From the NCBI GenBank assembly GCA_964633865.1, contig CAZWIJ010000007.1, positions 20,711-84,710 on the forward strand: a stretch of DNA of 64,000 bases. Direction: 5' to 3'. The notes below the pieces were generated by a model. The model made no database searches. It saw nothing but the letters and a program-made list of their open reading frames with translations, and was not told the origin of the DNA. This document shows positions 1 through 64,000 of this stretch, one piece after another. Both the position numbers and the translations under genes were made by a program. Every line of letters starts with the position of its first letter. The stretch's first letter is position 1. This DNA comes from an uncultured Candidatus Saccharibacteria bacterium. Lineage in GTDB: Bacteria; Patescibacteriota; Minisyncoccia; SW-4-49-11.

Positions 1-46
1 GATAAATCATTGGTCAGGTAAAGAAAATCTTTGTTCACAAAATTAT

Positions 47-853
47 TTGTTAACAGAAGAAATTTCTATTAACAAATCTTATGAATTAAGAACAATAGAA
101 TTAGAAAGATCTTTTTTGCAGATTTCAAATATTTTGACTAATGACTATAAAGTTGTTTATTCTAATAAAAAAAGGGTTGCTGGATTTTTAGATCAATTTA
201 ATCTTGAAGAAGTTATTGAAGAGAAAGATAACATTATATCAATTTACTTATTTGAGTATAATCCAAAAAATCCTAATTTGAAATCTCCAATCTTTTTTTA
301 TCTTTTATCTGTAAATATGTTTGATGGAAGTATCCTATCTTTATATAATTATCAATCTTTATCAGATTTTTTTGATTGTATTGACTCTAAAAATGGATTA
401 ATCTATTATGAAATTTTAAGAAGCTTAATCCTAACGGAAATAGCAAATTTATTAGTACCAACTTGTGCTATTCCTAATTTAGAAATTCAAAGAAAAAGAT
501 CTTATACAAGAAGTAAAAGAAATAGTGATGATGTTGAGATAATTATAAATCAAGTCTTGCTTCCAATGATAAAATCTTTACAAGATTATAAGTATGTATC
601 AAATGAATCTATTCAAGAATCACGAGATTATGAATATGAAGAATCTGGTAGACTTATTAAAGTTAGAGCTCATCTAAGAAGATTAAATCAGGGACAAAAA
701 GCCAGTAAAGAGGCTATTTCTTTTGGAAAACAAATATCTTGGGAATTTGATCATTCTCAATTTACCTTAGTAAGATCTTTCGAAAAAAAGATTAAATCTC
801 ATAAAGTAGTAGAGAATAATTTGAAAATTGGAGTTTATCGTAATAAATTTTAA
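47..853 (+). CDS. Hypothetical protein. Its C-terminal ~150 aa are paralogous to the C-terminus of 11242..12579 and share the motif SRDxEYEExGRL(I/V)KVRAHLRRL...QFTLVRS...YRNK. Likely TTG start.
   Basis: ORF track. The C-termini align by eye (YEILRSL[IV]LTEIANL, KVRAHLRRL, QFTLVRS, G[VI]YRNK[FL]). The frame is closed by a stop at 20-22 and the first codon at 47 is TTG. Confidence 0.5.
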   Translation: MLTEEISINKSYELRTIELERSFLQISNILTNDYKVVYSNKKRVAGFLDQFNLEEVIEEKDNIISIYLFEYNPKNPNLKSPIFFYLLSVNMFDGSILSLYNYQSLSDFFDCIDSKNGLIYYEILRSLILTEIANLLVPTCAIPNLEIQRKRSYTRSKRNSDDVEIIINQVLLPMIKSLQDYKYVSNESIQESRDYEYEESGRLIKVRAHLRRLNQGQKASKEAISFGKQISWEFDHSQFTLVRSFEKKIKSHKVVENNLKIGVYRNKF

Positions 854-885
854 TTTGTTATTTTAATAATTTAATTCAAGATATG

Positions 886-2103
886 TTAATCAACTAAACT
901 CCTGTCCCTAATATTTTTAGGGGCTTTTTTTATTATAAATAAACCAATTAATACAATCATAAATAAAACAGCCAGATCATTTTTCCAAAAGACAGTATCA
1001 AACAATCCATAAATCAAAATACTTGCAAAAGAAATATTTAACCAAAGTATATTTTTATTACTCAATAGACTATAAATTGACTTTTTAATAATTAAACCTA
1101 ACCAAATTATTCCTAATATTCCTGTATGAAACCAAAAGGCTAGATATAAATTATGGGGTTCAGGTACCAACCACTCAAAAGGGGGGAAATATTTTTTAGG
1201 CACTTCTCTTTCATAATTAGATTGAAAATCTGCCAACCCATACCCAAGAATAGGTTGCTCTTTAATTAAACTCAAAGTAGTATCCCAAATTTGAATTCTT
1301 GTTGTAATAGAATTTCTTTTTTCTAAATCGAATAAATTTTGAAATTTTGAGGTTCTGGATTGCCAAGATATAAATCCTATTAAGACTAATATTATGATTG
1401 AAAAACTAATCGTAATTTTTTTAATATTCATCTTTTTTGATGAGACAAATATCATTACAAAATATATAAAAAAACCTGATATCATTGCTAAGATTGATAT
1501 ATAAGATTGTGTTATAATATTTCCTAAAATTAAAAATCCTGTAATAAAATAATTTATTTTTTGATTCTTCGTAAAATTAATATATAAACTTAAAAAAATA
1601 ATTGGAGTCAAGTACATTCCAATATAGTTAGCAAAACCACCCTGACTAACAGCAGGATCAAGTCCTAGATTATACAGTGCTACTGGCCTAAAATCTTGCC
1701 TAAATCCCGCTAATAAGACTTGCATCATACTGATTCCACTAATATATAAGCCTGAAATAATTAAACCCTTTATAAAGCCATCATATAACTTTTGATTATT
1801 AATAAAAATCATCCCTAATATTAATGGGATTATAAAAAATGATTTCCAAATTCCAAGAGAATCCAAAGTTTGATTTGTGTTTATAAGTCCTATAAATGAA
1901 ATTATTCCAAATATCCAAAAGATATAGTTATTACTAAAAGTCTTCCAAAGTTTTGATACTCCTCCAAATTTATTTTTTAAAAGCCAAATTAGAATAAATA
2001 TTATAGCCAAAATTTCAAATAAATTGGTTGGGATAAAAAAAACTTTAAATCGAATAACATACAACGGCAATACTAGAGCTAAAATAAAGGCTAGTTTTTT
2101 CAT
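886..2103 (-). CDS. Polytopic membrane protein, O-antigen ligase/polymerase-like (Wzy_C/RfaL-type).
   Basis: About 10 predicted hydrophobic segments with a large periplasmic-type loop. Similar architecture to 3989..5179 and 27452..28708. Confidence 0.45.
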   Translation of the reverse strand: MKKLAFILALVLPLYVIRFKVFFIPTNLFEILAIIFILIWLLKNKFGGVSKLWKTFSNNYIFWIFGIISFIGLINTNQTLDSLGIWKSFFIIPLILGMIFINNQKLYDGFIKGLIISGLYISGISMMQVLLAGFRQDFRPVALYNLGLDPAVSQGGFANYIGMYLTPIIFLSLYINFTKNQKINYFITGFLILGNIITQSYISILAMISGFFIYFVMIFVSSKKMNIKKITISFSIIILVLIGFISWQSRTSKFQNLFDLEKRNSITTRIQIWDTTLSLIKEQPILGYGLADFQSNYEREVPKKYFPPFEWLVPEPHNLYLAFWFHTGILGIIWLGLIIKKSIYSLLSNKNILWLNISFASILIYGLFDTVFWKNDLAVLFMIVLIGLFIIKKAPKNIRDRSLVD

Positions 2104-2208
2104 ACTAAAATTAAAGATTATATTTATTTTTATTATACTATATTTATTTGTAATAAAAAAGTTAGTTAAAGTAATCTAACTAACTTATGTTAAAATTAAT
2201 CTCTAAAA

Positions 2209-2937
2209 CTATAGATTTTTAAGATGGGAGTGATCATTAATAGAAATCGGGTACCAACCTTCTTGTGTAAATTTAAACTCACAAATTCCAGTATTAGCTA
2301 GTTCAAATCTATAAATAAATCTGTCACTAAATCCTAAGATATAGTGAAGCATACACTTTATAGTAATCCCATGAGAAAAAATTAAAATCAATTTTTCTTT
2401 ATCATCTTGTAAAAATTTAGGGTTATACAAGATTTGATCTTCAAACCAATTAGAAATTCTTCTTTCTACCATTCTTTGAGATTCTCCATTAGGTGGAGTG
2501 AAAATATAACCAAGAGTATTCATTAATCTTAATTGTTTATCTGTATAAACTTGACTTCTTAATTCTCCTTCCCAATCTCCTGCACTAAATTCTTTCAAAT
2601 CTTCTATTATTTCTATATCTAAATTTAGATTAGACTCTTTTAGAACAATTTCTGCCGTCTTTTTAGCTCTTATAAATGGAGAAGAAAAGACAGCAAAAGG
2701 TTTTACATTTTCTTTTTTTAACCTTTTCCCTAAATATATACATTGTTTTTTCCCAATTTCTGATAGGTTGCTCTTTGGAGATTGTCCTGCAATTCTAGAT
2801 GAATCTTGATTAACAATACTTTCTCCATGTCTTATGAACAAAACTCTAATATTTGGTACTTGCATATTTTTGTAGATTAAGGTATAATTTTTACTAGTTA
2901 TATTTTGTAATTGGGAACATTTTAAATAAGTTCTCAA
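2209..2937 (-). CDS. Histidine phosphatase family protein (phosphoglycerate mutase-like).
   Basis: An N-terminal RHGES motif (LFIRHGESIVNQD) and a downstream conserved His (SHGITI). Confidence 0.7.
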   Translation of the reverse strand: MRTYLKCSQLQNITSKNYTLIYKNMQVPNIRVLFIRHGESIVNQDSSRIAGQSPKSNLSEIGKKQCIYLGKRLKKENVKPFAVFSSPFIRAKKTAEIVLKESNLNLDIEIIEDLKEFSAGDWEGELRSQVYTDKQLRLMNTLGYIFTPPNGESQRMVERRISNWFEDQILYNPKFLQDDKEKLILIFSHGITIKCMLHYILGFSDRFIYRFELANTGICEFKFTQEGWYPISINDHSHLKNL

Positions 2938-3022
2938 TTTTTTATTACCTTACTGTAAAGAATAGAATAACTTAGTAGCATTATCTATTATCCATTCTCT
3001 TTTATTTACTAAGTTAAATTTT

Positions 3023-3832
3023 TTAGATATATAAAGAGTTGTCTAAACATCTTATCATTGTAGGATAAATAAATAGACTAAGGAAATAATTACAATCTAA
3101 TTTTCTACTAAAATTTTCAATTAAATTCATTACCTCATTTGTATATTTATAATCTGGACTTGCAAAAACAAAGAACCATGTATATATCATAGCAACAAAA
3201 GGTGATTCAACTACATTAATCCCTAGTTGAGGGTCAATAAATAAAAATTTATCATCTTTATTTATTAAAATATTGCCAAAATGAAAGTCACCATGTTCTT
3301 CTATTACTTTTATTGATTCAGGTGGATTACTTAAAAGATTAGAAACTTCTTCGATTAAAGGATATTCGCAACTATATGTTTCAGACAACTTATTCAAAAC
3401 TTTTATCCCCATTTCCCAAGGATTTCTGTTTAAAATTGTAAAATTTTGTGAAACAATCTTTCTTTGATTTATCCAATTTACTAAAAATTCTAGGTATTCT
3501 TATAAATACATCAAACCCCTTTTGGGGTTGTTGATTAATATTTCTCCTAAAGAAATTCCTCCATCTTCAATAAATATAAGTCTCTCATTGAGTAAAGGAA
3601 CACTAATAAATTTAGGTGTTTCTAAACCTATCTGATTTAGTCTTTTTAATCCAATATGTTCAATTCGAGATGGTTTATTTATGCCTATTTCTAAACCAGA
3701 ATATTTTATATATAACCCCCCAAATTTGAATACACATTCATTAATTTTCTCTATTTTCATGCTAAACCTCTCACGATAAGGATAACTATCAAAATGTACT
3801 ATCATAAAATAATTTATGATTACAGAATTCAT
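3023..3832 (-). pseudogene. APH/choline-kinase-like phosphotransferase interrupted by one in-frame TAA (at 3500..3502).
   Basis: ORFs 3500..3832 and 3023..3412 are in the same frame. The 87 nt between them contain no other stop. The C-terminal part carries the kinase motif HGDFHFGNILI...FIDPQLG. Confidence 0.6.
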
Positions 3833-3988
3833 TATATCATATTTTTATATTATTAATTAAAGTTTTTTTCACTTAAAATTTATATTTTTGTAGATTGAAT
3901 CATTAAATTCAACAAGAAGATTATTAACCTAAATTTAAATTTGTTGTGTTTATATAGTGTCTAAACATATTTTTTGAATTTTTTCATA

Positions 3989-5179
3989 TTAAATTGCAAA
4001 TAAAAAGATTATAAATAAAAGAATATGTGGAAAGAAAATACTATTTACAAACATAGAATGTACCAAAATTAAAGCTATTCCAGAGATTGAAGCCAATGTC
4101 ATTGCTTTTTCTATTTTTAGTTTAGTTTCTAAAAATTTTTGAATCCAATCTAAAATTTTGCTAAATATCATTGAAATAAAAATTCCAAGCCCAATAATTC
4201 CACCTGTTAACCAAAGAGTCAATAAACTACTATCTCTTCCAGAAGCTGAGTTAAGGGAAGATTCTTTGATAGTCTGATATTTGATTGTATTATAACCTAT
4301 TCCTAAAATTGGTTTTTTTTCTATATCTTGTATTGTATCTAGCCAATTTTGGATTCTTAAGGAGGCTGTAACATCTACAGTGATGATTCCCATAACTCTT
4401 TCCTGTAAACGAGAATTAGATGAAATACCTATACTCATCAAAATCATCATAATAATCAAAGTTTTTTTTGAATAAAACAATGTCAAGACTGACATACCAA
4501 TAACAAAAGCTAATAATGCACTCCTAGAATAAGTTAGAAACAAAGCTATGAATATAATAGCACTGCCTGATAACCAAAATATAATTTGTTTTTTATTTTT
4601 TTTCCAATCCTCATCTTTGAGAGAAACTAAAACTCTTGACAATACCACCAATAAAGATAATCCAAGGAATCCACCTAAAAAATTTGGATCATACCAAGTT
4701 GAAAGCAATCTTCCTTGATGTGGATCCCAGCCATATTGTGCCATAAAAGAAAAATCTGGGAATAGTATTAATTGTAAGAATCCTAAAATAGAAAGAATAA
4801 CTCCTGTATAAAAAAAACTATTCCATATCCAAATCAAACCTTTTTCTCTATTTTTATCCAAAAAATCTATTACTGGAATAATAAAAGTTAAATAACTAAA
4901 TAATCTTAACCAATACAGAAAGGCTCCAATTTCTCCACTCGAAGAAATAATAAAACTCATGTTAAACAATAGACTAGCTAAAAGATAAAAAATAAAAATA
5001 AATAACCAAACCAAAATTGGAGCAAAAGGAATTTCTTCTTTTCTAATAATTTTATTTAAAAAATATATTCCTAGAATTCCAATCAAAACAAAATCTGTAG
5101 CTACTCCTAAACTACCAAATCTTGTAATTTGACCTGTAATTACAGTTATTATTAAGATTATAAATAGAATTTTTTGCAT
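3989..5179 (-). CDS. Polytopic membrane protein, O-antigen ligase-like.
   Basis: Multi-TM profile with a Wzy_C-like loop region (YSRSALLAFVIGM). Confidence 0.4.
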   Translation of the reverse strand: MQKILFIILIITVITGQITRFGSLGVATDFVLIGILGIYFLNKIIRKEEIPFAPILVWLFIFIFYLLASLLFNMSFIISSSGEIGAFLYWLRLFSYLTFIIPVIDFLDKNREKGLIWIWNSFFYTGVILSILGFLQLILFPDFSFMAQYGWDPHQGRLLSTWYDPNFLGGFLGLSLLVVLSRVLVSLKDEDWKKNKKQIIFWLSGSAIIFIALFLTYSRSALLAFVIGMSVLTLFYSKKTLIIMMILMSIGISSNSRLQERVMGIITVDVTASLRIQNWLDTIQDIEKKPILGIGYNTIKYQTIKESSLNSASGRDSSLLTLWLTGGIIGLGIFISMIFSKILDWIQKFLETKLKIEKAMTLASISGIALILVHSMFVNSIFFPHILLFIIFLFAI

Positions 5180-5288
5180 AAGTAATTTAAATTCTTTCCT
5201 TTATTCTAACAAAAAATTTTTATATTAGCAATTAAAACAAAAAAACATAGTTTTTTATCACTATGCTTTTTTATAGATAGTAAATTAT

Positions 5289-7520
5289 TTATTTTCTACT
5301 ATCCTCTAATTTTTGATTTAATTTAGCAATATTTTCTCTCTTAGAAACTAGTTCTTGATCAGGCTCATAATTTAGAATTTCAGAAGATGATTCTTTAATA
5401 ATTTTAGTTATATTATCAAAAGATGTATCATTAATACCTTCTAATTTTTGTTGAATATATTTAGGAAGTTGTTTATATTTTTTAGATAATTCCTCTCTAA
5501 TAGATGTTGCCTCTTGCCATTTTTGTACTTCTTTATTTAATTCTTCTTTTAATTCTATATATTTTTGTTTTTCTGAATTTACAGTATTTTGTAATTCTTT
5601 CAAACGATTAATCTCCTTATTATTTCTCAAAAGAATAAATTTTTTACTTTCAGTATCTATATCCTTTGAAAGTTTGTTCATTACATTATCAAAATCACTT
5701 ACTTCACCAAATTTACCACTTCCTACTTTGGCAGAGAGTTCAGAAGAGATTTTATCTATCTCAGATATTAAAGAGTCTCTTTTAGCCCAATCCCACTGTA
5801 AATTAAATTCCCCATCTTTAAAGCTATATTTATCATTTACTGATTCTAGTGTTTTTATAAGATTAGTATCAGCCTGTCCTTGTTCTAATGCTCTTTTATA
5901 AGACATCATAGTCTGATCTAGGTTATCCAGATTTCTATATTCTTCTGAGTCTTTAGCTTCACGGATTTGATCAGCTATGTTGCTAGTTTCTTTTTCCTTA
6001 TAAATACGACTCTCTCTTGATATTATTTGATCTATTGATTTTTTTTCTTCCTCTTGACTTCTCAAATAAAATTCATCATTTTTTTGTTTATCAAATTTAG
6101 TTTCAACTGATTTATTAAATATTTCTTGATACTGTGGGTATGATTGTAAAACATCTTCCAAATTAGAATCTTTATTAATCCAGAATGCTAATTCTTTTAA
6201 TTGAGGATCATTTGATTCAGTCAAATATACCAATCTGGCTTGTCCTGTTAATTTTAATGCTTTATTGATTGTTTTCGAATCAGGATTTAATTCTTGTAAT
6301 TGAATTAACTTATCACCTATATCATTGCTTAAAGCTTCTGAGACATCACCATCTTCCATTTTATAATTTCCTAACACATAATCTGATGTATTTCTAAACA
6401 TTTTTTTTGATATTGAGTCTTTCATTGACTCATCTTTTGCTTTATCACTTGCTTCAAATAGTGTCTGTATATATTTATTCCCTTCATCCAAACCATAAAT
6501 ACTATAAATGTCAGCAATATTTTTTTCACTAAAGAGTTCTTTTGGATTATCAAGTAAATTCTGTAATTCTTTATCTAAAATCACTTTATTATCATATATT
6601 TCTGCTTCACTTCCTATATATTTTGATTCTAATTCTTTGATATTCTCTTTAAGTTTTTCTAACTCTTCTTTTCTAGCATTATCTATCATTTGTTCAGTTT
6701 CTTCATTGAATAACTCTATATTCTTCTGACTTTCTTCTATATTTGAGTTAAGTTCAATAACTTTATTCTCTAATTTAGGATATGCTGATACAAACTCATC
6801 TACAGACATACCTGGAAATCGAGTCATTGCTTCCTCAATCTTAGAATTTAAAATGCCTTTTTGCTCTTTACTTGATTCAAATTTTTTATTTAGATTCTGT
6901 AACTCTAAAGATCTTTCTTGTGTAATTTGTTCTGCAATTCCCAAAGATGGATTATTTTCTAAATTTTGTAAAGATTCTTTTAATTCAGCGATAATTTCTC
7001 CTTGTTTTGATAATCCAGTTTCATCAGAAATTTCAAAGTCAGGAATTTTTTCTGATTCAATAACTTCAGAAGAATCTTCTATTAAGGAATCTATTGTGTC
7101 ATCCTCTAAATTCTTGGTAGTAACTTGTTCTGATTTTATATTATTAAGTGCACCATCTATTAAAGAGTCAAAATCATCTTCTTCATCATCTAGAAATTCT
7201 TCAAATCTTTCATCAGATGATGTATTTGCTTCTTCTTGTGAAGAAATCTCTTTCATTTTATCTTCAATCACAGATATTATACTAGTATACAGTTCTTTTT
7301 CCCCACCTTCATCTGATTCATCTAAACCATCTAAAATTACTTTATATTCTTCAAGACTTTTTTGAAGTTTATTTTTTTCATCATTAAGCTTAATTAATTT
7401 TTCTTTTTTATTATTTTCTTCTTCTTGTAAATTATCTATTTTCTTTACTTCTGACTCAGGATTAGTTTGTATCTTTTCTGATTGATTTGATTCATATGAG
7501 TTATTTTCAATATTATTCAT
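5289..7520 (-). CDS. Large acidic, low-complexity coiled-coil protein (E/K/N/S-rich), 743 aa.
   Basis: Long uninterrupted ORF with heptad-like E/K/L periodicity. The internal plus-strand ORFs (5674..5901, 6508..6729, 6853..7365) are shadow ORFs. Confidence 0.5.
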   Translation of the reverse strand: MNNIENNSYESNQSEKIQTNPESEVKKIDNLQEEENNKKEKLIKLNDEKNKLQKSLEEYKVILDGLDESDEGGEKELYTSIISVIEDKMKEISSQEEANTSSDERFEEFLDDEEDDFDSLIDGALNNIKSEQVTTKNLEDDTIDSLIEDSSEVIESEKIPDFEISDETGLSKQGEIIAELKESLQNLENNPSLGIAEQITQERSLELQNLNKKFESSKEQKGILNSKIEEAMTRFPGMSVDEFVSAYPKLENKVIELNSNIEESQKNIELFNEETEQMIDNARKEELEKLKENIKELESKYIGSEAEIYDNKVILDKELQNLLDNPKELFSEKNIADIYSIYGLDEGNKYIQTLFEASDKAKDESMKDSISKKMFRNTSDYVLGNYKMEDGDVSEALSNDIGDKLIQLQELNPDSKTINKALKLTGQARLVYLTESNDPQLKELAFWINKDSNLEDVLQSYPQYQEIFNKSVETKFDKQKNDEFYLRSQEEEKKSIDQIISRESRIYKEKETSNIADQIREAKDSEEYRNLDNLDQTMMSYKRALEQGQADTNLIKTLESVNDKYSFKDGEFNLQWDWAKRDSLISEIDKISSELSAKVGSGKFGEVSDFDNVMNKLSKDIDTESKKFILLRNNKEINRLKELQNTVNSEKQKYIELKEELNKEVQKWQEATSIREELSKKYKQLPKYIQQKLEGINDTSFDNITKIIKESSSEILNYEPDQELVSKRENIAKLNQKLEDSRK

Positions 7521-7642
7521 ATTATATTTTTTTAATAGTATATATATATGTTAACATAGTATATATACTTGTCAATCAAATCTAAAAAGTTAATGTTAAT
7601 AAAAAAGATTATATTTTAAAAATATAATCTAAACATTCTTAT

Positions 7643-8167
7643 CTACTTGTTGATCACTTTTTTAATAAAATTTAATCTTTCTTCTAATGTGCCTTTTACT
7701 ACAAAATGTGGTAATTTAAAATTATCTATCAAGAATTTAATACTATCATCAACTTCAACTTGAGTTTCTTTACTTGCTCTACCTATTTCTGATTGATAAT
7801 TAAATTCTATAGGAAGATAAAATAAATAATCATATCCAAAAGTGATTTTTTTAGCTGATTCCATAAGCTTTCCCATATCTATTAAAGATGACCTAGAATA
7901 CAGAACTGTGTAAGCAAGAAAGTCTATAATAGACCGGTCAGTCACAAAATTACTATATTTACTTTCTTCTAAAATTTCAAGATTAAAAAGATTTTTCTGA
8001 TGAATCCACCTTTCATCTTTAGTAAGTATTTCAAAGTTTTCAATGTTATTTGATTTATAATAATTTCTAGAAATATTAGTAATCAAATCTAAATTTAAAT
8101 CTTCTGACAACTTTTTAGCTAAAGTTGTCTTCCCAGTACCATGTGAACCTGTGAATGCTATTTTCAT
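7643..8167 (-). CDS. P-loop NTPase (AAA_28/NadR-Ttd14-like small ATPase or kinase).
   Basis: Walker A motif GSHGTGKTTLA at the N-terminus. Confidence 0.6.
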   Translation of the reverse strand: MKIAFTGSHGTGKTTLAKKLSEDLNLDLITNISRNYYKSNNIENFEILTKDERWIHQKNLFNLEILEESKYSNFVTDRSIIDFLAYTVLYSRSSLIDMGKLMESAKKITFGYDYLFYLPIEFNYQSEIGRASKETQVEVDDSIKFLIDNFKLPHFVVKGTLEERLNFIKKVINK

Positions 8168-8236
8168 AATAATGAAATCTTTATGAATGAACTTTGGATC
8201 AACTATATTATATCATACTTTATTTAATAATAATTC

Positions 8237-8737
8237 TTATTTTAAAAATTTCATTACATCAAATTTAAGTGGCTTTTTCCATTGAAAGAAAGCAAATGTC
8301 AGTAAAGAGGCACCTAATAGCTCAAAACTTTCTTCAAATAATACCATCACATTATATTCTTCTCTAGATAATTTTTCAGTTGTTGCATAACCTTCTATAA
8401 ATAATACACTTAGAAATAAAGTTGTACCTAAAAAAATCATAAATGAAGATAATTTATTATATTTGTAATTTTTTATCAAATGAATTAGTTCATAAATTAA
8501 AAAAGGTACACTAAATAAAATCAAAAAGATAGCATATAATACCCATATTGCTCCCTCATAACCGTAACTTTCTGCCCAAATTTTTAGATTATAAGCCATT
8601 CCAGGAAAAAAATGATTAGCATATTCTGGAAAATCTTCATGAATCATAATTATTTCATCTAATCCTATATAAATAAAAATTATACCAGAGATCCAAAAAA
8701 ACCATTTATTATATTTATCAATATATGACTTATACAA
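8237..8737 (-). CDS. Small integral membrane protein, unknown function.
   Basis: Four or five hydrophobic helices and no recognisable motif. Confidence 0.35.
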   Translation of the reverse strand: MYKSYIDKYNKWFFWISGIIFIYIGLDEIIMIHEDFPEYANHFFPGMAYNLKIWAESYGYEGAIWVLYAIFLILFSVPFLIYELIHLIKNYKYNKLSSFMIFLGTTLFLSVLFIEGYATTEKLSREEYNVMVLFEESFELLGASLLTFAFFQWKKPLKFDVMKFLK

Positions 8738-8996
8738 TAAATATACTCCAAAAACTATTAATTTGACAGATTGATAAAAAGTTGGTAAATTTCTTTCTTG
8801 ATCAAGATCATAGTATGTATTAAGCTCACTAAAATTTATATGTAAAAATACTATAAATGAATCTATTAATAAAAGAAATATTATAACCTTAAATTTTATA
8901 AAAAAACTATACAGAATACTTTATTTAACCATTATATCTTTAGTAATTAGAATATATGATAACAAAAAAAACATATTTTGTCCATATGAGGAGCAA

Positions 8997-9776
8997 TTAT
9001 CTATCTCTTTCTTTTTTAGAAATAGCTAAAGTACCATAAGTCATAAAAACTATAATCATTACTACTATAATTAAAACATCAATCCAAATAGGAAAAATTG
9101 TTATAAACTCCTTAACCTCAGGAGTATTCCTATAAAAAGCATTTCTAAACAAATCCACAACATAAGTTAATGGAACTAATCTAGATGGAATCAATAAATA
9201 TAAAGGTAAATCTTTTATAGGAGTAAAGACACCTGCTAAGAAAAACTGAGGAAATATAAATAAAGGAAAGACTCTATTGATATTTTGACTATCATCTGCA
9301 AATGAAATAATTAATAATCCAAAAGCTCCTCCTAAAATCGTAACCAATATAATAATTGGAATAAATATAAGAATATCCATAAATGAATATGTAACTCCAA
9401 TTAATAATCCTATTAATAAAATCATTAAACCCTGTATAAATCCTACAAATCCTTCTCCAATAATTTTACCGATTAAAATTGATACTCTAGCTATCGGTGC
9501 TACAAAAAACTCTTGTGTTAAATCTTGTTCCCTATCTTGAACCAAAGAGATTATACCCTGAGCCACAGTCTGAAAAATAGTTTGTCCCAAAACTCCCACA
9601 AAGGTAAATATCATAAAGTCATAAGGAGTCTGTACATTTGCCTTAAAGCTTCCTCCTAAAACAACTATAAAAATTACTGGAAAAATAAGTGATATCAAAA
9701 CTCTACTTGGATTTTTGATATATTTTGTAATATCCCTGTAGGCAATAGCCGAAATAGCATTGATTTGATTTGTCAT
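8997..9776 (-). CDS. ABC-2 type transporter permease.
   Basis: Six TM segments, located immediately downstream of the ABC ATPase, typical operon arrangement. Confidence 0.65.
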   Translation of the reverse strand: MTNQINAISAIAYRDITKYIKNPSRVLISLIFPVIFIVVLGGSFKANVQTPYDFMIFTFVGVLGQTIFQTVAQGIISLVQDREQDLTQEFFVAPIARVSILIGKIIGEGFVGFIQGLMILLIGLLIGVTYSFMDILIFIPIIILVTILGGAFGLLIISFADDSQNINRVFPLFIFPQFFLAGVFTPIKDLPLYLLIPSRLVPLTYVVDLFRNAFYRNTPEVKEFITIFPIWIDVLIIVVMIIVFMTYGTLAISKKERDR

Positions 9777-9787
9777 ATAAGTTATAT

Positions 9788-10726
9788 TTAAGATAATAAT
9801 TTAAGGTAAGCTTCTTCTAAAGTTGGTTTTATAATGGATACATCAGATATTTCTGTATCTATCATTTTTATATATTTTTGTACAGTCCAGCTTTTATTAA
9901 TATCTAAAGCCACAGAATTTTCTTTAGATAAATCTTCTATAATATTAATCTTTTTATCTTGTAATTCTTTCTTTAGTTTATCTATATATTTAGTTGTCAA
10001 AATAACATAATCATTCAACAAAGTCTTCTTTATTCCCTCTGGTGTATCATTCAAAATAATTTTTCCATGATTAATAATAGCAACTTGATCAGCTTGTTCA
10101 GCTTCTTCTAAATAGTGAGTTGTAAGAAAGATTGTCAAATTAGTTTCTTTTCTTAAATTATTAAGATACTCCCAAATTGATTTTCGACTAACGGGATCGA
10201 GTCCAGTAGTTGGCTCATCCAAGAATAAAATTTTAGGTTCATGTATCAGACTTCTTATAATTTCTAGTTTTCTTTTCATACCACCAGAATAAGTCTTTAC
10301 TTTTTTATGTAAAAAGTCTTTCATATCAATCAAATCAATCAATTCTTCTACTTTTTGTTTGTAATCTTCTGACATTAATGAATATGTTGGTCTAAAACTA
10401 TAAACACCATATAGTGCAGAGTGAATTCTAATATTTTCCTCACCAGTTAAGTTCTCATCTAAAGATGGTTTTTGTGCTATAATACCGATGTCTTTTCTTA
10501 TTTTGGCAGGATACTTATCTATATTTCTTTTATTTATAATGATATCTCCTGAAGTTTTTGCTAAAGTTGTTGTCAAGATAGATATTGTGGTTGTTTTCCC
10601 AGCTCCATTCTCTCCCAAAAAAGCAAAAAAACTACCTTCCTTAACATTAAAAGAAATATTATCAACCGAATTTTTATCCGCTTTTTTATATTTTTTGACT
10701 AGATTTTTAACTTGAATAATATTCAT
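9788..10726 (-). CDS. ABC transporter ATP-binding protein.
   Basis: Walker A GENGAGKTTT, ABC signature YSGGMKRKL, Walker B LFLDEPTTGLD and H-loop TTHYL. Confidence 0.9.
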   Translation of the reverse strand: MNIIQVKNLVKKYKKADKNSVDNISFNVKEGSFFAFLGENGAGKTTTISILTTTLAKTSGDIIINKRNIDKYPAKIRKDIGIIAQKPSLDENLTGEENIRIHSALYGVYSFRPTYSLMSEDYKQKVEELIDLIDMKDFLHKKVKTYSGGMKRKLEIIRSLIHEPKILFLDEPTTGLDPVSRKSIWEYLNNLRKETNLTIFLTTHYLEEAEQADQVAIINHGKIILNDTPEGIKKTLLNDYVILTTKYIDKLKKELQDKKINIIEDLSKENSVALDINKSWTVQKYIKMIDTEISDVSIIKPTLEEAYLKLLS

Positions 10727-10849
10727 ACTTAATTATTAAAATAAAATTATATATACTTACTATATCACAAATATTAAAAATTCATATCAGACTATTGCAA
10801 TATATTATTTTTTTGTTTATAATATCTATAGTAATTATGAATAATTACA

Positions 10850-10938
10850 GCTAAGATGGCGGAATTGGTAGACGCAGCGGACTTAAAATCCGCCGATACT
10901 CAAATATCGTGAGGGTTCAAGTCCCTCTCCTAGCACCA
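10850..10938 (+). tRNA. tRNA-Leu (anticodon TAA), type II with a long variable arm and encoded CCA.
   Basis: Hand-folded cloverleaf: acceptor GCTAAGA/TCCTAGC, anticodon stem GCGGA/TCCGC with loop CTTAAAA, T-arm GAGGG-TTCAAGT-CCCTC. Confidence 0.85.
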
Positions 10939-10944
10939 AAATAC

Positions 10945-10980
10945 AAAAAAAGACTGCTTTTATAAAGTAGTCTTTTTTGT
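10945..10980 (+). terminator. Rho-independent terminator downstream of tRNA-Leu.
   Basis: Hairpin AGACTGCTTT-TAT-AAAGTAGTCT followed by TTTTTTG. Confidence 0.6.
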
Positions 10981-11037
10981 AATAATAGTATAAAGTATAT
11001 GTTGACAATAATAAATCCTTTATGCTATACTAAAAAA

Positions 11038-11138
11038 AGAGATAAGACCATTTAGTTCTTTTAGAGATTTTATTACAAATAATAATCTCTAAAACGAGGC
11101 TAAGCTGAATGGCTCTCCCCCGAAAAGGGATTTTTTTG
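11038..11138 (+). ncRNA. Candidate ~100-nt small RNA between tRNA-Leu and 11242 (promoter plus terminator, no ORF).
   Basis: TTGACA (11002..11007), 18-nt spacer, TATACT (11026..11031). Internal hairpin AGAGATT...AATCTCT. Terminator TCCCCCGAAAAGGGA plus T7 at 11116..11137. Confidence 0.3.
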
Positions 11139-11241
11139 TTTTAAAATGATTCGATAATGATTTTTTATAATTTTGTAATAATTACTTGACAAAATTAGAT
11201 ATTAATGTATACTTATAAAGTCAATTTCTGTACTTTCACAA

Positions 11242-12579
11242 ATGAGGTCTTTTATGAGTATTAATTCAATAGATTTATTCAAAAATTTTGTTAAAGCAAT
11301 ATCGAAAGATGGTTACCTACATAATACATTTATCTTATATGGAGTAGAAGTTTGGCTTAAGGAAATATTTGTAACTAATTTTGAGCAAGAAAGTAAATTA
11401 GAAAATGAATTTGAGATATTTATAAAAAATCTAGATCTTATAGATAGCTATGCTAGATTAAATAATCAAGAGATTCATCTTAGTAATTTTTTTGGTATTT
11501 TATTTCAAGTAATATTAGATAAAATAATTTACACTAAGAATATCAGTAAAAAATCGAAATCTGTTAGTAAATTAACAGAACTTTCTAAAAATCAATTATA
11601 TAATCTAAGAAATTATAAATTTATAATTGGTATTATTCTCCACATAGCTGGAGCTATTAACTCATATTCAATTATAAAATCAATACTGAGTGATTTTATA
11701 ATTGATAAATGGGATTCTTATTCTTCTCTTAATAAAGCAAATAATCTTCTTTTAGAAAATATTTATGCATCTAGAATATATTCTGTCCCCAATATATTCT
11801 TAAATAAATCTCTAATTAACAACTTTACTTTACCCAATATATTAACAAATAAAGTTATTTGTTATTCTGATGAAGTGAAAAATTTAAAAAAAAGATTTAA
11901 TTGTTATACAGATTCAAATATTTTAAAGAATGAACTTTTGTGTGGAATATTTATTTATAAAGAAATTCCTAAAGAATTCATTTTAAAAGCAAATGGAAAT
12001 ACATTTATTGCAAATAAAGATACTAATTTATGGTTTTTCATAGATAAAAACGGAGATTTAGCAAGTTTTAACTCTTATTATAAGCTTTCTGTTTTATCTG
12101 AAAGATTTGAACCTAAAAAAGGACCTATTGCTTATGAAATATTGAGAAGTTTAGTATTGACTGAGATAGCGAATTTAATAGTACCAAACTATGCTCTGCC
12201 TAATTTAGGGAATAGTAAGTCAAGAAATAAGTCCAAAAGCAGAAACAATAATATTAGATTTATTGAGAATAAACTTCTTTTGCCGACTATCAAACATCTT
12301 CAATCTTGCAAAGAACAAGATAAAGATTATAAAATAGAGCAATCACGAGATTGTGAATATGAAGAAGAAGGGCGACTTGTTAAAGTCAGAGCCCACTTGA
12401 GAAGACTAAGAGAAGGACAACATGCTGGTGAACAAGCTATTGCTTTTGGCAAAAAACTAAATTGGAATTTTGATCCAACTCAATTTACTTTAGTCAGATC
12501 TCATGAAAGAGAACTTCATTCTATGAATATTCCGATTAATGATACCAAACTTGGTATTTATCGTAATAAATTAGATTAA
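11242..12579 (+). CDS. Hypothetical protein, 445 aa. Its C-terminal domain is paralogous to 47..853.
   Basis: ORF track with conserved C-terminal block (see 47..853). Its own TTGACA/TATACT promoter lies at about 11190-11225. The N-terminal portion is unrelated to 47..853. Confidence 0.55.
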   Translation: MRSFMSINSIDLFKNFVKAISKDGYLHNTFILYGVEVWLKEIFVTNFEQESKLENEFEIFIKNLDLIDSYARLNNQEIHLSNFFGILFQVILDKIIYTKNISKKSKSVSKLTELSKNQLYNLRNYKFIIGIILHIAGAINSYSIIKSILSDFIIDKWDSYSSLNKANNLLLENIYASRIYSVPNIFLNKSLINNFTLPNILTNKVICYSDEVKNLKKRFNCYTDSNILKNELLCGIFIYKEIPKEFILKANGNTFIANKDTNLWFFIDKNGDLASFNSYYKLSVLSERFEPKKGPIAYEILRSLVLTEIANLIVPNYALPNLGNSKSRNKSKSRNNNIRFIENKLLLPTIKHLQSCKEQDKDYKIEQSRDCEYEEEGRLVKVRAHLRRLREGQHAGEQAIAFGKKLNWNFDPTQFTLVRSHERELHSMNIPINDTKLGIYRNKLD

Positions 12580-12649
12580 AATTTCTTTTTCACTATATAA
12601 TTTTTATTTATCCCATGATTTAATTATCTTGGGATTTTTTATTTAAAAA

Positions 12650-12695
12650 AACACATAATTAAAAAGCCTCACTTTTAAGTGAGGCTTTAGTAAAA
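12650..12695. terminator. Bidirectional terminator between the convergent genes 11242..12579 and 12700..14799.
   Basis: AAAAGCCTCACTTTTAAGTGAGGCTTT is a perfect inverted repeat flanked by A and T runs. Confidence 0.65.
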
Positions 12696-12699
12696 TAGA

Positions 12700-14799
12700 T
12701 TAATCTTTCATTTGTTTGATCAATTTCTCAAACTCTTGTTTTTGTTCTGGATAAAGAGGTCCAGAACTTTTGCCTCTAATTAAATCATAAATTAATGACT
12801 TTTCTTTCTCATTTAATTTTTCTCCTTGTTTCAGCTTAAGTATCACAGGGCTATATCTAAGAATACTTTTTTGTAGTCTGACATCTTCACAGATTTGCTT
12901 GGCTTTCTCAAGTTCAATATGCATTCTGATGGGAAGCCACTTATAAAAAGTGTCTTTTCTTTGAAAATAACCATCATAAATTTCTCTCAAATTACCTAAA
13001 AAATTGTCTCTACATTTAACTTTTTTACCAGTTTTTTCATCGATATACATAATATAGTCAGGTGGAATTTGTTTATGAAATTTCATATACCAAATTAGAT
13101 TCCAGACTTGAAGATATTTTTCTATAATCTCTCTTTTCCAGAAACACTCAAAGAATTCTACCTGTTCTTGAGTAGCATTGGTATAAGTTTTTCTTGAAGA
13201 ACATTTTACACATTTACGTCCCAAATCAATCATCTCTCCTTTAAAAGGCTCAATTTTGTAATTGAGAAGAGGTCTTTTACCATTAGTTTGGATAAAAATT
13301 TTCAGTTTTTCCCAAATATCTTGATCAGAGAGAATATTAAAGTTTTGAATTTTCTCTCTACAATATATTAAATCTTGATTTAATTGAAAAATTTTTGCCC
13401 CCATAGAAATACTATGATGAATAAAATTATGAAGATTTTTCCCCATCTTCTCTTCATCTATATCTTTAGAAGTTCTAGAAGGAATTTTATAATGATTCTG
13501 CATAAAATAGAGAGCTTCTTTCAGATAATAATCTCTTTCAGTTAATACAGAATCATATTTTGTAAACCAATTGTCATAATAATTAGATCTCTTTGTTAAG
13601 CAAAAATGATGTTCATTCTCTTGATTAATAATAATTTTAGATTCTTCTCCTAATATCTCATGTATTTTAGCAACAGCTTGTGCTGTATATGATGCATATC
13701 TAACTATACGATGATTATATGGAAGATAAAATAATGATTTATTAGGTAAATTTAACAAATAAGTTCTTCTAGAATCTTCATCTTTCATATTAGGAATTTT
13801 ATCACCTTCAATAATATATAGACTACTATCATAACTATTATTGTCTGATAAACTTTCCATAATTATTATTGACTTAGAATAACTAAGAAGACTTACCATA
13901 TAATATTTTTGCTTTCTTGAAGGAGCTTGCTCTATACTATAGATAACATTCTTTAAATTTCCATCTTCATCTACATGTCCAATCTGATCAAGAATAAATA
14001 CTAAATTTAAATATCTTTCTTGAGCTATCAAAGAATTAATATCTTCTGCTTCTGAATTTGAATTTTGAATTAGATTCTCATCTTCTTCAAATTGGTCAGA
14101 TTTAGAATTAATTAATTCAGTATTAGCCAAATAATCTTGAATTTGCTCAACAATTTTTAAAGAATAATTATCTTTATGCTCAAATCTATAGACATTTGGT
14201 ATAGAATTTAACTCTTCCTTAGTTTTCCCAAGATACCATTCTCTTTTCTTATCACCAAAGATAAGATAAATCACATTTCCATATACAAAGCTCTCAAGAA
14301 TCATTATATTTGCTTTCAGGTTTTTTAGTGAGAAAGCAATATAACTGTGTTTTCTTACAGTATTTGGATCTGGAATGCCTCTTGTATATTCAATATTCAA
14401 AAGGCATTTTGCTAAATCTTGTTCTTGATAAATTTCTTTTAGAATTTCAAAAAAATTCTTTAGATAGTCTAAGTTTAGATAGTTATTAATCTCAAAATTT
14501 CCTTGATTAGGATCAATTAATAAATCTGGATCATCGGTAGGAACTCCATATTTATTCCAATTTATAGGAAAGAGTCTATCTAGACTAGATAAAACTATCC
14601 CTGATAGAATATTGTGTTGTTCTTTTTCCTTAACTAAATTAAGAAATGGGGATCCAGAAGTGTATTCTTGTTTAATTTCTCTTAACCAAGCAGACATTTC
14701 TTGTGATTTAAAAATCAGTCTTGCTGATGCATTACTAAATTTAATATTCTGATAATAAGTAATCAGCTCATCTAATTTGATAATGATTGGGTCATTCAT
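12700..14799 (-). CDS. Large orphan protein (699 aa) with no recognisable catalytic motifs.
   Basis: Long intact ORF with no Walker A, HExxH, HNH or DDE signature seen. Convergent with the paralog-family gene. Confidence 0.5.
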   Translation of the reverse strand: MNDPIIIKLDELITYYQNIKFSNASARLIFKSQEMSAWLREIKQEYTSGSPFLNLVKEKEQHNILSGIVLSSLDRLFPINWNKYGVPTDDPDLLIDPNQGNFEINNYLNLDYLKNFFEILKEIYQEQDLAKCLLNIEYTRGIPDPNTVRKHSYIAFSLKNLKANIMILESFVYGNVIYLIFGDKKREWYLGKTKEELNSIPNVYRFEHKDNYSLKIVEQIQDYLANTELINSKSDQFEEDENLIQNSNSEAEDINSLIAQERYLNLVFILDQIGHVDEDGNLKNVIYSIEQAPSRKQKYYMVSLLSYSKSIIIMESLSDNNSYDSSLYIIEGDKIPNMKDEDSRRTYLLNLPNKSLFYLPYNHRIVRYASYTAQAVAKIHEILGEESKIIINQENEHHFCLTKRSNYYDNWFTKYDSVLTERDYYLKEALYFMQNHYKIPSRTSKDIDEEKMGKNLHNFIHHSISMGAKIFQLNQDLIYCREKIQNFNILSDQDIWEKLKIFIQTNGKRPLLNYKIEPFKGEMIDLGRKCVKCSSRKTYTNATQEQVEFFECFWKREIIEKYLQVWNLIWYMKFHKQIPPDYIMYIDEKTGKKVKCRDNFLGNLREIYDGYFQRKDTFYKWLPIRMHIELEKAKQICEDVRLQKSILRYSPVILKLKQGEKLNEKEKSLIYDLIRGKSSGPLYPEQKQEFEKLIKQMKD

Positions 14800-14965
14800 A
14801 AGAAAAATCCCTCTTTATTAAAGTGCAATTGACTTTAGTATTCTAACACAGTTTATCTTTTTGTCAATATATTGTTACATTATTAGAGCCTATAAAAGAA
14901 AAAAGACTAACTCGTGTTAGTCTTTGGATATTAAATTTCTATCAGTATATTATCTAGTAATTACT

Positions 14966-15136
14966 CTAATCTCTTATTAAAGTTAGTACTTCATTTATAA
15001 TTTCTTTATTCTTCAAATGAATTACTAAGTTGTATTTTTTACAATTAATTAATAAAATATGATCTATAATGGTAACACCATTATTTTGTGTTCTAATTGA
15101 CGTATTTGTTATCCCAAATTTTGAGACTTCTATCAT
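14966..15136 (-). CDS. Candidate 56-aa small protein (MIEVSKFGITNTSIRTQNNGVTIIDHILLINCKKYNLVIHLKNKEIINEVLTLIRD). It is not in the ORF track.
   Basis: Preceded by a near-consensus promoter on the minus strand (TTGACA at 15190..15195, TATAAT at 15166..15171) and followed by a hairpin terminator at about 14900..14932. No obvious SD. Confidence 0.25.
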   Translation of the reverse strand: MIEVSKFGITNTSIRTQNNGVTIIDHILLINCKKYNLVIHLKNKEIINEVLTLIRD

Positions 15137-15216
15137 ATAGTTTTAAAATGTACATTACAATAGAAATTATATCACAATAAGAGATTTTTGTCAATAGTAA
15201 TTTACATAAAATTTAT

Positions 15217-17175
<1,959 letters not shown>

Positions 17176-17599
17176 TTAAATTCTTTCTCTTATACTTAAT
17201 AGTATACCTTATTTTGTAATTTTTGTCATTATCCAAAAAATAAAAAGACCCCCCAATTAAGAGTGATCCAAGAAAATTATATTAATTAAAAATTAAATGT
17301 GTTCCTAATCTTCATCAAAAGAACCTTCTTCAAGATCAAGATATTCACACAAACTATCAAGATCTTTAGAATCGAGACCCTCAGTGTAAGAACAATCTTC
17401 TTCTGAATCTGAAAACAATACTACATAGGTATTACCATTATAAAGCAATGTAGCACCACATCTTGATCTTTATTACGAATCTCTAAGAGCATATTGTTTT
17501 AAATATACAAATTATATTAAATTGGTTTTGTTCCACATAGAACAAATTATTTGGCTTTTCAATATAAAAATAGCCTCCTAAATTTAGGAGGCTATAAAA

Positions 17600-17860
17600 T
17601 TAATTATTGTTCAAGCTGTATTCTAATATCATTTTATCAATTAAAACTTTAGCTTCTTTTAAATTTTTCGCATGGAAGCATATTCCGCTCCCACCGAAAC
17701 ATTGATCATTCCATTTATCTTTATAGTGAGAAGCATATCCCACCCAAAAAAGATCTCTTTCTCGATCATAGGCAAGATCTACAACCTCACCCATAAAAAC
17801 AACCTCCCATTTCTCCAAATCATTGAAACTTTGTTCAATAATTTTGTCAAAATGATCCAT
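17600..17860 (-). CDS. Small Cys-containing protein (86 aa), paralog of 18044..18250.
   Basis: Shared W-E-[VL]-x8-L-x2-D-x4-LFW block. Own promoter (TTGACA, 17-nt spacer, TATATT, RBS GAGAGG) at about 17870..17930. Confidence 0.4.
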   Translation of the reverse strand: MDHFDKIIEQSFNDLEKWEVVFMGEVVDLAYDRERDLFWVGYASHYKDKWNDQCFGGSGICFHAKNLKEAKVLIDKMILEYSLNNN

Positions 17861-18043
17861 TTAAACCTCTCAATCAATAAGTGTACAAATTTAAATATAT
17901 CATCAATATTAGTTTTTGTCAATCTATATTTACTAAAATTTAATTTTTATATTTATATTAAAAAATATAAAATAAAAAAACAAGACATACTATATAAAGT
18001 GTGTCTTATCTTAAAATTAAATATAATTCTTAATTAAAATTTA

Positions 18044-18250
18044 TTATTCTCTAGAAGCTAAACAAGATTCTTCAAAAGTTTTATATGGCCCGAATACAGC
18101 TCCACATTCAAGCCAAAATAGGCTATTTTGGGTATCTTTATAAAGATTAAAGAAACCCAATTCTGTTATTAATTCCCAGTTTTGACAGTTTTTTAGACTA
18201 TCTTGAGTAATCTTTTCATCTAAACTTTCAGATTTATTTTTAGTTACCAT
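18044..18250 (-). CDS. Small Cys-containing protein (68 aa), paralog of 17600..17860.
   Basis: Consensus promoter TTGACA (18304..18309), 17-nt spacer, TATGAT (18281..18286). Hairpin terminator at about 18000..18030. Confidence 0.4.
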   Translation of the reverse strand: MVTKNKSESLDEKITQDSLKNCQNWELITELGFFNLYKDTQNSLFWLECGAVFGPYKTFEESCLASRE

Positions 18251-18375
18251 GTTAAATTTATATGATAAATTTACATACTTATCATATCTTATTTTAATAA
18301 TTTTGTCAATAGTAATTTACTAAAAATATTTTTAATTGTTTTTGATATATTAATTTTAATTATGTAGGTATAATC

Positions 18376-18975
18376 TTGACATTTTATATAAAAGTGATAT
18401 ACTTCTTATCGTACTTTATAAGAAAGATTATGTCATTAGAAAAATTTAAGTTTGATCAAGATCTTGTTATTTATTGTGATAACTTTAAATTAATACCAAT
18501 AGATATAGCATATACTGGAGAAATGTTTAGATCGATCTCGGATAATACCGTAAAGTTCACTTCTTTTAACAAACCAAGATGTCTTGATGAGACTCTTGAA
18601 TTTGTAAATTCAGCTATCAATCAAAATTCCAATAACGAATCTTTGATTATGATGATTCTGGAGGAAAAACCTAATAAGTTTATAGGTATGGTTGGTTTGC
18701 ATGAGCTAAAATCACATTCTCCTAAAATAGGAATTTGGATAAAAGACTCTTTTCACGGAAAAGGTATAGGAAAGAAATCTGCAAAAGCTATAATAACCTA
18801 TCTCACAGAAAAGTATTCTTTTTATAAAGAAGTAATTTATCCTGTTGCCAAAAACAATATTCCCAGCCGAAAAATTGCTGAGAATTTGGGAGGAGTACTT
18901 GATCAAAATTATAGCTCAAAATCTAAAAAATATGAATTGATCAGGTATATTATTAATTTAAGGAAAATAAGTTGA
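18376..18975 (+). CDS. GNAT family N-acetyltransferase (RimJ/RimL-like).
   Basis: Acetyl-CoA-binding motif HGKGIGKKSAKAII. Confidence 0.7.
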   Translation: MTFYIKVIYFLSYFIRKIMSLEKFKFDQDLVIYCDNFKLIPIDIAYTGEMFRSISDNTVKFTSFNKPRCLDETLEFVNSAINQNSNNESLIMMILEEKPNKFIGMVGLHELKSHSPKIGIWIKDSFHGKGIGKKSAKAIITYLTEKYSFYKEVIYPVAKNNIPSRKIAENLGGVLDQNYSSKSKKYELIRYIINLRKIS

Positions 18976-19381
18976 GCAAAAAAGCCAAAAATATAATTTA
19001 GATATTGATTTGCAATTTGTGCTAAGATAAATTATCTTAGCTTTTTATTTTAATATTAATGATAACTTGTTGATATTTTGTTGGTAACTCAGTTTTTTAT
19101 ATGGATAAATGTCTAATAACTTTGTTTATAATTATTAAGTTATGCATAGTTTAATTTAATCCACATATTTATATACATTTTATACATAAATAATCCACAT
19201 ACTTATCATTTTTGAAAACCTAATTCCAGACTATCTTTTATTTACTTTTCAACATATCCACAGGCTCTACTACTATTACTACTATATATTTATATATAAT
19301 AAGATAAAGAATAAAAGGTCTATATTTTTTAATCAATTTGGTATATAATTTAAGTATATAAGTAATTAACACTGGTAAGAT
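18976..19381. promoter_or_regulatory. Candidate replication origin (oriC) with a DnaA-box cluster and an AT-rich unwinding stretch upstream of dnaN.
   Basis: Four 8/9 matches to TTATCCACA (19100..19108 rc, 19157..19165, 19191..19199, 19254..19262), and a perfect box just after dnaN (20515..20523). A very AT-rich run sits at 19261..19330. Gene strand bias switches here. Confidence 0.5.
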
Positions 19382-20491
19382 ATGAATTTCACATGTTTGC
19401 AAGAAAATTTATTAAAAGGATTACAAATAGCTAGACAATCTTCTACAAAACAATCTATGCTACCTATATTACAAAACTATCTTTTAGAAGAAAGAGAAGG
19501 ATCTTTGATTTTAACTACAACAAATTTAGAAATTAGTATAAAAACCTATATCAGAGGTAAACAAGAAGGTAAAGGAAAAATTACAATACCACAAGATAAA
19601 TTATTAAATTATATAAAAAATTTACCACAAGATAAAATAGAAATATCTTTGGAAGAAAATACTCTAAATGTCAAAAGTGGAAATGAATTTAAAGCTAAAT
19701 TCAATGGTATGGATGCTAATGATTTTCCAGAAATACCTAATATAGAATCTAAATTAGATATAAATTTATCTACACAAGATCTAAAAGAAGCTTTTAAGAT
19801 GACAATTAATTCTCTTCCCAAAAATGATTTTAGACCAGAAATATCAGGAGTTTTATTAATGGAAAAAGAAGGAAAGTTATTTTTTGTGGGAACAGATGGT
19901 TTTAGATTAGCTGAGAAAAAGATATCTAATGTTAATTTAACGAGTACTAATTTTCAATTTATTATTCCAGCTAAAACAGTACAAGAATGCAACAGAATTT
20001 TAGATTTAGTAGATGACGAAGATGTGAAATTATCTTTTAATGATAATCAAATGTCAATGATACTTTCTTCAGTAGAGTTAACATCAAAATTAATTGAAGG
20101 GAAATATCCTCAATATGAGGGGTTAATTCCTACTAGTTTTGAAAAAAGTTTTTCAGTGGATAAGAATAGTCTGATTCAAGCTATAAGATTATCTTCTGTT
20201 TTTTCTGATGATAATATTCATGATGTTAAATTTTATTTAGTGAATAATCAAACTTTAGAAATTCAGAGTGAAACAGACAGTTATGGTGAGAATAAAACAC
20301 AAATAACTTGTCAACTGACAGGTGAAGCTGATTTTATAATCAATTTTAACTATAGTTTTATTATGGACGGGTTATCTTTGATTAAAGGTGATCTTATTAA
20401 GTTTTTTCTTAATGAGACTGATTCTCCTGTGATTATGAAGGGTGAAGATTCAGAGCAATTTTTTTATCTAGTGATGCCAATCAGAGGATAA
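19382..20491 (+). CDS. dnaN: DNA polymerase III beta sliding clamp.
   Basis: Three-domain ~370-aa protein with N-terminus MNFTCLQENLLKGLQIA...MLPIL and C-terminal LVMPIR. Confidence 0.9.
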   Translation: MNFTCLQENLLKGLQIARQSSTKQSMLPILQNYLLEEREGSLILTTTNLEISIKTYIRGKQEGKGKITIPQDKLLNYIKNLPQDKIEISLEENTLNVKSGNEFKAKFNGMDANDFPEIPNIESKLDINLSTQDLKEAFKMTINSLPKNDFRPEISGVLLMEKEGKLFFVGTDGFRLAEKKISNVNLTSTNFQFIIPAKTVQECNRILDLVDDEDVKLSFNDNQMSMILSSVELTSKLIEGKYPQYEGLIPTSFEKSFSVDKNSLIQAIRLSSVFSDDNIHDVKFYLVNNQTLEIQSETDSYGENKTQITCQLTGEADFIINFNYSFIMDGLSLIKGDLIKFFLNETDSPVIMKGEDSEQFFYLVMPIRG

Positions 20492-20619
20492 AATTTAAAT
20501 AAGTGTTGATAACTTGTGGATAAATAATGATAAGGTGTGTATAAGTAAATATATAGTGATATTTTAACCTGATATTAGATAATTATCTAGTAAATTATAA
20601 TAATTTAAATATAAATAAT

Positions 20620-21555
20620 ATGTCAGAATATATACCAAAAAATAATCTAGACTCTAATTTGGAATCAGATTTAGATATAGAAAATTCCATTGATAATGAA
20701 GAATTAAACAATATTTCTAAAAATGAACCTGAAGAATTAGATTTACAAAATGATTCCAGAAAAGAAATTGAATTAAAAATTGAAGAAGTAAGAGCTGATT
20801 TAGATAAATTAGAAGCTGAATTAAAGGCAGACGAAGAGCATAAAAAATTAAAAGAAGATTATTTGAATGATAAAATAACTTATGAAGAATTATCTAAATC
20901 AGTAGTTGATATTTATAATAGTTATCCAAATGAAATATTAAAAGAAAAAAGTATTAAATTTATAAATAGTCATGAAATTAGAGATAAAAATATAGAAAAT
21001 GAACAGGAAGTATATAAAAAGTTGAAACAAGACTTTTTATATGACAAAATTGATTATAAACAAGTATATGAAGTTTTAATTAATTTAGATCAAAAAATAC
21101 AAGATAGACAACTTTCTATTGAGAATATTAAATTTTTAGAAGATCCAGAAATTAAAGCAAAATATTTAGAAAATAAAGAAGATATTACTCAGATATCAGA
21201 ATATTATTCAGAGTTATCTTTTGCTTATTGGCATGCAGCACAATATAAATTGTTTAATGAAGAAGGTATAGAAAAAGAAGCTATATCTTTGATTGAAACT
21301 GATCTTGATTATAGAGAAAAATCAGTATTAGCTAATCCTGAGGCATATATTGGAGCTGAAGATAGAGACTATTATGCATTAGCTACAATAGCTTACCTTA
21401 AAAAAGATTTAGATGAATTAGAAAATATTTATTCTAAAATGACTCAAGATGAAAATCATCCGACTTTTTGTAATACCCAAATAGTTGAGAGATTTGTTAA
21501 AGGTCTAAAAGAAAGAGGAAAAATTGATTATAAAAAAGATTATCAAGATTTATAG
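20620..21555 (+). CDS. Acidic hypothetical protein (311 aa).
   Basis: ORF track; D/E/K-rich with no motif. Confidence 0.4.
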   Translation: MSEYIPKNNLDSNLESDLDIENSIDNEELNNISKNEPEELDLQNDSRKEIELKIEEVRADLDKLEAELKADEEHKKLKEDYLNDKITYEELSKSVVDIYNSYPNEILKEKSIKFINSHEIRDKNIENEQEVYKKLKQDFLYDKIDYKQVYEVLINLDQKIQDRQLSIENIKFLEDPEIKAKYLENKEDITQISEYYSELSFAYWHAAQYKLFNEEGIEKEAISLIETDLDYREKSVLANPEAYIGAEDRDYYALATIAYLKKDLDELENIYSKMTQDENHPTFCNTQIVERFVKGLKERGKIDYKKDYQDL

Positions 21556-21691
21556 TAATTAAAATAAATTCTCTTTGCAAATATAAAGACTCTCTATACT
21601 AAATAAAATTAGGTAAAGAGAGTCTTTTTTTATAATATTTTGATTTTTTATAAATAAGAGTTATAATTAAAAATATAATTATAAAAAATTT

Positions 21692-24259
21692 ATGCAAAAT
21701 AAGAAGAAAATTGTAATATTTGATAGTAATGCTGTTATTCATAGAGCTTATCATGCTCTTCCTCCCTTTCACACAAATGAAGGTACTTTAGTGAATGCTG
21801 TTTATGGATACTCTAATTTATTAATGAAAGTAATCAAAGATTTAAAGCCAGATGCGATATTGGCAAGTTTTGATGTTTCTGAAAAAACTTTTAGACATGA
21901 ACAATATCAAGAATACAAAGCTGGCAGACAAAAAACAGATCAAGCTTTATATGATCAAATTCCACTTGTGAAAGAAATTTTAACATATCTTGATATTCCA
22001 ATCTTAGAACAATCAGGATTTGAAGCAGATGATATTATTGGAACAATTGCTGAAATGGTAACCAAATCAGAAGAATTTGAGCTGGTTATTGTTACAGGAG
22101 ATATGGACACAATGCAATTGGTTAATTCCAAAGTGAAAGTTTATGCTTTGAGAAAAAGTATAACAGACACAATTTTGTATGATGAAGCACAAGTAATGAC
22201 AAAATACCAATTTACACCAAAGCAAGTGATAGACTATAAAGGTTTGAAAGGTGATTCTTCAGATAATATCCCTGGTGTACCAGGAATTGGTGATAAAAGA
22301 GCAGTTGTTTTACTTAATCAATTTCAGAATATAGATAATTTATATGAATTTTTAGATAAATATAATAATTATTTAGAAATCCCAGTAGAATATAAATCAT
22401 ATTTTTCCAATAAAGTTGTAGAAAATTTAAAAAATTATAAAGATCAAGCTTTTTTTAGCCGAGAATTAGCTACAATTGTTAGAAATGTACCAATAGAATT
22501 AGATTTGGATGCATTAAATAACTATCTTTTCCCAACAGAAAAAGCAAGACAAATTTTTTCTAAATTTGAATTCCATAGTTTAGTAAAAAGATTATCAGAA
22601 GTACAAGAGATAAGTCAATCTAATTTTTTTGACAATACAATATCAGGTCAAAATTCATTATCTAATATAAGTAATTTTAATGACTTAGATCAAAATAATC
22701 TAGCTTTATTTCAAATTGAATCAGATTATTTTTTCTTAGATAAGTCAAATAGATATAAAACAAATTTATTAGAACTTAAATCAATATTACAAACAGAAAT
22801 TACAATTATTGGGTATGATCTAAAAGCAATTTTTAGACAAGTTTTTTGGGGTGAAAAAGTTATTATTAAAGCAAAATATCAAGATATATCTATAATGGCA
22901 TATCTTTTACATTCAGGTGAAAAATTTGATTTAGAGAGTCTATCTTACAAATATAAAATAGATTTTGATAGATTAAATCCAGAAAAAAGTTTATTAGATT
23001 TATATAATAAATTAAATTCAAAACTGATAGAAGAAGATTTGATGAAAGTTTATCTAGAAATAGAAATTTCCTTGACCGAGGCTTTAACTCAAATGGAAAT
23101 AAATGGAGTTTATTTTAATGAAAAAGATTTAGAAGAGATAAAAGTTTATGTAGATGAAAGATTAAAAGAATTAGAAAAAGAAATATATACAATATCTGAT
23201 ATAGAATTTAACCTAAATTCTCCTAAACAATTGGCTGATATTTTATTTAATAAATTAGGAATAAGCACTGATGGATTAAAGAAAACAAGTACGGGATTTA
23301 TCACAACTTCAGCTGAAACTTTAGAAAAATTACAACAGGAACATATTGTGATTGATAAAATTATAGAATACAGAGAGTTAGCTAAATTAAAATCAACTTA
23401 TATAGATACTCTTCCTAATGTGAGGGATGAGAAAGGTCGCATTCACACAGAATATAGTCAAATTATTGCAGCTACAGGAAGATTATCTTCCATTAATCCC
23501 AATCTCCAAAATATCCCAGCAAGAACAGATCTTGGGAATTCTATTAAACAATGTTTTCAATCAGAGGAAGGAAAAACATTGTTAATTTATGATTACTCTC
23601 AGATTGAGCTTAGGCTAGCAGCTCACTTATCTAATGATCAAAATATGATAGAAATTTTTAATCAAGAAGTTGATTTTCACACGGCTACAGCATCAAAAAT
23701 TTATTCTATTCCACAAGCTATGGTTAATAAGGAAATGAGAAATTTTGCAAAAACTATTAATTTTGGGATTTTATACGGAATGGGAGCGAATGCATTGTCT
23801 AAAAATTTAAAAATAACCAAATCAGAAGCAAAAGAATTTATATTAAAATATAATTATACATATCCTGATTTACAAAAATATATAGCAGAACAAAAAGAAA
23901 TTGCTATTAAAACTGGTTATGCAATAACAGAGTATGGAAGAAAAAGAAACTTATCTAAATTTGACCTAAAAAACCCTATATTAAGAGCTCAGATGGAAAG
24001 AATAGCAGTTAATATGCCTATCCAAGGATTACAAGCTGATATCATTAAAATTGCAATGATAAGGATACATGATTTAATAAAAAATTCTAATGATATAAAA
24101 TTATTATTACAAGTACATGATGAGTTAGTTTTTGAAGTTTCAGAGGATAAAGTTTCAGAATGGCAAGATGAAATTCATAAAATTATGGAAAGTGTTTATC
24201 AGGCTAAAGTTCAACTTAAAGTTAATTATAAAATACAAAAAAAATGGGGAGTTGAATAA
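21692..24259 (+). CDS. polA: DNA polymerase I.
   Basis: N-terminal 5'-3' exonuclease domain, pol motif A DYSQIELRLAAHLS, motif B RNFAKTINFGILYG and motif C QVHDELVFEV. Confidence 0.95.
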   Translation: MQNKKKIVIFDSNAVIHRAYHALPPFHTNEGTLVNAVYGYSNLLMKVIKDLKPDAILASFDVSEKTFRHEQYQEYKAGRQKTDQALYDQIPLVKEILTYLDIPILEQSGFEADDIIGTIAEMVTKSEEFELVIVTGDMDTMQLVNSKVKVYALRKSITDTILYDEAQVMTKYQFTPKQVIDYKGLKGDSSDNIPGVPGIGDKRAVVLLNQFQNIDNLYEFLDKYNNYLEIPVEYKSYFSNKVVENLKNYKDQAFFSRELATIVRNVPIELDLDALNNYLFPTEKARQIFSKFEFHSLVKRLSEVQEISQSNFFDNTISGQNSLSNISNFNDLDQNNLALFQIESDYFFLDKSNRYKTNLLELKSILQTEITIIGYDLKAIFRQVFWGEKVIIKAKYQDISIMAYLLHSGEKFDLESLSYKYKIDFDRLNPEKSLLDLYNKLNSKLIEEDLMKVYLEIEISLTEALTQMEINGVYFNEKDLEEIKVYVDERLKELEKEIYTISDIEFNLNSPKQLADILFNKLGISTDGLKKTSTGFITTSAETLEKLQQEHIVIDKIIEYRELAKLKSTYIDTLPNVRDEKGRIHTEYSQIIAATGRLSSINPNLQNIPARTDLGNSIKQCFQSEEGKTLLIYDYSQIELRLAAHLSNDQNMIEIFNQEVDFHTATASKIYSIPQAMVNKEMRNFAKTINFGILYGMGANALSKNLKITKSEAKEFILKYNYTYPDLQKYIAEQKEIAIKTGYAITEYGRKRNLSKFDLKNPILRAQMERIAVNMPIQGLQADIIKIAMIRIHDLIKNSNDIKLLLQVHDELVFEVSEDKVSEWQDEIHKIMESVYQAKVQLKVNYKIQKKWGVE

Positions 24260-24343
24260 AAAGAATAAAAATTATTTATTTTTACATACTTATAGTGTAT
24301 AATATAAATATATAAATTTTAGATAAACATATAAACTAAACTT

Positions 24344-25531
24344 ATGATAGATGAATTTACAATATTAATAATATTAGGAGCAATTTTTGTGACAATATTA
24401 GTTGTTATAATCATACGAGTAATATCTTTAATCCCTAATAAAATAAAAAAAGATAATGAAATAGATAATAATGAGAATAGTAGTTTTTTTGGGTCAAGTG
24501 ATAATGGAAAAATAGAAAAATTAAAAATTAATAAAATAGGGCTAAATACAGGTTATAGTACAAATAATAAATCTTATCAAGACTCAGATTTATATCATAA
24601 GTTTAATAAAATATCTACGGCTAATACCTCAGATTCTAATAAAACAGTTAAGTTTTTAGATATGACTTCCCTAAATCAACATTCTAAACAAATTGTTAAT
24701 TTAAATTCTATGATGAATCAATCAAGAAAAGAAGAATCTAAAGATATTTCAATAAAACCAGAAATATTAGAAAATCAAGATTTGGAATTAGATTTAGATA
24801 CTCCTATAATAGAATCATTGGAATCAGAGTTAATAATAAAGGAAAATTATGTTCCAGCTCCTATTTTATCCATGGATATCTTACATATAACATCAGGTAT
24901 ATGTCTATGGATAGATAGTCAAGATAAATTTAATTTATATCAAGACTTAGATAAGGAAATTGATATTACTAGTTCTAATCAAAAAATAGCTTATATTACA
25001 GATAAATCAATCTATAATAATAATCTTACACAAGCTCTTCCTAATAAAAGACCAATTTATATTGAAAATCAAGAAGGAGTTGTATCAGGAATAAAATTTT
25101 TAGGGGACAATTATTTGGAAGGAACATTTCCTTTAGAAAAATCTGATGAATATACAATAGTATTTGTGGGGGTAAATTCTTTGAAATCTAGTATTTGGCC
25201 TGGAATTTTTACAACTAAACCATCAGGTTCATCAGAAGCTAATATTAAACAAGGTTTTGCAATATTTGGAGAAAAAGATTCTTATAAAGTTAATTTTGAA
25301 TCAGGAGATACTGTTTTGAATACTTTTGATGATAATAATCCTAATATAGGCATTTTGATAGGTAATAGTAATTATAATGAAGGAAATAATATATATAAAG
25401 TTGGAAATTGGATCGGTTTAGATCAAGCTTTTGAAGGAATAGTGTGTGAAATTATAGTTTATAATAGGAAATTAGATAAAAAAGAAATACTTTCAGTCCA
25501 AACTTATTTAGAAAATAAGTGGAAAAATTAG
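24344..25531 (+). CDS. N-terminally membrane-anchored protein with a C-terminal LamG/concanavalin-like domain.
   Basis: N-terminal TM helix. C-terminal signature FEGIVCEIIVYNRKLDKKEI, typical of LamG jelly-roll domains. Confidence 0.5.
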   Translation: MIDEFTILIILGAIFVTILVVIIIRVISLIPNKIKKDNEIDNNENSSFFGSSDNGKIEKLKINKIGLNTGYSTNNKSYQDSDLYHKFNKISTANTSDSNKTVKFLDMTSLNQHSKQIVNLNSMMNQSRKEESKDISIKPEILENQDLELDLDTPIIESLESELIIKENYVPAPILSMDILHITSGICLWIDSQDKFNLYQDLDKEIDITSSNQKIAYITDKSIYNNNLTQALPNKRPIYIENQEGVVSGIKFLGDNYLEGTFPLEKSDEYTIVFVGVNSLKSSIWPGIFTTKPSGSSEANIKQGFAIFGEKDSYKVNFESGDTVLNTFDDNNPNIGILIGNSNYNEGNNIYKVGNWIGLDQAFEGIVCEIIVYNRKLDKKEILSVQTYLENKWKN

Positions 25532-25565
25532 GAAGATAAAAAAGTAGATTAGAGATAATCTATTT

Positions 25566-25715
25566 TTTTATACACAATATTATGTTTTATCCACAAGTTA
25601 TTAACATATAGAAATGGCTATAATAAAAGAAATATTAAATAATCAACAAATATCTAGTACTTTATACACAGATTATCCACAGATACTATTTAATAAATTA
25701 AATAGTATCTGATAT
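25566..25715. promoter_or_regulatory. DnaA-box cluster, palindrome and promoter upstream of the FHA gene.
   Basis: Perfect TTATCCACA at 25587..25595 and 25673..25681, a 1-mismatch box at 25662..25670, and a 14-bp-arm perfect palindrome AGATACTATTTAAT-AA-ATTAAATAGTATCT at about 25681..25710 followed by TATAAT. Confidence 0.45.
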
Positions 25716-25747
25716 AATATAAAATATTAAATTAAGATCTTAATTTT

Positions 25748-27067
25748 ATGAAAAATTTAGAAAACATTGATTCTATACAAGAAAAAAACGAAAATATAGA
25801 AAAAGAAGAAATAGTTGTTTATAAAGGTAATTCAAACAAAATAAAATTACAACTTGGGAATAAAGAAATAATACTTCAAAAAATAGGAAATGAATATATT
25901 ATAAATGATACTACAATCGATAGAAATAAGGCAAGAAAAATACTTTCTATAGGAGAAGGTCAAGAACTTATTTTAGGTAGAATGACAGAGGGTTTATTTC
26001 AAGATGATACTGTTTCTAAAAAGCACTGTAAAATTAGTTTGAATCAAGGAGAATTAACAATAGTAGATCTAAATTCTAGAAATGGTACAAGTGTAGAGTT
26101 TGAAGATTCGGAGGATGTTAATAAAGAAACAGAAGAAATTGATATTATTGGATATAATGAAAAAGAAGATCCAACAAGGGACACATTAAAAGATTTTATC
26201 AAATATATGGAGGAGAATAAGGAAGATATATTGGATAAAATAAATTATAATTTACCATCATATGAAAAAAAGTATTCTGAATTAAATCTTGAAGCAGTAA
26301 AATTTAAATTATTAACAGATATTATTTACAATGACTTTTATTCACAAGGAGAAAGTAATTTTACAGAAAATAATCCAAAAGATCAAGAAAAATTTGAACA
26401 ATACGAAAAAAATTTAAAGTTTATAATAAACTTGATGACACAACAAGATGAATATCAGAAGAAGTTTAAGATTGTAGATAGTAGTGGATGGTATTATGCC
26501 CTTGTAAATTCAGATGAAAGATTAGGATCTGATAATGCAGGTGATTTGGGAAGGATTTATCTAAATGTAGCTCCAGAAGTTAGTGTGGGTGTCTTTAATC
26601 AATTAATTCAAAAAGGTGTTAATCAAGAGATATCATTCCAAACAAAAATATCCAAATCAGGAGATTCAAATTCATTTAACAGAGTAGATAAAATAGTTTT
26701 ATATTTTAAGCCAGAAGATTCAGCAAATATTAAGTCATTAGTTCAAGAAATTTATAATAAAAGGGAATCAGTTTTTATAAATCAGACCCCTAGATTTTCT
26801 CAATCTATAAATAATTATAATGGAAAAATTATGAATGGAGTTAGTTTTGGACAAGAACCAATAAATCGTACAAAGAATGAAATTAGTTTTGGTGAAATAA
26901 GATCAAGAATGCTAGCTACTATAGCAAAAGATGTTTTGGCTGGAAATAATGACAAAGATAATATAAAAGAAAAATTTAGAAAAATATGTTCAAAATTTGG
27001 AGTCGATTCAGAAAACCCTGCATTTAATAGTAACAATAACTCTTTTAATAATTTTAAAACAAACTAA
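25748..27067 (+). CDS. FHA domain protein with an uncharacterised ~300-aa C-terminal region.
   Basis: FHA signature GEGQELILGR...VSKKHCKISL...LTIVDLNSRNGTSV. Confidence 0.65.
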   Translation: MKNLENIDSIQEKNENIEKEEIVVYKGNSNKIKLQLGNKEIILQKIGNEYIINDTTIDRNKARKILSIGEGQELILGRMTEGLFQDDTVSKKHCKISLNQGELTIVDLNSRNGTSVEFEDSEDVNKETEEIDIIGYNEKEDPTRDTLKDFIKYMEENKEDILDKINYNLPSYEKKYSELNLEAVKFKLLTDIIYNDFYSQGESNFTENNPKDQEKFEQYEKNLKFIINLMTQQDEYQKKFKIVDSSGWYYALVNSDERLGSDNAGDLGRIYLNVAPEVSVGVFNQLIQKGVNQEISFQTKISKSGDSNSFNRVDKIVLYFKPEDSANIKSLVQEIYNKRESVFINQTPRFSQSINNYNGKIMNGVSFGQEPINRTKNEISFGEIRSRMLATIAKDVLAGNNDKDNIKEKFRKICSKFGVDSENPAFNSNNNSFNNFKTN

Positions 27068-27462
27068 TCAATCCCCTCTAATATATTAGGAAAAAATTTG
27101 ATCCAAGCTTTTTTATTAGATTTATCAATAATAATACAAATAGCATCAATATAGATATCCTCAGAAAGATATCTATGTTTTTGTAAATAAATTCTAATTC
27201 CGATAGAAAGCTTCTTTAATTTACTTTTTGTAATGTTATACACAGGGAAATTATCTTTATCAACAAGTTGTCCACAATTATACACAGACTTAACTTCAAT
27301 AAAATGGAGAAAACCATCTTTTTTGGCTATAATATCTAATTCAGCTAATTTACCTAAGTGTACATTTCTATCTAAAATTTCAAATTTTTTGGAAATCAAA
27401 TATTTAATTGCTAAATTCTCCCCTATATCACCTTTGGATTTGTTAGAATTTTTACTGTACAT
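27064..27462 (-). CDS. YraN/UPF0102 family endonuclease-like protein.
   Basis: GDIGENLAIKYL...ILDRN...GELDIIA...FIEVK matches the UPF0102 pattern. Confidence 0.7.
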   Translation of the reverse strand: MYSKNSNKSKGDIGENLAIKYLISKKFEILDRNVHLGKLAELDIIAKKDGFLHFIEVKSVYNCGQLVDKDNFPVYNITKSKLKKLSIGIRIYLQKHRYLSEDIYIDAICIIIDKSNKKAWIKFFPNILEGID

Positions 27463-28708
27463 AAGTTTTTTTGACTAGATAATACATCCAAAACATTAAA
27501 CAAGCTAATAAAATAAATAAACCAATAATTCCATTTTCGGTTAAAATAAGTAAAGACAAATTATGTACAGGTTGTAATTGCCAAAACTCTAAGTTTTGAC
27601 TTTGTAATCCTAGTATAAATTGTTTAGTACCAATTCCATTAAACAGATTAATATAGAAAACTTCAAAAGATTCTTTCAGATAAAAAACTCTTTGAAATGC
27701 ACTTTGAGAATTGTTTAGAGAAAACAATATAAAATTTATACTAGAAAAGAAAATACTAAAAATAATGAAAAAAATTAGATCAAAATACTTTTTAAAATGT
27801 TCTATGTGGAACATATCCTTAGAAAATACTTGTGTCAATATCTTTTTGATGATAAAAATAAATATTAGAAATCCAGAAAGTATATAAATTGATTTAGAAA
27901 AAGATAAGATAATCATTAATATACAAAAAGCTAAAAGAATGTTACTTTGATATTTTTTTAAATCTAATTTAAAATCAGATATTGATACTAAGATAGCTAA
28001 AAAAGTTAGTAAGAGACTTTGATTGAATGTCCATAAATAATGATCAACTTGACTAATTATAATCAGAGTTAAAAATATAAACCAAGATGCTAATTTTCGA
28101 TTTGAATTGTATATTAAAAAAATAATACCCATCAATCCTGTAAAAGCTAAAATGTTGGGGTGTGGAAAAGTTCCATAACCTCTAATCAAAAAATTATCTC
28201 CAAAGTTTAATTTAGCTATTCCAACCATATCTCTATTAAATACTGATTCTGTAATTATAGGTAAATTTAGATTTTTCTGTAAAATAAATTGTGTAATTAA
28301 AATAAAAAATTGACTAAATAATGCTATAAAGAATCCATTTAAAATATAAATTATTTTTTGTGTGTTAATAAGATAAGTTCCTAAATAAACAATTCCCAAT
28401 AATCTTAATATTTGATAAAAAGATAATAAAGGATAAGTATCATTAAAAACTTGTCCAAATAGAATTATAAATATTATAGATACAAATGGATTTAATAACT
28501 TTATTTTTTTTATTTTAAAGATATTGAAAAAAATAATTATCGCTATTACAATATCGCTAAAATTTAAATATTCCGTGAGAAAGTAATTTGGTCTTCCATT
28601 TATATAATATTCTAGAATAAGAATTCTTATATTATAAACAATTGTGCCTCCTAAAATCCAGTATAATAAATCATCTAAACTAAGTTTTTTATTAAAAATA
28701 TCTTTCAT
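27452..28708 (-). CDS. Polytopic membrane protein, O-antigen ligase-like.
   Basis: Ten or more TM segments with Wzy_C-like organisation, the third member in this window. Confidence 0.4.
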   Translation of the reverse strand: MKDIFNKKLSLDDLLYWILGGTIVYNIRILILEYYINGRPNYFLTEYLNFSDIVIAIIIFFNIFKIKKIKLLNPFVSIIFIILFGQVFNDTYPLLSFYQILRLLGIVYLGTYLINTQKIIYILNGFFIALFSQFFILITQFILQKNLNLPIITESVFNRDMVGIAKLNFGDNFLIRGYGTFPHPNILAFTGLMGIIFLIYNSNRKLASWFIFLTLIIISQVDHYLWTFNQSLLLTFLAILVSISDFKLDLKKYQSNILLAFCILMIILSFSKSIYILSGFLIFIFIIKKILTQVFSKDMFHIEHFKKYFDLIFFIIFSIFFSSINFILFSLNNSQSAFQRVFYLKESFEVFYINLFNGIGTKQFILGLQSQNLEFWQLQPVHNLSLLILTENGIIGLFILLACLMFWMYYLVKKTYVQ

Positions 28709-28785
28709 TCTATTTGAGTGTATATATTGCCAAAACTGTGTTAATATGCTAATATCATAACATATTATGATTATAAAAAATAGTT

Positions 28786-28826
28786 ATCAACTAAATAATC
28801 ATAGTTATTCACAAGTTATCCACAAA
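28786..28826. promoter_or_regulatory. DnaA-box pair immediately upstream of the yvcK-like gene.
   Basis: TTATTCACA (28807..28815, 1 mismatch) and perfect TTATCCACA (28818..28826), followed by RBS AAGGAG and ATG at 28838. Confidence 0.45.
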
Positions 28827-28837
28827 GGAGTGTTTTT

Positions 28838-29830
28838 ATGGAAAAACAAAAAGTTGTTGTATTAGGTGGAGGAACAGGGTCAAACATGACATTGAAAGGT
28901 CTTAAATTATTGAGAGATTTAGATTTGACTGCTATAATTACTATGTCAGACGATGGAGGTTCAACAGGTAAATTAAGAGATGAATATGGAGTTCTGCCTT
29001 CAGGAGATGTTAGACAATGTTTAATAGCTTTGTCTGATTGCTCAGATACAGTTAGAGATCTCTTTAGTTATCGTTTTGATAATGGAGGACTTGCTGGGCA
29101 TAATGCTGGAAATATATTACTAACAGCATTAGAGAAAATTACAGGTTCTTTTGAAGAAGCTATAGCTACGGCTAGTCAATTATTGTCTGTTAGAGGGCAA
29201 GTTTTGCCTGTTACCACTAGTAATGTCAATGTCCGTATAATACTAAATGATGGAGAGGTTATTGATGGTGAAGATACTATCAATAATAGGCATGACATTT
29301 CTTATATTGGTGTACAAGATTTAGAATTATTCCCAAAAGCAGTTCTAAATGAAAAAGCTAAGCAAGCCATCGTAGATGCCGATATGATAATTATTGGTCC
29401 TGGTAATATTTACGGTAGTATTTTACCAAACTTGATGATTCCTGGTATGAAAGAAGTATTAGCCTCTACTAAGGCTAAAATTGTCTACAATGTAAATTTA
29501 ATGGCAAAAAAAGAACATTGCCGAAAATGGTCTGTAGAGCAATTTGTTCTTGAAATCCAGAAGTATATTGGGGATGTAATTGATATTGCACTCTACAATA
29601 CTACTAGACCATCTCAAGAGTTGCTTGATAAGTATCATCAAGAAGGAAGTTTCGTAGAAAGACAAACTACTGATGAATTTATAGGCAAAGCTCACTTAAT
29701 AGGAGTGGATCTATTAGCGGATGGAATTTTTATCAATCCTTATAAAAAAGATCCAATTCAAAGAACTTTAATTCGGCATGATTCTTTGAAAGTTTCTCAA
29801 GTTATTTATAAATTATTAAAAAGCTATTAG
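28838..29830 (+). CDS. YvcK/CofD-family (UPF0052) gluconeogenesis-factor-like protein.
   Basis: N-terminal VVVLGGGTGSNMTLKGL motif and a ~330-aa length. Confidence 0.8.
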   Translation: MEKQKVVVLGGGTGSNMTLKGLKLLRDLDLTAIITMSDDGGSTGKLRDEYGVLPSGDVRQCLIALSDCSDTVRDLFSYRFDNGGLAGHNAGNILLTALEKITGSFEEAIATASQLLSVRGQVLPVTTSNVNVRIILNDGEVIDGEDTINNRHDISYIGVQDLELFPKAVLNEKAKQAIVDADMIIIGPGNIYGSILPNLMIPGMKEVLASTKAKIVYNVNLMAKKEHCRKWSVEQFVLEIQKYIGDVIDIALYNTTRPSQELLDKYHQEGSFVERQTTDEFIGKAHLIGVDLLADGIFINPYKKDPIQRTLIRHDSLKVSQVIYKLLKSY

Positions 29831-29890
29831 ATTAAAAAATTACCTCACAGTTAATGTCTGTGAGGGTTTTATTTAATTTAAATATTGAAG

Positions 29891-30225
29891 TCATATTTTA
29901 TGTAATTGAGAAAAGAATTTTTTGTCTTTTTCTGTAAGATGTCTTGTAGCATTGTTTATCAGAAAAGTTCTATTTTCACTATGAAGTGCCTTGGCTTTTG
30001 CAAATAATAGCATTAAATGAGATATAGTTATATCTTTATGGCATAACAATCTTACATTATAATTTTTAGTAGGTATTACTAAAATTTTAGTATAATGATA
30101 TTTTAGAATAAAATTCTTAAAAAAATCATCATCTTTATATGTTTTGAATTTTTAGAGTTTAGTTCTACTAAAAAGGTACCATCTTTAAGAGTTCTAATGT
30201 TAACAAAATTACTGTTTTCTAACAT
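29891..30225 (-). pseudogene. Small (~115-aa) ORF split by a frameshift within an A7/T7 homopolymer (30119..30125).
   Basis: Manual translation: MLENSNFVNIRTLKDGTFLVELNSKNSKHIKMMIF, then a +1 shift at the T7 run, then ...KNFILKYHYTKILVIPTKNYNVRLLCHKDITISHLMLLFAKAKALHSENRTFLINNATRHLTEKDKKFFSQLHKI*. Confidence 0.3.
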
Positions 30226-30350
30226 AAATTTACTTTGAAAGTACAATGTATTTAATATAACATATATTTTTAATATGTCAAAAGTATAAGTAAAATAAAA
30301 ATCCCTAAAACTTTAAGTTAAAGGGATATGGTAGATAGATATAATAATTA

Positions 30351-30587
30351 TTAATTATTGAATTGTTGTAACCAATCTAAAATTTTGTTACACACTTCTT
30401 TCTTATCAAATAAATCTCCAATAGATAATGCTATTGTATATCTATTAAGTAGCTGTGTATCATAAATTCCATCGACCGCTCTTTCCATATCTGTTTCTAA
30501 GTTTGGAATTTTTTTTAAATCTACACGAGAATGTATTTTAATCAAATTCTTATTGATTTCAGGTAACTCTATTTTAAAGTTGTTCAT
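30351..30587 (-). CDS. Small hypothetical protein (78 aa) with its own promoter.
   Basis: Upstream on the minus strand: TTGACA, 16-nt spacer, TATACT, then GGAGGGG RBS and ATG (30600..30690). Confidence 0.4.
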   Translation of the reverse strand: MNNFKIELPEINKNLIKIHSRVDLKKIPNLETDMERAVDGIYDTQLLNRYTIALSIGDLFDKKEVCNKILDWLQQFNN

Positions 30588-30747
30588 AATTATTCCCCTC
30601 CAGGGCTATTTTTTTGTAATCTGATGCAATTACGATTCAAAGTATAACATAGATTATTTTTTTGTCAATGGTTTTTGTCATAAATTCAAATATACTTAAT
30701 CTATATTGATATATTCTAAAAAATAAGATATAATAATTTGTGTAACT

Positions 30748-30834
30748 GGAGAGATGGCTGAGCGGTTGAAAGCACCACACTGCTAACGTGGCATGGGGTA
30801 AAACTCATCGAGGGTTCAAATCCCTCTCTCTCCG
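30748..30834 (+). tRNA. tRNA-Ser (anticodon GCT), type II, with no encoded CCA.
   Basis: Acceptor GGAGAGA/TCTCTCC, D-stem GCT/AGC, anticodon loop CTGCTAA (identical to E. coli tRNA-Ser GCU), T-arm GAGGG-TTCAAAT-CCCTC and discriminator G. Confidence 0.85.
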
Positions 30835-30969
30835 CAGATTAAAAAGCCAAGTTGATTGGCTTTTGGGGGTATTTGAAAGTCGGAGCGATGTGTGAGTTTG
30901 TACAAAGTACAAGGCGAACACCGCGAGACGGGGTTGCAGAAATTTACCGTCAGGTAAATTATCTGTGAC

Positions 30970-30991
30970 CAAATCCCTCTCTCTCCGCAGA
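30970..30991 (+). repeat. 22-bp direct repeat of the tRNA-Ser 3' end (CAAATCCCTCTCTCTCCGCAGA), 131 bp downstream of the tRNA, att-site-like.
   Basis: Exact match to 30817..30838. The intervening segment 30839..30969 is GC-rich relative to the genome. Confidence 0.6.
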
Positions 30992-31038
30992 AATTATAAA
31001 AACTTATAGAATGTAGATTTACAAGAAAAAATATAATT

Positions 31039-31476
31039 ATGCTCACAACAAAGATTCTTAATTCAAATGATATAAATCTTGTTTTCCAGCTTATAAATTT
31101 ATACAAAAAAGTATTTGAAATTAAAGAAGATATCCCAACTGAAGAATATTTAAGCTCTTTTATTAACAAACCAAATGTTATAATTGGAGTTGTTATTATG
31201 GATAATAAGGTTTTGGGAGGATATACAGCTTATATTTTACCATCGATATATAGAGATATTCCAGATATTTATCTTTATGATTTAGCAGTAGATTCAGATT
31301 ATCAAGGACAAGGTCTAGGGAAAAATTTGATCCAAAGTTTAAAAGAATATGCAAAATCAATATCTGCTAGAAGCATGTATTGTCATACTGATGTCGATTC
31401 TATTCAAGCTAATGAATTTTATCAAAGAAGAGGATTTTATCTTGTTAATGTACAGGAATATAGAATAGAAGTGTAA
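31039..31476 (+). CDS. GNAT family N-acetyltransferase.
   Basis: Motif A QGQGLGKNLIQSLKEYA. Confidence 0.7.
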   Translation: MLTTKILNSNDINLVFQLINLYKKVFEIKEDIPTEEYLSSFINKPNVIIGVVIMDNKVLGGYTAYILPSIYRDIPDIYLYDLAVDSDYQGQGLGKNLIQSLKEYAKSISARSMYCHTDVDSIQANEFYQRRGFYLVNVQEYRIEV

Positions 31477-31514
31477 GGTGAAAATTTTTAAAAATAATGG
31501 AAAAATAAATAGAA

Positions 31515-32519
31515 ATGAGTTATAATAGCTATAACTTTTATTTTTTAGGGATATATACTATGAAAAAAGAATTTAGATTAAAAAATTTTCCAATATCATT
31601 TTTTTCAATCATTTTAGGATTATCTGGTTTTAGTATAGCTTTTCAAAAAGCAGAAGAAATTTTGGGAATGCCTACTAATTTAAGTTATTATTTTTTAATA
31701 TTGACTGTTATAATTTTTGCTATAATTTCATTAATATATTTATTTAAAAACTTTAAATTTCAAGATGAGGTCTCAAAAGAATTTAATCACCCTATCAAAT
31801 TAAATTTTTTCCCTACATTTTCTATAAGTTTTCTCTTACTGAGTGTAGGATTTTTGGCTGAGGATATGATAATTTCAAAATATTTATGGATTTTTGGAAG
31901 TTCAATTCACTTTTTATTCACAATAAAAATTATTTCAATTTGGATTCAACATACAAAATTTGAAATTAATCATATGAACCCTGCTTGGTTTATCCCTGCT
32001 GTTGGTAATATTTTGGTTCCTGTAGCTGGAATTAACCATTTTTCTAGTGAAATATCTTGGTTTTTCTTTAGTATTGGATTTTTCTTTTGGATTGCCTTAT
32101 TTGTTATATTTATGAACCGAATTATATTTCATAAACCTCTACCAGAAAAATTATTACCTACACTTTTTATTCTGATAGCTCCACCAGCGGTTGGCTTTAT
32201 TTCATTGGTTAAATTAACTGGAGAAGTTAATTATTTCTCTAAATTATTATATTATTTTGCTTTATTCTTAACTATTCTTTTATTTTCACAAATAAATTTA
32301 TTTAGAAAAATTAAATTTTATCTTTCTTGGTGGGCTTATTCCTTTCCAATATCAGCAATAACCATAGCTAGTATTTCTATGTTTCATGAAACAGATATTT
32401 TAGTATTCAAATATTTAGCTTGGACATTATTTGGGATATTGAATAGTATTATAATTTTACTCTTAATAAGAACAATTAATTCTATTTTTAAAAAAGAAAT
32501 CTGTGTAGCTGAAGAGTAA
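31515..32519 (+). CDS. TDT-family (TehA/Mae1-like) membrane transporter or anion channel.
   Basis: Ten TM segments and the N-terminal motif FPISFFSIILGLSGFSIAF characteristic of TehA-like proteins. Confidence 0.55.
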   Translation: MSYNSYNFYFLGIYTMKKEFRLKNFPISFFSIILGLSGFSIAFQKAEEILGMPTNLSYYFLILTVIIFAIISLIYLFKNFKFQDEVSKEFNHPIKLNFFPTFSISFLLLSVGFLAEDMIISKYLWIFGSSIHFLFTIKIISIWIQHTKFEINHMNPAWFIPAVGNILVPVAGINHFSSEISWFFFSIGFFFWIALFVIFMNRIIFHKPLPEKLLPTLFILIAPPAVGFISLVKLTGEVNYFSKLLYYFALFLTILLFSQINLFRKIKFYLSWWAYSFPISAITIASISMFHETDILVFKYLAWTLFGILNSIIILLLIRTINSIFKKEICVAEE

Positions 32520-32589
32520 AAAAATATTTAGTAATTTTAATTTTTACTATTTTATATTGACAAAATTCAAAATATAGGATATAAATAAA

Positions 32590-33009
32590 ATGCACATTAT
32601 TTTGTATATATATATGAAAAATAACTCAGATAGAGAGATAGAAAATCTTCAAAATATATGTAAAGAAAAGATTTTATATCTTAAAAAATTACTAAAAGAA
32701 AACTCTTCATTAGAAACGGTTATAACTTTTGAAGAAACATATAATAGTTATTTTAAAAAATATAATAATCTTATATGTGAAGCAAAAAATAGATATCATA
32801 TATCTTTTAAAAATATTATGGAAGATTCTTTTATAAATGAGAAAAATGTAGAGAGTAAACCTTTTTCTCAAGGTATAGATATCTTAAATAATCTAAAAGA
32901 AAATAGTATTAAGTTATACAAGGATCTTTATATAAATTCCTTAAAAGAATTATATTTAACTATTGAAGAGTTTGAAAATAATACTATTTATAAGCAATCT
33001 TTAGGTTAA
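32590..33009 (+). CDS. Hypothetical protein (139 aa).
   Basis: ORF track only. Confidence 0.3.
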   Translation: MHIILYIYMKNNSDREIENLQNICKEKILYLKKLLKENSSLETVITFEETYNSYFKKYNNLICEAKNRYHISFKNIMEDSFINEKNVESKPFSQGIDILNNLKENSIKLYKDLYINSLKELYLTIEEFENNTIYKQSLG

Positions 33010-33106
33010 ATTATATTAGAAATTTAATTATTTTGAGCTTAAATATATAAGCTCTTTTTTTAATTTGTTTTTTAACATAACTTAAAGATAATTTTCTTTT
33101 TCTCTC

Positions 33107-35656
33107 TTAAATAATTTTTTTCAAATCACTAATCCAATTTATAGCTTGAAGAGGAGTAATATTATTAAGATCTAAATTTTTAATTTTTTCTGATAAAATA
33201 CTTAATTTAGGATCAGGAGTATTATTTATAACTTGAGGTTTTTCTAATAGAGAGGGTTGAAATTTAGATTTCTTAGCCTCATAATTGAGCAAAATATTAT
33301 TAGCATTTTGGATAATTTCTTCAGGAAATCCAGCTAATTTGGCAATAGCAATACCAAAACTTTTGTCAATACCACCTTTTTCAATTTTTCTCAAAAATAA
33401 TATTTCATTTTTATTTTCCTCTACTAAAACCTTATAATTAACAATTCCTTGGCATAAATTTTCTAGCTCTAATAATTCATGATAATGAGTTGCAAAGATT
33501 GTTTTTGCTCCAATTTTATTATGAATATATTCAGAAATTGCTTTTGCAATACTCATACCGTCAAAAGTAGATGTTCCTCTACCAACTTCATCTAAAATAA
33601 TCAAACTTCTGTCTGTGGCAAAATTCAAAATTTGAGCTACCTCAATCATCTCTACCATAAAAGTACTTTGTCCTTCACTCAAATTATCTGAAGCTCCTAT
33701 ACGAGTAAAAATTCTGTCAACAATACCAATCTTAGCTTCACTTGCAGGAACAAAACAACCTATTTGAGCCATTAAGACAATAAGAGCAACTTGACGGCTA
33801 TAAGTAGATTTTCCAGCCATATTAGGGCCAGTAATTAGCATAAATGAATGATCTGTATCATTAAGTAAAGTGTCATTACTAATATAATCTCCATCCAAAA
33901 TTTTTTCTATCACCGGGTGTTTTCCATTTTTTATATTTATAATTTTATCATCTATAATAATAGGTTTTACATAATTATTTTCTATACTTAGTTTCGCAAA
34001 TCCTTGGATTATATCTAAATAAGCAATGTACTTTGCTATTTTTTGCAAAGAAGGTATAAATTCTAAAGTATAACTTGTTAATTCTTGAAAAACATCTAAT
34101 TCTACCTGAAGCAACTTTTCTTCTGAGACTAAGATTTTTTCTTCAAAAGCTTTAATTTCTTCAGTGATAAATCGTTCACCATTTGCTAGAGTTTGCTTCT
34201 TGATATAATGATTTGGAACTTTTTCTAGATTTGATTTACTGATTTCAATATAATACCCAAAGACTTTATTAAATCCTATTTTTAGATTGTTAATTCCAGT
34301 TTCTAATTTTTCCTTTTCTTGAGTTTTTATTAACCAATCTTTTCCACCTCTTGATAATTCTATCAACTCATCAATATCTGATCTAAAACCTTTTTTTATA
34401 AACCCACCTTCTCTTGCTAAAAGTGGTAAATTATCTTGAAGTGCAGATTCTAATTTTTCTTTTAAATCTAGAGTTTTTTCTTTAAAACTGATAAAGGAGG
34501 ATTTATATTTATCAGGTATTATATCTATAAAGTTAGATGAATGCTGGAGAAAATCTCTTATTATTCCAAGATCTCTAGGACCAGAATTGAGTGAAGAAAT
34601 TTTGGCTATAATTCTTTCCAAATCAGGAGTTTTTTTTAGTTCATTTTGAAACAAAGATAGTTTATCTGCATTATTTTGGAACCAAATTATATCTGTTTGT
34701 CTCTTCTCAATCTTAGATTTATCTAGTAGGGGAGATAAAATCCATTTTTGTAATAATCTTTCCCCCATTTGATTTAGAGTATGATTTAGAATATCATAAA
34801 GAGATTTGTTTTTTGGTCCTGACTTACTAGGATAAATCAATTCTAAATTATTAATCGTATTTAAGTCTAACTTCATCATATCAGACTTAAGGAAACTTAA
34901 TGGTTTTTGGATATGTGATAAGTCGGTATGTTGGGTGTATTTAAAATAATTAAATAATGCTCCCAAAACCATTATTTTAGGATCTTCTCTTTTTATTCCA
35001 AAAACATCTAAGGTTTTAATCTTATAATACTCACATAATAATTCCCAAGATTTATCTAAATCAAAAGACCATTTGGACTCAAAAGATAATTTTATATTTA
35101 TATTTTTTAATTGTGGAATAATGTTTTTAAAATTTTTTTCATAAACAATAATTTCTTTAATTTTATAAATTGAAATTAGATCTATAAAATCATTAATATT
35201 GACTTTATCAACAAATAACTCACCTGTAGAAATATCTCCAATTGCAAAATAGACATAACTTTTTACTAAAAAAGCAGATATAATAAAATTATTAGATTTT
35301 TCTTGTAGAAATGCATCAATCATCACTGTTCCTGGTGTTATAACTTTGACAATCTCTCTTTTTACGATTCCTTTTGAAGCATTAGCTTTTTCTACTTGAT
35401 CACAGATTGCAACAGAATATCCCAATTTTATAAGTTTTGAAATATAATTCTCAGCAGAATGAAAAGGAACTCCACACATTGGAATTTCTCCATCAATTTT
35501 ATTTCTTCTTTTGGTCAAGGTAATATGTAATAAATTTGAAACTAAAATAGCATCTTGATCAAACATTTCATAAAAATCACCTAATCTAAAAAATACAATT
35601 TTATCAGGATACTCTTTTTTTATCTCCCAGTATTGAGACATCATTGGTGAGGACAT
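33107..35656 (-). CDS. mutS: DNA mismatch repair protein MutS.
   Basis: Walker A GPNMAGKSTY, DEVGRGTSTFDG, and N-terminal mismatch-binding region ...FFRLGDFYEMF. Confidence 0.95.
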   Translation of the reverse strand: MSSPMMSQYWEIKKEYPDKIVFFRLGDFYEMFDQDAILVSNLLHITLTKRRNKIDGEIPMCGVPFHSAENYISKLIKLGYSVAICDQVEKANASKGIVKREIVKVITPGTVMIDAFLQEKSNNFIISAFLVKSYVYFAIGDISTGELFVDKVNINDFIDLISIYKIKEIIVYEKNFKNIIPQLKNINIKLSFESKWSFDLDKSWELLCEYYKIKTLDVFGIKREDPKIMVLGALFNYFKYTQHTDLSHIQKPLSFLKSDMMKLDLNTINNLELIYPSKSGPKNKSLYDILNHTLNQMGERLLQKWILSPLLDKSKIEKRQTDIIWFQNNADKLSLFQNELKKTPDLERIIAKISSLNSGPRDLGIIRDFLQHSSNFIDIIPDKYKSSFISFKEKTLDLKEKLESALQDNLPLLAREGGFIKKGFRSDIDELIELSRGGKDWLIKTQEKEKLETGINNLKIGFNKVFGYYIEISKSNLEKVPNHYIKKQTLANGERFITEEIKAFEEKILVSEEKLLQVELDVFQELTSYTLEFIPSLQKIAKYIAYLDIIQGFAKLSIENNYVKPIIIDDKIINIKNGKHPVIEKILDGDYISNDTLLNDTDHSFMLITGPNMAGKSTYSRQVALIVLMAQIGCFVPASEAKIGIVDRIFTRIGASDNLSEGQSTFMVEMIEVAQILNFATDRSLIILDEVGRGTSTFDGMSIAKAISEYIHNKIGAKTIFATHYHELLELENLCQGIVNYKVLVEENKNEILFLRKIEKGGIDKSFGIAIAKLAGFPEEIIQNANNILLNYEAKKSKFQPSLLEKPQVINNTPDPKLSILSEKIKNLDLNNITPLQAINWISDLKKII

Positions 35657-35786
35657 AAGGTGTAATTAAGTCTATATATTAAATTTAGTTTAACATAAAA
35701 TTCAGAATATTTGAAACATGCATAAAAAAGAAATTTATTAACATTTATTTATTGACAAATTTATAATATCAAAGTATAATATATTT

Positions 35787-35938
35787 ATAATTATGTTACA
35801 TTCTATGATAAGTTGTTTGTAGTAACATAATTCTGTATAATACAATTTAATCCTTGTAAAATTACATGTAATTCAAACCTTGTAAACTGTAGTTTATTGA
35901 GTTTGATAAAAACAGAGCAAATGCTCTGTTTTTATTTT
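35787..35938 (+). ncRNA. Candidate ~150-nt sRNA with consensus promoter and terminator.
   Basis: TTGACA (35753..35758), 16-nt spacer, TATAAT (35775..35780). Two internal hairpins (TTATGTTAC/GTAACATAA and AATTACATGTAATT). Terminator AACAGAGCAAATGCTCTGTT plus T-run at 35912..35938. No ORF longer than 10 aa. Confidence 0.3.
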
Positions 35939-36039
35939 AAATATATAACTTTGGTTTGATGATATAATAGAATTAAATGGAAATTAATATTCAGTAAAAA
36001 TTTAATAGATATGAGCTTTTGATTAATTGATTAAAAAGT

Positions 36040-36180
36040 AAAAACCCCGAACACTATAAGTGGCGGGGCTTTAGTCAAACCATTTTTTGGTTTAATAACA
36101 GGTTTGACGAGGGGTTTGAGATTGGGCTTTACGATGCGACAGGTCGCCTTTGATAGGCTTCCTGTTTTTTTTAAAATTGG
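36040..36180. ncRNA. GC-rich structured element (candidate ncRNA) bounded by intrinsic terminators on both strands.
   Basis: Minus-strand terminator CCCCG-N14-CGGGG plus T5 at about 36040..36075. Plus-strand terminator ACAGG-N17-CCTGT plus T8 at about 36146..36178. Internal 8-bp stem GTCAAACC/GGTTTGAC. Local GC is far above the ~28% background. Confidence 0.3.
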
Positions 36181-36393
36181 TTTTTGCATACTATTAATTT
36201 ATTCTTGGGATAACATTTTTCACCAAGAACAGTTTAGATATAAAATTAGATTATATACAAACGGTCTCTGACGAAATAAATTTTATTTTTGTTTGGATTT
36301 GGATATATTAATTTATATATTTAATCCTTGTAGTGAATGATTTTGATTTACACTCTCCTCACTCACGATAATAGTATATCATAATATAGAATA

Positions 36394-36509
36394 TTTGTCA
36401 AGAGTAATTTACATAAAAACATAAAAAAGTTAATAAAAATACTTAATTTACTATATATAAGCTAATAAATTACAACAAAAACAGTCAGTTTGAAGTGATT
36501 TTTGTGAGT
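36394..36509. repeat. Direct repeat copy A (~116 bp, ~90% identical to 37325..37440) carrying a minus-strand promoter.
   Basis: Aligned by eye: TTTGTCAAGAGTAATTTACATAAAAA...GCTAATAAATTACAA.AAAAACAGTCAGTTT...GTGATTTTTGTGAGT. The minus-strand TTGACA lies at 36397..36402 with TATACT 18 nt downstream. Confidence 0.7.
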
Positions 36510-36586
36510 AAATTTATAAAAAATAAATAACAGGGTATACTAAAAAAGAAAAAGAGACTAAATTTAATTAGTCTCTTAAAATTTAA

Positions 36587-37231
36587 TTAGCCAACATAAT
36601 TTTGAAAAGATTCTTTCACGGTAGTCATATCGGCTCCGATGAAATTCAATCTTCCTAGACAATCGCTTGGATCAGTAAAAGATCCTCCTTGTTCGAGAAT
36701 ATCAACTCGGACACCGCTTGCCCCTTGGACAAAACGAATGTCTTGTTTGTTATCATTGAAGATAACATGATCGTATTTGCCAAAGCCTTTTACTTGAATT
36801 ACAAGTAGATCCGATAGCTTAGCATTTTCTCCAAGATACCAAGGGGTTATATCCATATTATTCACATGGATTGTGTTCCCGATTGTGGAACAATCAATAG
36901 ACACACTAGTAGTGCCCTTGTGGGCAAATAAGGTATCTATTTTTATAGAATCATTATTTCCTAAAACTACATTTACTAAATCTTTAGTTTTAAAACTAGG
37001 TTTACCTGTCCCGAAGTGGAAATCCGACATGGATTTTCCTCCTAGGGTAATGTAGTCCTGGACATTAACACCAGGGATAGTATCCCGAGTATCAATAGTG
37101 ATTTTATCCTGATGGTTCAGGTTTGTTCCAGGGATGATAATGTCATCCATCATTTTTATACCAATCTCATTAAAGTATTGGTGAACAGGTTTAATTGCTA
37201 CAACAGAATTGCCAATGTTTGAAATTTTCAT
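36587..37231 (-). CDS. Hypothetical 214-aa protein with atypically high GC and codon usage for this genome, flanked by ~116-bp direct repeats.
   Basis: ORF track. GC is visibly higher than the surrounding sequence, with CGG, GCC and CCC codons. Consensus promoter in repeat B: TTGACA (37327..37332), 17-nt spacer, TATAAT (37304..37309). Terminator AGAGACTAATTAAATTTAGTCTCT plus T-run at 36550..36586. Confidence 0.5.
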   Translation of the reverse strand: MKISNIGNSVVAIKPVHQYFNEIGIKMMDDIIIPGTNLNHQDKITIDTRDTIPGVNVQDYITLGGKSMSDFHFGTGKPSFKTKDLVNVVLGNNDSIKIDTLFAHKGTTSVSIDCSTIGNTIHVNNMDITPWYLGENAKLSDLLVIQVKGFGKYDHVIFNDNKQDIRFVQGASGVRVDILEQGGSFTDPSDCLGRLNFIGADMTTVKESFQNYVG

Positions 37232-37324
37232 AATAGATTCAATTTTTTTTAAAGAACATTTGTGAAATAAGATTTTTATTTAGAAATCATATTTACAATG
37301 GATATTATACACCATAACTCTAAT

Positions 37325-37440
37325 TTTGTCAAGAATAATTTACATAAAAATGTAAAAAAACTAATAAAAATATTTAATTTGTTATATATAAGCTAATAAA
37401 TTACAATAAAAACAGTCAGTTTAGGGTGATTTTTGTGAGT
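37325..37440. repeat. Direct repeat copy B (partner of 36394..36509) containing the promoter of 36587..37231.
   Basis: See copy A. The perfect TTGACA-17-TATAAT reads leftwards into the 214-aa gene. Confidence 0.7.
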
Positions 37441-37530
37441 GAATTATCTATGTGAATTAAAATTATAGTACTTAAAATACAAAAATTTGATTTTATCTTG
37501 TATTTCTGATATAATTCATATTAATTAAAA

Positions 37531-38013
37531 ATGCAATATTTTATGAGTATTCTTGAAATAGTCTTAATTAGTATATCTGTTATATCAATAGGTTTTGCTA
37601 CTTATTCTTTTTTACAAATTAGAGCTTTCACTCAAAAATTTAATCATATTTTTAAAACAGAAACTGGTATTATAGAAAATGCTGATCAATTGATTGATGC
37701 ATATTCTGAAAGATTTGAGTCATTAGGTTCTGATATAAAACAAATATTTGCTAAATTAGATAAACATGATATAATTATTGACAAAACTATTAAGAAAGTT
37801 GGTCTAAAAAGATTTAACCCTTTCAATGATATGGGAGGAGATACTAGTTTTATATTTGTAATGTTAGATTCCCTGGATAATGGTATTTTGGTGACAAATA
37901 TTACTATGAGAGATGGAAATAGAATTTATGCAAAAAAAATAGAAAAAGGAACTTCTGTCCTCGCCTTAAGCGAATACGAGCAAAGTGCTCTAAATGAAAT
38001 CATATCCAATTAA
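37531..38013 (+). CDS. Membrane-anchored hypothetical protein (160 aa).
   Basis: N-terminal TM helix. Located immediately upstream of infB. Confidence 0.4.
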   Translation: MQYFMSILEIVLISISVISIGFATYSFLQIRAFTQKFNHIFKTETGIIENADQLIDAYSERFESLGSDIKQIFAKLDKHDIIIDKTIKKVGLKRFNPFNDMGGDTSFIFVMLDSLDNGILVTNITMRDGNRIYAKKIEKGTSVLALSEYEQSALNEIISN

Positions 38014-38039
38014 GTTTATTAATTTATTTATAGAAAATT

Positions 38040-39548
38040 ATGGTAAAATCAGATATTAGAGAAAGATCCCCAATAGTTACAATTATGGGACATATAGATC
38101 ACGGTAAAACAACTTTACTTGATTATATTAGATCTTCTTCAATTACTAAAAGAGAAGCAGGTGGAATCACTCAACATTTAGGTTCTTATCAAATTTTGTA
38201 TAAAAAAAGTCCGATTACTTTCATAGATACTCCTGGTCATGAAGCTTTTAAATCTATTAGGAGTAGAGGAGTTAAGACGGCAGATGTAATTTTGATTATT
38301 GTTGCTGGAGATGAGGGTGTTAAACCTCAAACTGTAGAAGCAATTGAACTTGCTAAATCTACTAAATTACCTATAATTGTTGTTATTACCAAAATTGACA
38401 AACCTAATTTGAATATAGAAAAAATCAAAACAGATTTATCAGAATATGGATTATTATCTGAAGAATGGGGAGGAGACATAATTTTTACTGAAGTTTCTTC
38501 TACTACAGGAAAAGGAATCGATAATTTATTAGAAATGATTCTTTTGGTTACTGAAATAGCAGAAATTAAAGCTAATTATTCTCAAGAGTATGCGGATGGA
38601 TTTATTTTAGAATCATTTTTGGACTCTAAGGTTGGACCTCTTAGTGATATTGTGGTTTTGAATGGTACTTTGAGAATAGGAGATATTCTTATGGCGGGAG
38701 ATACAACTTATGGAAAAATAAAAAGAATTCAGAATGATAAAAATGAATTGGTAAAAGAAGCTTTGCCAGGTCAACCAGTTCGAGTTCTTGGAATAAAAGG
38801 AGTTACTAATGCAGGAGATAATTTTAAAGTTGTTGAGTCAGAAAATGCGGCCATTGAAATTATTGAAAAATCAAAAGCAGTTTTGGAGAATAATCCTGTT
38901 ATTCAATCTTTACTTGAAAAAGAAAAAGAGCTGAATTTAATATTGAAAGCTGATTCTATGGGATCTCTTGATGCTATTGAATATGCACTAAATCAAATTG
39001 TACAGATTGATATGAAAATCAATATTTTGGGTAAAGGAATAGGAGATGTCAATGCAAGTGATCTAAAACAAGCTAGAACACAAAAAGCTTTTATACTTGC
39101 ATTTGGTTTAAAACAAGACAAAAAGATCAAGGCTATTGCTGAGGAAAAAGATGTTTTGATTAAACATTATAGATTGATTTATGAACTAATTGATGAGATT
39201 AGAGATATTTTATCAAAGACAGCTGAACCAAAAATATCTAGAAATGAAATAGGTGAATTAAGAGTTTTAAAGGTATTTAAAGATGATAAGAAAAATGTTA
39301 TTTTAGGGGGTAAAGTTGTGAAAGATAAAATCTTAAGAAATGCTTTGGTTGAGATGAGGGATTCTGAAGGAAAAGTTTTTTTACAAGGAAAAATTGTAGA
39401 GTTGCAACAAGACAAACAAGCTACTCAAGAAGTTTTGGATGGTAGAGAATGTGGTATGATGATTCAGACTTCACTCAAAAAGAGAGTACCAAATCCAGAA
39501 GAAATATTATATGTTTATGAGCATATAAAAAAACAATCTAATCTTTAG
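38040..39548 (+). CDS. infB: Translation initiation factor IF-2 (short form lacking an N-terminal extension).
   Basis: G-domain motifs GHIDHGKTTLLD, DTPGHEAF and TKID, with the C-terminal beta-barrel domains. Confidence 0.9.
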   Translation: MVKSDIRERSPIVTIMGHIDHGKTTLLDYIRSSSITKREAGGITQHLGSYQILYKKSPITFIDTPGHEAFKSIRSRGVKTADVILIIVAGDEGVKPQTVEAIELAKSTKLPIIVVITKIDKPNLNIEKIKTDLSEYGLLSEEWGGDIIFTEVSSTTGKGIDNLLEMILLVTEIAEIKANYSQEYADGFILESFLDSKVGPLSDIVVLNGTLRIGDILMAGDTTYGKIKRIQNDKNELVKEALPGQPVRVLGIKGVTNAGDNFKVVESENAAIEIIEKSKAVLENNPVIQSLLEKEKELNLILKADSMGSLDAIEYALNQIVQIDMKINILGKGIGDVNASDLKQARTQKAFILAFGLKQDKKIKAIAEEKDVLIKHYRLIYELIDEIRDILSKTAEPKISRNEIGELRVLKVFKDDKKNVILGGKVVKDKILRNALVEMRDSEGKVFLQGKIVELQQDKQATQEVLDGRECGMMIQTSLKKRVPNPEEILYVYEHIKKQSNL

Positions 39549-39555
39549 TAATAAT

Positions 39556-39912
39556 ATGAGTAGAAATCAAATTAGATATCAAGAAATGCTGAAGGAAGAA
39601 CTAAGTAAAATTATACTGAGAGAACTTGAGTATGATCCAGGTATTTTGGTTACTATTAGTAGAATTTCTGTTACTCCTAAATTTGATTTTGCTAATGTTT
39701 TTGTGACAATTTTTCCAAATAAAAAACAAGGTACTATATTAGAAAAATTGAATAAAGCTCATAAAGATTATGAATATTTTTTGAGCGATATTCTAAAAAG
39801 AGGAAGATCCCCAAGATTAAAATTTGAAATAGACTCTTCATTATTAGAAGGTTATGATCTAAATAATCTTTTAGATGAAGTTTTAGAAGAAGATAATGCA
39901 AAACCAGAATAA
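39556..39912 (+). CDS. rbfA: Ribosome-binding factor A.
   Basis: Size (~118 aa), position immediately after infB, KH-like pattern. Confidence 0.8.
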   Translation: MSRNQIRYQEMLKEELSKIILRELEYDPGILVTISRISVTPKFDFANVFVTIFPNKKQGTILEKLNKAHKDYEYFLSDILKRGRSPRLKFEIDSSLLEGYDLNNLLDEVLEEDNAKPE

Positions 39913-40846
39913 AAATCATTTAAGTGAAATTATAGATTTTATTAATAAATCTGAGTCTATAGCTTTATTATCACATATCGGACCTGACGGAGATGGTATA
40001 GGCTCCATTTTGGCACTAAAATTTGCCTTACAATCATTGGGTAAAAATGTCTTTGCAGTTGCTTCGGGGGGAATCCCTACAAATTATTATTTTTTGAATG
40101 GAGCAAAGTCATTCCAACAAAAAATAAATCTAGATAAAATAGATTGTATTATTAGTCTTGATGTTAGTAATGAAGAAAGATTAGATTTATATCAAGAAAA
40201 ATACAAAAACAAAATGATTTGTATAGACCATCATCCTCATAATACTAGATTTGCTCATTATAATTATATTGATCTTAAAGTTTCATCAACGGCAGAGATG
40301 GTAGGAGATCTTATTTTAGAGCTAAAAATAAAATTTACCAAAAAAATAGGGGAAGCCTTATTGACAGGTATTCTTTTTGATACAGGAAACTTGACTCATA
40401 ATTTTTATCCAAATACATTAAAAATAATAGGTAAATGTGTAGAAACTGGTGCCAAAATAAATTTTATTAAACAAAAATTACATAGTATAAAAGATATTCA
40501 AGTTTTTAATTTATGGGGAGATGTTTTATCTAAATTAGTTGTTCTTGATAAAAATAAAATGGTTTATTCTGTGATTGATAAAAATGATTTGAGTAAGATT
40601 AAAGTTCCTTACCAGGATTTGAATTTGGATCAATTATCTAATTTACTTAGTTGTATTGATGAAGGTAATAGCTCATTACTCTTGACCGAGATTAAAGAAA
40701 AACAATATAAAGCTAGCCTAAGGAGTGAGAATTTTAAAGATGTTGATGTATCTGTAATCGCTAAAAAATTTGGAGGAGGAGGTCATATTAGAGCTTCTGG
40801 ATTCAAGTATAAGGGAGAAATAGATGAATTATTAGATGAGATATGA
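39896..40846 (+). CDS. nrnA: DHH-family phosphoesterase (NrnA-like oligoribonuclease/pAp phosphatase).
   Basis: DHH motif DHHPHN, the DHHA1-like C-terminal GGGH motif (GGGGHIRASG), and conserved infB-rbfA-nrnA synteny. Confidence 0.75.
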   Translation: MQNQNKNHLSEIIDFINKSESIALLSHIGPDGDGIGSILALKFALQSLGKNVFAVASGGIPTNYYFLNGAKSFQQKINLDKIDCIISLDVSNEERLDLYQEKYKNKMICIDHHPHNTRFAHYNYIDLKVSSTAEMVGDLILELKIKFTKKIGEALLTGILFDTGNLTHNFYPNTLKIIGKCVETGAKINFIKQKLHSIKDIQVFNLWGDVLSKLVVLDKNKMVYSVIDKNDLSKIKVPYQDLNLDQLSNLLSCIDEGNSSLLLTEIKEKQYKASLRSENFKDVDVSVIAKKFGGGGHIRASGFKYKGEIDELLDEI

Positions 40847-40973
40847 AAAGTGAAAGATAATTTTGGAATTTATCTTTGATAAAATAAAATTTAGATAAAA
40901 AACTCTTGTTTTCTTGTGAAAAAAAACATAAAATGATATACTAACTAAGTATATTAGATAATAAATTTATAAT

Positions 40974-41723
40974 ATGAATAGTGTTAATAAAACAAATGAA
41001 TCTTTGATGTTTATTCTGGCAGGTTCAATTTTGATCACAGGCATGATGATATCTTTGTCAATTTTGTACACAGGTGGAAATTCCAAAATAAGTACAAATG
41101 ATACACAAAATACTGACGAAGAAGTAGCAGAACAACCAGCTACAAATATAAATATGGATATAGCAGAGGATGACCCTTATCTTGGGAGTAAATCTAAATC
41201 ACAAATAGCAATTGTTGAATTTTCAGATTATGAGTGTCCATTTTGTAAAAAATTTCATACTGAGACAAGAGATCAGATTATCTCTGAATATGTAGATACA
41301 GAAAAAGCTATTGTTGTTTGGAAAGACTTACCACTTCCATTTCATGATCCTTTAGCTACAAAACAAGCTGTGGCAGCCCAATGTGTGAATAAACTAGTTG
41401 GTAAAGAAAAATACTTTGAATATGGCAATCTAATTTTTGAAAATACGACTTCAAATATAGGAATGGAAGAATCAAAATTAGCTGAATTAGCACAGCAAAT
41501 TGATGGCTTAAATCAAGATGATTTCAATAATTGTTATACAAATGAAGATACTTTAGAAAAAGTTAAAGATAATATGAAAGTAGCTTCAGAAGTAGGTGTA
41601 GATGGAACTCCAGGATTTATTATAGGAAAATTAGAAGATGGTAAGATTGTAGATGGAACAAGAATTTCAGGAGCTCTACCTTTTGCAAATTTTAAATCAA
41701 CTATTGATTCTTTATTAGAATAA
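40974..41723 (+). CDS. DsbA-like thioredoxin-fold protein, membrane-anchored.
   Basis: N-terminal TM helix and a CPFC active site (FSDYECPFCKKF). Confidence 0.65.
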   Translation: MNSVNKTNESLMFILAGSILITGMMISLSILYTGGNSKISTNDTQNTDEEVAEQPATNINMDIAEDDPYLGSKSKSQIAIVEFSDYECPFCKKFHTETRDQIISEYVDTEKAIVVWKDLPLPFHDPLATKQAVAAQCVNKLVGKEKYFEYGNLIFENTTSNIGMEESKLAELAQQIDGLNQDDFNNCYTNEDTLEKVKDNMKVASEVGVDGTPGFIIGKLEDGKIVDGTRISGALPFANFKSTIDSLLE

Positions 41724-41768
41724 GTGATATAATTAAAGAGTGATTTATATTAATTTAATTTTAAAATT

Positions 41769-42002
41769 ATGAATGTAAAAATTTACTCAACCCCAACTTG
41801 TGGATATTGTAATATGGCAAAAGAGTTTTTCAAAGAAAATAAAGTAGAATTTGAAGAATATAATGTTGCAGTAGATGCAGAAAAAAGAAATGAAATGGTA
41901 GAAAAAACAGGTCAAATGGGAGTTCCTGTGATAGATGTAGACGGAGAATTGATGATTGGATTTGATAAAGCAACTTTATCTAATTTACTTAATATACAAT
42001 AG
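41769..42002 (+). CDS. Glutaredoxin-like protein (NrdH/YruB-type).
   Basis: CGYC redox motif (STPTCGYCNMAKEF), 77 aa. Confidence 0.7.
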   Translation: MNVKIYSTPTCGYCNMAKEFFKENKVEFEEYNVAVDAEKRNEMVEKTGQMGVPVIDVDGELMIGFDKATLSNLLNIQ

Positions 42003-42124
42003 AAATTAAGTCTGAGTAATGTTTTAAAATATAAAAAGAGGAGTAAAATCCTCTTTTTATATTATGTTTTTTAAAATTATAAATTTATGTTAATATAATA
42101 TTAAGTTTAGGTATAAAATAAATT

Positions 42125-43963
42125 ATGATCCAAAAGTTATCACAAAGAGTAATAAATCAAATTGCAGCAGGAGAAGTCGTAGAAAGACCAGCTTCTGTAG
42201 TAAAAGAGTTAATGGAAAATTCTATTGATGCAAAGGCTAATAAAATTATAGTTAGAGTTCTGGATGGTGGAAGAGAAGAAATCATTATAGAAGATGATGG
42301 TTTAGGAATATCTTTGGATGATTTACCGAATGTGTTTGAGCCTAATGCTACTAGTAAATTAGTTGATATAGAAGATCTGAATCATATCAATACTATGGGA
42401 TTTCGGGGGGAGGCTTTAGCAAGTATATCAGCTGTATGTCAAGTTGTTTTGGAAACAAAATATTTAGATGATAAAAATGCTTACAGATTGATAAAGGAAG
42501 GGCAGAAAATTTCAGATATACAAAAAATAGTACTTTTGAATCATGGAACAAAGTTAAAAATTAGCAAAATATTTTTTAATGTTCCAGCAAGACGAAAATT
42601 CTTGAAAGGTAGATCAACTGAACTTTCCCATATAATTAATGTTATTCAGAATATTGCTTTAATTAATCCAGCAAAACATATTCAGTTTTATTCAGATAAT
42701 AAGATTCTTTATAATTATGAACCATTATCAAAAAAAGAAAAGTTTGCTAAAATCTTTAATATTGCAAAAAATGAATATATATTTGACTTGGAATATTTAG
42801 GTAAAGATATTCAGGTAGAAGGAGTTATTACACACCCTATTTTAGCTAAAAAATCTAACAATTCTAAGGTTTTTGTAAATGATAGACCTATAAATAGCTC
42901 ATTAATCCAAAAAGCAGTTCAAACAGGTTATGACACTATGTTAGAAGTCGGACATTACCCATTATTTATGGTAAATATTAAACTACCTGCAGATCAAGTA
43001 GACATAAATGTTCATCCTCGTAAAACAGAAGTTAAGTTTATTGACGAAAAAGCTATTTTTTCACAAGTTAAATTTGCAATCAAAGAGTCATTATCCAAGC
43101 AGGCTTTTAGACCTAAAATTACTCCAGATGAGCATTTTCATAACAAAAAAGAATTAATTGATACTGGTAATTCAAATAACAAAATACCAGATGAAATATA
43201 TTTTAATACAATTTCTTATAAAGATAAAAAAAATAATTTTATTAATAATTCTATTACAAAACCTGATAAGTCTAATATTGTTAAAGAAACTAAAGATATT
43301 TATCAAAATCCATTTAGAAAACAAATATCACAGAATACAAATATTGTAGAGTACGAGCAGACTTCATTTAAAGATAAATTGACTCCTAGTAATGAAAATT
43401 ATGATATAAATTATATTCATATTTTTGATACTTATATTGTGTACAAAAATCAAGATGGATTAATAGTTCTTGATCAGCATGCTGTACATGAGAAAATTTT
43501 GTTAGAAAAAATGTTAAGTAATCCTGATGAAATTAAATCTCAAAATCTATTTTTACCAATAGAAATTCAAATTATGGATCAGGATAAAGATTTAGTTCTT
43601 ACTAATTTAAATAATTTAGTAGGAATTGAAGCAGAAGATTTTGGTTCAGGGAGTATTGTCATTAGAAGTGTACCAATTTTTTTAAATAAATATTCCAAGT
43701 TAGAAATAGTTTTACAAGATATTATAGATAAAATTATTGAGTCAAAAGGAGCTGTAGATATTCAAAATTTAAAAAACGATCTTTATAAAACAATAGCCTG
43801 TAAATCAGCTATCAAAGCTGGATATAAAATCACGAAAGAAGAGATAATAGAGCTTATTTCACAAGCACAAAATACAAATTCAAGTTTTACTTGTTGCCAT
43901 GGCAGACCAACTATGTTCCAACTTGAGCAAAATTGGTTTGAAAAGATGTTTTCCCGCAAGTAA
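42125..43963 (+). CDS. mutL: DNA mismatch repair protein MutL.
   Basis: GHKL motifs ELMENSIDA, DDGLGI and GFRGEALASIS. C-terminal dimerisation domain with an endonuclease-type CxHGRP-like motif (FTCCHGRPT). Confidence 0.92.
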   Translation: MIQKLSQRVINQIAAGEVVERPASVVKELMENSIDAKANKIIVRVLDGGREEIIIEDDGLGISLDDLPNVFEPNATSKLVDIEDLNHINTMGFRGEALASISAVCQVVLETKYLDDKNAYRLIKEGQKISDIQKIVLLNHGTKLKISKIFFNVPARRKFLKGRSTELSHIINVIQNIALINPAKHIQFYSDNKILYNYEPLSKKEKFAKIFNIAKNEYIFDLEYLGKDIQVEGVITHPILAKKSNNSKVFVNDRPINSSLIQKAVQTGYDTMLEVGHYPLFMVNIKLPADQVDINVHPRKTEVKFIDEKAIFSQVKFAIKESLSKQAFRPKITPDEHFHNKKELIDTGNSNNKIPDEIYFNTISYKDKKNNFINNSITKPDKSNIVKETKDIYQNPFRKQISQNTNIVEYEQTSFKDKLTPSNENYDINYIHIFDTYIVYKNQDGLIVLDQHAVHEKILLEKMLSNPDEIKSQNLFLPIEIQIMDQDKDLVLTNLNNLVGIEAEDFGSGSIVIRSVPIFLNKYSKLEIVLQDIIDKIIESKGAVDIQNLKNDLYKTIACKSAIKAGYKITKEEIIELISQAQNTNSSFTCCHGRPTMFQLEQNWFEKMFSRK

Positions 43964-44056
43964 AATAGACTTATACAGTTAAGTATAAGCCTTTTATTCG
44001 ATTAACATGATAGATATAATTACACAGAAGAACTATTTTATGGAAATGGAATTTAT

Positions 44057-44584
44057 TCATAGCAAGTTTAAATAATCTAATGCAAGATACCCACCTTGAA
44101 TATTAGTCATTTGTCCAGATCTAAGAATTAGACGAAAACTATCTAAAGAAACAGTTTCAATCTCGATAAATTCATTAGGATCAAGTCTTTGTTTCTGTAC
44201 TTGGATTGCTTTTTGACATACAAATACAGAGTTTTTGGCTTGGGAATAAGAATTTTCCCAATAATCAGTTACTTTTGTGAATTCACCAGTAAATCCAGTT
44301 TCTTCCAACAATTCTCTTTTCGCTGATTCTACAGATTCTTGTCCTTCTTCCAAAAAACCACCAGGTAATTCTGAGAGTGTTTTTTCAGGTCCAGGACGGA
44401 ATTGTTTTACCAATACGATTTCTAAATTATTTGTGATTGCTAAGATGCAGACTGCATTACTTTCTTTTTTGATATAAAAGTCACTAATAGCACCATTTGG
44501 TAGTAAGAAGTCAACTTTTTCTATCCCACGATAATATTTTTTAAATATCATCTCCCTTGATAAAGGTTCCCAATTTTTGATCAT
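44057..44584 (-). CDS. NUDIX hydrolase (ADP-ribose pyrophosphatase-like).
   Basis: Nudix box GGFLEEGQESVESAKRELLEETG. Confidence 0.8.
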   Translation of the reverse strand: MIKNWEPLSREMIFKKYYRGIEKVDFLLPNGAISDFYIKKESNAVCILAITNNLEIVLVKQFRPGPEKTLSELPGGFLEEGQESVESAKRELLEETGFTGEFTKVTDYWENSYSQAKNSVFVCQKAIQVQKQRLDPNEFIEIETVSLDSFRLILRSGQMTNIQGGYLALDYLNLL

Positions 44585-44810
44585 TACTTTTTCTAAAATA
44601 AAAGGTTCAAATTTATTTTAATATTAATATTCAAATAAGTCAAGTAAAAACAAAAATTCATAAAGATAGGTAGAAATTATTAAGAAATAAGATATAAGCA
44701 AAGAATACAGTATTATTTCAAATGTATCAATATTTGTTGACTAAATTAAAGAAATATCTCAAACAAAAAACCGAGTAAATTAATACTCGGTATAATATTT
44801 TACTAGAATT

Positions 44811-45587
44811 TTATTCTATTTTATCTTCCCCAAATTTTTGGATGAACAAATTTTTAGTTTCCTCAGAAAGTTTTGAGTCGAGGTAAATTGTAAACCCAAC
44901 ATAATCAGGTAAATTCCCTTTGAATGATTCAAGAGACCTTAAATCTAAATCCCCCCCAACATGTTTAGGAAAATCTCCCTCATATGATTCAAGAGACCTT
45001 AAATTTAAATACCCTCCAACATGTTTAGGAAAATCTCCCTCATATGATTCAAGAGATTCTAAATTTAAACTCGCCCTAACATGTTTAGGAAAATCTCCCT
45101 CATATGATTTAAGAGATCTTAAATCTAAATCCCCCAAATGATAAACAATATCTCCAGATAAAGCTTCTTCTTTAGTAAAGCTAATCTGGTTTGGGTTACA
45201 TCCAAAAATGAAAACAAGATCTGTTCTTTTAGTATTTTCATCTTTAGAATCTAAAATCTCCTGTAGTCTAGGATCTCTCCCATAACCAAAGCCTTGAATC
45301 TTATTATCAATCTCATAAAGAAATCTCAATTCATCTTTATTAAGAGAAATTTTATTCTCCCATTTTTCATAAATTTGAGTTAGAAGTTTCATATCCGAGG
45401 CTTGTTTTTGGTATTCATCCGCAACAGAGCCAAATTCCTTAAATTTTTCTTCCAGTACAGGAAGAATATAAGGATCAAGGTTTTGCTTAGGAGCAATACC
45501 TCTTGGATTACATATTGGAAATGGTGATACAGTACTTTTCGTTCTTGTTTTGAAAACACAAGAATTTACTGTACCATCTTCACTCAT
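44811..45587 (-). CDS. Repeat protein with 20-aa LRR-like units (L-x-L-x-S-L-E-S-Y-E-G-D-F-P-K-H-V-G-G), paralog of 46133..46957.
   Basis: Four or five tandem 20-aa units. Conserved N-terminal block ...IFGCNPNQIS... and C-terminal ...ETKNLFIQKFG. Terminator CCGAGTA-AATTAA-TACTCGG at about 44768..44800. Confidence 0.5.
   Translation of the reverse strand: MSEDGTVNSCVFKTRTKSTVSPFPICNPRGIAPKQNLDPYILPVLEEKFKEFGSVADEYQKQASDMKLLTQIYEKWENKISLNKDELRFLYEIDNKIQGFGYGRDPRLQEILDSKDENTKRTDLVFIFGCNPNQISFTKEEALSGDIVYHLGDLDLRSLKSYEGDFPKHVRASLNLESLESYEGDFPKHVGGYLNLRSLESYEGDFPKHVGGDLDLRSLESFKGNLPDYVGFTIYLDSKLSEETKNLFIQKFGEDKIE
44911..45140. repeat. Near-identical 60-bp tandem DNA repeats (about 3.8 units) inside 44811..45587.
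   Basis: Units beginning AAGAGACCTTAAAT... at 44931, 44991, 45051 and 45111 differ by only a few substitutions. Confidence 0.8.
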
Positions 45588-45641
45588 TTCTTTTTATAAT
45601 TGCCCCATTTTGATAATGGAGAATAAAATCCAAACCTTAAC

Positions 45642-46010
45642 TCAAATAGGATAATTCGCATCAAGACAAGTTAGATAGTCTAACCAAGCCTGAAGGCTAT
45701 TAAATTGATCCTCAATAATCTGAGAATTTTTCTTGGTGATAAACTCTTTAGTTATTGGGATCTTACCATGACCTTGCTCAAATAAAATATCTTGTTCCAA
45801 TTTATAAGTTGAATAGGGGATATTCTCTGATTTGATAATATAAGTTTGGATAAATTCTTTTTGAAAATCTTCTTGATTCCAGATAGAAGAAATTTTTTCT
45901 ACAAAATTACTAATTCGGATAATAGGATCTTTGTGATCACTAAAACGAATAATTAACTCTTCTTCTGCAATAGATTTATTCCAGTCATATAAAAATTTAG
46001 CGAAACTCAT
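45642..46010 (-). CDS. Hypothetical protein (122 aa) inside the LRR-paralog locus.
   Basis: Own promoter (TTGACA at 46060..46065, 17-nt spacer, TATAAT at 46037..46042) nearly identical to the promoter of 46133..46957. Confidence 0.35.
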   Translation of the reverse strand: MSFAKFLYDWNKSIAEEELIIRFSDHKDPIIRISNFVEKISSIWNQEDFQKEFIQTYIIKSENIPYSTYKLEQDILFEQGHGKIPITKEFITKKNSQIIEDQFNSLQAWLDYLTCLDANYPI

Positions 46011-46132
46011 AGTTTTACCTGATAAAGTGCGAGTTCATTATATAATAATCTTATGTTTTTGTCAAGTTTTAATGACAAAAAGAAATATATTCCCAAACAA
46101 AAAACCGAGTAATTTAATACTCGGAATATATT

Positions 46133-46957
46133 TTAATTGAAGACTACTTTATCACCAAATTTTTGAATGAATAAATTTTTAGTTTCCTCGGAAAGTTTTG
46201 AGTTGAGAAAAATAAAATTATAGACATAATCAGGAAGATTACCTTGAAATGACATTAGATTTCGTAAATATAAACAATCACCAATATGCTTAGGAAGATC
46301 ACTTTTGAGGAATGAAATAGAGTCTAAAATTAAACTTGACCCAACATACTTAGGTAAATTGCCTTCGAAATATTGAAGAGATCTTAAATCTAAATCACTT
46401 CCAATGTATTCAGGGAAATTACTTTCGAAAAAGTCAAAATCAAAACATCCTAAATCTAAATCTAAATCTAAATCATACCCAACATACTTAGGTAAATTAC
46501 CTTTCATAAATCGAAGGGCTGGCAAACTTAAATGCAAGCCAACATATTCAGGTAAGTTACCTTTGAATGATTCAAGATAATTTAGATATACCTCTCCACA
46601 AACATATTTGGGTAAATTACCTTCGAATAATTCCAGCTCACGTAAAACTAAATCTCCCCAATGATAAACAATCTCACCAGAGATAGCTTCATCGTTAGTC
46701 AAGCTAATCTGGTTTGGATTACATCCAAAAATGTAACTCAAACCTGTTCTTTTAACATCCTCATCTTTAGAATTTAAAATTTCATTTATTGTTAGATCTT
46801 TTATATATCCAAAACCTTTAATTTTTTTCTCATACATTAAAATTAATTCTTTATTTCTTTCAAAAGAAAAGTTAGTTCTCAATCTAAAATAAATCTCAGT
46901 CAATAATTTAATATCAGAAGATTCTTCTTTGTAATTTAGACAAAACTCAGATTTCAT
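46133..46957 (-). CDS. LRR-like 20-aa-repeat protein, paralog of 44811..45587, with more diverged repeats.
   Basis: Shared N-terminal block and ...ETKNLFIQKFGD C-terminus. Duplicated promoter module at 46970..47030 and terminator module at 46095..46125. Confidence 0.5.
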   Translation of the reverse strand: MKSEFCLNYKEESSDIKLLTEIYFRLRTNFSFERNKELILMYEKKIKGFGYIKDLTINEILNSKDEDVKRTGLSYIFGCNPNQISLTNDEAISGEIVYHWGDLVLRELELFEGNLPKYVCGEVYLNYLESFKGNLPEYVGLHLSLPALRFMKGNLPKYVGYDLDLDLDLGCFDFDFFESNFPEYIGSDLDLRSLQYFEGNLPKYVGSSLILDSISFLKSDLPKHIGDCLYLRNLMSFQGNLPDYVYNFIFLNSKLSEETKNLFIQKFGDKVVFN

Positions 46958-47079
46958 AATCTTTGACTTTGGTAAAGTGCGAATTTATTATATAATAATC
47001 TTATATTTTTGTCAAGTTTTAATGACAGAAAAATAAAAAATCCCAATAATAAACTGAGACTTTTTATAATTTCATTGAT

Positions 47080-47517
47080 TTATATTTTTTTCAAAACTTC
47101 TTTGCTAACTAAATCATCGTAATTTTTGGAAAGAATTTTTTCTAAGTCGTCAAGACCCGCATAATCCTTATGCTTTAAAAAAGCAAATACAACATCAGGT
47201 AATTTTTTTTGTTTAGTATCAATCAAAGTAAATGCTGTGTCTACTCTTTTCTCTGGATCCATATCTAGAAACCAATCTGAATTATGTTTCTTTTTTTCTA
47301 AATTAGGTTTGGCTTCAGTTATTACTTGATCATTGTTTAGAATCTCTAAGGCATCTTGTCTAGCTTGCTCTATTTCTTTTTGAACATTTTCTGAATTTAT
47401 AGACATCTGTTCATTAGATATAATTTTTTTCTTAGATTGTAATTCTAAATTGGGAGATTCTTTCTCGTTGGAATCAGAAGTTGTTTCAATAGTTTTACCA
47501 AAATTAAATTCGGACAT
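47080..47517 (-). CDS. Hypothetical protein (145 aa).
   Basis: ORF track only. Confidence 0.3.
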   Translation of the reverse strand: MSEFNFGKTIETTSDSNEKESPNLELQSKKKIISNEQMSINSENVQKEIEQARQDALEILNNDQVITEAKPNLEKKKHNSDWFLDMDPEKRVDTAFTLIDTKQKKLPDVVFAFLKHKDYAGLDDLEKILSKNYDDLVSKEVLKKI

Positions 47518-47566
47518 ATTATTTAAATTTAGTCAATAAATTATAATAATTCTATCATAAAATTAA

Positions 47567-49357
47567 TTAATTGTCAATTTTATAGATCAAAATTGAATTT
47601 CCTATTATTTCTGTTGGGGTTTTCCATTTCAACCATTCATAGTCAGCTTCTGATTCTCCAATTTGTTTTTTATAAAAAGAATCTTGAAATTTAGAAGCAC
47701 TGATTGCTATATATTCTCCTTTTACTTCTCCTTTCTCAGGATAAAAAGGTTTATATTTATCTCCAAGATAAACTTCTGCATTATATGATCCAAAAAAATC
47801 TAAATAAATTGAGTCTAAATTTTTTTCGTCCATCCAAATCTCTAATCTTTTTAAATCTTGTCCCCAATCTATATTAGAATCTGTAAATACTTGATAACCA
47901 AGATCAGAATTTCCTATAAGAAGGTTAAAATGAGATATATAATGGGGGAAAGTTATAAAAGGGGTTACTGAGTACCAAACAATTAAAATAGCTATAATTT
48001 GGTTAGAAAATTTTAAATAAACCAGATAATTTATTATGAAGTAAGAAATTAAGATATATGTTAGAGGTAGTACAGGTAATATGTGTCTAATTCCTAGATT
48101 TAAATTACCAGAAATACTAATACCCCAGTAGAAAATAATTATTAGTAATAATATAATTGGGTAAATACTTTTATTATCATAAATATTTTGAAAATAGTTT
48201 AGAGATTTCTTACCAAGAGATAAAATAACAAATACGAAGGTCATTATAGTTGTTCCTAAAAGAATTAAAATAGATAAAGGCTCTTTAAAAATATAAGTGA
48301 GTGGAAAATACCAAAGAAAGCTTTGATTAGTAAATTGTCCTAAAAGAAATGTATTGTTTCCTCCACTTACTCTTTGTATAACCATAAATTGACCTAATAA
48401 ATAGTGTCCAAATTGTTTGGTTAATGGATTTGAAACAGCAGTAGTCAGTATGGATTTTGTTATATCAGAAATTTGATTATCTGATACAAAAGATTTTTCT
48501 ATTAAAGATATTTGAGTTTCAGTTGTTATTTTATAATTTATAGGTTGATATACCAAACTTATTCCAAAAAACATAATTACTACAAAGATTAAACTATGTT
48601 TTATGGCTAAAATAAATCTTTGTAAAAACATTTTTTTATAATAAAGATAGTTATAAATTAGCCAGATTAGTATGAATAAAGGAAATAGCATAACAATAGA
48701 AAATTTGGATAGCATTCCAAATACTAAAACTAAAGATAGTATAAGTATATTTTTGGTTGATGAATTTTTTAAATACCTAGAAAACCAATCGGCAATCATA
48801 ATGAATGATAAAGTAGAAATTGTATCTGTTGTAACTAATCTACTATGAGCAATAATATTGGGTGAAAAAGCTGTAAATATTCCTGATAATAGGGCGATCT
48901 TCTTGCTTTTTGTGTGGTGATAGACTGAATAGATCACATACCATACCAAAATCAAAAAGATAATTACATTAGGGATTCTCGCAAAGAAAACCATTAAGTC
49001 AGTTGGATTACCTGATTTAAACAGAAATTCTTGCCCCATAAACCACTGTTGATTAGGATTTACTTCCCAATTTGGAGAATTAGTATCAAAATTCAAGTTT
49101 ATTTTAGAATCAAGAGCCTTCATAGATAAACCTGACAGAACTTTTAAGAGTGGGGGATGTTCTGGATTTAATCTATAATCTTGAGTTTCTACATAAGAGT
49201 ATCCAGATGCAATATGAGAAACTTCGTCAACTGTTACTGAATCTCCTAACATACTCCAGATCATTAAAGGAGTGATTAGTAAAATTATAGCTAAATAGTA
49301 GATGAATAAATTGATTTTTTTTAATTTATTGTACAGGTTCTGTGCTAGGTTGTTCAT
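47567..49357 (-). CDS. GT-C superfamily glycosyltransferase (GT39/PMT- or ArnT-like).
   Basis: N-terminal DE motif in the first loop (VTVDEVSHIASGY) and a ~12-TM architecture. Confidence 0.65.
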   Translation of the reverse strand: MNNLAQNLYNKLKKINLFIYYLAIILLITPLMIWSMLGDSVTVDEVSHIASGYSYVETQDYRLNPEHPPLLKVLSGLSMKALDSKINLNFDTNSPNWEVNPNQQWFMGQEFLFKSGNPTDLMVFFARIPNVIIFLILVWYVIYSVYHHTKSKKIALLSGIFTAFSPNIIAHSRLVTTDTISTLSFIMIADWFSRYLKNSSTKNILILSLVLVFGMLSKFSIVMLFPLFILIWLIYNYLYYKKMFLQRFILAIKHSLIFVVIMFFGISLVYQPINYKITTETQISLIEKSFVSDNQISDITKSILTTAVSNPLTKQFGHYLLGQFMVIQRVSGGNNTFLLGQFTNQSFLWYFPLTYIFKEPLSILILLGTTIMTFVFVILSLGKKSLNYFQNIYDNKSIYPIILLLIIIFYWGISISGNLNLGIRHILPVLPLTYILISYFIINYLVYLKFSNQIIAILIVWYSVTPFITFPHYISHFNLLIGNSDLGYQVFTDSNIDWGQDLKRLEIWMDEKNLDSIYLDFFGSYNAEVYLGDKYKPFYPEKGEVKGEYIAISASKFQDSFYKKQIGESEADYEWLKWKTPTEIIGNSILIYKIDN

Positions 49358-50222
49358 TTTGAATCTCTTTTAATTTATAATAAACTCTATTTTTTATCCT
49401 AATATCTATATACTCTAAAGAATTTATAATCTCAGGCTTAATAATTTGAGCAAAAGCTATCTTCAAAGACTCTGCTTGATATATAATATCAGTTTCTGAG
49501 TCAATTTTCAAATAATAATCGGGTTCTAAGTATAAATTCACATTAAATATTTGGTTTGAATATCTATTTTTTATTTCTAAATATTTTATTTTTAGTGATA
49601 AATTATCTTTATAAATTTTATATAAACTTTTTATCCATAACATTTCTTTTTGACTAAATATAGCTTCTCTTGGGTTGATTACCCGATTTTCTTTGATTAA
49701 AGGTAATTCTGCTAATTCTGAAGGATCAATATTTTGAATCACAGAACCATCATCAGCTATAATTCCACATAGATTATCATTGTTGCAAAGATAAAGTGTT
49801 GGATTTTTTTCTTGAATATTGATGGAAATGGTTTTATCTAAAATGTTTTTTGAGATTTCGACATTAGATACCGAAGGTAAGTTTTTATAAATTAAGTCCG
49901 CAAGTTTTTTTTCTGATAAAAATAAAATATTTTCTTGATTCAAAATCTTAGAATCTTTTTTTAAACTTTCTCTTAAGATTAGATTAAAAGAATTGATATC
50001 AAAATTTTGTTTATAAACTGGTGTTTGTTCAAATACAAATTCCTTAATAGTTAGGGAAGGTTCTTTATTTATGAGATAAAACGCTAAAATAATTAATGAT
50101 AATAGTAATATTAACAAAAAGTTTAATACTCTTCTTAAAAATTTTATCTTATTATTTTTTTTTATAACCTTTTTATCTACTTTGATTGTAGGTCTATAAA
50201 GTCTTCTTCTATATTGATTCAT
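49326..50222 (-). CDS. Bitopic membrane protein, possibly FtsQ/DivIB-like (POTRA).
   Basis: Basic cytoplasmic N-terminus, a single TM helix, and a periplasmic region with ...ADDGSVI... and a C-terminal ...IDIRIKNRVYY pattern. Confidence 0.35.
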   Translation of the reverse strand: MNQYRRRLYRPTIKVDKKVIKKNNKIKFLRRVLNFLLILLLSLIILAFYLINKEPSLTIKEFVFEQTPVYKQNFDINSFNLILRESLKKDSKILNQENILFLSEKKLADLIYKNLPSVSNVEISKNILDKTISINIQEKNPTLYLCNNDNLCGIIADDGSVIQNIDPSELAELPLIKENRVINPREAIFSQKEMLWIKSLYKIYKDNLSLKIKYLEIKNRYSNQIFNVNLYLEPDYYLKIDSETDIIYQAESLKIAFAQIIKPEIINSLEYIDIRIKNRVYYKLKEIQNEQPSTEPVQ

Positions 50223-50224
50223 AA

Positions 50225-50587
50225 TTATTGACAGGTTTTAGATAAAGTTAGTCCTAGAGATTGAGCTTCTTCTTCAGTTTGGAAATAAACTTTATTTTCA
50301 TCTTTTATTCTATTTGAACCAGAACAACCAGCTGTATAATACACTTTTCCAGATTTACTTGCAATTATTGATTTTGAAGGAATTGTTGGTTCATTAGCTG
50401 GAGGCTTTTCACTAGATTCTTTTTCTTCGTTTATTATAGCAGACTCATTAGGATAGACAATTGAAATATTAGACGCTAAATTACTTGTTTGTTGATTTAA
50501 TCCAATTCTATAAGAAATGATCCCAATTAGTAGAAACGAGATTAGATAAAGAATACCAGATGTGTTATTGACAAAAAAGTGTTTCAT
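50225..50587 (-). CDS. Membrane-anchored protein with a C-terminal Ada-like metal-binding domain.
   Basis: VYYTAGCSGSNRIKDENKVYFQTEEEAQSLGL...KTC resembles the Ada N-terminal Zn-binding fold (...C...RIKPENRVFF..AEEA.AAG...C). Confidence 0.4.
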   Translation of the reverse strand: MKHFFVNNTSGILYLISFLLIGIISYRIGLNQQTSNLASNISIVYPNESAIINEEKESSEKPPANEPTIPSKSIIASKSGKVYYTAGCSGSNRIKDENKVYFQTEEEAQSLGLTLSKTCQ

Positions 50588-50640
50588 TGATAATATAATA
50601 ACATATTATACTTTATTTGATAATAAGATTATATAAAATT

Positions 50641-50913
50641 ATGGCACATAGAAAAGCAGGTGGTTCTACCAGATTAGGTAGAGATTCAAATCCACAATAC
50701 CTTGGAGTGAAACTCTACGGAGGACAAGTAGTTAAAAAAGGAAATATTATTATTAGACAAAGAGGTCTAAAATTCAGATTAGGAAAAAATGTAGCTCTTG
50801 GAAAAGATGACACAATATTTGCTCTATCTGATGGAATAATTGAATTTGGTAAGAAAAAAGTTACTTTATTTACAGGTAAACAAAAAACTGTTAAGACAGT
50901 ATCTGTAGTATAA
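50641..50913 (+). CDS. rpmA: 50S ribosomal protein L27. True start at the ATG at 50641; the track ORF begins upstream at 50617.
   Basis: [29 protein letters not shown]...GKDDTIFAL. Confidence 0.9.
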
Positions 50914-51094
50914 CTAAATTTATATTATTCTTTTACTAAAAACACTTCTATATATTAATTATAAGAAGTGTTTTTTTATATAATACTTCTTATGTTTGAA
51001 CCGTTTCTATAAAATAACTATTGACAAAACTAGTTTATTAATATATATTAATTTTGTACAATTTGTTCTTTAAATATTATGGAGACTATGTTGA

Positions 51095-51571
51095 ATGTTA
51101 ATAAAGTCTGTATCTGATAAAGATTTGGCTATACTTGAACACATTGCTTTTGATATACTAGAACCTTTATATGGTGATCAATCTAAATCTCTGTATGAAT
51201 GGGTTTCTGGTGAAGGTTTTAAATATGCTTTTCTTTCTAAATCTGGAGAGGGAGAATATCAAGGATTTATAAGTCTAAAAATTAATCCTTTAAAAGATTA
51301 TGTTAAAATTTCAACCTTCTTTGTCCTACCAAATTTTCGAGGAAATGGTATAGGTAAGAGATTACTTGAGTTTGTCTTTAAATATGTAGTAGATTTAGGT
51401 AAATATAAATATCTAAAAGTTACTATATCGGAAGATAACCCTGAATCATTAGCATTTTTTCAGAAAAATAATTTTGTTTTAACGGACAAAATAGATGGTA
51501 AGTATAAACATAATAAAACTGAATTTATCTTATATAAGGAGATTATTAATGAAAAAGATATTAGGTATTAA
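51095..51571 (+). CDS. GNAT family N-acetyltransferase.
   Basis: Motif A RGNGIGKRLLEFV. Confidence 0.65.
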   Translation: MLIKSVSDKDLAILEHIAFDILEPLYGDQSKSLYEWVSGEGFKYAFLSKSGEGEYQGFISLKINPLKDYVKISTFFVLPNFRGNGIGKRLLEFVFKYVVDLGKYKYLKVTISEDNPESLAFFQKNNFVLTDKIDGKYKHNKTEFILYKEIINEKDIRY

Positions 51572-51878
51572 AAAGAAATACTTCTTTGATATAAAGAACA
51601 ATCTAAAGAAATTAGAGGCAAGATGTAATTATTCTAGTTTATCCAGGCTTAATGTTGGTGATGAAATTGAATTTCAATACCAACAAGAAGTTTGTGTAAA
51701 AATTATAAAAGATATCCGTATCTATCATTCAATTGAAGATATGTTAAATAAAGAGAATATAACAAGTCTTTTACCAGGTGTTAACTCCCTTATAGATGCT
51801 TTAAAAATTTATAGTTCAATATATTCAGAAATGAAAGTTAAGAAAAATGGAGGAATGATTGTATTTGAACTTGTTTAG
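51549..51878 (+). CDS. ASCH (PUA-like) domain protein. Start placed at the internal Met (MKKILGIKKKYF).
   Basis: An ASCH-like GIKKKYFFDIKNNLKKLEAR core; it overlaps the GNAT stop by 23 nt. Confidence 0.45.
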   Translation: MKKILGIKKKYFFDIKNNLKKLEARCNYSSLSRLNVGDEIEFQYQQEVCVKIIKDIRIYHSIEDMLNKENITSLLPGVNSLIDALKIYSSIYSEMKVKKNGGMIVFELV

Positions 51879-51951
51879 GATTTAAAAATTTGTTATAATA
51901 GCTGTAGAGATTGAATCAAATCTCTATTTTTATTTAAATATTAAATAATAT

Positions 51952-52290
51952 ATGAAAAAAATTGAATTTAATGTAAAGGAACCATATTTAAATTTCATTA
52001 AATTAGGAAAGAAGACAATTGAAGGGAGATTAAATAAAGGAAAATTCAAGGACATACAAATAGGAGATATACTAATTCTTTCAGATGGTTCTAAAATGGA
52101 ATTTATTGTTATAGGTAAAAGGTCATATTCCTCTTTTTCAGAAATGTTAATTAAAGAAAATATAAAAAATATTATTCCAGACAAGAATGATTTAGAAGAA
52201 GCCACACAAGTTTATTATAAGTTTTATACTCCCGAGCAAGAAAATAAATTTGGTGTTGTAGCTATAGAGATAAAATTAAAGGAAATATAA
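51952..52290 (+). CDS. ASCH domain protein (second, tandem).
   Basis: MKKIEFNVKEPYLNFIKLGKKTIEGRLNKGK...IGDILIL, the canonical ASCH N-terminal pattern. Confidence 0.5.
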   Translation: MKKIEFNVKEPYLNFIKLGKKTIEGRLNKGKFKDIQIGDILILSDGSKMEFIVIGKRSYSSFSEMLIKENIKNIIPDKNDLEEATQVYYKFYTPEQENKFGVVAIEIKLKEI

Positions 52291-52316
52291 TATTACCTTA
52301 ATTAAATATACTGTTT

Positions 52317-53834
52317 TTAACTCTTTTCTCTATATTGCAAAGCTTCAGCTATATGATTTACTTTGATATCAGGATTTTCTTCTAAATCTGCTATTGTACG
52401 AGCTAATTTTAGAATTCTATTATAGGCTCTTGCAGATAAATTCATTTTAGTAATAGCATTTTTGATTAATTTCTCAGAAGGTTCGTCTAGGATACAAATC
52501 TTTTGAATTTGTTTTACATTCATTTCACTGTTGGTCTTGATTTTATAATTTTTGAATCTTTCTCTCTGAATTTCTCTGGCTTTTTCTACACGATTTCTGA
52601 TTTGAATTGAAGGTTCTTCATTTATTTCTTTAGACATTAATTCTTCTGTTTTAACCTTTTCTATTTGAATAATCATATCAATTCTATCAAGTAGAGGACC
52701 AGAAATTTTTTGCTGATATTTGATTATCTGATTTTGGGAACAAGTACACTCTTTGTCTGGGTCTGTTGCATATCCACATGGGCAAGGATTTTGGCTTGCA
52801 ATAAGCATAAAGTCAGCTGGGAATGTGATAGAACCTTGAGCTCTTGACACAGTTACAATCCGGTCTTCTAATGGTTGTCTTAAACTTTCTAAAACAAATC
52901 TAGGGAATTCTGGGAATTCATCCAAAAATAAAACACCTCTATGAGCCAAACTAATTTCTCCTGGTTTGGGGTAAGAACCTCCACCAATAAGAGAAGTTGA
53001 AGAGGCTGTATGATGAGGTGAGCGGAATGGGCGAGTGGTAATAAGTGGATTTTCAGCATTCAATTTGCCTGAAATACTGTAGATTTTAGAAACATCAAGA
53101 ATTTCTTCTCTGTCCATTGCAGGTAAAATAGTTGTGAGAGTTCTTGATAAAAGAGTTTTCCCTGCTCCAGGTGGCCCTGTCATCAAAACATTATGTCCAC
53201 CGGATGCAGCTATCTCTAGAGCTCTTTTTGCTAATTTCTGGCCTTTGATATTTGACATATCTATATCATTTGGAAGATATGATGATTTTATTTCAAAAGG
53301 TTTGGTAGGAGATATAATAAATTTTTTATTTGGATTAAAATGATCAATAATTTCTTGAATATTTCTTACTCCTAAAATTTCTATCCCATCTACCAATGAA
53401 GCTTCATTATCATTATCAATAGGGATAATTATTTTGGGTATGCCTATATTTTTAGCATAAATTGTGATAGGTAATACACCTTGTATAGCTCTAATATCAC
53501 CATTTAGTCCAATTTCACCTAAGATGATATAGTCCTGATGATCAAATTCAATCTCATTAAGAGCTTTCATAATAGCCATTGCCATCGGTAAATCATAACC
53601 TGTTCCAATTTTTTTTACTTCGGCTGGTGCTAGATTTAGAATAAACCTTTTTTGGGGAAGAGATATACCAGAATTCTTAAGCCCAATACGGATTCTTTCT
53701 TTGGATTCATTAACAGCAGTATCAGGCAGTCCAACAATAGTTATTCCAGGAAGACCCTGACTAGTATCTACTTCTATCTGAATTAGTTGCCCTTCTAGTC
53801 CATAAATTGTTGCAGACTGTACGACTGATAACAT
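52317..53834 (-). CDS. comM: YifB/ComM family Mg-chelatase-like AAA+ ATPase.
   Basis: N-terminal MLSVVQSATIYGLEG...VEVD, Walker A GPPGAGKT and a C-terminal ChlI domain. Confidence 0.9.
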   Translation of the reverse strand: MLSVVQSATIYGLEGQLIQIEVDTSQGLPGITIVGLPDTAVNESKERIRIGLKNSGISLPQKRFILNLAPAEVKKIGTGYDLPMAMAIMKALNEIEFDHQDYIILGEIGLNGDIRAIQGVLPITIYAKNIGIPKIIIPIDNDNEASLVDGIEILGVRNIQEIIDHFNPNKKFIISPTKPFEIKSSYLPNDIDMSNIKGQKLAKRALEIAASGGHNVLMTGPPGAGKTLLSRTLTTILPAMDREEILDVSKIYSISGKLNAENPLITTRPFRSPHHTASSTSLIGGGSYPKPGEISLAHRGVLFLDEFPEFPRFVLESLRQPLEDRIVTVSRAQGSITFPADFMLIASQNPCPCGYATDPDKECTCSQNQIIKYQQKISGPLLDRIDMIIQIEKVKTEELMSKEINEEPSIQIRNRVEKAREIQRERFKNYKIKTNSEMNVKQIQKICILDEPSEKLIKNAITKMNLSARAYNRILKLARTIADLEENPDIKVNHIAEALQYREKS

Positions 53835-54050
53835 ATATTTAAACTTAATTTTATAAGTATTTTATCATAATTTTAGTTTTTTGTAAAAAAAAGAGGGTGG
53901 TTGGAAAAGGACTAGATGTTTTTGGATACTTGATAAATACTAGAAAAACCTTATTAAAAGTGGTATGATGGATATAATGTAAAGTTAGTTTTTAAAGAAG
54001 GGAAATATGGATAATAAAATTATAAAACAACTGATTGAAAGAGTAAATAT

Positions 54051-55154
54051 ATGATAAATAAAACATATTTTGATTTAACTAATCCAGAAAACAATATTCT
54101 TGATCTTTTAATAAGACAAAAAGATAATTTTGATTGCAATATAATTGATAAACAAGGTTTAGTTTACGAAGGGTTTAAATTAGCTAAAAGCGAACAAGGG
54201 AATAATTTTACAGTTTGTGATATAAGCTTTAAACAATCAACAACAGATCAAAAGTATCAGGCAAGATTAGTTTTTCGCAAAACTGATAAAAACTTTAAAG
54301 ATAGAAATGTTAGTAAAGGTAGTGATTTTGTAAGAATACCCTTTGATATAGGACAAAATGGATATAGAGAATTTTGGAAGATGATCTCCTTTCTTTACAA
54401 ATGGAAAGAAACGATTGATTTAGGTGAATTCGACGATTTTTTTGCTATAACAGAAAAAAGTTTAGCTGATATTTTGCCCCAAATATCAAGTTTAAGTAAT
54501 AAAGAGCTTGTTTTAACTAATCTTAAAAAATTGACTAAAGAAAATTTAGATAATATTGATAATTTAGTAAATATAACAAAACTAAAAAATGTACTTAATG
54601 AGTTCATATAAAATAAAGAAAACAATCAAGAAATTGAATTTTGGCAACCATTTTTAAAAAAATATTTTTGGATAATTCAACAGATTTTTTCTTCTCCTGT
54701 AAATTTATACGATAATGAGTTTTATGTTGGTGGGTTATCTCAAGGGAATAGAAAAGGTGGTAAATTTGTTGATTTTGTAGTAAGAGATATAATATCAAAA
54801 AACATTTCTATTATTGAAATAAAAACTCCTAAAAAGCAATTGGTATCAAAGATTGAATATGATAAAAGAAAAGGTATTTATTCAATGCATAAGGATTTAA
54901 TAGGTGCAATTTCTCAGGTATTAAATCAAAAAGACCAAATACAGAAGGATTTTAAATATGATAATAATGGAAAAGATTATATAGTACTTGATCCAAAATG
55001 TATTTTAATTATAGGAAATAAAGAAGAAATGAATGAAGATCAAAATTCATGTTTTGAATTATTTAGAAAAAATCAAAAGAATATTGATATTATTACTTTT
55101 GACGAACTTTTCAAAAGGATTGAATCTATTTTAGAAATATTTAAGAATGAGTAA
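54051..55154 (+). pseudogene. Shedu-like (DUF4263, PD-(D/E)xK nuclease) defense gene interrupted by a single in-frame TAA at 54609..54611.
   Basis: ORFs 54051..54611 and 54840..55154 share a frame and the 228 nt between them are stop-free. Read-through gives ...EFWQPFLKKYFWIIQQIF...GGKFVDFVVRDIISKNISIIEIKTPKK... (a D...EIK nuclease core) and a C-terminal ...IDIITFDELF. The family assignment is from memory of DUF4263. Confidence 0.45.
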
Positions 55155-55175
55155 TTATATCAACTATCAAATATT

Positions 55176-55451
55176 ATGAAAACCCAACTTATGGAACAAG
55201 AACCTATGAAAAAATACTCAACAATTAGCAATTTTCCAGGTAAAAAACGGAGTATTAGAACTTATTCCAAAATGGAACTAGTTCAAAATGAATCAGGAAG
55301 AATCATAAAAAGACAAGTAGATTATTATAATCTTGATATGCTTATTTCTGTTGGATATAGAATAAGTTCTCTAAAAGGTACAAAACTCCGTAAATAGGCA
55401 ATCCAAATTCTAAAAGAGTATATTACAAAAGGGTTTACCATTCTTCAATAA
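55176..55451 (+). pseudogene. RhuM-family (virulence protein RhuM-like) N-terminal remnant, truncated with an in-frame TAG at 55395.
   Basis: ...KRSIRTY..ELVQNESGRIIKRQVDYYNLDMLISVGYRISS.KGT.LRK*AIQILKEYITKGFTILQ* matches the RhuM hallmark (YYNLD.IISVGYRV.S...FR.WAT.ILKEY..KGF). Full-length RhuM is ~330 aa. Confidence 0.55.
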
Positions 55452-55703
55452 AAACAACAACAGATACTTTAAGAAAGAATATGAACTAATAACAAAAGAA
55501 TAAGGGTTTTAGATGCTTTTTTAATCACCAATAACCCCTATTCTACAAAAATATATTAATCTCTTAATATCAAACTATTAAATCTTGCAATAGAACTTTT
55601 TATTTAAAGGTGATAACATTATATATATAACTTGTGAAAGATATTGGAATATCACATCTTATAGTGTTAATTCTAATTATAAGCAATAATAAAATTTATC
55701 ACT

Positions 55704-55970
55704 ATGAAAGAATATAAATTTTGCCAAAGTTGTGGCTACCCTCTAGATCAAGATAAAAAGGGGGGAGGAACAGAAAAAGATGGTTCTAAAAGTAAAAAAT
55801 ACTGTTCTATGTGTTATCTAAATGGAGAGTTCTTAAGTCCATCAGAAGTTGATACTGCTGAGAAGATGCAGAAATTTTGTATACAAGAGATGAAAAAAGA
55901 TGGTATGAACGGTATTTTGGCATGGGTATTAACCCGTTCCATTCCAAAACTTGAGCGATGGAAAAAATAA
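55704..55970 (+). CDS. Small zinc-ribbon protein (CxxC...CxxC).
   Basis: CQSCGYPL...CSMCYLNGEF. Confidence 0.45.
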   Translation: MKEYKFCQSCGYPLDQDKKGGGTEKDGSKSKKYCSMCYLNGEFLSPSEVDTAEKMQKFCIQEMKKDGMNGILAWVLTRSIPKLERWKK

Positions 55971-56000
55971 TATTTATAATGGAATAAAGAGACTAAGTAT

Positions 56001-56414
56001 ATGCTAAAAACAATTACAATCTGTGGTTCAATGAAGTTTTTCAATGAAATCAAATAACTAAAGATGCATTTGGAAAGTTTAGGATTTGAAGTACTAATTC
56101 CCTCCGAAGAAGGTACTGAAATTGATTATACAAAGCTAACTAAAGCAGAGCAATCAGATCTAAAACAAAATTTTATTGATCAACATATTGATAAAATTAA
56201 AAAGTCAGATGCTATTTTGTTAGCTAATTATCCAAAGAACAATGTGCAAAATTATATAGGAGCAAATACTTTTTTAGAAATGGCATTTGCTTATATATTA
56301 AGAAAACCAATTTTTATTCTGAATAATATTCCTGAGCAATCCAATACAGTTGAGATTGAAGGGTTAAAACCAATTGTTCTAAATGGTGACCTGAATTATC
56401 TCACTCAGTTATAA
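56001..56414 (+). pseudogene. Nucleoside 2-deoxyribosyltransferase-like (NDT-fold) gene interrupted by an in-frame TAA at 56055..56057.
   Basis: MLKTITICGSMKFFNEIK*TKMHLESLGFEV... in one frame. The ICGSM N-terminal motif and ...IGANTFLEMAFAY (catalytic Glu context) are typical of the NDT-like family. Confidence 0.45.
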
Positions 56415-56500
56415 TAAATCTGGTATAAAAGGAAGTTATTTTGTTTTTAAAAAAATAGTTAGAAATAACCTGAAAAAGATGAGAAACATCTAGAACAAAG

Positions 56501-56612
56501 TTGACAATCAATATATTCTTAAATATAATATAAAAGTAAACATTTGAGGGAAATTTTATGAAATTTACTACATGGTGCTAAGATAACAAATTTCAATAAG
56601 GAGGTAATAATA
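56501..56612 (+). ncRNA. Tiny transcription unit: consensus promoter, a 7-codon micro-ORF (MKFTTWC) and a terminator.
   Basis: TTGACA (56501..56506), 17-nt spacer, TATAAT (56524..56529). RBS GAGGG, ATG at 56558 and TAA at 56579. Hairpin AAGGAG-N10-CTCCTT plus T7 at about 56595..56628. Confidence 0.3.
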
Positions 56613-56618
56613 TCTCCT

Positions 56619-57755
56619 TTATTTTTTTATTCTCAAATTTGTCACTAAATTACCCATAAAAATAAAGAAGAACATTCCAGATAAAATACCACCTATAATA
56701 TCTAGGTAAGGGACTGTTTCCATTAATAAGAATAAAGTATATATTCCAAGTGCCATCAAATAGATTTGGATCTTAGCTACTCCTAGCTTTAGTTTTATAT
56801 TTAATAAGTTAGATAAATATAGTGAGGTTATACTCTGAGATATAAATAAGATTATTAGATATAAAGCTAAAATTATTGCTCCTAGAGGGAATCCTAAAAT
56901 TGTTACCATCAAAGATATAGAAACAACAGGAATTAATATTATCAAAAAGAATCCTAAAAAGAAATTTTCTATATATTTTGTATTTGAATTTAGAGATTCT
57001 AGATTCTTTTCAATTTTTTTAGTAAACAATAAGTGTAATACTATTATTATTGTAGAAGCCCAAATAATTCTTAATACTAACAATCCTGAGATATTTAGTA
57101 AATTATTTTTTTCAGGTTCAAGTTCTTTTATTTTTAAACTATTATCTAGTGTTAAGTTAGATTCTAAATTAGTAGGTATTTGAGAATTTTCTGCCCAATA
57201 TTTTGTTCCTTTATTTATATTAGCATTATCAGATATTTCCAAGTTAGCTGATACAAGTTGGTTGTTTTCTCCATTTAAATTTCCATTTACAATTATATTC
57301 TCAGCTTTTAGATTTGTATTCCCTAAAATTGTCCCATCTATATTTATATTTTTAGCATAGATTAATGTATCTCCAGTAATTTCTGCATCATTTTCTATTG
57401 TGATTGTTTCTCCAAATATTATGGTTTCTCCATTGATTTTACTTGAGATTTTTATATCTTGCCCTGCAATTCTTAAATCTTCACCAATATTGGCATTGGT
57501 CTCTATAAATTGTCCAGCTAAATTTATGTCTTTTGTAATTTCTCCCTTGACATCAATATATTGTCCAGCTATAAATAAATCTCCATTAACTTTTGTATCA
57601 AAATCTATTTTTTCTCCTGCCAAATAAGTATTTCCTTCTATATCATCATTTATCTTAAATTCTTCGTCAGCTTTGAAAAAAGAAGCATAAGTTATATTAA
57701 TTCCAAGCATAAAAATTAATAAAGTGGCAATGATTTTATAAGTATAAGTTTTCAT
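56619..57755 (-). CDS. Bactofilin-domain (polymer-forming cytoskeletal, DUF583-like) protein with an N-terminal signal/TM segment and C-terminal TM region.
   Basis: Repeated beta-helix units (GDLFIAGQYIDVKGEI / INLAGQFIETNANIGEDLRIAGQDIKISSKINGETII). Confidence 0.55.
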   Translation of the reverse strand: MKTYTYKIIATLLIFMLGINITYASFFKADEEFKINDDIEGNTYLAGEKIDFDTKVNGDLFIAGQYIDVKGEITKDINLAGQFIETNANIGEDLRIAGQDIKISSKINGETIIFGETITIENDAEITGDTLIYAKNINIDGTILGNTNLKAENIIVNGNLNGENNQLVSANLEISDNANINKGTKYWAENSQIPTNLESNLTLDNSLKIKELEPEKNNLLNISGLLVLRIIWASTIIIVLHLLFTKKIEKNLESLNSNTKYIENFFLGFFLIILIPVVSISLMVTILGFPLGAIILALYLIILFISQSITSLYLSNLLNIKLKLGVAKIQIYLMALGIYTLFLLMETVPYLDIIGGILSGMFFFIFMGNLVTNLRIKK

Positions 57756-57845
57756 AAAAATATTTCTTTAAATTAGTTATTATTATATATCATATCATAA
57801 AATAAAAACAGAGTATACTTTTTATACCCTGTTTTTACTTAAAAT

Positions 57846-59006
57846 TTATCTTGCTAAAGGATTTTTTGCTCCTCTTACTTCAAAGTGAAGGTGACAACCT
57901 GTAGATCTTCCTGTAGTTCCCATAAGTCCAATTAACTGACCTTTTTCAACTGAATCTCCTGTCTGAGAAATTCTACTGCTTAAATGAGCATATAATGTTA
58001 CAACACCATTTGGATGTTTAACTTTTATATAGCTACCATATCCACCGTTCCATCCGTCTTGAGATGATTCTACTACTCCACTTGCAGATGCATATATTGC
58101 TGTACCACAAGAGTTAGAAATATCTACTCCATTAGTAGAGTGAATAACCCCATAATTTCTACCAGTTGTAGGATAACCAAAGTATCCATCAGTCTCTGGA
58201 ACAGATACTATTTTAGGAGAAATCTGTTTTGATGCAATATTAACTTTTGGGGGAGCTTTATAAAATGGATTTTCATTATCAGGAATTTTTGCTTCAGGTA
58301 TAATAATTTTAGTATTATTATTTATTGTTTCTGTATTGATATTATTGAATGTTATAATATCTTCAGTTTTCACAGAATATTTTTGAGCAGAACTATTTAG
58401 ATCTTCATTACTATTTATAGTGATTTGCAATCCATTTACTGGAAGTATAGTTAAAGAAGTTTTAACCTCAACTGTATCTAAATTTTTAAGATTATTATTA
58501 AGAGCAATTGTTTCTTTAGATATACCAAATCTTTCTGAAATAGATTGAAGAGTATCTCCTTGTTGAACTATATAAGTTCTCACAACTTTTTTAGAATCAC
58601 TATTACTCACTTGTGGTGAATTTGCAGTTTGTATAAAATTGTAATTTTCACTTAAGTTATTCTCTTGTAAATTATCAAAAGAACTTTCATCGGATGGGTT
58701 CCCAAGAACTCCTTGTATCATACCTATGGACTCTAGGGATGCCTCTATAGGTCCACCTAGACTTTTTTCATATACTAAAGATGGATTAAAAGGGTATTTT
58801 CCAGCATAGACTATATTACTAAACAAAACTGTTAGAACTAGTATTGTTAGATATATCCAACTGACTTTAGATTTTGCAGGGTATATTAATTTTTTTATAA
58901 TCCATTTAGTATTTATATGAAAATTTTTAAAGGGATTTATATGGTTGTTAATAAAATTTTTAATTAAAAGATAAATACTCATAGGATATAAGAAGGACAT
59001 AAACAA
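57846..59006 (-). CDS. LysM-domain M23 family peptidoglycan metalloendopeptidase.
   Basis: LysM YIVQQGDTLQSISERFGIS and M23 motifs HxxxD, HLHFEV. Confidence 0.85.
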   Translation of the reverse strand: MFMSFLYPMSIYLLIKNFINNHINPFKNFHINTKWIIKKLIYPAKSKVSWIYLTILVLTVLFSNIVYAGKYPFNPSLVYEKSLGGPIEASLESIGMIQGVLGNPSDESSFDNLQENNLSENYNFIQTANSPQVSNSDSKKVVRTYIVQQGDTLQSISERFGISKETIALNNNLKNLDTVEVKTSLTILPVNGLQITINSNEDLNSSAQKYSVKTEDIITFNNINTETINNNTKIIIPEAKIPDNENPFYKAPPKVNIASKQISPKIVSVPETDGYFGYPTTGRNYGVIHSTNGVDISNSCGTAIYASASGVVESSQDGWNGGYGSYIKVKHPNGVVTLYAHLSSRISQTGDSVEKGQLIGLMGTTGRSTGCHLHFEVRGAKNPLAR

Positions 59007-59230
59007 TCATTATCTTATATCATAAACAAATATCCTAAACATTTTTAAATTACAATAATAATATACTATTTAGACGATATTTTGTCAAGTTTTTCTTTGT
59101 TTTTCTTTTCTTTAAGCCAAAATATAAAATAACTTGTATTTTTGTTGTGGATAAGTACAACCTTTGGATTTTAATTTTAAAAATTAAAAAGCTAGCTTAA
59201 TTTATAGCTAGCTTTTAATGATATTAAGAT

Positions 59231-59431
59231 TTAGTCTTTTAAATGTAAAATATTATAGGTTAATTTTTTAAAATTATCAGATAAACATTTTTCACAAATT
59301 GGTTCCCATGGATCAAGAAAAACTACTTTTTCTGAGTTAATTTTACATAATAAACATTTCTCGTTAGATCCATACCCCCTAATAATATAAGTTTTATATG
59401 ATTTTATTGACGATAAGGTACTTATGCTCAT
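59231..59431 (-). CDS. Small 4-Cys zinc-ribbon protein (66 aa).
   Basis: CLLC...CEKC. Confidence 0.35.
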   Translation of the reverse strand: MSISTLSSIKSYKTYIIRGYGSNEKCLLCKINSEKVVFLDPWEPICEKCLSDNFKKLTYNILHLKD

Positions 59432-59602
59432 ATTTATATTGTGATTTAATCACTAATGAAAGACAATAATTAGGATAATATAAAAAATCTATTATGTCAG
59501 TATTAATTGTCATAAAAATCAATATTTATCAAAAACTATATTTAGATTTTGATAAACTTAGCATATATAAAAGATTTTCTTGTGGTGAAAATAGTTATCA
59601 AC

Positions 59603-59641
59603 ATACTATATATAGTATAAAATCTAGATTGGTGCTATAAT
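59603..59641 (+). promoter_or_regulatory. Candidate NrdR box overlapping the nrdD promoter (extended -10).
   Basis: atACTATATATAGTat (59603..59618) has a perfect 12-bp palindromic core versus the NrdR consensus acaCwAtATaTwGtgt. TGcTATAAT extended -10 at 59633..59641. Confidence 0.4.
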
Positions 59642-59687
59642 ATCTTTGTATGTGATAATATACCTTGTAATAATAATTTATATATTT

Positions 59688-61778
59688 ATGTATAATAAAA
59701 TCATTAAAAGAAATAATCAGATAGTAGCTTTTGATCTAAATAAAATTACAAATGCTATATATAAAGCAGGAAAAGAAACTAAAGAATTAAATAAGAGACA
59801 AGCAGAAAAATTAGCTGAACAAGTTATCAAAAGAGCAGAATTAGAAATAAAATCAGATATTCCCAAAGTAGAAGAAATTCAGGATATAGTAGAAAATGTA
59901 TTTCTTGACTCAAAATTTAAAAAAACAGCCAAAGCATATATACTTTATAGAGATCAACATAAACAATTAAGAGAAATAACAAAATCTATTCATAATGGAT
60001 TAATTGAACAATATCTTCACAAAAAAGATTGGCAAGTCAAAGAAAATAGTAATATGGCATATTCTTTGCAAGGATTGAATAATTATATTGCAAGTGAAGT
60101 GAGTAAAAGTTATTGGTTAAATAAAATTTATTCAGGAAAGATAAGAGAAGCTCATATTGAAGGAGATTTTCATATTCATGATATGAATTTACTTTCTGTA
60201 TATTGTGTTGGTTGGGATTTGATGGATTTATTGATGCAGGGATTTACTGGAGTTGAAGGTAAGATAGAGAGTAAACCAGCTAAACATTTTCGTTCGGCTT
60301 TAGGACAAATTGTGAATTTCTTTTATACTTTGCAGGGTGAAGCAGCTGGAGCTCAAGCTTTTAGTAATTTTGATACATTGCTAGCTCCTTTTATCTATTA
60401 TGATAAATTATCTTATGCTGAGGTAAAACAAGCTATGCAAGAATTTGTTTTTAATGTTAATGTTCCGACTAGAGTAGGATTTCAAACTCCTTTTACCAAT
60501 ATTACCCTAGATTTGACAGTTCCAAAATATTATAGTAAGCAATCAGTTATTGTTGGAGGGAAACCGCAAGATAAGGTTTATGGAGATTTTCAAGAAGAGC
60601 TTAATATTTTGAATAAAGCATTTTTGGAAGTCATGTCAGAAGGAGATGCTAGAGGTAGAGTTTTTACCTTTCCGATTCCAACTTACAATATAACTAAAGA
60701 CTTTGATTGGAATAACCCTGTAATCGCTAATTTATGGACAGCTACGGGTAGATATGGGTTGCCTTATTTCTCTAATTTTATTAATTCAGATATGAATCCA
60801 GAAGATGCTCGCTCTATGTGTTGTCGTCTTAGAATAGATAATAAACAATTAGAAAGAAGAGGAGGAGGTCTTTTTGGGGCAAATCCTCTTACTGGTTCGG
60901 TTGGGGTGGTTACAATTAATTTGCCAAGAATTGGTCTTGAATCTAAGAATAAAAAAGATTTTATCAAAAGATTAGAAGATTTGATACAGAAAGCTAAAGA
61001 TAGTCTAGAGATTAAAAGAAAATTATTAGAAAATCTTACAGAAACTGGATTATATCCTTATACTAGTTTTTATTTAAGGAAAATTAAAGATGAATATGGA
61101 TCTTATTGGAAAAATCATTTTTCTACAATTGGTCTTATTGGAATGAATGAAGCTATTGCTAATTTATATCAAGAAGAAAATGTTACAACTAAAAAAGGTC
61201 AGAAATTTGCTTTGGAAATTATGGATTATATGAAAAAAAGAATTACAGAATTTCAAATTGAAACTGGTAATCTGTATAATCTAGAAGCGACTCCAGCAGA
61301 AGGTACAACTTATAGATTGGCATTGCTAGATCAAAAAAAATATCCAAAAGCAATTTTTGCTAATGGTGTTGGAATGGAAGTTAAATCTCCTTTTTATACT
61401 AATTCTAGTCATTTACCGGTTAATTATACAGAAGATATCTTTGAGGCTTTGGATTTACAAGATGAACTTCAGACCAAATATACTGGAGGAACGGTCTTAC
61501 ATTTCTTTTTAGGTGAGCAAATAACAGATGCTAGTAGTATAAAAAATTTGGTTAAGAAAATTTGTGAAAATTATAAATTACCATATTTTACTTTGGCTCC
61601 AACTTTCAGTGTTTGCCCGGAGCATGGATATATTGACGGAGAAGTGGAAGAATGTAGTGTATGTCACAATAGGTGTGAAATTTATTCTAGAACGGTAGGA
61701 TATTTGCGACCAGTGAGTCAGTGGAATGATGGAAAGCAAGCAGAGTTTGGTATTAGAAAAATGTATAAAAATATATGA
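59688..61778 (+). CDS. nrdD: Anaerobic ribonucleoside-triphosphate reductase (class III). Start placed at the internal Met preceding the ATP-cone.
   Basis: ATP-cone IIKRNNQIVAFDLNKITNAI, C-terminal Zn-ribbon CPEHGY...CSVCHN and glycyl-radical motif RTVGYLRP. Confidence 0.93.
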   Translation: MYNKIIKRNNQIVAFDLNKITNAIYKAGKETKELNKRQAEKLAEQVIKRAELEIKSDIPKVEEIQDIVENVFLDSKFKKTAKAYILYRDQHKQLREITKSIHNGLIEQYLHKKDWQVKENSNMAYSLQGLNNYIASEVSKSYWLNKIYSGKIREAHIEGDFHIHDMNLLSVYCVGWDLMDLLMQGFTGVEGKIESKPAKHFRSALGQIVNFFYTLQGEAAGAQAFSNFDTLLAPFIYYDKLSYAEVKQAMQEFVFNVNVPTRVGFQTPFTNITLDLTVPKYYSKQSVIVGGKPQDKVYGDFQEELNILNKAFLEVMSEGDARGRVFTFPIPTYNITKDFDWNNPVIANLWTATGRYGLPYFSNFINSDMNPEDARSMCCRLRIDNKQLERRGGGLFGANPLTGSVGVVTINLPRIGLESKNKKDFIKRLEDLIQKAKDSLEIKRKLLENLTETGLYPYTSFYLRKIKDEYGSYWKNHFSTIGLIGMNEAIANLYQEENVTTKKGQKFALEIMDYMKKRITEFQIETGNLYNLEATPAEGTTYRLALLDQKKYPKAIFANGVGMEVKSPFYTNSSHLPVNYTEDIFEALDLQDELQTKYTGGTVLHFFLGEQITDASSIKNLVKKICENYKLPYFTLAPTFSVCPEHGYIDGEVEECSVCHNRCEIYSRTVGYLRPVSQWNDGKQAEFGIRKMYKNI

Positions 61779-62464
61779 TGATAGGAGGTTTGCAAAAATT
61801 CTCTTTGATAGATTATCCTGGGAAAATATCTGCTATTATATTTACAATAGGTTGTAATTTTCGTTGTAGTTATTGTTATAATCAAGATTTGGTGATTCCT
61901 AGTAAATTTAGAAAAGATATCCCCATAGATGAAATATATGATTTTTTAGAAAGTAGGAAAGGTAAATTAGATGCTATTTGTATTACAGGAGGTGAGCCAA
62001 CCTTACATAATGATTTGACAGAATTTATTCGTAATATAAAGAAAATGGGTTTTTTGGTGAAATTAGATAGTAATGGAACTAGACCAGAAGTTTTGGAGAA
62101 TTTGATACAAGAAAACTTGGTAGATTATTTTGCGATGGATATAAAGGCTCCTTTTTCTAAATATAGAGATGTTGTTAATTATAGTCTAAATACAGATAAT
62201 ATAAAAAAAAGTATTGATATAATTATGAATTCAGGAATAGATTATGAATTTAGAACTACAATAGAAAAGTCTATGTTAACAGAAAACGATATATTTGAAA
62301 TAGTTGATCAAATCATAGGAGCAAAAAAATATTATTTACAAATGTTTAGAAATACTGATCCAAATAATTCTGAATTTAATAAATTTAGTTCTTATTCCAA
62401 ATTAGAGTTAGAAAATTTAATTTTGAAATTTAAAGACAAACTAGAGTTTTGTCAAGTTCGATAA
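61775..62464 (+). CDS. nrdG: Anaerobic ribonucleotide reductase activating protein (radical SAM).
   Basis: CNFRCSYCYN cluster motif, with 4-nt overlap coupling to nrdD. Confidence 0.9.
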   Translation: MMIGGLQKFSLIDYPGKISAIIFTIGCNFRCSYCYNQDLVIPSKFRKDIPIDEIYDFLESRKGKLDAICITGGEPTLHNDLTEFIRNIKKMGFLVKLDSNGTRPEVLENLIQENLVDYFAMDIKAPFSKYRDVVNYSLNTDNIKKSIDIIMNSGIDYEFRTTIEKSMLTENDIFEIVDQIIGAKKYYLQMFRNTDPNNSEFNKFSSYSKLELENLILKFKDKLEFCQVR

Positions 62465-62511
62465 AATAAAATCCTACTTCAAATCGAAGTAGGAAAGATT
62501 TCCTGTGATGG

Positions 62512-63003
62512 TTATATTAGATTTTCTAATATATTCATTATATCAGGAAGATGTGAATTGATAAAGGTTTTTCTTAACTTTATATAAGATGTCAAGTTTT
62601 TTAAGATTATTTTATTTAAATCGGAATCTTTATTTTTTGCTTTAATCAAAGCTTGCCAACGAGATTCATCTTCTATTAACTCATTCAATGTTAGGGGTAT
62701 ATTATTGTGCTTATACAATATATAATTATCTTGACTTCTTAAATCGGATATTATATTTAATAATTTAAGATTTAAATTTTCTTTAGTAAAAATATTATTT
62801 CTTATAAGATAATTAAATAGACTTTCAATTTCAACTAGTAAAAACTTATCTATTGAATTTATCTTTTTAACTATATCAAATATAAAAGTAGAATAGTTTA
62901 AATTTTTGTAAATATTAAGTATATTCTTTAAGCTAGTTATATAACAATGTATTTCTGAATCAACTTTTATCATATTTTTTGAGTTTTTATGACTGATGGA
63001 CAT
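62512..63003 (-). CDS. Hypothetical protein (163 aa), distant paralog of 63164..63667.
   Basis: Shared block NI[FY]TK.N.N..L.......L..Q and similar length. Confidence 0.3.
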   Translation of the reverse strand: MSISHKNSKNMIKVDSEIHCYITSLKNILNIYKNLNYSTFIFDIVKKINSIDKFLLVEIESLFNYLIRNNIFTKENLNLKLLNIISDLRSQDNYILYKHNNIPLTLNELIEDESRWQALIKAKNKDSDLNKIILKNLTSYIKLRKTFINSHLPDIMNILENLI

Positions 63004-63163
63004 AATGTACCTAACTATATAACTAATATATAGTACAGTAAATATGTGTAAATGTCAATAAATATCTACATAAAAATTGGTAGTTTTTAAGTAAAAAAAT
63101 CTCCACTATTTAAATATAGTAGAGCATTGCAGATATAGGAATTAAATCTATCAGAAAGATATT

Positions 63164-63667
63164 TTAAGATAATTTATTTAGACAGAGATTAATTTCATTA
63201 ACACATGTAAAAGATAATCTTATTCTTTCTTCAAGATAATGGTTTAATTTATTAAGTATTTTTAACGAAAACTCTGTTTCAGAATAGTGAGCAATTAATT
63301 TTTCCCAATTATTCACTGTATCAAAAGAGATTTCATATCCTATGAAGTCTTCGTTATAAGATATACCTCCAATTTTTTGATTTTTTAGTTGTGTAAATTT
63401 ATACAAAAGATAATTGATATTACTTTTTGTATAAATATTTTCTTCTATACAGAAAATAAATAGTTCCTGAGACATGTTAATCATTTGAGTAATATGTTCT
63501 TCAAGTACTTTGATTTGATCAAAAATACTCGTGTAATGAACATCTAGCTCCTCACATAGTATTAGAAAGTCTTTACAATCTTCTCTAAAAATTTTTACCT
63601 TTTCCACAAAAGTTGATTCTAAACTTTCTAAATTATTCAAATTCAATAATTTTAACTCTTCAATCAT
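63164..63667 (-). CDS. Hypothetical protein (167 aa), paralog of 62512..63003.
   Basis: See the partner gene. Confidence 0.3.
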   Translation of the reverse strand: MIEELKLLNLNNLESLESTFVEKVKIFREDCKDFLILCEELDVHYTSIFDQIKVLEEHITQMINMSQELFIFCIEENIYTKSNINYLLYKFTQLKNQKIGGISYNEDFIGYEISFDTVNNWEKLIAHYSETEFSLKILNKLNHYLEERIRLSFTCVNEINLCLNKLS

Positions 63668-64000
63668 TTTTTCTATAAACTAAGGTACATTATTGATTAT
63701 AGAACATCTATATCAAATGTCAATATGAAAACATAAAGAAAGCCTCTATAAATTTATAGAGACTTGTATTTTAAAATTGTATTTAAAAAAATTTTGAATT
63801 AAGAGATAAATTTTAAGTGCTATTTTGAAATATATCATTGAGATAAGTATCTATTATTTCATTTAACTTAATTTTTAAATCTTTCTCATTATTGAAACTC
63901 ATTCTATAAATGGAATCTGATATATTTAGTAATAATCTATGTTTTCTGAGGTGAGTTCCTGGTAGCTGAACATAGACATAACCAAAAAAGTAACCATTTA

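Follow-up and report, generated by a model that had tools for sequence, protein, structure and literature searches.

Two paralogous and apparently resident genes of a Candidatus Saccharibacteria bacterium point to a rare protein family with a conserved C-terminal module

Background

Two open reading frames in the 64,000-nucleotide stretch of DNA analysed here (the window) end in a similar C-terminal region that had been matched to no family when read from the letters alone, and one of them lies near a tRNA-Leu gene. The locus raises the question of whether these genes are selfish-element or defence-associated modules, as proposed in the sequence-only reading, or residents of the chromosome, and of what kind of protein they encode.

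The paralogous genes and their true extent

The two genes were placed as follows:

1..853, + strand: 3' end of paralog 1 (P0002, 453 aa), of which codons 171-453 and the stop codon fall inside the window
11254..12579, + strand: paralog 2 (P0001, 441 aa); the mechanical open reading frame starts at 11242

The paralogy noticed earlier was borne out by BLASTP (47..853 against 11242..12579, E 8e-56, 40% identity over 281 columns; full-length P0002 against P0001, E 2e-57 over 306 columns), and the blocks quoted for it were all found (YEILRSL[IV]LTEIANL, LLP.IK.LQ, EYEE.GRL[IV]KVRAHLRRL, QFTLVRS and G[IV]YRNK). The frame at 47..853 does not encode a 268-aa protein with an N-terminus of its own. It overruns the start of the window and the true product has 453 residues; window positions 1-60 translate in frame 2 to INHWSGKENLCSQNYLLTEE, which corresponds to residues 171-190 of P0002. 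For P0001 the likely start is the ATG at 11254, which has GAGG just before it and on which the gene callers agreed on all contigs.

Because the window start cuts P0002, the regions that had been compared and called unrelated were not N-termini. The visible part of 47..853 aligned throughout to P0001 169-445, so the claim did not hold as it was made, although it did hold for the full proteins, whose first ~140 residues are without detectable similarity (Smith-Waterman z 0.68 against shuffles). The N-terminus of P0002 showed kinship to the corresponding parts of P0016 and P0017 (z 5.6), two relatives described below, with pairwise N-terminal similarity present only for P0002-P0017 and P0016-P0017. 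Domain shuffling within this genome was likewise an artefact of the window edge, as P0001 and P0002 are collinear over their last ~300 residues, while at the level of the superfamily the idea survives in that a ~150-160-aa C-terminal region is found on N-terminal regions without detectable kinship.

The family had also been described as having two members, and further members were found beyond the two copies in the window. Pairwise identity between P0001 and P0002 was 36% (40% in BLASTP) and that of each to P0016 and P0017 was 23-27%. Since their mutual identity exceeds that to outside relatives, the pair is the product of a duplication inside this lineage. The sequences of P0001 and P0002 were identical on 23 and 22 contigs of the population, respectively, in samples from JGI, ENA, Logan and NCBI.

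Genomic surroundings and the integration hypothesis

Features around paralog 2 included the following:

10850..10938, + strand: tRNA-Leu (anticodon UAA; ARAGORN; Rfam 56.6 bits), a neighbour outside the family
11002..11145, + strand: a promoter-like TTGACA-18-TATACT (11002-11031) and, after it, ~100 nt of structured RNA with a T-run and a hairpin resembling a terminator
11186..11213, + strand: promoter-like site of paralog 2 (11 of 12 consensus matches; a consensus match alone)
12610..12641, + strand: terminator-like hairpin and T-run directly 3' of paralog 2 (read by eye, atcccatgatttaattatcttgggatttttt)
12700..14799, - strand: orphan 699-aa gene, convergent with paralog 2 and a neighbour only

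A consensus promoter of its own had been attributed to each copy. A promoter-like site was found for paralog 2 (TTGACA-16-TATACT at 11186-11213); that of paralog 1 cannot lie inside the window and falls upstream on a longer contig, as TTGACA-17-TATTAT after a thyA terminator. On such longer contigs paralog 1 follows folA-thyA, with a 140-nt spacer that contains the terminator and the promoter. The hairpin at 12610..12641 was absent from the output of the terminator scanner, the stem criteria of which are stricter. Both reading frames appear to be real, monocistronic genes that are transcribed separately, each with a promoter-like site and a terminator hairpin of its own.

Paralog 2 had been placed immediately downstream of tRNA-Leu. 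The tRNA gene lies 303 nt upstream of the reading frame at 11242, and the intervening DNA contains a separate promoter, the ~100-nt hairpin and a T-run. The RNA encoded in 11002..11145 had a minimum free energy of -28.7 kcal/mol (z -3.74) with 0 of 200 shuffles as stable, matched no Rfam family, and its stretch of DNA was identical in all strain contigs. It is a candidate small RNA or leader of paralog 2.

The view that this tRNA gene had served as an integration hotspot was not upheld, as no integrase, att repeat or composition shift was seen at the locus. A search for an integrase or recombinase reading frame at 8-17 kb returned none, and ABC-transporter genes, the 699-aa orphan and gyrB were found there instead. 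The 25-nt 3' end of tRNA-Leu occurred once in the 64 kb with 3 mismatches allowed, and GC content was 0.22-0.29 across 1-15 kb, flat at ~25%. No presence/absence polymorphism of P0001 was observed, the gene being present and identical in 23 of the 23 contigs read. Core genes flank both copies (folA-thyA, ABC transporter, gyrB and dnaN). The 699-aa reading frame is, as had been stated, convergent with 11242..12579 and without a family match (Pfam, PHROG, NCBIfam, PADLOC), and its suggested co-occurrence with the family was not seen, tblastn finding no relative of the 699-aa protein beside P0016 or P0017.

These observations indicate that both copies are resident chromosomal genes of this genome and not the cargo of an integrated element. 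The selfish-element or defence-module interpretation of these two genes was not supported, given the core neighbours, the lack of a PADLOC match or nuclease signature and a 699-aa gene that is not co-conserved. It fared better for the wider superfamily, where distant relatives occur on megaplasmids, a Streptococcus plasmid and integrase-adjacent IMG/VR contigs. Synteny on one contig (L005) was dropped as evidence, since its 39 differences from the window all fall within the last 430 nt before the breakpoint, a clustering that marks it as a recombinant or a chimeric assembly.

Family searches and rarity

The statement that no family could be recognised was confirmed: for none of 21 members did Pfam, NCBIfam, PHROG, PADLOC or PDB yield a sequence match. 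Foldseek, which had been proposed as a check, was run with the medium-quality AlphaFold model (pTM 0.69, 14 sequences) and found no fold match in PDB or in BFVD. PADLOC-DB v2 assigned 0 families to the window proteins and the 699-aa neighbour and returned a single chance match (E 0.023) over the 21 members, PHROGs v4 had no match at E<0.05, and tblastn against 50,697 GenBank phage records detected no relative. Matches to mycobacteriophage 'terminase' proteins (E 2) scored 12 bits with the module profile and were rejected as chance.

An exhaustive HMMER search of 1.84 billion representatives recovered 5 proteins at E<=1e-3 and 10 for the P0018 branch. These relatives are a protein from a Parcubacteria MAG, another from a metagenome, and a distant subfamily (420-510 aa) of uncultivated bacteria. 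A first scan of GTDB genomes gave nothing and a later one the Parcubacteria MAG only; metagenome scans gave nothing the first time and three loci the second. Scans of IMG/VR with alignments of the candidate-phyla-radiation (CPR) type were also empty, and the IMG/VR members described below came only from a Firmicutes-type alignment and from a hand-made degenerate DNA pattern. P0001 and P0002 are members of an undescribed and rare family of cytoplasmic proteins of ~370-510 aa, for which a seed alignment of 21-30 sequences was assembled. The novelty consists in an absence of matches and is not a demonstrated new mechanism. Lineage-specific unannotated families are common in such genomes and the practical value of one more is therefore modest. 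The main outputs are the domain boundary, the motif, the seed alignment and the evidence that the window copies are not an integrated element.

CPR-type relatives

The closest relatives were P0017, from the Parcubacteria group bacterium MAG T3Sed10_326m (PXDG01000036.1), and P0016, from an ENA metagenome contig. Both are full-length relatives of the window proteins (452-457 aa, 23-27% identity, E 1e-28 to 1e-30), and they resemble the window genes in being chromosomal, stand-alone and located amid housekeeping genes (for P0017, rplI, pyrG and riboflavin genes). They differ from the window genes in having other neighbours and no 699-aa partner, and they are likewise uncharacterised. One copy was found in the T3Sed10_326m MAG by a pattern-limited scan, compared to two in the genome of the window. 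Among other members, P0022 and P0026 adjoin groEL, pgi, tsaD and valS, and P0023 has a type I restriction-modification operon on one side and MT-A70 and VirD4-like genes on the other.

Architecture and conservation of the C-terminal region

The C-terminal region was delimited as follows:

317..799, + strand: superfamily-wide ~160-aa region in paralog 1 (from the alignment of P0002 to P0001 264-423; approximate)
12043..12522, + strand: region of P0001 common to the Firmicutes branch, residues 264-423 (hhalign and AlphaFold secondary structure)
12337..12513, + strand: core C-terminal module, residues 362-420 (predicted beta-hairpin, beta, alpha, beta)

Comparison of the CPR alignment A4 with the Firmicutes alignments by hhalign gave 98.8% probability for A10 (E 4.5e-17, 149 columns) and 99.1% for A8, with the alignment confined to P0001 residues 264-423. 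Within these residues an invariant Gly comes first; a conserved helix (YEILRSLVLTEIANLIVP) and a linker rich in Lys, Arg and Ser separate it from the LLPxIK helix, which precedes the C-terminal module. The AlphaFold model of the 14-sequence alignment was of medium quality (pTM 0.69; residues 130-420 mostly at pLDDT 70-90), and a model from the two paralogs alone was unusable (pLDDT 37.7). In the predicted architecture a variable, helical N-terminal third precedes an alpha/beta middle part and a long conserved helix; a disordered linker rich in Lys, Arg and Ser then leads to a basic, compact module of ~50 residues.

The core of this basic module reads R-x-L-P-x-G-x-x-A-S-x-E-A...G-E-T-F-V-R-P, or in a relaxed form R-x-L-(P)-x-G-x-x-A-[SG]-x-x-A-x-x-x-[AG]...L...T-[FLY]-V-[RKQ]-x-[HFY]-x-[RK]. 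Only R383, L385, A395, T412 and V414 (P0001 numbering) were invariant in 21 of 21 sequences, and both window proteins carry all five in register. Positions 374, 384, 415 and 419 were mostly basic, and five columns were basic in 71-100% of the 21 sequences. Histidine was present at 381 in 15 of 21 sequences (otherwise Y, F, Q or A) and at 417 in 12 of 21 (otherwise F or Y, with F in P0002 itself); in the Firmicutes branch it was present at 381 in 1 of 7 members and at 417 in none of the 7. The charged residues invariant in the P0018 branch (K221, E338 and D345 in P0023 numbering) were substituted in both window proteins. The module had a pI of 9-11 in 15 of 21 members even though many of the whole proteins are acidic, and was neutral or acidic (pI 5.2-6.7) in 5 of 21, including P0019, P0024 and the P. 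polymyxa (L031) and R. albus (L032) proteins.

Relatives on Firmicutes plasmids and IMG/VR contigs

The more distant branch included the following members:

WP_013483353.1: R. albus megaplasmid pRUMAL01
WP_013386250.1: P. polymyxa megaplasmid pSC2
WP_061429856.1: C. perfringens megaplasmid pJFP838A
WP_272444142.1: Aneurinibacillus megaplasmid
WP_272050403.1: P. thiaminolyticus megaplasmid
L039 and L042-L056: IMG/VR loci

These proteins resemble the window pair in overall length (439-514 aa), a collinear shared region, homologous last ~160 residues and a module of the form R-x-LPxG-x-x-AS-x-EA...GETFVRP. They differ from it in the first ~300 residues, which show no detectable kinship, in the histidines of the module, which are mostly F, Y or Q, and in their location on mobile or extrachromosomal DNA whereas the window genes lie amid chromosomal core genes. 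As all are annotated 'hypothetical protein' there is no function to transfer. The pJFP838A megaplasmid has been described as unique and made up mostly of hypothetical genes (PMC4747519). In the protein from a Streptococcus salivarius plasmid the module forms the extreme C-terminus and is preceded by an acidic linker.

The motif was present in 15 IMG/VR contigs, which are large and virus-classified, that is, predicted viral. In 2 of 8 IMG/VR loci examined (L042 and L045, which encode identical 477-aa proteins) a Tn916/Tn1549-type integrase directly precedes the gene, and one IMG/VR locus adjoins DUF932, GT4-conflict glycosyltransferases and patatin. Other neighbours of IMG/VR members, compared with PDB for signs of phage nature, gave no match, and one neighbour was the Tn916-type integrase. 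These proteins connect CPR chromosomes with a Tn916-like element, megaplasmids of Firmicutes and large contigs classed as viral. Should the module turn out to be a new conflict effector, or a fold of a new kind that binds DNA or RNA, this set of 'hypothetical proteins' would gain a name and a handle, and they would add a further example of genes passing between mobile elements and ultra-small bacteria.

Possible functions of the family

The explanation we favour, held tentatively and at somewhat less than an even chance, is that P0001 and P0002 are resident sister genes of a rare family of non-enzymatic nucleic-acid-binding proteins. Nucleic-acid binding as such, suggested by charge, size and absent catalytic conservation, is the best guess and a doubtful one. 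The protein would be a binder and not an enzyme, with the basic C-terminal module contacting nucleic acid, probably DNA, through Arg383 and the basic positions 374, 384, 415 and 419, and with the divergent N-terminal region bringing lineage-specific partners or oligomerisation. In the distant past the family would have been exchanged between mobile elements and chromosomes. Neutral or acidic modules in 5 of 21 members, the missing fold match and a medium-quality model from 14 sequences were counted against binding; also counted against the overall explanation was that the His, Arg and Thr kept in most members could form an active site lost in a few.

Such an active site is the basis of another explanation, in which the module is a small catalytic domain (e.g. 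a nuclease or phosphotransferase) working through His381, Arg383 and His417 and the members without the histidines are inactive derivatives. H381 and H417 are kept in 15 and 12 of 21 sequences, R383 and T412 are invariant, and the predicted beta-beta-alpha arrangement around H381 superficially recalls the beta-beta-alpha-metal nucleases. Both histidines are however replaced by F, Y, Q or A across whole branches, the helix has no conserved acidic or Asn/His metal ligand, no HNH, GIY-YIG, PD-(D/E)xK or other nuclease model matched (Pfam, NCBIfam, PADLOC) and PDB gave no match by sequence profile or Foldseek, which makes this reading very unlikely. It is also plausible, though unlikely, that the genes are single-gene conflict modules (defence, abortive infection, anti-defence or addiction) with a variable N-terminal sensor and a conserved C-terminal effector, which would be borne by mobile elements and kept here after an old insertion beside tRNA-Leu. 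The distant relatives on Firmicutes megaplasmids and IMG/VR contigs, with L042 and L045 following a Tn916/Tn1549-type integrase, would fit this role, as would the IMG/VR locus with DUF932, GT4-conflict glycosyltransferases and patatin, the restriction-modification operon beside P0023, N-terminal regions that show no detectable kinship between branches, and solitary genes of which one follows a tRNA gene. None of the 21 members matched a PADLOC model, however, and no effector chemistry was recognisable, the histidines being variable; an integrase, an att repeat and a composition shift are all absent from the window, housekeeping genes surround both copies and most of the CPR-type relatives, the 50,697 GenBank phage records gave no match, and the 699-aa neighbour is not co-conserved. 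The mobile context of the distant branch suits a conflict role as well as it suits DNA binding.

The protein could also be a replicon-maintenance factor for replication, segregation or nucleoid organisation, which would act near oriC on CPR chromosomes and, in Firmicutes, on the megaplasmids. The paralogs lie within ~6 and ~17 kb of the cumulative GC-skew minimum, which falls between gyrB and dnaN, five Firmicutes megaplasmids that carry relatives have no assigned replicon type in PLSDB, and the module is basic. Such a role is nonetheless of low probability, as the plasmid gene is not at a switch of gene orientation, the other CPR-type members have no common link to replication genes and no resemblance to families of Rep, ParB or nucleoid proteins was found. 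The module could instead dock to, or recognise, a cellular machine such as a type IV secretion/conjugation coupling protein, RNA polymerase or the ribosome, without binding nucleic acid. Its extreme C-terminal position after an acidic linker in the Streptococcus salivarius protein, the relatives on elements with mating-pair-formation annotation and beside a VirD4-like gene, and the modules that are not basic are consistent with docking, which we consider hardly likely because it draws on context, no partner gene is conserved beside the family in any branch and the module is predicted to be a folded unit of ~50 residues and not a short signal peptide. A broader and rather improbable scenario is that the ~50-residue module is a new nucleic-acid-binding or machine-docking fold which, circulating on Firmicutes integrative elements, megaplasmids and large phage-like genomes, was captured and duplicated by CPR bacteria, in which the head-on, origin-proximal paralogs would take part in minimal-genome DNA transactions or in the interplay of episymbiont and host.

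Comparison with known systems

Several readings of the motifs were tried and rejected. An HNH or beta-beta-alpha-metal nuclease was discarded with H381 in just 15 of 21 sequences, no ligand in helix columns 393-401 and no Pfam match, and GIY-YIG as the 'GIY' of GIYRNK is not conserved. HEPN (R-x4-6-H), LysM, HTH and sortase-signal readings failed on key residues that are not conserved or on unsuited secondary structure. The earlier dismissal of AHLRRL as a tyrosine-recombinase box II was right, with no Phage_integrase match in Pfam or NCBIfam at E<=1 and no catalytic Tyr context; only the letters A-H-L-R-R-L are in common, and the Tn916-type integrase near a distant relative is a separate gene. 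The module resembles the AbrB/MazE/SpoVT swapped-hairpin domain in size and, superficially, in a strand, a short helix and the pattern 'G-x-x-L...G-[DE]-x-h-x-V'. Membership was rejected, as hhalign with a set of five AbrB, SpoVT, Abh, MazE and PemI sequences gave a probability of 2.8% and Pfam no SpoVT_AbrB or MazE match.

The KilA-N, Bro-N, ANT and ORF6C domains, known for being shuffled between DNA-binding proteins of phages and mobile elements, offer a functional analogy. There is no Pfam or PHROG match to these and DNA binding by the present module is only predicted; the likeness would lie in a small conserved module that is joined to unrelated partners and scattered on phage-like or plasmid DNA, and that is sometimes chromosomal.

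Paralogous gene pair

The genes at 47..853 (copy 1, protein P0002) and 11254..12579 (copy 2, protein P0001) were paralogs with E-values of 8e-56 for the window ORFs and 2e-57 for the full proteins, as the sequence-only reading had claimed, and every sequence block quoted there was found. Copy 1 had been taken for a complete ORF, but it is truncated by the window edge with the frame open from base 2, and P0002, the database protein with the same C-terminus, is 453 aa long; the true start, the thyA terminator and a TTGACA-17-TATTAT site are located upstream on longer contigs. The entire visible part of copy 1 aligned with copy 2 residues 169-445, so the regions previously compared as unrelated N-termini were not N-termini, although the first ~140 residues of the full proteins were indeed without detectable similarity (z 0.68). 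The N-terminus of P0002 resembled the N-termini of P0016 and P0017, relatives from outside this genome (z 5.6; P0016 versus P0017, z 7.3), while that of P0001 was not like it, which indicates that P0001 is the divergent duplicate. The start of copy 2 is most likely 11254, giving a product of 441 aa. Both genes were shown to be real, standalone and resident, the product of a lineage-specific duplication.

Copy 2 had also been placed directly behind tRNA-Leu, but a terminator-like hairpin of the tRNA, a second promoter-like site and a ~100-nt hairpin RNA intervene:

10850-10938, tRNA-Leu
11002-11031, + strand, strong promoter-like site TTGACA-18-TATACT with TG
11002-11145, + strand, ~100-nt long hairpin, short GC hairpin and T-run, with the promoter-like site
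11186-11213, promoter-like site of copy 2, TTGACA-16-TATACT
12610-12641, hairpin and T-run 3' of copy 2

The RNA at 11002-11145 (MFE -28.7 kcal/mol, z -3.74) had no Rfam family match, was unchanged in sequence across all strain contigs and is a candidate small RNA or attenuator-type leader of copy 2.

Relatives and wider distribution

Searching 5.8 billion proteins by word index retrieved nothing besides both paralogs. Exhaustive HMMER of 1.84 billion representatives with a two-sequence profile yielded five proteins, namely P0001, a fragment of P0002 and the following:

P0016, 452 aa, E 1e-30 (ENA metagenome contig)
P0017, 457 aa, E 4e-28 (Parcubacteria MAG)
P0018, 367 aa, E 3e-5

The nearest outside relative was encoded in a MAG whose title reads 'Parcubacteria group bacterium'. 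The P0018 subfamily included nine further proteins of 420-510 aa with the motif REVRLHGVVWHIRxLPxGWHASPEAxxLAxxAGIxLxxGETFVRPHxRG, encoded on contigs bearing ordinary genes (groEL, pgi, murligase, T4SS_pilin, tsaD, valS), one of which featured a type I restriction-modification operon with MT-A70 and VirD4-like genes.

In PLSDB, tblastn of family members identified five Firmicutes megaplasmids (360-722 kb) that encode hypothetical proteins of 439-473 aa; they belong to Ruminococcus albus, Paenibacillus polymyxa, P. thiaminolyticus, Clostridium perfringens and Aneurinibacillus. Two of these proteins scored ~50 bits with the family HMM on the C-terminal motif. Profile-profile alignments with the Firmicutes set were collinear and limited to P0001 residues 264-423 (99.1% and 98.8% probability, E 1.6e-18 and 4.5e-17), and this comparison places the conserved ~160-residue C-terminal region of a rare family on Firmicutes mobile DNA as well. 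A scan of IMG/VR with a degenerate DNA pattern for LPxGxx[AP]SxxAxxxAxxxGxxL....T[FY]V matched fifteen contigs of 5-222 kb, all with the motif in frame; full-length proteins of 477-514 aa were present at seven of the eight loci examined, the eighth running into the locus end. On L042 and L045, IMG/VR contigs with identical proteins, the gene was located 3' of a Tn916/Tn1549-type integrase (E 5e-43 to PDB 6EMY), and another member was near DUF932, GT4-conflict glycosyltransferases and a patatin. In a Streptococcus salivarius plasmid protein the module formed the extreme C-terminus (36.6 bits). No relatives were found in deposited phage genomes, weak mycobacteriophage matches being judged chance, and the superfamily proteins, named hypothetical in RefSeq, had no Pfam, NCBIfam, PHROG or PADLOC match.

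No replicon type was assigned to any of the five megaplasmids (L031, L032, L036, L037 and L038). Hypothetical genes make up 70% of the CDSs of pJFP838A (PMC4747519), which also has 10 tRNAs. Phage-like or auxiliary genes were present in the stretches viewed of individual plasmids: nrdJ, clpP and TerD in pJFP838A, RNase III and topoisomerase in pRUMAL01, and thioredoxin in the Aneurinibacillus plasmid. Relatives of the megaplasmid protein were also located on IMG/VR contigs of 100-220 kb. On the S. salivarius plasmid pSsal-YU10 (L040, 3755-5147) two overlapping annotated ORFs of 255 and 224 aa jointly span 464 codons, the typical family length, with the module at the end of the second and a Y-family DNA polymerase gene next; the pair may be one frameshifted gene.

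Anatomy and possible function

An AlphaFold model built from 14 sequences (pTM 0.69; residues 130-420 mostly at pLDDT 70-90) predicted the following elements in P0001 numbering:

up to ~175, helices
181-285, mixed alpha/beta region
290-309, long conserved helix
310-333, disordered Lys/Arg/Ser/Asn linker
334-358, helix LLPxIK
364-384, beta-hairpin
389-391, short strand
393-401, helix
411-416, strand

Across 21 sequences R383, L385, A395, T412 and V414 were invariant and G388, A399 and L406 nearly so, with columns 374, 383, 384, 415, 419 and 437 mainly basic and 372, 394, 409 and 411 mainly acidic. The module had a pI of 9-11 in 15 of the 21 members, even with an acidic whole protein. H381 and H417 were substituted in several members, P0002 having F417.

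Matches were lacking among described families, defence systems, phage families and solved folds, which bears out the earlier view that the family was unrecognised; likenesses to tyrosine-recombinase box II, HNH, GIY-YIG, HEPN, AbrB/MazE, LysM and HTH all failed on test or inspection. Judged by distance from known families, the family and its domain are undescribed, their newness being one of missing annotation rather than of a demonstrated new mechanism. Lineage-specific proteins of unassigned function are common in such genomes.

The suggestion of a selfish or defence element was supported in part at the superfamily level, where the module occurs on Firmicutes mobile DNA, and found no support at this locus. 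No integrase or transposase was found near the copies, no repeat of the tRNA-Leu 3' end within the window, no composition shift around the copies and no PADLOC or PHROG match for the window proteins. Copy 1 sits 3' of folA-thyA, and copy 2 is flanked by an ABC transporter and tRNA-Leu on one side and a convergent 699-aa orphan on the other; neither P0001 nor P0002 varied in sequence among the 22-23 contigs, drawn from different samples, that encode it. Co-occurrence with the 699-aa protein failed, as a relative of it was beside neither P0016 nor P0017, and it is therefore not a partner of the family.

We tentatively propose that the basic ~50-residue module would be a non-catalytic binding unit, with nucleic acid as the most plausible ligand, and that the N-terminal two-thirds would diverge with lineage. 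That the proteins are conflict modules is doubtful, and it is improbable that they are cryptic enzymes; a role as a replicon-maintenance factor or as a docking element for a machine appears just as improbable as the latter.

Genome setting and strain variation

The window has a GC content of ~25% and densely packed genes, including polA, ABC-transporter genes, two tRNA genes and:

15217-17160, - strand, gyrB
19382-20491, + strand, dnaN
6853-7365, antisense ORF inside a 743-aa gene

The minimum of cumulative GC skew was at ~17-19 kb, between gyrB and dnaN, where gene orientation flips (~17000-19400), and is likely the replication origin (oriC); no dnaA adjoined dnaN in the window and no rRNA gene was present within the 64 kb. 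Among ORFs of 80 aa or more in 1-17 kb, only the two paralogs and the antisense ORF were not on the minus strand, so the paralogs would be head-on to replication.

Many metagenomes from JGI, ENA and Logan contained contigs of the same population; this occurrence and the Parcubacteria origin of the nearest outside relative point to the organism probably being a candidate-phyla-radiation (CPR) bacterium. One strain contig, L005, matched window 10134-14441 at 100%, with all 39 differences within 14442-14874 (covering the promoter and opening ~120 codons of the 699-aa gene). Beyond window position 14885 it was unrelated DNA (divergent part at L005 4310-4750 and onward) with a fasciclin-domain gene, an 841-aa gene, M50 protease, acylphosphatase, rplI and pyrG. 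The pattern resembles a junction, made by recombination or in assembly, through a second and diverged copy of the 699-aa gene's 5' end. It suggests that such a copy exists elsewhere in the genome and that L005 represents either a recombinant strain or an assembly chimera. L005 was left out as evidence on mobility or synteny.

Between the paralogs lies the 743-aa protein (5289-7520, - strand), a lineage-specific orphan with no Pfam match on record, which is very acidic, Glu/Lys/Ser-rich and apparently coiled-coil. Small ORFs between two Wzy_C (O-antigen-ligase-like) genes at 3023-3832 (- strand) varied in called length, 110 versus 86 aa (L002, L012 and other strain contigs), as did the ORF at 8237-8737 (166 versus 136 aa between strain contigs), a possible sign of indels between strains or of alternative starts.

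Follow-up and report, generated by a model that had tools for sequence, protein, structure and literature searches.

The vsp, vlp and vpma loci of Mycoplasma are tandem gene families with conserved, promoter-bearing spacers, and they turn over by unequal recombination in a process of birth and death. Integron cassettes are promoterless, bounded by attC hairpins and dependent on an adjacent intI integrase. At the level of single transcripts, the rRNA P1 promoters are strong promoters, and the 5' untranslated region of ompA provides a 5'-terminal stabilising hairpin for an abundant mRNA. In Borrelia vmp and Anaplasma msp2, silent donor alleles are copied into a single expression site within one genome (PMC4534519). 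Here we compare these systems with a locus in a 64,000-nucleotide stretch of bacterial DNA (the window), in which a gene for a 214-residue protein is flanked by two direct repeats.

Like the Mycoplasma families, the locus and its relatives have tandem paralogues whose non-coding 5' regions are strongly conserved and whose proteins are conserved at one end; the gene bodies are highly divergent, and copy number and content vary between related genomes. Unlike them, each gene is equipped with a full consensus promoter and a terminator of its own; the locus yielded no recombinase, no recombination site and no mutable tract; and the proteins carry no signal peptide or lipoprotein signal, are conserved in their C-terminal part and show no switching within the population. 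The locus shares with Borrelia vmp and Anaplasma msp2 a variable coding segment that has conserved homology blocks, the natural crossover sites, at its 5' and 3' ends, but it has no silent archive, and differences are seen between lineages only. Head-to-tail single-gene units at one site, separated by repeated elements and varying in content, also recall integron cassettes; here, however, the repeated element is a promoter, lacks attC-like symmetry and is accompanied by no integrase among the ORFs scanned. A repeat of about 120 bp that supplies an outward-reading promoter is likewise typical of Neisseria Correia elements and MITEs, whereas ours lacks terminal inverted repeats and is present in 64 kb as just two long copies, which share one locus and one orientation and always occupy an equivalent position in relatives. 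The predicted promoters themselves resemble strong sigma-70-type promoters with UP elements or phased A/T-tract curvature, having consensus -35 and -10 boxes, a 17-bp spacer and, between -53 and -73, an AT-rich region whose T-tracts recur about every 10 bp. Unlike a classical UP element, the conserved block reaches to about -120. As in rRNA P1 promoters and the ompA 5' untranslated region, a hairpin starts at the predicted +1, as it does in abundant mRNAs, and there is a strong terminator.

We give a probability of about 65% to the following reading: that the repeats are two copies of the terminator-to-promoter spacer that separates genes in a small cassette locus flanked by the DUF4446 gene and mutS, that the gene between them is probably highly expressed, and that the repeats are not the ends of a mobile element. 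Each unit would consist of a spacer, its own -10, a leader with a hairpin at +1, a coding region rich in C-ending codons and a strong intrinsic terminator. Copy B of the spacer would drive the 214-aa gene and copy A a gene for a basic peptide of 30-36 aa. Recombination between the spacers, or with related DNA, would add, delete or exchange the gene between them.

The window has a GC content of 26.3%, and its GyrB shares 81-82% identity with proteins named Candidatus Parcubacteria or Paceibacterota and 60-65% with those of other Patescibacteria. On one side of the locus is a DUF4446 gene, transcribed divergently and followed by infB, rbfA and nrnA; on the other is mutS. Its 214-aa gene (36587..37231, minus strand) is a type-1 member of an orphan family restricted to Parcubacteria, and C-ending codons are abundant in it. 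An initial annotation had reported two direct repeats of about 116 bp and about 90% identity around this gene. A repeat search confirmed them, at 36394-36514 (copy A) and 37325-37445 (copy B), as 121 nt long, 89% identical and spaced by 931; the 64 kb contain exactly two occurrences of a 40-nt core, with 0 expected. Read on the minus strand, both copies end in TTGACA. Each repeat includes this -35 but neither the -10 box nor the leader, both of which lie beyond it and differ between the copies; the repeat is therefore roughly the 115 bp upstream of and including the -35.

Copy B (37325..37445, minus strand) forms the upstream half of the 214-aa gene's promoter, with the -35 TTGACA at its promoter-proximal end. 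The layout of the spacer is one of phased T-tracts, a GTAAATTAC box adjoining the -35, and the consensus TTGACA; in copy B the T-tracts lie at about -73, -63 and -53 and are followed by a GTAAATTAT box and then the -35. Promoter B (37304..37332, minus strand) is TTGACA-17-TATAAT, matching the consensus at 12/12 positions, with a predicted start near 37297; this is the perfect promoter previously assigned to copy B, although its -10 falls outside the repeat. The leader that follows (37232..37297, minus strand) is about 66 nt long and has a weak 5'-terminal hairpin at about 37261-37297. At the position where relatives have a GGAAGG Shine-Dalgarno sequence, the window copy has instead an A8 tract. 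The gene's own hairpin terminator, also reported before, was recovered by a promoter/terminator scan as a 10-bp stem at 36577..36552 followed by a T-run; the predicted intrinsic terminator (36542..36577, minus strand) has the form AAGAGACTAA-N6-TTAGTCTCTT plus the T-run, and the same hairpin follows every cassette gene in the related lineages L010, L011 and L157.

Copy A (36394..36514, minus strand) is the corresponding upstream half of the small-peptide gene's promoter. Promoter A (36373..36401, minus strand), TTGACA-17-TATACT, matches at 11/12 positions, has a TG extended -10 and would start transcription near 36366. The promoter that the initial annotation had placed at copy A is therefore present, but the "GC-rich structured region" (36040-36180) that it was said to transcribe is made up of a conserved small ORF and conserved 3' hairpins. 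Both spacers are predicted to be active as promoters. Across eight spacers from five lineages, the T-tracts start at -73, -62/-63 and -53 in nearly all, and these positions are kept even where spacer identity drops to 60-70%. A 5'-terminal hairpin at the presumed +1 was predicted in all units tested. Promoter-motif scans of genome and metagenome contig collections that do not include the source genome returned single chance matches in unrelated organisms, plus one known locus.

The 214-aa gene had been described as richer in GC than its surroundings. Indeed, its GC (0.366, against a mean of 0.269, sd 0.034) and GC3 (0.316, against 0.168, sd 0.036) are both the highest among 54 ORFs. Nearly all of this excess is third-position C, which stands at 0.21 against 0.065 in other genes; third-position G is flat (0.107 against 0.098), and GC1 and GC2 are inside the range of conserved genes. 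The codons first singled out as the signal, CGG, GCC and CCC, occur only one, two and zero times, respectively, and the true signal lies in C-ending codons generally, with TAC, CAC, ATC, TTC, AAC, GGC, GCC and ACC enriched. For Phe, Tyr, Ile and Asn, 20/52 codons (38.5%) end in C, compared with 555/4151 (13.4%) in the background (Fisher p = 6.7e-6), and the gene is the window maximum; this preference over the genome is the one looked for in a highly expressed native gene.

The same bias is found in other lineages. Family members there have a C3 of 0.16-0.26, weaker only in the distant L015 copy (0.09), and the bias is common to the paralogues and/or the small ORF in L010, L011, L156, L157 and L160, whereas genes neighbouring family members in related lineages have a C3 of 0.02-0.08 and lack it. 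In the window, the small downstream ORF matches the cassette genes in its C-ending bias. Because the bias persists across dS > 1, it must be maintained by selection and is not un-ameliorated foreign DNA. A C-ending preference with flat G3 is also seen in highly expressed genes of the AT-rich Buchnera (PMC1636365). The 64-kb window contains no ribosomal-protein, EF-Tu or other reference genes for calibration. Translational selection is often weak in slow-growing bacteria with reduced genomes. The higher GC of the 214-aa and small-peptide genes most likely comes from selected C-ending codons, for which very high expression would be the likeliest cause. Thus the suggestion that this is a highly expressed gene whose GC reflects translational selection gains support from a C3-only excess that recurs in all family lineages and not in their neighbours.

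Type-1 orthologues in L010 and L011 differ from the window gene with a dN/dS of 0.11-0.13 and a dS of 1.30-1.34, and the mutS genes of the window and L010 give a dS of 1.15; because these dS values exceed 1 and are near saturation, the argument from them for vertical descent is rough. A family gene adjoins DUF4446 in L011 and L157 and lies upstream of mutS in L010, for which contig L159, ending at DUF4446, is very probably the left neighbour. Judged by these sequence comparisons, the 214-aa gene is real and native and is under purifying selection.

Among relatives, the slot between the spacers holds an orthologue, two tandem paralogues or a 30%-identical paralogue, or is empty with a single spacer. 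The presence of the locus in related genomes, a point raised by the initial annotation, is accordingly mixed: L010 and L011 have an orthologue, L157 has a different paralogue, and L160, alone among the relatives compared, lacks the gene. L010 carries two paralogues (206 and 222 aa) whose bodies share about 35% identity, each followed by the terminator hairpin and a homologous promoter-bearing spacer, with the small ORF next; tandem paralogues also occur in L156. By IF2 identity, L157 is closest to the window (95.6% nt), and L160 and L159 are about equally distant (86-88%). The L157 left flank is 94.6% identical to the window from dsbA to the copy-B -35, and the right flank, which runs from the terminator across copy A and the small ORF, is 87.3% identical. 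The L157 gene between the spacers has no DNA similarity to the window's; its product is 30% identical and of another paralogue type, and the gene is frameshifted. Because the right flank is more diverged and L157 carries two extra genes absent from the window, a larger replacement, with its left edge merely at copy B, is possible. L160 has no cassette and a single spacer, whose DUF4446 side is colinear with copy B and whose small-ORF side is colinear with copy A, and this arrangement has the form of an exact empty site.

The IF2 identities make cassette presence the more parsimonious ancestral state. The four spacers of the window and L157 share 87-92% mutual identity, compared with 66-70% between each of them and the L160 spacer, implying that the A/B duplication arose in the ancestor of the window and L157; the presence of both spacers at the same positions in L157 also places the duplication before that split. 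As direct repeats, the spacers offer sites at which recombination can insert, remove or replace the intervening gene, and such recombination would lead to zero, one or two cassettes in relatives and to a different paralogue in the nearest one. We infer this mechanism of turnover from its end states only. Within the window's own population, 19 contigs from many samples differ by 0-2 SNPs per 2 kb, with no indels, inversions or structural variation. Groundwater samples in which this population occurs include JGI 3300007986 and 3300025035 and ENA ERZ17986946. Most of what is known of candidate-phyla-radiation bacteria comes from metagenomes, and orphans make up a large part of their genes; the locus offers a concrete example of strong-promoter architecture in these bacteria, and it shows the sequence signs of very high expression together with a gene content that changes rapidly from one close relative to the next.

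The protein appears from its model to be soluble and all-beta, with a variable body and a conserved C-terminal module. It matches only four 90%-identity clusters among 5.8 billion, and a profile search of 1.84 billion representatives found four family members, two of them new; the family amounts to about seven sequences, all of one clade, in which there are at least five paralogue types, pairwise about 30-37% identical. The N-terminal part of about 155 aa is variable and the C-terminal part of about 55 aa is conserved, with the consensus FNDxxQDxRFVQGxxxVRVDxxEQGGSFxDxxDYLGRLxFxGAD over the last ~55 residues. Across paralogues this C-terminal part is 72-86% identical in protein and 67-83% in DNA, with pS of 0.5-1.0, which argues for purifying selection rather than recent gene conversion. 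An AF2 model built from seven sequences is all-beta with one short C-terminal helix (pLDDT 78.6, pTM 0.81), and no hydrophobic segment, signal peptide or lipobox was found in the family proteins. Searches of Pfam, PHROG, PADLOC and PDB, by single sequence and profile, gave no credible match for the 214-aa protein or its relatives. These results agree with the initial description of the protein as beta-rich, without a signal peptide and without a recognised motif.

A match to yeast uL6 (E = 0.009, 36 residues) was judged spurious. Foldseek with the predicted model gave nothing significant, its weak top matches being beta-roll proteins. We rejected RTX repeats, the GGxGxDxUx nonapeptides of beta-roll type I secretion substrates, as none of the seven members has a GG.G.D match. 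A bactofilin (PF04519) was likewise rejected: no member has a Pfam match at E <= 5, and hhalign against the window's own bactofilin-domain protein gave a probability of 0.1%. Our low-confidence view is that the protein is abundant, either soluble or self-assembling, and bears a constant interaction module.

Downstream of copy A, the structured region reads as the gene for a conserved basic peptide of 30-36 aa, which copy A would drive. Its leader (36190..36366, minus strand) begins with a hairpin at its 5' end (36333-36366), followed by a 14-nt box (36319-36332) complementary to a candidate sRNA and by a conserved hairpin (36202-36229) with GGTGA and a 5-codon uORF. The small ORF (36031..36189, minus strand) is 52 aa long in the window, but only the first ~35 codons (36085-36189) are conserved, and those of relatives stop after 30-36 aa; a 5-nt deletion in the window removes the stop codon, so that the ORF runs on into the terminator. 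The peptide has a pI of 10.8-10.9 and (V/I)KP repeats, reading MQKPILKKTGSLSKATCRIVKPNLKPLVKPVIKPK... in the window, MEKPILKSTGSLSKATSRIVKPSKKPLVKPVIKPKK in L157, MEKPILKKTGSLTKATARLVKPVVKPIPKK in L010 and MEKPVRKNKGCLEKGTARLFNLNLNPPIKPLHKR in L160. A homologue search with the 52-aa ORF matched only the ORF itself. Around the ancestral stop codon lies a conserved hairpin (36074..36108, minus strand; GTCAAACC...GGTTTGAC), and the predicted intrinsic terminator of the transcript (36028..36072, minus strand) has a GCCCCG...CGGGGT stem and a U-run; each has two compensatory pairs in L160. On the opposite strand is a tentative sRNA of about 150 nt (35752..35935, plus strand), with a perfect TTGACA-17-TATAAT promoter (35752-35780, plus strand), a predicted RNA at 35787-35935, a terminator at 35911-35935 and, at 35845-35858, the 14-mer complementary to the small-peptide leader.

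The initial annotation had also raised the possibility of an acquired cassette. The gene could be a horizontally acquired or mobile element of foreign composition, a circular or foreign unit of spacer plus gene having integrated at a resident spacer, by site-specific or Campbell-type recombination, and thereby created the direct repeats. L160 resembles a one-spacer empty site, so that the window equals L160 plus 931 bp; the gene in L157 is a different one, sharply bounded at the -35 and at the terminator; and the highest GC of the window is in the 214-aa gene. Nevertheless, we regard this origin as improbable. A foreign islet was rejected on composition, since the excess is not at all codon positions, nor in G, but in C3 alone, and it is common to all paralogues after dS > 1. 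It was also rejected on descent: same-locus orthologues occur in L010 plus L159 and in L011, and their dS of 1.3 is close to the 1.15 of mutS. Moreover, no integrase or recombinase was found within about 10 kb (Pfam, ORFs scanned), and 5.8 kb separate the locus from the closest tRNA. Terminal inverted repeats are absent from the spacer, where the search gave nothing beyond noise-level, AT-rich matches of 8-22 nt; IMG/VR, INPHARED (phage) and PLSDB (plasmid) yielded no relatives; and the family is confined to one clade. Finally, cassettes are present in three of the four deep lineages, making loss in L160 the more parsimonious history. What survives of the acquired-cassette idea is that the content of the slot varies, with L160 empty, another paralogue in L157 and two in L010. 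The preferred reading is thus that the finding is neither foreign DNA nor a mobile element but a duplicated strong-promoter spacer in a copy-number-variable locus of an undescribed orphan family, probably highly expressed. More generally, higher GC with flanking direct repeats need not mean horizontal transfer; here the separation of C3 from G3, together with the relatives, settles the question. Far less credible still is a switch for antigenic or phase variation of the Mycoplasma Vsp/Vpma or Borrelia Vmp kind, in which the flanks would serve programmed high-frequency recombination that changes the expressed variant. Variable gene bodies between conserved 5' and 3' homology blocks, a conserved C-terminal domain joined to a variable N-terminal body, and the tandem paralogues of L010 and L156 are what such a switch would show, and in Borrelia, upstream and downstream homology sequences do mediate cassette conversion (PMC4534519), which provides a precedent. 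But the 19 same-population contigs have zero structural variation and 0-2 SNPs per 2 kb, there is no recombinase nearby, and each cassette has a complete promoter, so there is no silent archive. The proteins are also without a signal peptide or lipobox, and the promoter spacer region has no mutable homopolymer. Length polymorphism of the leader's A8 tract was rejected, as the 19 population contigs show no indels.

For the copy-A transcript, the alternative is a structured non-coding RNA, with the small ORF an artefact. The 339-nt transcript folds with z = -5.8, six compensatory base pairs across four lineages fall in the stop-codon hairpin and terminator, the conserved ATG of the small ORF has no Shine-Dalgarno sequence directly before it, and the window is altered at both the upstream start and the stop codon. 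Against this, the frame is intact in four lineages, with in-frame indels of 12 nt and 6 nt, and synonymous codon differences outnumber non-synonymous ones (7:5, 8:4 and 10:4). There is also a Ser change from AGC to TCT, the peptide remains strongly basic with its KP repeats, and its codons share the C-ending bias of the cassette genes. Nor did Rfam provide a family: at gathering thresholds the whole window gave just two tRNAs, elsewhere, and in E-value mode positions 35650-37560 gave chance-level matches only. We therefore think an RNA without a peptide unlikely, though somewhat less so than the mobile cassette. RNA and peptide roles of the transcript are compatible and not mutually exclusive, and in one Parcubacteria clade the undescribed protein family and small basic peptide are probably either major constituents of the cell or interaction factors.

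A more speculative extension, which we hold at long odds, is that the spacers form a recombinase-independent cassette-exchange site in Parcubacteria of an episymbiotic type. Exchange there would replace the variable body of a highly abundant beta-protein and leave its C-terminal docking domain constant, with possible envelope, host-contact or phage-interaction roles. The small basic peptide would be co-expressed, and its leader would be targeted by the neighbouring sRNA through the 14-nt duplex, kept by compensatory change.

An operator array built on a GTAATTTAC-like 8-mer in the spacer was considered and dropped as post hoc, because the 8-mer is not conserved in copy B. The window contains four occurrences of the ATGTAAATTACTNTTGACAAA box where 0.08 would be expected, all of them on the minus strand and each upstream of a short unit with its own terminator. 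Besides those in copies A and B, the third (15187..15207, minus strand) precedes a 56-aa ORF, and the fourth (18302..18322, minus strand; two mismatches), also promoter-proximal, precedes a 68-aa ORF; at both, the motif stands without the long repeat, and the ORF has its own terminator.

The constant element of the locus between the DUF4446 gene and mutS is the small-peptide gene, which is found even where there is no cassette gene at all. It lies at 36031-36189 (-) in the window, at 5649-5759 in L157, the contig from the closest relative, and at 2140-2232 in L010 and 160-264 (-) in L160, two contigs from related lineages. It uses C-ending codons, and its product is a conserved, very basic peptide of 30-36 aa with KP repeats. 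L160 (1-720; Logan ERR14790933) represents an empty site: DUF4446 is followed by a single spacer, the promoter-carrying repeat, and then by the small ORF; no gene of the 214-aa family stands between DUF4446 and this ORF. In the window the small-peptide gene has had its stop codon deleted; a stop also separates its main ATG from an upstream ATG, which is itself preceded by a Shine-Dalgarno sequence.

The cassette gene varies among relatives. At 5040-5110 in L157 it is split by a frameshift immediately upstream of the conserved C-terminal domain, and the identical split is present in a second assembly, L158. The codon bias is preserved both before and after the frameshift, implying either that the inactivation is recent or that the frameshift is tolerated. 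Upstream of the 214-aa gene, the window carries an A8 tract (37238-37256, -) at the position where L010 and L011, a further related contig, have a GGAAGG Shine-Dalgarno sequence; no variation in the length of this tract was seen among 19 population contigs. In L159 (1-60) and L010 (1-70; ENA ERZ4210451), the promoter of the first cassette contains, between its -35 and -10 elements, a GC-rich hairpin, CCCCGCCCTAAAGGGCGG, and two contigs break exactly there. One possibility is that this hairpin is a small insertion element, GC-rich within an AT-rich genome.

Between the small ORF and mutS, L010 (2349-5131) and L157 (5874-8235) encode one or two proteins of 86-87 aa and a protein of 675-687 aa with a faint calpain-like (Peptidase_C2) signal. 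The window has none of these genes, and the whole interval from the small ORF to mutS is therefore rearrangement-prone.

Divergent from mutS, the window contains a candidate sRNA of about 150 nt (35752-35935, +). It has a perfect TTGACA-17-TATAAT promoter, a bidirectional terminator (35911-35935), a fold z of -5.5 and no ORF of at least 20 aa before the terminator; Rfam returned no match. Its identity to the L010 counterpart, promoter and terminator included, is 88%. A 14-mer within it, AUUUAAUCCUUGUA (35845-35858), is the perfect complement of positions 36319-36332 in the leader of the small-peptide transcript; in L010 both partners have changed and the 14-bp pairing is retained.

The extended -35 box of the cassette locus is also predicted to drive other short orphan ORFs, each with its own terminator: one of 56 aa (within 14966-15207, -) and one of 68 aa (within 17600-18322, -). 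Downstream of the latter comes an 86-aa unit that has a TTGACA promoter and a terminator of its own. The codons of these units show no C enrichment. Duplication in tandem, promoter included, is recurrent in this genome: another pair of tandem paralogues, of 258 and 274 aa (44811-47053, -; no Pfam match for either), contains internal 60-nt repeats, and the promoter regions of the pair are duplicated as well (84 nt at 85% and 62 nt at 89%).

Elsewhere in the window are three Wzy_C (O-antigen ligase-like) paralogues (886-2103, 3989-5179 and 27452-28708), a gene for an FHA and HopA1-like protein (25748-27067, +), a fragment of 104 aa that matches the C-terminal domain of Shedu SduA (54840-55154, +) and a protein of 378 aa whose match to the bactofilin domain is marginal (56619-57755, -).

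Follow-up and report, generated by a model that had tools for sequence, protein, structure and literature searches.

Leucine-rich repeats (LRRs) are built from units of 20-30 aa with a conserved segment LxxLxLxx(N/C)xL, and the pentapeptide-repeat β-helix carries four A(D/N)LXX pentads in each 20-residue coil, with residues i and i-2 facing inward. Other small-genome bacteria have repeat proteins of variable size on their surface. The genomes of candidate-phyla-radiation bacteria are small and mostly unannotated; a full-text search of the literature turned up no relevant work on LRR or repeat proteins in Patescibacteria. Here we describe a tandem pair of repeat genes, A and B, in a window of 64 kb (the whole stretch of DNA analysed) from an uncultivated bacterium of this kind. 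The closest named IF-2 is that of Candidatus Paceibacteria, at 60% identity. The reading that we prefer, with a probability of roughly 0.55, is that they are truncated tandem duplicates whose number of coils varies in frame, and that what is left of them still serves as stand-alone binding modules.

Both genes are on the minus strand. Gene A (44811-45587, 258 aa) is the C-terminal remnant of a gene of a full-length family; a residual N-terminal stretch leads into a helical cap, after which come four 20-aa repeats and, at the C-terminus, a cap helix. Its start is an internal Met, two codons past a stop and without a clear ribosome-binding site. Gene B (46133-46957, 274 aa) keeps the start of the family, followed by about 55 residues modelled with low confidence, the helical cap, eight repeat units (one of them irregular, with 26 aa) and the C-terminal cap helix. 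The initial annotation took the two to be paralogs made of 20-aa units, and this is borne out: both open reading frames are present, and the proteins are 43% identical (BLASTP, 2e-63). Its proposal of a segmental duplication is likewise supported, the gene, promoter and terminator blocks all being doubled. A tblastn search with the full-length relative P0127 found no further copies in the 64-kb window besides those described here, and a scan of the window against Rfam found only two tRNAs; there is therefore no RNA element at the locus.

An 84-nt block occurs in duplicate (46020-46103 and 46970-47053, 85% identical), and within each copy, on the minus strand, is a promoter that matches TTGACA-17-TATAAT at 12 of 12 positions (46037-46065 and 46987-47015). 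The second is upstream of gene B. The perfect promoter is indeed found twice, but the first copy precedes not gene A but another open reading frame, ORF122 (45642-46010, minus strand, 122 aa), an N-terminal fragment of the same ancestral gene and in the same frame as A. ORF122 was absent from the initial annotation. The duplicated terminator is confirmed, with a hairpin and T-run at 44765-44790 and 46099-46124: the intrinsic terminator after gene A (44765-44791, minus strand) consists of CCGAGTA-TTAATT-TACTCGG followed by TTTTTT, that after gene B (46099-46124, minus strand) is its duplicate, and the 38-nt blocks around the two are 92% identical. The promoter and terminator blocks each have two sites in the window and none elsewhere in it, where the chance expectation is 0. 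Because promoter copy 1 precedes ORF122, the N-terminal fragment of the ancestral gene of A, the duplicated units are promoter-ORF122-A-terminator and promoter-B-terminator. Promoter copy 1 would drive ORF122 and, with no terminator between them, gene A as well. Both putative transcription units have their own sigma-70 consensus promoter and intrinsic terminator, which were copied together with the gene.

The family to which these genes belong is large. A profile built on A, B and related proteins matches no fewer than 2,651 clusters (50% identity, E <= 1e-3), counted also as 2,290 clusters at 90% identity, and the named members are mostly Patescibacteria. The best profile matches are mostly proteins of 600-900 aa in which the match begins near residue 300-400; examples are P0127 (610 aa) and P0021 (1139 aa), annotated as 'hypothetical protein'. 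In a full-length member, about 350-400 aa at the N-terminus are conserved, and a short helical cap separates them from LRR-like repeats of 20-22 aa, which are predicted to coil into a solenoid. The N-terminal region has an invariant core (in P0127 numbering, W293-C294, G308, Y313-Y314, P325-R326, G341 and Q346). AlphaFold predicts the full-length structure with a pLDDT of 88.6 (AlphaFold2), and Foldseek found no significant match for this model among solved structures. The family is without a Pfam or NCBIfam model. When A, B, ORF122 and a number of full-length relatives were compared with Pfam, NCBIfam, PADLOC and PHROGs, nothing passed the threshold, and A, B, P0127 and P0021 were unmatched at E <= 0.01 by the PADLOC anti-phage defence and PHROGs phage families. 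Recurrent matches to HNH_5, Glutaredoxin2_C, Thr_synth_N and MoeA_C are short, induced by the repeats and under their cut-offs, and were discarded. The neighbours of the P0127 gene are housekeeping genes, with nothing suggestive of an operon.

Genes A and B have in common with the full-length family the cap motifs FLYEID-KI-GFGY and IFGC-P-QIS-T-EAL-G-I-YH-GDL, the repeats and the C-terminal cap; their units are of 20 aa, whereas those of the family are usually of 22 aa (LxSLTSAEGLxLPxSIGGxLxL). P0127 finds both genes by tblastn (A 5.9e-50, B 1.1e-28), and hhalign places gene B on columns 362-630 of a 32-member family alignment with a probability of 99.8% (E 1.4e-27). Judged by these alignments, A and B are truncated derivatives of a widespread unannotated family.

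The N-terminal half of the story is contained in ORF122 and the DNA that follows it. ORF122 matches residues 5-138 of a 490-aa open reading frame on contig L011 (BLASTP, 4e-12) and columns 42-145 of the family profile (hhalign, probability 98.8%, E 1.1e-16). Translated in a single frame from 46010 to 44811, the DNA reads ...ANYPI, a stop, VKVWILFSIIKMGQL, a second stop, and KEMSEDG... The first stop is an in-frame TGA nonsense codon (45642-45644, minus strand), which ends ORF122 and is TGG, a conserved Trp, in relatives; the second is an in-frame TAA (45594-45596, minus strand), which is Glu (GAG/GAA) in the relatives L019 and L020. Reading of TGA as Trp was rejected, because TGA terminates 5 of the 47 long open reading frames in the window and the TAA comes 16 codons further on. 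A three-way DNA alignment with L019 and L020 places the scar of a 408-bp in-frame deletion at 45500-45509 (minus strand), where the undeleted copies have AATCCAAGAG as direct repeats of 10 nt. This deletion took out the W-C / GDFYVYYS / PRxAIRM core of the N-terminal domain: the window matches residues 76-200 and 336-575 of P0127 (the latter at 45515-44859), with no counterpart to residues 201-335. The invariant core is absent from A, B and ORF122, having been lost with family residues of about 200-335 in copy 1 and about 10-365 in B. Copies in two other lineages carry different lesions, these being a 287-bp frameshifting deletion in L019 and a single TAG within a 652-codon frame in L020, and the large deletion of B is common to B and its L019 counterpart. 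All six lesions are in the N-terminal part, and the repeat part is free of them.

We infer that tandem duplication of one gene from this large family gave rise to the locus, and that both copies then lost the N-terminal domain. Copy 1, that is ORF122 plus A, would be one old frame with two nonsense codons and a 408-bp in-frame deletion between 10-nt direct repeats, while copy 2 (B) would have kept its original start and promoter and lost nearly everything up to the helical cap. What is left over would be two short proteins without signal peptide, each having the cap, four or eight coils and the C-terminal cap helix. A multi-domain gene would in this way have been pared to its repeat domain by three independent routes.

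Such a history could also be read as plain decay, which is the main rival to the preferred reading and which we regard as possible though rather unlikely. It holds that A and B are the remains of pseudogenes being lost from a reduced genome, that their open frames, promoters and terminators survive only because no mutation has struck them yet, and that the repeat-number alleles described below are neutral by-products of repetitive DNA. The two nonsense codons and the 408-bp deletion in copy 1, and the independent lesions in related copies, are what it would predict, as are the substitution rates: dN at the locus is 0.18-0.27 against 0.01-0.02 in neighbouring genes, a difference of 10-20-fold, and dN/dS is 0.22-0.29 for the linker of A and 0.53-0.60 for the repeats and B, against 0.07-0.10 for the adjoining MutL and glycosyltransferase (Pfam PMT_2) genes. 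A dN/dS of up to 0.6 indicates relaxed constraint. The variable repeat positions, at a pooled dN/dS of 0.81 (0.42 for scaffold and other less variable positions), fit decay too, as does the N-terminus of B, whose first 55 residues are modelled by AlphaFold2 at a pLDDT of 34-48, a value as expected of vestigial sequence. Some of the measured divergence may be due to shuffled repeats or to conversion of one intact unit by another.

Against decay stands the distribution of the lesions, all six of which fall in the N-terminal part and spare the repeats. In neutral simulations the open reading frames were expected to be lost, staying open in only 0.14% of runs for A and 0.02% for B (P 0.0014 and 0.0002); this overstates the case for selection, because shuffling or conversion of intact units cannot create stops. 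The B-type truncation is also found in the L019 lineage, and both copies are still open at a dS of about 0.3-0.45. The scaffold residues of the repeats are conserved, and short forms recur, ten of them in tandem on contig L023 of another organism. We count these recurrent short forms, together with the perfect 12/12 promoters, the conserved scaffold and the dN/dS values given above (pooled, 0.42 at the scaffold and other less variable positions), as evidence of continued use, and on such sequence evidence the repeat parts look as if they are still used.

The repeats of gene A are four 60-bp units (44892-45131, minus strand: 45131-45072, 45071-45012, 45011-44952 and 44951-44892), detected as a tandem array at 44924-45135 with a period of 60 bp, 3.5 copies and 88% matches. 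All four had been described as nearly identical. This is true of units 1-3, which are 85-90% identical (51-54/60 nt), but not of the fourth, which matches at 40-45/60 nt; the longest exact run shared among units is 41 nt. Within the repeat region of gene B (46217-46654, minus strand), the stretch 46450-46474 is a (GATTTA)n run coding for (Asp-Leu)n. Taken over 34 units, the consensus is xLxLxSLxS[FY]xGx[FL]Pxx[VI]GG, with almost invariant scaffold positions (L2, L4, L7, G12, P15 and V18) and hypervariable positions 1, 3, 5, 8 and 20.

The AlphaFold2 model of B has periodic short strands and a pLDDT of 82-97 across the repeats (42-49 in the irregular unit), and the repeats of A and B are predicted to form a solenoid. 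The best PDB matches found by Foldseek are the LRR domains of SspH1, IpaH, YopM and LIC10831, all non-significant (E >= 0.098), and a profile-to-PDB search matched the LRR regions of a plant resistance-protein chain (8yn1_C, E 0.008) and of the effector SlrP (E 0.35). No Pfam LRR family matches A or B at E <= 1; of 32 full-length relatives, 5 match LRR_14 below threshold (E 1.9e-4 at best), and a 690-aa open reading frame on contig L014 matches LRR_5 with 14.5 bits, where the cut-off is 27.7. The conserved Asn/Cys of the LRR segment is absent from the 34-unit consensus, where the spacing is LxLxxL. The LRR solenoid of the initial annotation thus stands in its period and its predicted solenoid but not in a Pfam match, an Asn ladder or a significant structural match, and membership of the LRR class is weakly supported. 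A pentapeptide repeat was considered and rejected, the conserved hydrophobic positions 2, 4, 7, 10, 14 and 18 breaking the 2,3,2,3 spacing; Foldseek gave E 4.9 for such structures, and a sub-threshold Pentapeptide_3 match was to the L014 protein, whose repeats differ in type.

Variation in copy number had also been anticipated, and contigs of the same locus do differ only by the in-frame removal of repeat units. On metagenome contigs, gene A is found as alleles of 258, 238 and 218 aa (4, 3 and 2 units) and gene B as alleles of 274, 234 and 228 aa (8, 6 and 6 units), the observed changes being 60, 120 and 138 bp, all in frame. In gene A, P0166 lacks one unit, and L009 is 120 bp shorter, the missing DNA lying between exact direct repeats of 32 nt; the deletions in gene B, of 120 and 138 bp, are in its repeat region. 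Apart from the deletion, three alleles (120, 138 and 120 bp deleted) show no differences, and exact direct repeats of 32, 22 and 13 nt, respectively, flank the missing DNA. These are whole-unit alleles in otherwise identical sequence, that is a variable-number tandem repeat as read from short-read assemblies. Recombination or slippage between identical stretches of 13-41 nt in the 60-bp units removes whole coils in frame, and natural populations therefore carry length alleles. On/off switching by frameshift or promoter spacing was not seen, all changes being in frame and both spacers having the optimal 17 nt.

Every variant contig comes from a short-read metagenome assembly, and it is conceivable, though in our view improbable, that the near-identical 60-bp units were collapsed by the assemblers and that the population is uniform. 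The exact runs of 32 and 22 nt at two junctions could mislead a small k-mer, and two contigs (L004 and L007) stop within the gene B array, at window position 46439. However, one junction has only 13 exact nt, which we assume to be below the smallest k-mers of these assemblers, the variants come from different samples and sources (ENA k141_ contigs and a JGI assembly), and the 238-aa allele of A is repeated on 3 contigs. All are exactly in frame and otherwise without differences, and unit number also varies in the L019 orthologs and the L020 copy (6, 6 and >=11).

The conserved N-terminal module extends further than the repeats do. It is also found in metagenome-assembled genomes of Gammaproteobacteria and Vampirovibrionia, and in Vampirovibrionia and other metagenome-assembled genomes it is fused to ankyrin or BspA-like repeats; in a scan of the genome collection with a single protein, other phyla carry the N-terminal and linker module only. 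This would fit a modular two-part system, a reading to which we give little credence, in which a constant, possibly catalytic domain with the Trp-Cys core is targeted by exchangeable, fast-evolving repeats, of an LRR-like type at this locus and of ankyrin or BspA-like types elsewhere, with the short forms as a diversified, binding-only repertoire; coil number and hypervariable face would then tune specificity for host or phage recognition. To our knowledge, no such variable-receptor-like system has been described in candidate-phyla-radiation bacteria. A common family with a predicted swappable binding domain is a reasonable place to seek host-interaction or defence functions. It is very improbable that A and B are size-variable surface or secreted proteins that meet a host cell or phages and are exported without a classical signal: fast evolution, in-frame length variation, a hypervariable face, the joining of the N-terminal module to ankyrin or BspA-like repeats and the idea that candidate-phyla-radiation bacteria live on hosts would suit this, but neither A nor B nor, P0055 excepted, the full-length relatives inspected at their N-termini carry a signal peptide, lipobox, transmembrane segment or anchor, and there are no secretion genes nearby. 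Inspection of the sequences found no hydrophobic N-terminal segment in A or B, in agreement with the earlier view that signal peptides are absent, on which the suggestion of cytoplasmic scaffolds or effectors is based.

Our best guess for A and B is that they are stand-alone, fast-evolving binding modules. No partner, export signal or conserved gene neighbourhood pointing to a role was found, and we suggest that A and B may still serve as putative protein-binding modules on their own, with a variable face (positions 1, 3, 5, 8 and 20) and a coil number that would change quickly; they might be adaptors for the binding partner of the full-length relatives, or compete for it. The locus offers a natural example, in a reduced genome, of domain whittling, open remnant reading frames and segregating repeat-number alleles together.

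Three known systems can be compared with this locus. The PcfJ-like domain (PF14284) bears only on the lost N-terminal core, which A and B do not have. Using hhalign, the family core EG..LEWCTA...GDFYVYYS...PRxAIRM...I.EVRG aligns in the expected register with EGSILRHCVG...IVFIRR...YFTLEY...VIQIQG of pCF10 PcfJ, with a non-significant probability of 0.19 (E 0.32); a fold search of BFVD gave two phage 'PcfJ-like' models, also non-significant (Foldseek E 0.5-1), and hmmscan of 32 members gave no PcfJ match at E <= 1. With in-frame coding variable-number tandem repeats, the genes have in common near-identical units of a length divisible by three, whole-unit alleles and short exact flanking repeats. 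They differ in that their units, at 85-90% identity, are less alike than those of classical contingency loci and that there is no frameshift on/off switching; nor was evidence found of surface exposure. The LRRs of IpaH, SspH and YopM differ from A and B, which lack the LxxLxLxxN segment and Asn ladder, as well as a type III secretion context and a NEL ligase domain. They nevertheless resemble A and B in having units of 20-22 aa with a Leu-Pro pair in mid-unit, a short x-L-x-L-x strand in which conserved hydrophobic residues alternate with variable ones, and a solenoid, predicted for A and B, with helical caps at both ends, and they provide the top structural matches, though non-significant, together with a weak profile match to SlrP.

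At this locus, a member of a very large, unannotated protein family has been duplicated and has lost its N-terminal domain. Read along the minus strand, the stretch from 44765 to 47053 contains a promoter, gene B (46133..46957, 274 aa) and a terminator, followed by a second promoter, an ORF of 122 aa (ORF122, 45642..46010), gene A (44811..45587, 258 aa) and a second terminator. A and B share 43% sequence identity (BLASTP 2e-63). Both promoters match TTGACA-17-TATAAT perfectly and are embedded in an 84-nt block, the two copies of which are 85% identical, and both terminators consist of an identical hairpin followed by a T-run, so that the promoter and terminator modules are indeed duplicated, as had been proposed. 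In the 64 kb searched (G+C ~25%), each block is confined to its two locus copies, with 0 expected by chance. Directly upstream of B, a minus-strand gene (47080-47517) with its own promoter (11/12 match, 47577->47549) encodes a Lys/Glu/Ser-rich protein of 145 aa, which scores 25.6 bits against Pfam Tubby_C_like, barely above the threshold of 24.4; it is kept in a related lineage (contig L019) with a dN/dS of 0.23. A 36-nt inverted repeat (78% complementary, 44725-44760 / 47513-47548) encloses this gene, B, ORF122 and A, and may be a chance product of AT-rich DNA.

ORF122 aligns with the family's N-terminal end (BLASTP 4e-12; hhalign E 1.1e-16). Translation of one frame from 46010 to 44811 gives ...DANYPI, a stop, VKVWILFSIIKMGQL, a second stop, and KEMSEDG..., so ORF122 and A share a single reading frame with two stops within it and are one broken gene. 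On the minus strand, the TGA at 45642-45644 stands at a TGG conserved in relatives, and the TAA at 45594-45596 at a Glu codon (GAG in L019, GAA in contig L020). The family's invariant core, W-C...GDFYVYYS...PRxAIRM, has gone as well, through an in-frame 408-bp deletion that took place between two AATCCAAGAG copies. The orthologous locus in L019, with flanks 91-94% identical, carries a frameshifting deletion of 287 bp, and B and this ortholog have in common a much larger deletion, which fuses the first few codons to sequence just before the cap. A copy in another gene neighbourhood (contigs L020-L022) has a single TAG in an otherwise continuous 652-codon frame. All of these lesions, in the window and in its relatives, are confined to the N-terminal part. 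This third, nearly full-length copy (L020:6498-8456, also in L021 and L022) is 84-86% identical to the window copy in DNA, and has a LytR_cpsA_psr gene on one side and OMP decarboxylase genes on the other.

With B as query, a word-indexed search found only 20 relatives. When a profile was run against 1.84 billion representative proteins, 2,651 clusters passed E <= 1e-3, of which 471 also passed E <= 1e-30, the best matches being mostly 600-900 aa long, with the alignment starting near residue 300-400. Full-length examples (database proteins P0127, 610 aa, and P0021, 1139 aa) are built in three parts, in which a conserved N-terminal region is followed by a helical cap (family motifs FLYEID-KI-GFGY and IFGC...QIS-T-EAL-G-I-YH-GDL) and then by 22-aa repeats with the consensus LxSLTSAEGLxLPxSIGGxLxL. 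The named members, from Parcubacteria, Falkowbacteria, Uhrbacteria, Paceibacterota and Dojkabacteria, are called 'hypothetical protein', and no model for the family was found in Pfam, NCBIfam, PADLOC or PHROGs. The window's IF-2 is 67% identical to its best, unnamed matches and 60% identical to the best named one, which belongs to Candidatus Paceibacteria; from this the source is inferred to be an uncultivated member of the Patescibacteria. The initial annotation described a real feature mostly correctly but incompletely, missing that these are truncated members of a large family; the family is the more valuable lead, the locus itself being of moderate interest.

In an uncultured bacterium (L014:6933-9005) the same N-terminal module is joined to repeats of a BspA-like or pentapeptide-like type, and in a metagenome-assembled genome of Vampirovibrionia (L017:6546-9236) it is joined to ankyrin repeats, so that, from these sequences, the repeat domain looks exchangeable. 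P0172 (575 aa, from a single JGI contig) carries a PilT-like segment at its N-terminus, in frame with the family core, cap and repeats; either a deletion has made a genuine fusion or the contig is chimeric. In EBPR podovirus 1 (JF412294.1; L026:1-735), the unannotated 5' end encodes near-identical 22-aa repeats, LPTSIGGSLxLSGCDLTGIT, 45% identical to the family repeats (E 6e-11), which places this repeat type in a high-G+C phage too.

The 60-bp period in A (3.5 copies, 88%, Tandem Repeats Finder) had been described as four almost identical units. This holds for units 1-3, which in protein register have 51-54/60 nt in common, but not for unit 4 (40-45/60 nt); the longest exact run common to A units is 41 nt. 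In P0167 (258 aa, one JGI contig), a variant of A, unit 4 has LRSLVLFKWYLPDYVG in place of LRSLESFKGNLPDYVG, a change that either a compensated double frameshift or an error in sequencing would explain. B has eight units, more diverged than those of A, one being irregular (26 aa) and containing a (GATTTA)n / CTAAAT microsatellite (46430-46475) that encodes (Asp-Leu)n. Two independent contigs (L004 and L007) end inside the B array, both at 46439, a few bases from the microsatellite.

The locus was found with identical flanks on nine contigs that derive from several different samples and assembly sources, and comparison of repeat counts across them bears out the suggested copy-number variability. 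A is 258 aa on most contigs, 238 aa on three (protein P0166), and 218 aa on L009; B is 274 aa, 234 aa (L003) or 228 aa (L002). The variants differ from the window DNA solely by deletions of 120, 138 and 120 bp, each flanked by a direct repeat that is exact over 32, 22 and 13 nt respectively, with 0 point differences. The smallest k-mers expected of these assemblers presumably exceed the 13-nt junction. Given this junction, the differing assembly sources and the occurrence of the 238-aa allele on three contigs, the in-frame length polymorphism, as read from assembled contigs, is taken as real.

The remnants could be undergoing pure decay, or could retain a constrained fold. Measured against the L019 lineage (with the glycosyltransferase taken from contig L018), dN/dS is 0.07 for the neighbouring glycosyltransferase gene (Pfam PMT_2; dS 0.19), 0.10 for MutL (dS 0.23) and 0.16 for NUDIX (dS 0.12), and 0.22-0.29 for the A linker, 0.53 for the A repeats and about 0.6 for B. 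The dN of A and B is 10-20x that of neighbouring genes, this apparent divergence being inflated by repeat shuffling. In neutral simulations using the observed difference count and the window base composition, the reading frame of A survives in 0.14% of runs and that of B in 0.02%. Across 34 units from five genes, L2, L4, L7, G12, P15 and V18 are near-invariant, and positions 1, 3, 5, 8 and 20 have entropies of 2.5-3.0 bits; pooled dN/dS is 0.81 at these five positions versus 0.42 at the other 15 (scaffold and less variable). Short forms that lack the N-terminal domain are seen elsewhere too, for example on contig L023, where ten paralogs of 233-303 aa stand in tandem. Together these results favour putative proteins whose fold is still constrained and whose surface is free, with pure decay the less favoured reading; constraint on the solenoid scaffold appears detectable, if weak. 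The L023 array (1168-9576; ENA ERZ21830300 ctg657540l), in which the cap-plus-repeat genes are arranged head to tail on the same strand beside an nSTAND-like NTPase gene and parB, is a much bigger counterpart of the A/B pair.

The lost core may resemble PcfJ-like domains. hhalign placed the two in the expected register without significance (probability 0.19, E 0.32), and a fold search of BFVD (predicted viral structures) gave two PcfJ-like phage models at Foldseek E 0.5-1, which makes this likeness a lead only. A full-length family member was modelled with a pLDDT of 88.6, with no significant match in PDB or BFVD. For B, AlphaFold2 predicts three short strands per 20 residues, repeating, with a helical cap at each end (pLDDT 82-97 across the regular repeats, the first 55 residues being of low confidence). 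The top Foldseek matches in PDB are the LRR domains of SspH1, IpaH, YopM and LIC10831, at E 0.098 or worse, and profile searches of PDB sequences gave weak LRR matches (a plant resistance protein, E 0.008; SlrP, E 0.012-0.35). The canonical LxxLxLxxN segment is absent from the repeats. They can fairly be called an 'LRR-like solenoid', the solenoid itself being predicted, but it is not established that they belong to the LRR superfamily.

Follow-up and report, generated by a model that had tools for sequence, protein, structure and literature searches.

Background

Type III restriction-modification (R-M) operons encode Mod, which methylates host DNA, and Res, which cuts unmethylated invader DNA. 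Intact SduA of the Shedu system forms a PD-(D/E)xK nuclease tetramer that inhibits itself until infection activates it, and intact RhuM is a proposed toxin-type effector. In published neighbourhood surveys, 602 of 5,499 Shedu genes (~11%) lie within R-M systems (bioRxiv 10.1101/2023.08.10.552793), and RhuM-like genes, proposed to be toxin-type, occur in R-M loci as well (Anantharaman et al. 2013, PMC3710099). Shedu and RhuM embedded in R-M operons are already documented, and the locus described here, from an uncultivated low-GC groundwater bacterium (genome GC 26%), is an ordinary relic of this known kind that reveals no new mechanism or system.

The closest intact SduA that we found (P0001, 367 aa, 63% identical over its full length) sits in L101, a tightly packed mod-sduA-rhuM-res operon from an organism of a different kind, with a Trp operon, cytochromes and 32.5% GC. 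Other SduA homologs are found in a mod-sduA-res arrangement or beside hsdS. We rejected SduA and RhuM as a conserved pair, since the two genes are adjacent in L101 only and lie 2.2 kb apart in L112 and L113. In the window, i.e. the whole stretch of 64,000 nucleotides that was analysed, sduA is directly followed by rhuM and this by res, an arrangement that agrees with L101 in gene order and strand. Set against L101 and the canonical mod-res operon L189, however, it is without mod, and only 23 codons of res and a central fragment of rhuM are left, so that no restriction or methylation machinery remains in the cassette.

Results

The initial annotation had viewed the interval from comM to the bactofilin gene as a single decaying island with a Shedu-like nuclease, a RhuM remnant and an NDT-like gene as cargo, each broken by an in-frame stop. 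All coordinates of the three interrupted frames and their stops were verified (Table 1).

Table 1 Features of the locus (positions in the window)
Feature	Position	Strand	Remarks
comM/YifB Mg-chelatase-like ATPase	52317..53834	-	intact; left native flank; Pfam Mg_chelatase 310 bits
Lineage-specific insert, probable relic of an acquired defence cassette	53906..55590	.	~1.65 kb; orthologous site of L183 without insert
Shedu sduA, predicted pseudogene	54051..55154	+	367 codons; interrupted once, by TAA at 54609-54611 (codon 187) in the linker that precedes the nuclease domain
rhuM fragment	55176..55451	+	TAG at 55395-55397; frame ends 18 codons later
Deletion junction	55431..55435	+	GGGTT microhomology, present in the K-G-F codons of rhuM and in the I-G-F codons of res
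Type III restriction endonuclease (res) tail	55432..55503	+	last 23 codons and stop; +1 frame relative to rhuM
Zn_ribbon_2 gene	55704..55970	+	intact, 88 aa, native; Pfam PF12674 79.7 bits
NDT-like gene, native, predicted pseudogene	56001..56417	+	TAA at 56055-56057 (codon 19)
Bactofilin-repeat membrane protein	56619..57755	-	intact; right native flank; Pfam Bactofilin 28.0 bits (cut-off 27.9)

A comM search of GTDB species genomes for the orthologous locus gave a best match of 54% identity and no close genome, and the informative relative, L183, was reached via a search for homologs of the NDT-like protein. Its comM ortholog is 94% identical in amino acid and 86% in nucleotide sequence, and its bactofilin-repeat protein is 60% identical in amino acid sequence. 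By blastn, window positions 52318-53905 correspond to 7964-9553 of L183 and 55591-56471 to 9591-10469; with the alignment of the intergenic regions, 37 bp are found in L183 where the window carries the insert, whose left edge is imprecise by ~50 bp (53906-53950). In L183, the genes that directly follow comM are the zinc-ribbon gene and the NDT-like gene, the latter intact at 137 aa; sduA and rhuM are both absent, and the presence/absence polymorphism among relatives holds for ~53906-55590 only. The empty site agrees with the earlier view of sduA and rhuM as decaying acquired defence cargo, but not with an island spanning the entire interval. In another related lineage (L185-L188), an intact res lies immediately upstream of the zinc-ribbon and NDT-like genes; the L185-lineage contigs break off within res, and the genes upstream of it lie beyond them. 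The site exists in three states: empty in L183, with res intact in L185, and as a relic in the window. No integrase or transposase, tRNA target, flanking repeats or deviant GC were found at the insert, and its edges showed no target-site duplications or inverted repeats. The plasmid collection that was searched gave nuclease-domain matches only, at no more than 41% identity, and the four island proteins had 0 matches in NCBIfam.

The RhuM homology is confined to 55281-55439, corresponding to RhuM residues ~90-131 of 343 (tblastn with the L101 and L112 RhuM proteins) and to residues 36-88 of the open reading frame, a stretch of 53 residues with the TAG inside, while full-length RhuM proteins have ~330-345 aa. 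The read-through translation scores 65.6 bits against Pfam Virulence_RhuM (PF13310, cut-off 33.7), over model positions 2-62 of 252 only, and its PADLOC matches are PDC-S05 and PDC-S23. The hallmark block of the family (YYNLDxxISVGYR...FRxWA...LKEY..KGF) is present and the R-M neighbourhood is alike, but only ~53 of ~340 residues are left, the N-terminal part and ~212 C-terminal codons being missing, and the TAG stands where FRxWA has its conserved W (TGG to TAG). The description of the damage as point nonsense alone is therefore wrong for rhuM: the stops are real, but this gene was also cut by a ~3.3 kb deletion and by the loss of its N-terminal part.

The same description had overlooked what the cargo was part of, as the res tail identifies the remnant of a Type III R-M operon. 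The peptide of this tail (GLPFFNKNNNRYFKKEYELITKE, followed by the stop) is identical at 20 of 23 residues to the C-terminus of the intact L185 res (GFPFFNKNNNTYFKKQYELITKE, also followed by the stop) and at 12 of 23 to the L101 Res tail, a range from 52% (L101) to 87% (L185); the helicase (ResIII) and endonuclease domains are absent. DNA homology to L185 begins exactly at 55432, inside the microhomology, and the sequence lost at the junction runs from the 3' part of rhuM through res codons 1 to ~891. For mod, tblastn of the L101 Mod protein against the 64-kb window gave 0 matches, and no tail of Mod or of another gene was found in 53835-54050 by tblastn, by three-frame comparison with Mod C-termini or by tblastx against the DNA that lies upstream at 18 SduA loci.

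The zinc-ribbon gene is syntenic in L183 and L185-L188 and its product has 5 amino acid differences from the L183 ortholog. Because both this gene and the NDT-like gene are syntenic beside comM in L183, the pair can be taken as native and the decay of the NDT-like gene as independent of the insert. The NDT assignment itself is borderline, with 26.6 bits for the read-through translation against Pfam Nuc_deoxyrib_tr (PF05014, cut-off 28.8), and the intact ortholog P0122 also falls below the cut-off (25.6 bits); many NDT-like homologs carry precomputed Pfam hits. These small proteins of 135-137 aa, related to PF05014, are widespread in Patescibacteria. The window gene is like them in its length of 137 codons and in having both ITICGS and NTFLEMAFA, and differs in its nonsense codon; its intact orthologs occupy the same chromosomal position. 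In the two close intact 137-aa orthologs, P0122 (91% identical) and P0121 (90%), codon 19 is GAA (Glu); the ancestral codon was GAA and is now TAA. The stop divides the family-invariant ITICGS motif from the remainder of the protein. The NDT-like gene thus counts as a pseudogene that arose independently and lies outside the defence cargo.

It is accordingly improbable that the interval from comM to bactofilin is one accessory defence or mobile island with three cargo genes each eroded by point nonsense. The three stops and the family matches on which that reading was built are real, and sduA and rhuM were acquired, but the zinc-ribbon and NDT-like genes stand beside comM in a relative that has neither sduA nor rhuM, an NDT-like gene was found near SduA in 0 of 80 loci, deletions truncate rhuM beyond its stop, and the signatures of an island (integrase, tRNA, repeats, GC) are absent.

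The family assignments of sduA, rhuM and the zinc-ribbon gene were confirmed. The read-through translation of sduA scores 87.8 bits against Pfam SduA_C (PF14082, DUF4263; cut-off 27), 228 bits against the PADLOC SduA model and 158.8 bits against Bacillus cereus SduA (PDB 8TI8). It has the nuclease domain and the D...E-x-K core in common with B. cereus Shedu, and the catalytic residues D241, E256 and K258 are retained and align with those of the B. cereus protein, the catalytic E being the residue changed to A in PDB 8TI9. Length and architecture are those of intact SduA relatives of 360-370 aa, and the read-through is no more deviant than intact homologs: of 90 highly conserved columns, 6 differ in it, compared to 2-10 in the latter. 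The N-terminal domain (~residues 1-135) is subfamily-specific and lies outside Pfam, the best PADLOC model and the solved structures. Unlike known Shedu, however, the window gene has a TAA between the N-terminal regulatory domain and the nuclease domain, so that a single uninterrupted frame linking them is absent; homologs have K/E at the position of the stop. There is no in-frame ATG, GTG or TTG between the stop and the catalytic residues, and the next, a TTG at 54840, is downstream of all three. The nuclease domain would be untranslatable and, as far as the sequence predicts, no catalytic SduA product can be made. The NCBI entry for the 186-aa fragment is a hypothetical protein.

No intact SduA more than 63% identical was found among 5.8 billion proteins, and a metagenome scan with an SduA alignment yielded 80 loci, 0 of them from the lineage of the window. 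The suggestion that intact Shedu defence exists in this lineage finds no counterpart in these searches, the closest intact SduA belonging to a different kind of organism and the related lineage having yielded an intact res only. Two further candidates were rejected: P0371, a 181-aa variant from a contig with 2x coverage whose sequence looks chimeric, and P0016, a contig-end partial SduA beside a Type IIG-like enzyme and no close relative.

We consider it quite unlikely that the truncated products have been kept because they still work, be it the N-terminal domain of SduA, 186 aa long, as a protein on its own or the NDT-like frame of 116 aa that starts at M22 (56064). Both frames are called by gene callers in every assembly and the island is invariant across samples, but a clonal population accounts for the invariance, and the 116-aa product is without the invariant ITICGS. 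No stand-alone family of the SduA N-terminal domain turned up; P0016, P0044 and P0045 are short hits, but contig-end or partial ones. The substitutions in the NDT-like gene point the same way, with 6 non-synonymous or nonsense changes to ~1 synonymous on the window branch compared to 13:15 on the other two branches, although this is suggestive only (Fisher P 0.10).

The interrupted frames are not due to chance: with 8.1% of the trinucleotides in the window being stops, 180 open codons have a probability of ~3e-7, and the longest open segment across 20 shuffles was 147 codons. Over positions 53700-56750, at least 15 independent metagenome contigs, built with different assemblers from separate samples of JGI and ENA, show 100% identity, and thus the stops are not sequencing errors; this evidence is at the contig level, and the contigs represent what is in essence a single clonal population (identity of at least 99.9%), in which minority intact alleles are possible at the read level. 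A single SNV, in one replicate contig, lies outside the stops.

That the stops are read through or recoded, by a suppressor tRNA, an alternative code or programmed read-through, and the genes functional, is very hard to sustain. Four in-frame stops with no frameshifts within 64 kb and the perfectly conserved SduA read-through could be cited for it. Against this, TAA, TAG and TGA all terminate intact genes (39, 9 and 5 of 53 intact open reading frames, respectively), which rules out an alternative genetic code, and the interrupted genes themselves finish with TAA. Moreover, the stops are of two different kinds and have no sequence context in common, the window holds 0 suppressor tRNAs, and orthologs have GAA at the NDT-like stop site. 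With the RhuM homology down to 53 residues, and with both res and mod deleted, the system is physically dismantled anyway. As for sequencing or assembly artefacts, the contigs are AT-rich and of low coverage (~4-5x in some), but with at least 15 identical contigs across samples, sequencing centres and assemblers (SPAdes, MEGAHIT, JGI) this explanation can be set aside with near certainty.

Where the ancestor can be deduced by alignment, the stops are nonsense changes of the GC-to-AT type, in line with the AT-biased mutation proposed earlier: GAA to TAA in the NDT-like gene (two orthologs), TGG to TAG in rhuM, and a K/E position in sduA. Such decay is not special to the locus: a native kinase-like gene at 3023-3832, 50 kb away, is likewise split by a TAA, and with this fourth nonsense-split gene the decay extends beyond the island.

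Discussion

The interpretation that we favour, with high confidence, is that of two unrelated decays, one of a dismantled acquired mod-sduA-rhuM-res cassette and the other of native genes. It can be hypothesized that an ancestor gained a Type III R-M operon with embedded sduA and rhuM, which would have entered the spacer between comM and the native zinc-ribbon/NDT-like pair. The order mod-sduA-rhuM-res is proposed by analogy with L101, because no mod remnant lies upstream of sduA, and we infer the former presence of mod and the order of the events. A deletion of ~3.3 kb at the GGGTT microhomology removed the 3' two-thirds of rhuM together with all of res except its last 23 codons, the 5' part of rhuM is missing as well, and mod would have been lost without trace. 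The rhuM remnant acquired the TGG to TAG change, and sduA, otherwise perfectly preserved, its single linker TAA, probably a recent lesion. In a separate event, a G-to-T nonsense mutation converted codon 19 of the native NDT-like gene, and with the split native gene 50 kb away this agrees with a general background of gene loss driven by GC-to-AT nonsense in a 26% GC genome. The interrupted genes have presumably lost their function.

A more adventurous extension, to which we give a small chance, is that the three lineages record a defence cassette at one site through its entire life cycle and that, together with the two native genes killed by TAA, a low-GC, probably episymbiotic lineage could be losing genes of defence and metabolism to GC-to-AT nonsense, caught very early; in a bolder variant, the 186-aa SduA N-terminal domain would have been co-opted as a stand-alone protein.

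The interrupted open reading frames deserve annotation as pseudogenes. On the reading that we prefer, the locus is a clean and datable example of an R-M operon with embedded Shedu and RhuM being dismantled, through a microhomology deletion, the disappearance of mod and, after these, a nonsense point mutation in the accessory gene that was left, with both an earlier state and the empty state preserved in related lineages.

Interrupted frames between comM and the bactofilin gene

Reading of this region and translation of its frames reproduced exactly the three stop-broken frames, those of sduA, rhuM and an NDT-like (nucleoside 2-deoxyribosyltransferase-like) gene, that had been described in the initial annotation. 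Stop trinucleotides make up 8.1% of the window, which has a GC content of 26%; at that frequency the probability of a 180-codon open run is ~3e-7, and the longest open segment over 20 shuffles was 147 codons.

Features of the window, and its alignment blocks with the orthologous contig L183 of a related genome
Feature	Position	Strand	State
Split kinase-fold (APH-like) gene	3023-3832	-	~245-265 codons; in-frame TAA at 3500-3502
sduA frame	54051-55154	+	367 codons; single TAA at 54609-54611
rhuM piece	55176-55451	+	TAG at 55395-55397; frame end 18 codons further on
Zinc-ribbon gene	55704-55970		Intact, 88 aa
NDT-like frame	56001-56417	+	TAA at 56055-56057 (codon 19)
Block, L183 7964-9553	52318-53905		86% identity (blastn)
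Block, L183 9591-10469	55591-56471		94% identity (blastn)
Remaining flanks			76-80% identity (blastn)

Among Pfam models, SduA_C scored 87.8 bits on the sduA read-through (the translation ignoring the in-frame stop; cut-off 27), Virulence_RhuM 65.6 bits on the rhuM piece (cut-off 33.7; model positions 2-62 of 252 only), Zn_ribbon_2 79.7 bits on the zinc-ribbon gene, and Nuc_deoxyrib_tr 26.6 bits on the NDT-like read-through, slightly below its cut-off of 28.8. PADLOC scored SduA at 228 bits and, for the rhuM piece, gave matches to two candidate systems, PDC-S05 and PDC-S23.

Exact-protein look-up of comM and the zinc-ribbon gene found ~20 replicate contigs; their samples, from JGI and ENA, were separate and their assemblers differed. 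At least 15 of them are 100% identical over 53700-56750, with a lone SNV at 55248 in one replicate, which rules out the stops as sequencing errors; because the replicates share at least 99.9% identity across 20 kb and thus represent one nearly clonal population, this replication is silent on older divergence. Recoding of the stops is likewise ruled out, since TAA, TAG and TGA all end intact ORFs (39, 9 and 5 of 53) and the only tRNAs in the window are tRNA-Leu(taa) and tRNA-Ser(gct). The stop-broken genes themselves terminate with TAA, and the standard genetic code is in use.

The sduA stop falls in the linker ahead of the nuclease domain, at an alignment column that varies between K and E, consistent with a change of AAA or GAA to TAA. 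Beyond it, the catalytic residues of B. cereus SduA have their counterparts in D241, E256 and K258; the E is the one mutated in PDB 8TI9. Of 90 columns that hardly vary across 16 close homologs, 6 differ in the read-through, as compared to 2-10 in the intact homologs; the nonsense mutation is thus recent. The first in-frame start past the stop, a TTG at 54840, lies 3' of all three catalytic residues, and judged from the sequence a nuclease product would be impossible without read-through. The N-terminal domain (residues 1-135, 54051-54455) is well conserved in the subfamily, particularly in the stretches CDxxFxKSxTDxKYQARLxFRK and GYREFWKMIxFLYKW; it has no Pfam model and no match in solved Shedu structures or plasmid Shedu genes, and may be an uncharacterised sensor domain. 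In the rhuM piece, homology is confined to residues 36-88 of the ORF, which means that the N-terminal part has been lost too; the TAG takes the place of the Trp conserved in FRxWA, implying a change from TGG.

Native genes and the extent of the insert

The intact 137-aa homologs of the NDT-like read-through are P0122 (91% identity) and P0121 (90%). P0122 lies on L183, a 52-kb contig in the order L27, comM, Zn_ribbon_2, NDT-like (intact), a 140-aa gene, a bactofilin-like gene, M23 peptidase and NrdD/NrdG. From the alignment blocks, the lineage-specific part is therefore only ~53906-55590 (left edge uncertain by ~50 bp), standing where L183 has 37 bp. The proposal of one island reaching from comM to the bactofilin gene thus does not hold: the zinc-ribbon and NDT-like genes are native and syntenic in a genome without the insert, and are not its cargo. 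The NDT-like family is common in Patescibacteria as proteins of 133-145 aa, and none of 80 SduA loci had such a gene nearby.

Codon 19 of the NDT-like gene is GAA in L183 and in L185, from a second related lineage, and TAA in the window (G to T at 56055), where it divides the family-invariant ITICGS motif from the remainder of the protein. The window branch has accumulated the nonsense and 5 amino-acid replacements for ~1 synonymous change, compared to 13:15 on the other two branches, a contrast that is suggestive only (Fisher P 0.10).

The zinc-ribbon/NDT-like segment, with its upstream spacer, is closer to L183 than comM is (94% against 86%), which suggests either recent inter-lineage recombination there or unusually strong constraint. 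Downstream, 56472-56628 spans 150 bp where L183 carries the 140-aa gene, predicted to be secreted and Gly/Cys-rich. It holds a sigma-70 promoter of perfect consensus (TTGACA-17-TATAAT, 56501-56529), an RBS with a 7-codon ORF (MKFTTWC, then stop; 56559-56582) and a terminator-like hairpin (56598-56619), and is either a stump left by deletion of that gene or a putative small transcript. On the other side of comM, 51095-52290 encodes a GNAT acetyltransferase and two ASCH-domain proteins, and the counterpart in L183 (7076-7897) an unrelated 273-aa membrane protein; with differing content on each side, both flanks of comM are variable spots. The best matches of comM itself are ~54% identical, mostly from Patescibacteria/CPR genomes and also from Chloroflexota and others.

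Origin of the insert

The closest intact SduA, P0001 (63% identity, exactly 367 aa, E 2e-146), is encoded at L101 in a tightly packed operon of Type III Mod (700 aa), SduA (367 aa), RhuM (343 aa) and Type III Res (913 aa). When these four proteins were aligned to the window by tblastn, SduA matched full-length, RhuM residues 92-129 matched 55323-55436, and Res residues 892-911 matched 55432-55491. The +1 frame at 55432-55503 reads GLPFFNKNNNRYFKKEYELITKE and then a stop, and the L101 Res ends in GLPFFNKDHNLMFEKQYKNILN. The second NDT-like relative is decisive: in the lineage of L185-L188, an intact Type III res lies immediately upstream of the Zn_ribbon/NDT-like pair; its product (at least 897 aa on the contig, 71.5% identical to the L101 Res) ends in GFPFFNKNNNTYFKKQYELITKE, 20/23 identical to the window tail, and at the DNA level the window and L185 are homologous (90.8%) from exactly 55432 onward. 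At the junction, GGGTT is common to rhuM (AAAGGGTTT, K-G-F) and res (ATTGGGTTC, I-G-F), which argues for a microhomology-mediated deletion of ~3.3 kb that would have taken RhuM residues ~132-343 and Res residues 1 to ~891. Neither the stretch upstream of sduA nor the rest of the window shows any remnant of mod, whose former presence we infer. A 15-codon ORF at 54007-54054 (+; MDNKIIKQLIERVNI), which ends by overlapping the start codon of sduA as ATGA, resembles the translationally coupled tail of an upstream gene; it matches neither Mod nor other upstream genes of the examined SduA loci.

What remains at the locus is a dismantled Type III R-M cassette in which Shedu and RhuM genes were embedded: sduA is a pseudogene, rhuM a fragment, and of res only the tail survives. 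The cassette was inserted between comM and a pair of native genes, one of which has independently become a pseudogene; in related lineages the site is found with res intact, and empty.

Decay elsewhere and related systems

A scan of the window for long open segments joined by one stop flagged 3023-3844 (-), with two ORFs (110 and 129 aa) in which the APH/kinase-like motif HGDFHFGNILIN occurs. Homologs of 256-270 aa (P0373-P0375) each cover the two halves colinearly as one protein: the N-terminal ORF matches P0373 residues 1-76 and the post-stop segment, including 28 codons 5' of its ATG, residues 90-237. This gene brings the nonsense-split genes to four among ~60 and lies 50 kb from the insert, so decay is not limited to the comM-bactofilin locus in this host, an uncultivated bacterium of 26% GC. 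The initial annotation was sound as observation and its interpretation stands in part, the supposed single island being a dismantled cassette beside an independently decayed native gene.

The locus holds no new kind of system. Shedu genes are embedded in Type I-IV R-M systems in 602/5,499 cases (Gu et al., bioRxiv 10.1101/2023.08.10.552793), and RhuM-like genes, proposed toxins, occur in R-M loci (Anantharaman et al. 2013, PMC3710099); the ancestral arrangement is therefore of a known kind. SduA homologs of the same subfamily lie in the order mod-sduA-res (L130, L132, L125), next to hsdS (L102, L105, L106, L108, L109, L172) or, in one case, 3' of a Type IIG-like enzyme. At L112/L113 a RhuM gene precedes SduA, 2.2 kb away and in the same orientation, and L102/L192 carry RadC, a 793-aa HSDR_N_2/N6_Mtase/Eco57I enzyme, SduA and HsdS; these loci suggest repeated capture of the subfamily by differing R-M types. 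For the Res family (6,588 matches below 1e-100) the canonical operon is mod-res (L189), and identity reaches 87% in Bacteroidota, Campylobacterota, Cloacimonadota and Magasanikbacteria. Its members (L185:1-2694, L189, L190, P0241-P0360) are unusually conserved across far-apart phyla, with 75-87% amino-acid identity among Bacteroidota, Campylobacterota, Cloacimonadota, Thermotogota and CPR, and this conservation and spread point to frequent, very recent horizontal transfer.
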